A DNA stretch of 10,773 bases from Oligoflexus sp. (GTDB lineage: Bacteria > Bdellovibrionota_B > Oligoflexia > Oligoflexales > Oligoflexaceae): NCBI GenBank assembly GCA_041736305.1, contig JBGSTX010000012.1, positions 1-10,773 of the forward strand, in the 5' to 3' direction. Below the pieces are notes generated by a model that worked only from the letters and a program-made list of their open reading frames with translations, had not been told where the DNA came from and made no database searches. Position numbers and translations under genes: made by a program. Of the stretch, positions 1 to 10,773 are shown piece by piece (positions within the stretch are counted from its first letter, which is position 1; every line of letters starts with the position of its first letter).

Positions 1-1123
1 CAACCGCAGATTCAGCATAAGCGCCACCACTTAATTGGTTCCTACGCATATTCTCCTGAGCGCACGCGATCGCTTGCGGAGCCAGCTCTATTCCCCAAAC
101 TTTGATGCCTTTCGGCAGCAGCGACAGTGAAAAATTCCCACTGCCACAGTAAAGATCGAGAACCGTTTGCGCTTTAAGCTCAAGAACCTTAGCTAGAACC
201 CAGGCGCGCAGTTGCCGGTTGGCTTCGCGATTCACCTGCTGAAACTGACCTCCGAAAGTCAAGTAGGCGAGACCTTGATCGACTTCCCAGAGACGAGCTT
301 CATCGCCGGGTCGAACCCATAACAAGGCTTTCTTAGATGCGGTCGCTTCCGCAAACTGAGCCATTAGCTGTGGTCGCGGCAGATCTCCAGGTTCACCAAG
401 GAAAGTTGCCGTGACGCCAGCTGAAACTTCCTGCAGCTCAAGCTCATACCAAGCTTCCCGAGCGGGAGCGTTGAGCTTTAGCTTTTGCAAGTGGCCAAGA
501 ATCTCGTTGATGGGTTCAGCCGCAACGAAGCACCTTTCGATGGGGACGAGCTCGTGAGTTCCGCTTGCGTAATAACCCATTTCGAGGGAGCCATCAGCCA
601 AGAGGTGCAACTTGAGTTTGATACGATTGCGATAGCCCGCTTGAGCAGGAGAGGGGACCATCTGGATCTCAGTTAGGGAGAGATCAGCTTTGGCGATGCG
701 GGTTAGAGCTGCTTCGATAAAGGACTTCTTCCACGCAAGCTGGGTAGGGTAGGGCACCGCTAGCCACTGACAGCCTCCGCAGCGATCAGCATATTGGCAA
801 GGGTTTGTCTCAAGGTAAGGGGCGGGAATGATGCGTTCCAGAATTTTGGCGCGCGCAAAACGCTCCTTATCCGTGATGAGTTCGACCAACACTTCTTCGC
901 CGGGCAAAGCGTCTTTGATGAAGACAACCTTCCCCTCGTGTCGAGCGATACCGTCACCACCAAAAGCAACCGATTCTACCAGCAGTTTGAGTTTGCTCTT
1001 AGGGGTGGACTTTGGAGGCTGTTTTTCGGCTCGCGTTTGCGGACTTGGCCTTGCCTGCCGACCTGGATTTTGAGGCTTTGGGTGGGCGCTTTTCTTGATC
1101 TTCTTCTTTGTTTTTGACTTCAT
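1..1123 (-). CDS. rlmD: TRAM-domain RNA (uracil-5)-methyltransferase, RlmD/TrmA family (C-terminus beyond the left edge)
   Basis: Manual - strand translation: TRAM domain LKLLVESVAFGGDGIARHEGKVVFIKDALPGEEV; Fe-S motif PCQYADRCGGCQW plus a fourth Cys in ELVPIERC; GYRNRIKL; FQQVN; SAM motif VLDLYCGSGNFSL; GIELAPQAIACAQEN. The only in-frame ATG upstream of the TRAM domain (frame closed by TAG at 1178-1180) is at 1123, so the start is uncertain. Exact RNA target is inferred from family. Confidence 0.92.
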   Translation of the reverse strand, partial: MKSKTKKKIKKSAHPKPQNPGRQARPSPQTRAEKQPPKSTPKSKLKLLVESVAFGGDGIARHEGKVVFIKDALPGEEVLVELITDKERFARAKILERIIPAPYLETNPCQYADRCGGCQWLAVPYPTQLAWKKSFIEAALTRIAKADLSLTEIQMVPSPAQAGYRNRIKLKLHLLADGSLEMGYYASGTHELVPIERCFVAAEPINEILGHLQKLKLNAPAREAWYELELQEVSAGVTATFLGEPGDLPRPQLMAQFAEATASKKALLWVRPGDEARLWEVDQGLAYLTFGGQFQQVNREANRQLRAWVLAKVLELKAQTVLDLYCGSGNFSLSLLPKGIKVWGIELAPQAIACAQENMRRNQLSGGAYAESAV

Positions 1124-1391
1124 CGGTGTGCATGAGCTCGATCGTAATTTGTAATTTTCTATGCCGCATAAGCTCGGCTAATGGTTCTTTGAGGACAGCG
1201 GCCGTTGCCTGGCCAATTTCGCGGCAGATGACTTGCAGAAGTTCGTCGCGACCTTTGCCAGCCCAGGAGGCCAGGGCTCCTAAAAACTCTTTGGGTCCTG
1301 AAAAACCGGCGCCCTGAGACTCTCCCTCCCGAGCGGTCAATATAGTTCCGATCTGCTTCATCCAACGTTCGCGATAGCCGGCATCGCTCAT
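999..1391 (-). CDS. Hypothetical protein, 130 aa, helical core with Lys/Arg/Ser-rich tail
   Basis: ATG at 1391 with GGAG 7 nt upstream; amphipathic helical core (GKGRDELLQVICREIGQATAAVLKEPL); co-oriented with and overlapping the methyltransferase gene. Confidence 0.75.
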   Translation of the reverse strand: MSDAGYRERWMKQIGTILTAREGESQGAGFSGPKEFLGALASWAGKGRDELLQVICREIGQATAAVLKEPLAELMRHRKLQITIELMHTDEVKNKEEDQEKRPPKASKSRSAGKAKSANASRKTASKVHP

Positions 1392-1574
1392 GCTAAGTCT
1401 CCTTGGCCGATCACTTTCTCAGAGCTGGCCGCCTCAATCTAACGAAACTTCGGCTCCATTAGCAAGGAGCACTGGAATCTGGAGAATTATCAGCACGGAT
1501 AAGTTGAATCGGACAATTTTGACTGGTGTCACGGTATACTGTCTCTTTCACTTCCATAGCTGGGGAGGCACATT

Positions 1575-2885
1575 TTGATTAATCGCTTCAGCCGCAGACC
1601 TTATATGGCCATTCTTTTAGTACAAGCACTGAGTTTTATCGCCGGAGCTTGCCGCACGAATGATGGCAGTGACGTCGAGCGGGTAAGATACCAAGACCCC
1701 AAGCCTGAGGAGGGGCAAACGATTACCGAAGCCCGCGTCCTTTCTCTGAATCAGTGGGCAAAGGACCTTTTGGGTGCCAGCAAGGATATAGATGATTTTC
1801 AAAGGCTCGCCGACGATTATTTCGCCAAGATAGGGGTTACCGACGCTGATAAGCTTTCGAGCTATACGCTGAGTCTCCGGCCAGGTAGCGAGTGTTTTCA
1901 CGATGGTCGCGATCACAAAGATATTTGGTGGAACGATCACCGCGATCAGATTCGTGCCCAAGTGGAAAGCGCGGCCCAGTTCATCTTCGAATTCCATAAG
2001 GCGATGGTGGGCAAGAACGTAGGACCCTTCTCTATTCGGGAACTTGAAATTTGTCCGCAATCGGTCGTGAAGCGCGAGCTGAACCTTGTCGGCCAAAAGC
2101 TTGTTATCGGTGTTCCCTTCAATTCTGTGCGGGGCGGTTATCAAGTCATTACTTCAGATCAACTCCTACAACGCTGGCGTCGCGGCGATCACTTAGTTGA
2201 AGAAAAAAAGGCCTTCACCAATGTTTTCACACGAAACAAGCTGACGAAGATATGGATGATCTTCGACCCTATCGGCACTCTGCGCAACGGCCTTCGTCAG
2301 TCGATCGCTAGCAATGGCCAGACAGTGCTCAGGCGCTTGGATACGGTGGGCCCTAATCCCGAGCTTGGGAATCTCAAAAACGGCGTCATTGACACTGTCG
2401 TTGATAAGAAGCGGCTCAAGATAGCGACTGATGCCAATCTAGATAAACTTGCCCAGCAGGGGCGTCTACCGCTGATGCTAGAGAACTGGCGCTGCCTAGT
2501 CGCCAGCCTCCGCATGGCTGATGATCTTTCTCTAGGTGCAATAGGGACTCTCGATAAGGCGATGCGGCAGGACAAAAACAAAGTTAATGTAGATATCAAA
2601 GCAGGACTCGTAGCCGTCGGTAACTATCATCAAATAGGAGTCACTTTCGGAGTCGCCGATGGCGTCTATTCTGAATATCTAGAGAAGCCGGAAGTAAATT
2701 CTAGTGATAACGAGATCAATGTCAAAGTCCAAGCGGGTCTGGTGTCCGTCTTCACTATCGATGATGTCAAAGTTGATGTGGCTATCAATCTAGCCAAGCT
2801 TATGGCCAATCGCAGTCTAGAAACTGCGAGCTTTGATGTGGCGGTGCAAGCGGCGCTTTCCAATCAAAACATCTGCAAAAAATAG
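1575..2885 (+). CDS. Putative lipoprotein of unknown function, 436 aa
   Basis: GGAGG at 1564-1568, 6 nt before TTG 1575; basic n-region, hydrophobic h-region and lipobox-like IAGA-C26; long ORF; no catalytic motif recognised. Confidence 0.85.
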   Translation: MINRFSRRPYMAILLVQALSFIAGACRTNDGSDVERVRYQDPKPEEGQTITEARVLSLNQWAKDLLGASKDIDDFQRLADDYFAKIGVTDADKLSSYTLSLRPGSECFHDGRDHKDIWWNDHRDQIRAQVESAAQFIFEFHKAMVGKNVGPFSIRELEICPQSVVKRELNLVGQKLVIGVPFNSVRGGYQVITSDQLLQRWRRGDHLVEEKKAFTNVFTRNKLTKIWMIFDPIGTLRNGLRQSIASNGQTVLRRLDTVGPNPELGNLKNGVIDTVVDKKRLKIATDANLDKLAQQGRLPLMLENWRCLVASLRMADDLSLGAIGTLDKAMRQDKNKVNVDIKAGLVAVGNYHQIGVTFGVADGVYSEYLEKPEVNSSDNEINVKVQAGLVSVFTIDDVKVDVAINLAKLMANRSLETASFDVAVQAALSNQNICKK

Positions 2886-2892
2886 ATTTTCT

Positions 2893-2920
2893 CAGGAGGG
2901 ATCCACTGCAGGCCCTCCTG
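2893..2920. repeat. Inverted repeat / hairpin just after the lipoprotein stop codon
   Basis: CAGGAGGG (2893-2900) and CCCTCCTG (2913-2920), perfect 8-bp stem with 12-nt loop; no U-tract, so terminator function is uncertain. Confidence 0.55.
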
Positions 2921-2991
2921 TCGAACTGCTTGGCATTGCAAGACCCCTCTACAAAACCCCATTTTCATGCTTGAGTTTCAAAGGCTTAGAC

Positions 2992-3023
2992 AAACTTACT
3001 TCTCTTGTGGCTTAGGTAAGTTT
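2992..3023. promoter_or_regulatory. Dyad, candidate enhancer (UAS) for a sigma54 activator
   Basis: AAACTTAC (2992-2999) N16 GTAAGTTT (3016-3023), perfect inverted repeat ending ~55 nt upstream of the -24 element. Confidence 0.4.
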
Positions 3024-3078
3024 CGAGTAGGCCTGCCGCCCTTTTCACTAAAGAAAAGCTATTTCAGATACTTATGTC

Positions 3079-3094
3079 TGGCTCTACTTTTGCA
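3079..3094 (+). promoter_or_regulatory. Sigma54 (-24/-12) promoter for the subtilase gene
   Basis: TGGCTCTACTTTTGCA: TGGC-N7-TTGCA with exact GG-N10-GC spacing, 60 nt upstream of ATG 3154; IHF-like TTTCAG-ATAC-TTA at 3062-3074 and TTTCAA-AGGC-TTA at 2976-2988. Confidence 0.65.
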
Positions 3095-3153
3095 AGAAGC
3101 TAGGAGAATGTAACTGTTGATGTGGCTGACTCTTTTATTCCTCTAGGTGGCTC

Positions 3154-5259
3154 ATGGTGGTTCTAAGAACAGTGGCAGGTGTTTCTCTAAGCGGACTTGT
3201 TCTGCTCATGATAGGCAAAACCTGCTTATCCTCTGATTTTATAGCGACGCCAGCAAACCTTAGCTCGAATCAGAGCCCGTCCGAGACTTTAGATTCCAAG
3301 CAATCTAGCCCCACTACGGCTCCCAGCGTAAATTCTCTCGCAAAAGCCCGCGAAGCCCAGCCAAGCGAAAGCTATGCGGAGGCTTTCTACCGCGGCTTAG
3401 CCCAGCTTCCTATACTTGAGCAAAGGCACTCTTCCGAAGGGCCTGTCGCGTTTCGCGAAGACTTGCTTTATAAGCCCGACTATCGATATCCTTCGCTGGT
3501 TCGCCGCTACTACGAAGATGGCCAGGGGAATTATCGTGAAGGTAAAACCCGATTTACTGAAGTTCAGGTGGCAAACCAGTTCCTCGTTCAGATGAAATGG
3601 CCCAGAAAGAAGATGCTTCGCCCCTCTGATTTGCCTGAAGCGTTAAGGGCGAGAGTCGATGAGATTTTTCAGGTCGGTAAACAGACTTTAATAGCAAAGT
3701 TTCATTTTGACAAACTCCATGAACGCGAAGAGATTCGCCAGCTGCTAGCCGATCTTCCTGAAGTTTCTGGTGTTTTCAACGATAGCTTCAGCTTTCTTAC
3801 TGGGACCGCTAACGATGAACACCTAGCCAAGCAGTGGCATCTCGAGAACGATGGCGTGAACTATCGGCAAAGTCCTACCGTGTATGAAGCAGGAGTGGAC
3901 GCAAAGGTGGCAGAAGCTTGGGACTACGCCACCGACTGCAGAAATATTCCTATCGCGGTTTTAGATACTGGTGTCGACTTCGATCATCCCGACCTTCAGC
4001 CGAATATTCTGATGAACGAAGGACGGTCTTTCATTGCCGGTTTGGAGAGTTTTCGAGACGATCATTATCATGGGACTCATGTAGCAGGCATCATTGCTGC
4101 TGCCAGCAATGAAAGCGGAATAGCCGGAGTGTGCTGGAAGGCTAAGATTATACCAGTCAAGGTCATGGACTCGGTCGGAGCTGGCTCTTACAGCGAAGTG
4201 GTTGCAGCCCTGAACTATGTGACCCGTAGCAGCGCACGGATTGCCAATGCTTCCTTAGCTATGGGACCTCTTCCTAATGCAGTACTATCGCCTAACGAAC
4301 CTATAGTCGTCGCCATCAGAGAGTTGGAAAAGGCAGGAAAAATTCTTTTTGCTGCCGCGGGAAATGATGCGGTCTCGATCGATAATGTTCTCTATCTACC
4401 AACTAAAATAGAATCTGACGCTATTATCGCCGTCGGCTCGACAACTCCCTCAGGGATCCTGTCCCCCTTCTCAAATTTCGGTACTGAAGTCGATATAAGC
4501 GGTCCTGGCTCAGAAATACTCTCAACCGTCCCCACTTCCGGAATTTTTCCGCAAGCCAGCCTAGTCAGGGATAATGGAAATCCAGTTTCAGGCTACGGCT
4601 ACCTGAGCGGTACCTCGATGGCTACACCATTGGTAGCTGGTATCGCCGCTCTCTTCTGGAGCCAGGTACCGCTGCTTCCAGCCAAGGAAGTGAGGCGTTA
4701 CCTGCTCGAGCAAAGTACTATTTCCCCAGTCGATCTGCGCATCAAAGGCAACCTCATGGTCAATGCCGCTAAGCTCTTAAAAGGGACCGAGTTTGAATTC
4801 GACCTGATACCGCAAGGGGAAGTAGGTGATTTGCTGCCAGGAAAAGATCTGAAGTTTTCACTTAAGATCAGGAAAGAAGGCTTTTTCGGGCTTAAGAAGA
4901 TCGAACTCATCAACCGTGGCGAACGCATAGCCGAAGTCTTGGCTCCAGAAACTTCCTTTTCGTTTAAAGTGCCGAGTGACCCTGAACTCTCATTGATCAT
5001 CAGGGTCCAGGATACTGCTGGGCGCTACTTTGATTCCAACCCATTCCTCATGCAGGCGGGCGCTGGCAGTTTCGACTTCCAAAAGCTGCGGCTCAATTCT
5101 AGTGGTGACGTCCGTTGCAAAGTCGGGCTAACTGCAAATAATAATTACGTCAAGATTCATGAAGAGGCCTTTGACAGTGCGAAGAGCTGTAAGAAATTTT
5201 GTGATATCATCAAGCCCCTGCTAGGGGCACAGTCGAATTCCATTTTGTGTGGTCCCTGA
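3154..5259 (+). CDS. Secreted S8 family (subtilisin-like) serine protease, 701 aa, with N-terminal pro-region and C-terminal beta-rich and Cys-rich extensions
   Basis: Catalytic triad Asp271 (AVLDTG), His306 (HGTHVAG), Ser488 (SGTSMATP); oxyanion Asn404 (AAAGN); N-terminal hydrophobic segment; ND...QWHL at the start of the mature domain. Confidence 0.96.
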   Translation: MVVLRTVAGVSLSGLVLLMIGKTCLSSDFIATPANLSSNQSPSETLDSKQSSPTTAPSVNSLAKAREAQPSESYAEAFYRGLAQLPILEQRHSSEGPVAFREDLLYKPDYRYPSLVRRYYEDGQGNYREGKTRFTEVQVANQFLVQMKWPRKKMLRPSDLPEALRARVDEIFQVGKQTLIAKFHFDKLHEREEIRQLLADLPEVSGVFNDSFSFLTGTANDEHLAKQWHLENDGVNYRQSPTVYEAGVDAKVAEAWDYATDCRNIPIAVLDTGVDFDHPDLQPNILMNEGRSFIAGLESFRDDHYHGTHVAGIIAAASNESGIAGVCWKAKIIPVKVMDSVGAGSYSEVVAALNYVTRSSARIANASLAMGPLPNAVLSPNEPIVVAIRELEKAGKILFAAAGNDAVSIDNVLYLPTKIESDAIIAVGSTTPSGILSPFSNFGTEVDISGPGSEILSTVPTSGIFPQASLVRDNGNPVSGYGYLSGTSMATPLVAGIAALFWSQVPLLPAKEVRRYLLEQSTISPVDLRIKGNLMVNAAKLLKGTEFEFDLIPQGEVGDLLPGKDLKFSLKIRKEGFFGLKKIELINRGERIAEVLAPETSFSFKVPSDPELSLIIRVQDTAGRYFDSNPFLMQAGAGSFDFQKLRLNSSGDVRCKVGLTANNNYVKIHEEAFDSAKSCKKFCDIIKPLLGAQSNSILCGP

Positions 5260-5300
5260 TCTCTAATTCTGAGCTGTTGTACCTTGCGGAGAAAATTGCG

Positions 5301-5771
5301 ATGAAGTTCCTAAATTCCATGCTGCTACTGGCTTTCTATTTCTTCTTGAGTGCTTGTTCTGAAGGACCTAATTACGACGGGAAAGCGTATCAAAGCCCCC
5401 CTTCGGACTCTCATCTCCTCGAAGCCTTCGAGGCCAGCTTTCAGGAAACTATCGGTCAGTTTCAGCAAGAAACCAGCAGCGAGGAGATCGCTGCTTTGAT
5501 TTTTGCTTCGCAAATGGATTTGCAAACTTCTCTGAGCGAAGCGGATTCGCTACTCGAAGACACGGGACGCTGCGTTCTCCGCGCCTCTGAGGATCTCCAA
5601 GGGGTCTCTGCGAATGCTGAACTAAAACGTAGCGACTCGGGGCTTGTCTATTACTCCGATCTCCTTAGAAAATCGGATGCTTGTCTAAGCTTTTTCAAAG
5701 CGCGCTTTGGGGACGCCTGGGCCAAAAATTCGGGTCGAGTTGCTGTGAGTTTCTTCAGCTATACGCTTTGA
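5301..5771 (+). CDS. Small lipoprotein of unknown function, 156 aa
   Basis: Start revised from 5247 to ATG 5301 (GGAG at 5288-5291); MKFLNSMLLLAFYFF-LSA-C19 is a canonical lipoprotein signal; 41 nt downstream of the protease stop, probably co-transcribed. Confidence 0.85.
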   Translation: MKFLNSMLLLAFYFFLSACSEGPNYDGKAYQSPPSDSHLLEAFEASFQETIGQFQQETSSEEIAALIFASQMDLQTSLSEADSLLEDTGRCVLRASEDLQGVSANAELKRSDSGLVYYSDLLRKSDACLSFFKARFGDAWAKNSGRVAVSFFSYTL

Positions 5772-5776
5772 GGAAT

Positions 5777-6472
5777 TCAGTTGAGCTGGCCTTCCCAAGG
5801 GCCGCGCGTATCCTGCCCAATCGAGCCGCCCATACCCCATTGGCCGCTGAAACTCCGCTGATCACCGGCGAGGGTAAACCGGAACCAACCGATGCTACCA
5901 TTCTCAAAGCGCCACAATCCTTGAGCCGTCTTGCCCTGATCGAGGTACTGAATCTGATACAGGTAACCCGATTGACCGTTGTCGAGGCGGTACCAACCAT
6001 TTTGAGCTTCTAAACTTGTAGTTCCCCACGTCCAGCCGCCCCCACTTTTATACTTAGAACGAAAAGTCTTACTGCTCCAGGGTGAAGTCGCGCCGGAGAG
6101 TTGAACCCAAAAGCTCGCATAGAGACCGTGCTGACTGCGCACTTCAACCTCGTTGCTACCTCCACTAGCGGAGTTTACCGCCTGGTAGAAGGCTGGGATC
6201 GACGAGGTGGGAACTCCTGCAACCTTCGTGATCTCATCGCCGACCTTTATGCCCGCACTTGCGAATGGACTGCCAGGCTGGAGAATCTGAACTCGGACGC
6301 CTCCGTAGCTACCATCGCTGACGACCACGCCCCCGCGGTCTTGACCTTGGCTCAGGTCAGGCACCAGATTGGCAAAACCCTGAGCGAAAGTGCGGGGGGC
6401 AGCTAGTGAACTGAGGCTGATGAAGATGAGAGCTGCGTAGGACTTGAATTTTCTCTTAAGTGAGATTTGCAT
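5777..6472 (-). CDS. Secreted PDZ-domain protein with C-terminal Trp/Gly-rich beta domain, 231 aa
   Basis: Signal peptide (MQISLKRKFK...LAAPRTFA); PDZ signature GGVRVQILQPGSPFASAGIKVGDEITKVAG; AAGGA upstream of the ATG; starts 12 nt after the TPR gene stop. Confidence 0.88.
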   Translation of the reverse strand: MQISLKRKFKSYAALIFISLSSLAAPRTFAQGFANLVPDLSQGQDRGGVVVSDGSYGGVRVQILQPGSPFASAGIKVGDEITKVAGVPTSSIPAFYQAVNSASGGSNEVEVRSQHGLYASFWVQLSGATSPWSSKTFRSKYKSGGGWTWGTTSLEAQNGWYRLDNGQSGYLYQIQYLDQGKTAQGLWRFENGSIGWFRFTLAGDQRSFSGQWGMGGSIGQDTRGPWEGQLN

Positions 6473-6484
6473 TTTTTAGCATCC

Positions 6485-7432
6485 TTAAGACTTGTGTCGC
6501 TGTTTGAGATCGACAATTATTTTTTCGTGTTGCGGGTTACCTTGGGTTTGAGCGCTGAGTTCCTGAAAGAGATCTTGCAACTCGTCGCGCCGTTCGAGTG
6601 CGGCTAGAATTTGCACTTTTTTGACGAGAGTGAAAAATTCTTTCTTTTCGCCGCTTTGCTGGTCGAGGGCGCGATCGATCAAGCTCAGGGCGCGTTCGTA
6701 GGAGCCTTTTTCAAATGAAAGTTGAGCGGCATCTTCATAAAGTCCTGCTTGCTCCTCAGGAGCGGCTTGTACGGCCTGCTCGATTTGTTCAAAGGCTCGG
6801 TCTTTTTCCCCCAGCGAGAGGTAGGCCTGAGCCAGTGGATACTTCAGATCCTCGCCGTTAGCGCCTTCTAGGGCCGCAAACTTATTGAGCGTTTCGACTT
6901 GCTCGTCATGCGAGGTTTTACTGCTCATAATTGCATGCAGCGCCTCATGAGCAAAGATCGGATTAGTCCTGTCCGCAGCCATGGCTTCGAATAGATAGGG
7001 AAGCGCAGCTTCCGGATTCTGCAGCCTTCTCCCTTCGAGCAGCGCTATTTGGAAAAGAGTATCAGGGTCGCCGGGATGTTCGTGCAGATATTTCTTCAGG
7101 GCGTCTCGTGCAGCCTGAGGATCGGCTTCGAGGCCACGCGTCACCTCGACTAGAGCCATGCTTCGCACTGCTCCAGCGGTAGAATGCGAGGGCTCCTCCT
7201 GTGCTCGCGGCTTATCCCTAAGGACAGCTTTTGGAGTCTCAGGCGTCTTGTCCTGAACAGATTCAGCCCAAGACGGCAAAGTAAGCGCAAAGCCCGATTT
7301 CTTCTCCAAGCTTGTGAAGACAATAAAACTGAGACCAGTGAGTGAACACAGGAGCAGTCCTGAACCAAGTATCCCATGGAGAAAAACTTTCTTAGGGGCT
7401 GCAGAAGTTCTTTTCGATGAAATTCGTTTCAT
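6485..7432 (-). CDS. Membrane-anchored tetratricopeptide repeat (TPR) protein, 315 aa
   Basis: Basic N-terminus then one hydrophobic segment (about aa 16-42), a linker, then TPR-like motifs: KKYLHEHPGDPDTLFQIALL, YPLAQAYLSLGEKDRAFEQIEQAVQAAPE, YEDAAQLSFEKGSYERALSLIDRAL; GGAG upstream. Confidence 0.88.
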   Translation of the reverse strand: MKRISSKRTSAAPKKVFLHGILGSGLLLCSLTGLSFIVFTSLEKKSGFALTLPSWAESVQDKTPETPKAVLRDKPRAQEEPSHSTAGAVRSMALVEVTRGLEADPQAARDALKKYLHEHPGDPDTLFQIALLEGRRLQNPEAALPYLFEAMAADRTNPIFAHEALHAIMSSKTSHDEQVETLNKFAALEGANGEDLKYPLAQAYLSLGEKDRAFEQIEQAVQAAPEEQAGLYEDAAQLSFEKGSYERALSLIDRALDQQSGEKKEFFTLVKKVQILAALERRDELQDLFQELSAQTQGNPQHEKIIVDLKQRHKS

Positions 7433-7467
7433 AATCTACCAGCTCCAAGAGCGATATTTTGATGAGG

Positions 7468-7501
7468 GAGGCTCAGCCGCCTCAAGGGCAGCTGAGCTCT
7501 C
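7468..7501 (-). other. Intercistronic GC-rich RNA hairpin
   Basis: On the - strand GCTCAGCTGCC-CTTGA-GGCGGCTGAGC forms an 11-bp stem with one G-U pair, extendable by GAG/CTC; no U-tract follows. Confidence 0.65.
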
Positions 7502-7522
7502 TTGAATTCGAACTACGCGATC

Positions 7523-7936
7523 TTAGAGGCGGGCGTAGATAGTGCGGAACTGACCATTTCTGTGGTCACGAACAGTCAGCTGAACGTTACCGAAAAGTTG
7601 GGCGATGGTTTGCTTGAAGCTAGGGATGTCGTAGGTAGGACGGCCGTTTACTTGAACGATTTCGTCTTGTACTTCAACGCCAGCGTAAGCGAAGGGACTG
7701 AAAGGCTGAACGTATTCTACGCGTACGCCACCGAAGTATCCTGGAGCGACGATCGCACCGGTGCGGTCTTGACCGCTAGTAACATCAGGTACAAGCTTGA
7801 GGGTTTGGCCGCCTGAGTTTCCGCCGCCAGTGCTAGAAGGAGGAGGAGTAGCAGTAGAAGAGCCGCCGCCCCACTGAGCAAAACTGAGTGAAGATATTGA
7901 CAAGAGAACAGATGCGAGTGCGAGTTTAGCTTTCAT
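7523..7936 (-). CDS. Secreted stand-alone PDZ-domain protein, 137 aa
   Basis: Start revised from 7966 to ATG 7936 (GGAG 7 nt upstream); signal peptide MKAKLALASVLLSISSLSFA, G/S/P/T linker, PDZ signature GGVRVEYVQPFSPFAYAGVEVQDEIVQVNG. Confidence 0.88.
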   Translation of the reverse strand: MKAKLALASVLLSISSLSFAQWGGGSSTATPPPSSTGGGNSGGQTLKLVPDVTSGQDRTGAIVAPGYFGGVRVEYVQPFSPFAYAGVEVQDEIVQVNGRPTYDIPSFKQTIAQLFGNVQLTVRDHRNGQFRTIYARL

Positions 7937-8156
7937 GAGTTGTCTCCAAAGTGTGTTTCGTAGCAATCACGCTTAGAGAGACCACCTACGTTGGAAAACA
8001 TTGCAGCATTCTTTAAAATCATCAAATTCAGACCAGTCCAGCCTTAGAGGCCATGTATCCCCGCTATTAAGGAGAGTAAAGACCTCATAAAGCGACATCT
8101 TGACTTGGTTCCGAAAGCTGATGGGGAGCGGCAAACGTCTATATAGTAGAAGAGGC

Positions 8157-8200
8157 TTGCAGAATCATTTCAGGAGGCAATCGCTTTGCTGAATCGTTTC
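8157..8200. repeat. Imperfect 15-bp direct repeat in the divergent intergenic region
   Basis: TTGCAGAATCATTTC (8157-8171) and TTGCTGAATCGTTTC (8186-8200), 13/15 identical, 29-nt period. Confidence 0.5.
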
Positions 8201-8307
8201 TTGGGCTTATAAAAGACGAGTGCGCCATTTAATAAGTGAGATAAATTTATTTTTGCAAATGCATCTTTCTCCTTGAAATTATTGGTTTTTATGGGTTAAA
8301 AGCAAAC

Positions 8308-8338
8308 TGGAGAGAGGCTCCTCGCTGGGGTCTCTCCA
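8308..8338 (+). promoter_or_regulatory. Hairpin in the probable 5' UTR of the helicase gene
   Basis: TGGAGAGA (8308-8315) pairs with TCTCTCCA (8331-8338), plus inner CTCC/GGGG; ends 12 nt before the GAGGTG ribosome-binding site. Confidence 0.55.
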
Positions 8339-8361
8339 AGTCCTATTTACGAGGTGTTAGT

Positions 8362-10773
8362 TTGACGAGTCCCCAAGAGAAATCGGGTTTCGGGGCCTGG
8401 GCCCGCAAAGTTCCAGCCGTATTGAAATCTATGAGTGCGTTTATCTTTCCTAGTGTCGACCGTGAAAAAAAATTGTCGCAACCACCACAGCATGCGCTCC
8501 TGAAAAAACATAAAGCTTTGCTGTCGGAACTTAATTTAGAAGTGCATGACGACCATTTCTACTTTCGCGAGCCGCGCTCCTTTCAAGAGAAGGGCTTGCA
8601 GATTGAATTATTCGCTGAAGCCCGTTCAGCTGCGCCTGTCGACATCTTAGCGGCTCCTGATCTGCAGAAAACAGAGGCGGCTCAGGCTTGGCTTCGGCAG
8701 CAGCGCAACGATCTCAGCGGCAAGACCACAGCAGTGCTCGGTCAGGCGGGAGCGGCTCTGAAGGCGCTCACCGATCTGGTGAATCTTGCTTCCGAACAGA
8801 AGTGGCTCGGTAAAGAAGAAGTTCTTCGCAAGAAATATTTGGAATTTCCTGCTTCGCTCTCAGCCAATGAAGCTTTGACTGTGGCTCGGACCCGGCACAA
8901 GGATCTTCTGTCGAGTCTTTCGCGCGCAAAGAGTGACCATCTCGGCAAAAAGCTCAAAGAGCTGGGTAATTCGCGTCTCAACGGAAGAAGTCTGACCCAG
9001 CGCTACACGCAGACGCTGCCGTTCTTGAGCTCGACGCTCGAACTCGCGTTCGATATAGAGAGATCGCTTGAGCATCGCGAACTGGATCAGCTACTTGATA
9101 CCTCTGACGCGCAGCTGGCAGAGATAGTCAACGGCTTGCTTAAAGATTCGCGAACGGCTCTCGTCAGCCGCGTTGAGGCTCAGCTCCGCGAACTGGCTCG
9201 GCGCATTCGAACTCTACCTCACGTCGAACTGCTGAACGACGCGGCGATAGCGGCGACAGTTGCACCCTATTACGGTGGGCTCAACCGCGCCTTGAAAAAG
9301 CGGCGTGCGAAGAGCGCTCTGGTGGCGGTCGAAGAGGTCGCTCGTGAAGCGAAATATCAGGACGATGTGATCAAGCTCAACGAACATCGTTCTGCTTATG
9401 CCGATGTAGCTGCTTACTATCCAACTGCGCGAGCTCTCAAGCGTCAGCTCGTTCTATACGTAGGTCCTACTAACAGTGGGAAGACCTGGCGATCTCTCAA
9501 CGACCTCGCTGCTGGTGAGAGCGGAGCCTATCTCGCTCCGCTCCGTCTTCTGGCCCTCGAGGGGCAGGAAGAGTTGGAGAAACGTGGCAAGGCTACCTCC
9601 TTCATCACGGGCGAAGAACGCGACCTGCGACCTGACGCTCGTTTTGTCAGCTCGACGATAGAAATGCTCGACGTTGAACGTATCGTTGACGGCGTAGTCA
9701 TCGATGAGGTGCAACTACTCGCCGATGAGCGGCGTGGTTGGGCATGGCTGGCAGCGGTTATCGGTGCCCCGGCCCGTAAAATTATCATGACGGGTTCACC
9801 TGATTGCGTAGATTTGGTCAAGGATTTGGCCAGCTATCTCGGTGAAGAACTGATTATCAACGAGTGTCAGCGCTACAACGAGCTGAAAGTCGCCGATAGC
9901 CCCATGCGCCTCAAAGATGTGCGGGCTGGGACAGCCGTCGTATGCTTCTCGCGTCGCGATGTGCTGAGGATCAAGAGTCAGATCGAGGAGAACACCAATT
10001 TTAAGGTTGCGGTGGTCTACGGCAACCTCAGTCCCCAGGTGCGGCGTGAAGAGGCTCGACGTTTTCGAAGTGGAGAAGCTGAGATCCTGGTCGCGACCGA
10101 TGCTATCGCCATGGGCCTTAATCTACCCATAGCTGAAGTGCTTTTCTACACGATAGAAAAGTTCAACGGCGAAGAAATGGTTGAACTGAGTCAGTCCGAT
10201 ATCAGGCAGATTGGGGGACGGGCGGGGCGTCATGGTTTTGCTCAGTTCGGAACGGTCAATGCCCTTGATCAGAAGAGTCTCGGCGTCATTCGGAAAGCGG
10301 TACAAGGTCAATCCGAAATGCTGCAGCCCCCCTGCTACGTCGCGCCTGGGCACAACCATATCCAAATCATCAGCAGCGTTCTCGGGACTAATTCTCTCGA
10401 ACGTATCCTGACCTTCTTCGAACGCGCGATAGAGTTTTCGGAGGAGCGCTTCGCGCGTTCCAACATCGATGACCTCTCCTATCTTTCGAGTTTTGTCGAC
10501 GAACGCCTGCCTTTCCTCGACGTTAAAGAACGTCTGACGATCGCTTCAGCTCCGGTTGGTGTTCGGAACGAGACCGTAGTCGGTTGGTTTCTCGACCGTA
10601 TGCTGCCAGCCTTCAGAGACCCGAATGCCTCCAGTGACGATTACGAGGAACTGGACGACCTCTTCGAAGCAGCAGATCGTTTTTCTCACGAAGCCGCCCG
10701 CCATCAGCTCGAGCTTCGCGACGCGGAGGATTACCTCAAGACTCTGACAGTTTATGCGTGGCTTGCCTATCGA
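8362..10773 (+). CDS. Suv3-like superfamily 2 RNA/DNA helicase with long N-terminal extension (C-terminus beyond the right edge)
   Basis: Manual translation from TTG 8362 (GAGGTG at 8351-8356; alternative ATG 8431). Suv3 motifs: YPTARALKR, GPTNSGKT (9463-9486), YLAPLRLLALE, ITGEE, STIEM, DEVQ (9703-9714), RGWAW, FSRRDV, VYGNLSP, ILVATDAIAMGLNL, KFNG, QIGGRAGR (10207-10230). Confidence 0.95.
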   Translation, partial: MTSPQEKSGFGAWARKVPAVLKSMSAFIFPSVDREKKLSQPPQHALLKKHKALLSELNLEVHDDHFYFREPRSFQEKGLQIELFAEARSAAPVDILAAPDLQKTEAAQAWLRQQRNDLSGKTTAVLGQAGAALKALTDLVNLASEQKWLGKEEVLRKKYLEFPASLSANEALTVARTRHKDLLSSLSRAKSDHLGKKLKELGNSRLNGRSLTQRYTQTLPFLSSTLELAFDIERSLEHRELDQLLDTSDAQLAEIVNGLLKDSRTALVSRVEAQLRELARRIRTLPHVELLNDAAIAATVAPYYGGLNRALKKRRAKSALVAVEEVAREAKYQDDVIKLNEHRSAYADVAAYYPTARALKRQLVLYVGPTNSGKTWRSLNDLAAGESGAYLAPLRLLALEGQEELEKRGKATSFITGEERDLRPDARFVSSTIEMLDVERIVDGVVIDEVQLLADERRGWAWLAAVIGAPARKIIMTGSPDCVDLVKDLASYLGEELIINECQRYNELKVADSPMRLKDVRAGTAVVCFSRRDVLRIKSQIEENTNFKVAVVYGNLSPQVRREEARRFRSGEAEILVATDAIAMGLNLPIAEVLFYTIEKFNGEEMVELSQSDIRQIGGRAGRHGFAQFGTVNALDQKSLGVIRKAVQGQSEMLQPPCYVAPGHNHIQIISSVLGTNSLERILTFFERAIEFSEERFARSNIDDLSYLSSFVDERLPFLDVKERLTIASAPVGVRNETVVGWFLDRMLPAFRDPNASSDDYEELDDLFEAADRFSHEAARHQLELRDAEDYLKTLTVYAWLAYR

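Follow-up and report, generated by a model that had tools for sequence, protein, structure and literature searches.

To our knowledge, bacterial PDZ domains have almost always been studied as parts of proteases. The stretch of DNA analysed here (the window; a 10,773-nt contig of Oligoflexus sp.) carries a gene for a TPR protein between genes for two PDZ proteins, and raises the question of what such a set might do in the envelope when no protease domain comes with it. The trio is a real cluster, kept together in a few close relatives. A conserved set in which exported PDZ proteins stand free of any protease beside a tethered TPR protein would show that the bacterial envelope, too, employs PDZ and TPR modules purely for scaffolding.

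Gene organization

Three co-oriented ORFs are found on the minus strand (7523..7966, 6485..7432 and 5777..6472 in the window ORF list). They are separated by spacers of exactly 90 nt (7433-7522) and 12 nt (6473-6484), as originally predicted. The features of the locus are as follows.

7523..7936, minus strand: small PDZ protein, a 137-aa exported stand-alone PDZ protein (ORF list; Pfam PDZ_6, 6.5e-9)
6485..7432, minus strand: TPR protein, 315 aa (Pfam TPR_14, structure model and Foldseek)
5777..6472, minus strand: PDZ-barrel protein, 231 aa, signal peptide, PDZ and barrel (orthologues P0002-P0004)
6089..6337, minus strand: PDZ domain of the PDZ-barrel protein (residues 46-128), HtrA type (AF2 model and VIA-align)
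5780..6085, minus strand: predicted 8-stranded up-and-down beta-barrel of the same protein (residues 130-231; model, VIA-align and profile search)
7471..7497, minus strand: hairpin in the 90-nt spacer (spacer sequence, folded against shuffles)
7937..8361, no strand: intergenic region of 425 nt, AT-richer (GC 0.444 in 8001-8500)

The best start for the small PDZ gene is the ATG at 7936, with GGAG 8 nt upstream; the N-termini of the orthologues agree with this start. An RBS-like GGAG/AGGA precedes each trio start and, together with the 12-nt gap, fits co-transcription and coupled translation. The first gene may be expressed separately, because the 90-nt spacer contains a strong hairpin with an 11-bp stem including one G-U pair, a 5-nt loop and no U tract. 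Its minimum free energy is -32.8 kcal/mol, against -25.2 +/- 3.4 for shuffled sequences (z -2.2; 7 of 200 shuffles as good). The hairpin was not called in the terminator scan and is possibly a transcript-stabilising or partial-attenuation element. The intergenic region 7937..8361 is common to the trio and a divergent helicase gene and presumably holds the trio promoter; the promoter scan called no sigma-70-like site on the minus strand.

On the opposite strand and convergent to the trio lies a subtilase (S8) gene, about 0.5 kb away behind a lipoprotein gene; the D/H/S motifs of the protease are present, as read from the translation. No secretion-system gene was found in the 10.8-kb contig with Pfam and NCBIfam, and PADLOC assigned none of the three trio proteins to an anti-phage defence family (0 families at E≤0.01). 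A mobile element or island was rejected for the trio region, in view of the lack of any tRNA or Rfam match in the window and of any GC shift across 5.5-8 kb.

The three proteins

Neither a protease nor any other catalytic family was matched by any of the three proteins at E≤1 in Pfam or NCBIfam. Pfam, the sequences and the models likewise bear out the earlier reading of the genes as PDZ, TPR and PDZ plus beta-domain proteins with export signals.

The TPR protein matches TPR_14 (2.7e-10, 40.3 bits; cut-off 23.5). Its N-terminus is basic and is followed by a hydrophobic stretch of about 26 residues, modelled as a helix (25-45). In the model a disordered linker (46-84) leads to 13 helices (85-314), corresponding to about six TPR-like pairs and a cap, with pLDDT 76-94 over residues 100-315. 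The 315-aa protein thus has the tandem helix-turn-helix superhelix of TPR repeat proteins, and its model gave 84 Foldseek matches at E≤1e-3, among them consensus TPR, MamA, PilF and the TPR of OGT. A single cysteine (residue 29) lies inside the hydrophobic stretch. It is preceded by L-L-L in the window, which is not a lipobox, and by the lipobox-like A-L-A in the orthologue P0006 (38% identity, 269 aa). As the hydrophobic run goes on past Cys 29, the sequence favours a signal anchor.

The small PDZ protein consists of a signal peptide (about 1-21), a low-complexity G/S/T/P linker (about 22-45) and a PDZ domain (about 46-137), which matches PDZ_6 (6.5e-9, 35.8 bits; cut-off 27) and PDZ_2 (28.9; 27). 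In the PDZ-barrel protein, residues 43-112 match PDZ_6 (5.5e-9, 36.1 bits; cut-off 27) and PDZ (28.6; 23.2). Judged by sequence, each of the two proteins begins with a basic n-region, followed by a hydrophobic core and then an A-x-A-type site (..SFA/Q, ..TFA/Q). The two PDZ domains are 45-47% identical and, on sequence comparison, are paralogues. A search of the 5.0-Mb assembly with the small PDZ gave no more than three matching places at E≤0.01. The trio accounts for two of these, 1 kb apart, so their proximity is due to local duplication and not to chance. Over both paralogues and all orthologues 25 columns are invariant, including groove-helix residues and an R-x-G-hydrophobic stretch just before the first strand. 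This is presumably the position at which HtrA PDZ domains carry the carboxylate-binding loop.

In a multimer prediction from shallow alignments, residues 95-315 of the TPR protein and 30-137 of the small PDZ protein gave 0.01, 0.64 and 0.01 in three runs, against a mark of 0.32, a spread that speaks neither for nor against a complex. The C-termini of the trio were considered as ligands of its own PDZ domains and rejected: the TPR protein ends in a conserved, polar ...S, and in the models the C-termini of the PDZ proteins are the last strands of their own folds.

The C-terminal domain of the PDZ-barrel protein is confidently predicted as an 8-stranded up-and-down beta-barrel (AF2 pLDDT 89-98 over residues 131-231). 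Residues 125-231 have no Pfam match. The two-domain model had no Foldseek match at E≤1e-3, and a wide VIA search resolved both domains. In VIA-align the barrel matched the Cap15 barrel (7n34, Z 13.1), designed 8-strand barrels (Z 12.7) and avidins (Z 9-9.7). Since the designed barrels score as high, the resemblance is one of generic fold and implies nothing about function. Among ESM Atlas features, the highest barrel score was 0.77, under the lead threshold.

A profile search recovered 366 cluster representatives of the barrel family at E≤1e-3, without a Pfam match in scans. The barrel is a promiscuous module of signal-peptide proteins: DUF4360 is the commonest partner (41 of 150 representatives), and single cases have astacin, ricin-B, OAA lectin, RTX or CDT-A-like domains. 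In relatives the barrel is placed between LRR proteins, and the family is enriched in the family of the host (11/21 other genomes, against 6/109 in the rest of the class). It marks a sizeable domain family worth a model and a ligand search. Judged by its remaining fusion partners (DUF4360, lectins, astacin), a secreted or extracellular role is indicated just as much. A congener encodes another protease-less secreted protein, Cys-rich and with a PDZ domain at its end (L059).

Distribution and conservation

The trio is very rare and confined to a very narrow clade. Three orthologues of the PDZ-barrel protein were found among 5.8 billion proteins (P0002-P0004, 60-63% identity); those of the small PDZ protein are P0008 (66%) and P0009 (73%). 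Within the order, the PDZ profile detected the trio in its own genome only (1/95) and in none of the 94 others. No orthologue was found in 40 relatives or in five genomes selected for the likeness of their helicase. This makes a general role in the envelope unlikely, and the general importance of the trio is probably small, as it is confined to a handful of uncultured relatives.

Linkage was seen in the window and three contigs, all closely related (38-73% identity). P0003 (PDZ-barrel), P0006 (TPR) and P0008 (small PDZ) each have the same 39,038-nt contig as their longest; P0004 (PDZ-barrel) and P0009 (small PDZ) likewise share one of 18,320 nt, on which a word-based search detected no TPR orthologue. 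In the third (L029), the 3' end of the TPR gene, with its last 60 codons conserved, is followed after a 12-nt gap by the PDZ-barrel gene, at 60% protein identity. These contigs support the prediction that the three genes form a unit. The trio as a 'system' rests on few and closely related instances, for which reason the kept linkage is weak evidence of joint function.

In the search for synteny beyond L029, a single-protein scan of genome contigs gave no find, and neither did a scan with a distant PDZ-barrel representative (P0147). A metagenome scan yielded only the 1,128-nt contig. When the paralogue alignment was used as query, the one match was to an unrelated PDZ, over 35 residues, in an Anaerolineaceae MAG. 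A second strain (independent run X2) is 98.4% identical across the region; its genes are free of indels and all frames are intact. In the 40 of 65 differences that were listed, changes in the TPR domain (residues ≥100) are all synonymous (8, against 0 non-synonymous), and the stretch from the linker to the first TPR helix (62-99) has 9 non-synonymous ones.

Proposed function and alternatives

The preferred explanation, offered tentatively and as somewhat short of probable, is that the trio is a lineage-restricted operon for a non-catalytic periplasmic binding set that the TPR protein tethers to the membrane. The TPR superhelix, of about six repeats, would be held at the inner membrane by its anchor at the N-terminus, through a disordered tether some 40 residues long, accompanied by two soluble, Sec-exported, paralogous HtrA-type PDZ proteins without a protease. 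The likeliest ligands of the PDZ grooves would be peptides of exported proteins, either exposed C-termini or strand-forming segments; the barrel of the longer PDZ protein may offer a second binding site, and the TPR protein would concentrate the binding set at the membrane. Each step here, from binding of the trio proteins to one another and use of the PDZ grooves to the clients and any downstream protease, is one that we infer.

A bolder form of this proposal appears unlikely. It would make the trio a previously undescribed, protease-independent envelope adaptor or holdase, in which duplicated free HtrA-type PDZ proteins, one with a new ligand-binding barrel, dock on a tethered TPR scaffold and capture the termini of exported proteins. 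Such a device would be what eukaryotes have in their PDZ scaffolds, in a bacterial and non-catalytic form, and would have arisen when an HtrA-like ancestor lost its protease.

The three genes might instead have no joint function. They would then encode accessory exported proteins and lie in a variable region, their adjacency being due to a local duplication of the PDZ and to common descent among close relatives. The very narrow clade fits this, as do the four helicase relatives (59-69% identical), in which none of the other genes of the window flank the conserved helicase, and the much faster divergence of the TPR protein (38% identity, against 60-73% for the PDZ proteins). Yet the 12-nt junction is kept at 60% protein identity, and the three genes stay on one contig at a divergence similar to that at which flanking synteny is lost. 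This account is considered rather unlikely, if a serious contender.

Release of the PDZ proteins from the cell is also unlikely. They would then bind prey, host or matrix, with barrel and PDZ as targeting modules and the TPR protein at most a helper in export or retention. The fusions, LRR neighbourhood and enrichment of the barrel family, as well as the secreted PDZ protein of the congener, are in its favour. Against it, only Sec-type signals are visible, the contig is devoid of secretion-system genes, and the membrane-tethered TPR partner speaks for a periplasmic site.

The original prediction had also suggested that the trio possibly serves a protease in trans, the adjacent subtilase being one candidate. 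The free PDZ domains and the TPR protein would then be substrate adaptors, as in the NlpI-Prc and LbcA-CtpA pairs. The S8 protease with its D/H/S motifs is close by, and the lipoprotein encoded behind it ends in an aromatic-x-hydrophobic tail, FFSYT[LF], that is conserved in a second genome (G009). We take this tail to resemble ligands of HtrA-type PDZ domains. In the literature, fusion to a protease is recorded for 88% of the microbial PDZ proteins that have been classified (PMC6411480), and PDZ proteases are described as having TPR lipoproteins for adaptors or activators (PMC5686067, PMC11021448, PMC8764530). The suggestion nevertheless did not hold up well: the S8 and lipoprotein genes are on the other strand, their G009 homologues (38% and 33%) sit together on a 6-kb contig without a trio member, a search of the G009 genome (82% complete) detected no orthologue of the trio, and no S41 or S1 domain occurs in the window. 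Such a role is considered improbable.

Finally, it is very improbable that the trio belongs to a diverged secretion or pilus machine, with PDZ proteins akin to GspC and a TPR pilotin akin to PilF/PilW. In NCBIfam the PDZ regions weakly match GspC models and the TPR protein weakly matches PilW, and PilF is among the Foldseek matches (2fi7, E 8.7e-5); these are outweighed by scores far under the cut-offs (24.9 vs 200; 13.2 vs 101.6; 17.8 vs 154), GspC matches that cover the PDZ only, PDZ proteins without a membrane anchor or HR region, and a contig with no other T2SS or T4P gene.

Comparison with known systems

The status of the cluster as undescribed held: no described system was matched in NCBIfam, PADLOC or the open-access literature, where full-text search found no description of a protease-less PDZ-TPR-PDZ cluster. 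The closest parallels are NlpI-Prc of E. coli and LbcA-CtpA of P. aeruginosa, which likewise combine a membrane-attached TPR protein with PDZ-bearing soluble protein in the envelope, the PDZ being expected to read C-termini as in the trio. There, however, an S41 protease contains the PDZ, and its TPR partner is an outer-membrane lipoprotein, whereas the trio has no protease domain, two PDZ domains of HtrA rather than Ctp type, and an N-terminal hydrophobic anchor on the TPR protein. Peptidase_S41 had no match in Pfam, and TIGR00225 reached 13.1 bits (cut-off 218.6).

In fold and circular arrangement, the PDZ domains of HtrA, DegP, DegS and DegQ are the best structural matches (Z 10-13, rmsd 1.4-2.4). 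The PDZ of the PDZ-barrel protein (46-128) aligns to 1y8t with Z 13.1, rmsd 1.7 and 26% identity over 83 residues, and also to 4yo1, 6z05, 3gcn and 8f0a; DegQ, HtrA, DegS and MamP are among its VIA-align matches. Unlike these proteins the trio has no S1 protease domain (no Trypsin/S1 family at E≤1 in Pfam), TIGR02037 reaches 18.6 and 19.8 bits (cut-off 416) over the PDZ part only, and sequence likeness is marginal (PDB phmmer E ~0.01). In the model, set against HtrA PDZ sequences, a short hairpin appears to stand in place of the helix-containing insert that follows the first strand of HtrA PDZ domains.

GspC of type II secretion is, as in the trio, a non-protease PDZ protein of the envelope, but it is membrane-anchored, has an HR/PilP-like domain and belongs to a T2SS operon, none of which applies to the trio PDZ proteins. 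The GspC models matched the PDZ only (NF041616, 24.9 vs 200; TIGR01713, 13.2 vs 101.6; NF041515, 14.7 vs 150), and Pfam and NCBIfam found no T2SS gene in the window. Magnetosome models also scored low (MamA, 38.2 vs 200; MamE, 14.1 vs 800); the structural matches to MamA and MamP reflect no more than the general TPR and PDZ folds.

The barrel has its strand number and up-and-down topology in common with the Cap15 nucleotide-binding barrel, avidins, GrlR and the C-terminal barrels of hemophilin and fHbp (Z 8.6-13.1), at 3-18% identity to such small soluble 8-stranded barrels and with no known common ligand residues.

The nearest homologues of the TPR protein (23-26% identity) occur in vWA-TPR (Bat-like) operons of relatives. 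There the TPR gene follows a vWA-type gene, whose N-terminal sequence is common to four loci (L018, L019, L021, L023), and has no PDZ neighbour; the window, by contrast, has no vWA gene. The vWA-type gene of L018, the only one scanned, scored 120 and 116 bits with the BatB and BatA models, below the cut-offs. The TPR homologues in these operons have the same build as the trio protein (N-terminal anchor, linker and TPR) and are 308-352 aa long.

Gene organization and predicted products

The window is one entire contig, of 10,773 nt, in a 5.0-Mb assembly of 392 contigs. It carries three co-oriented genes, referred to here as the trio:

7523–7936, minus strand: PDZs, 137 aa, PDZ domain by Pfam
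6485–7432, minus strand: TPR, 315 aa, TPR repeats by Pfam
5777–6472, minus strand: PDZb, 231 aa, PDZ domain by Pfam

The original prediction described a PDZ/TPR/PDZ cluster with gaps of 90 and 12 nt and no catalytic domain. The gaps follow from the ORF coordinates, the Pfam matches of all three proteins are above gathering scores, and no catalytic domain was found in any of them at E≤1 in Pfam or NCBIfam. The start of PDZs was placed at ATG 7936 and not at the upstream TTG 7966, because GGAG lies 8 nt ahead of it and the orthologues begin there. Folding of the 90-nt spacer between PDZs and TPR gives an 11-bp hairpin (z -2.2) without a U tract, which might serve to stabilise the PDZs transcript or to terminate it in part. 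Judged by sequence, PDZs and PDZb each start with a cleavable signal peptide of the classical kind that lacks a lipobox. The N-terminus of TPR is basic and is followed by about 26 hydrophobic residues. In the alignment, the single Cys of this stretch has lipobox-like surroundings in the orthologue and not in the window; the stretch is therefore read as a signal anchor, with lipidation possible.

The trio is tentatively read as a lineage-restricted, non-catalytic periplasmic binding set, in which two free PDZ proteins, one bearing an added barrel, would act as readers and the membrane-tethered TPR protein as their scaffold partner. It is a novel combination of known modules, of modest weight given its narrow range and putative function. 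The observation behind the original prediction is confirmed; its interpretation is supported in part.

Distribution and linkage

The trio is rare. A collection of 5.8 billion proteins contains three orthologues of PDZb (60–63% identity), two of PDZs (66 and 73%) and one of TPR (38%). With a PDZ profile, the trio PDZ family was found in its own genome alone among 95 of the order; the two other matches in the order (about 1e-7) fall within ORFs 337 and 365 aa long. The trio was not found in five genomes chosen for a similar helicase (helicase identity 59–69% in the four checked). PDZb matches in 40 related genomes were to the barrel alone, save one PDZ within an unrelated 345-aa Cys-rich protein. 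This protein, encoded by the congener G004 (locus L059, 1486–2523, minus strand), is likewise exported and protease-less, with a Cys-rich repeated N-terminal region, a C-terminal PDZ and no NCBIfam match.

The trio genes travel together. The longest contig is given as 39,038 nt for orthologues of PDZb, TPR and PDZs alike (P0003, P0006 and P0008). For another pair, of PDZb and PDZs (P0004 and P0009), it is 18,320 nt, and no TPR orthologue was detected there. Gene order was read on L029, a 1,128-nt contig on which PDZb follows the last 60 TPR residues after a gap of 12 nt. Beside the helicase of four relatives at comparable divergence, none of the other genes in the window was found, so the linkage is not simply slow rearrangement. 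The proposal that the trio is a unit is favoured by the shared contigs and the kept TPR/PDZb junction, and weakened by the rarity of the trio and the close kinship of all instances. That the three genes have no joint function is rather unlikely.

Constraint in a second strain

A 6,556-nt contig from X2, an independent sequencing run of another study, spans 5000–8083 at 98.4% identity, with no indels within the trio genes. Of 65 differences, 40 are listed; the 8 that fall in the TPR domain (residues ≥100) are all synonymous. Non-synonymous changes number 9 in TPR residues 62–99 (linker and first TPR helix) and 3 in PDZb, where a further 4 are synonymous. The trio genes are genuine, with constraint on the TPR domain.

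PDZ domains

The PDZ domains of PDZs and PDZb are paralogues (45–47% identity) and account for two of the only three places in the assembly matched by the small PDZ (E≤0.01). The AlphaFold2 model of PDZb, from a 46-row alignment, consists of two confident domains (mean pLDDT 81.5; block pLDDT 89–98 over residues 131–231). For residues 46–128 the best superpositions are with PDZs of the HtrA family (M. tuberculosis Rv0983: Z 13.1, rmsd 1.7, 26% identity; also DegQ, HtrA, DegS and MamP). Across both paralogues, 25 columns are invariant in all seven sequences, including an R-x-G-hydrophobic stretch immediately ahead of the first PDZ strand. We take this site to be where HtrA PDZs have their carboxylate-binding loop, a putative assignment which suggests that the peptide groove is kept. 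A survey of 7,852 microbial PDZ proteins reports that 88% of the classified ones are protease-fused; it also lists four families that are not proteases and leaves 7% unclassified (PMC6411480). The trio PDZ proteins would be among the unclassified group.

Barrel domain of PDZb

Residues 130–231 of PDZb form eight antiparallel strands in the AlphaFold2 model. The best structural matches are small closed 8-stranded barrels, namely Cap15 (Z 13.1), designed barrels (Z 12.7) and avidins (Z 9–9.7); OmpA-type barrels also match by topology. As designed barrels score as high as natural ones, the barrel is identified as a fold, not a function. The barrel (5780–6085, minus strand) represents a separate domain family, for which scans of the window and of relatives' copies gave no Pfam match. 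A profile built from 11 copies of its own and related genomes matched 366 cluster representatives at E≤1e-3, and 95 at ≤1e-10, among 1.84 billion. In the query plus 149 listed matches, DUF4360 occurs on 41 of 150 sequences, and astacin, ricin-B, OAA-lectin, RTX and other domains each on single ones. Lengths of ≤175 aa were found for 33 of the 149, and aligned short proteins hold little beyond signal peptide and barrel. That the trio proteins are secreted binding factors is rather improbable. PDZ_6 occurs in 2 of the 150 (the query and one further representative), and P0147, with a weak PDZ_Tricorn match, is collinear with PDZb (28% identity over 188 residues); the PDZ-barrel architecture is thus rare, but not unique. 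At E≤1e-5 the barrel is present in 18 of 131 genomes of the class; it is in 11 of 21 other genomes of the family, with five copies in its own genome. Further loci of the barrel family are L003 and L007–L016; in relatives it is also joined to a helical domain, in genes that have LRR-protein genes on both sides (L008–L011).

Neighbouring S8 protease and lipoprotein

3154–5259, plus strand: S8 subtilase, with D, H and S motifs in translation
5298–5771, plus strand: lipoprotein gene after S8, 157 aa, lipobox LSAC

Both genes are convergent with PDZb, which lies 5 nt from the lipoprotein gene. The adjacent subtilase had been suggested as a protease served by the trio, but nothing ties them: it is on the opposite strand and convergent, and in the relative G009 (82% complete), in which no trio orthologue was found, homologues of S8 (38%) and the lipoprotein (33%) occur together on a 6-kb contig without a trio member. 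In this pair (L057) the lipoprotein gene is upstream of S8, unlike in the window. The lipoprotein has no family match. Its C-terminus, FFSYT[LF], is conserved, and this aromatic end, which presumably resembles HtrA-PDZ ligands, is the sole hint of a link to the trio. An adaptor role for some protease in trans is improbable. In NlpI–Prc and LbcA–CtpA, a TPR lipoprotein is reported to be paired with a PDZ protease (PMC5686067, PMC11021448, PMC8764530); the component types are alike, but the protease, the defining feature of those systems, is absent in the trio. No described protease-less PDZ-TPR-PDZ cluster was found in the literature searched as open-access full text.

TPR protein

The model has a helix at residues 25–45, a disordered segment at 46–84 and 13 helices at 85–314 (pLDDT 76–94). 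With consensus TPR, MamA, PilF and OGT repeats as structural matches, the modelled fold is that of a generic TPR superhelix. It is most improbable that the trio are secretion or pilus parts. Relatives of TPR in 40 related genomes are generic (21–29% identity). Four anchored ones of 308–352 aa (L018, L019, L021, L023), each preceded by a vWA-type gene and none with a PDZ gene next to it, are the nearest, though distant, relatives. The L018 vWA-type gene, when scanned, matched BatA/BatB models below their cut-offs.

Other genes of the window

A Suv3-type, DEXQ-box helicase, extended at its N-terminus by about 350 aa, is encoded at 8362–10773 (plus strand). Its C-terminal 458 residues are 69–82% identical to those of Oligoflexaceae, Oligoflexales, Pseudomonadota and uncultured proteobacterium MAGs, and identity is 59–69% for the orthologues of G009 and of four genomes picked by their helicase. 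Since the helicase of most genomes labelled as the same genus is only 37–41% identical, either that label covers a broad group or those genomes lack the orthologue. A 436-aa protein at 1575–2885 (plus strand) has a lipoprotein-like N-terminus (..IAGAC) and no Pfam or NCBIfam match. A 130-aa ORF at 999–1391 (minus strand) overlaps by 125 nt, in another frame, the annotated start of an RlmD-like methyltransferase ORF (2–1123, minus strand); probably one of the two starts is misplaced, unless the short ORF itself is spurious.
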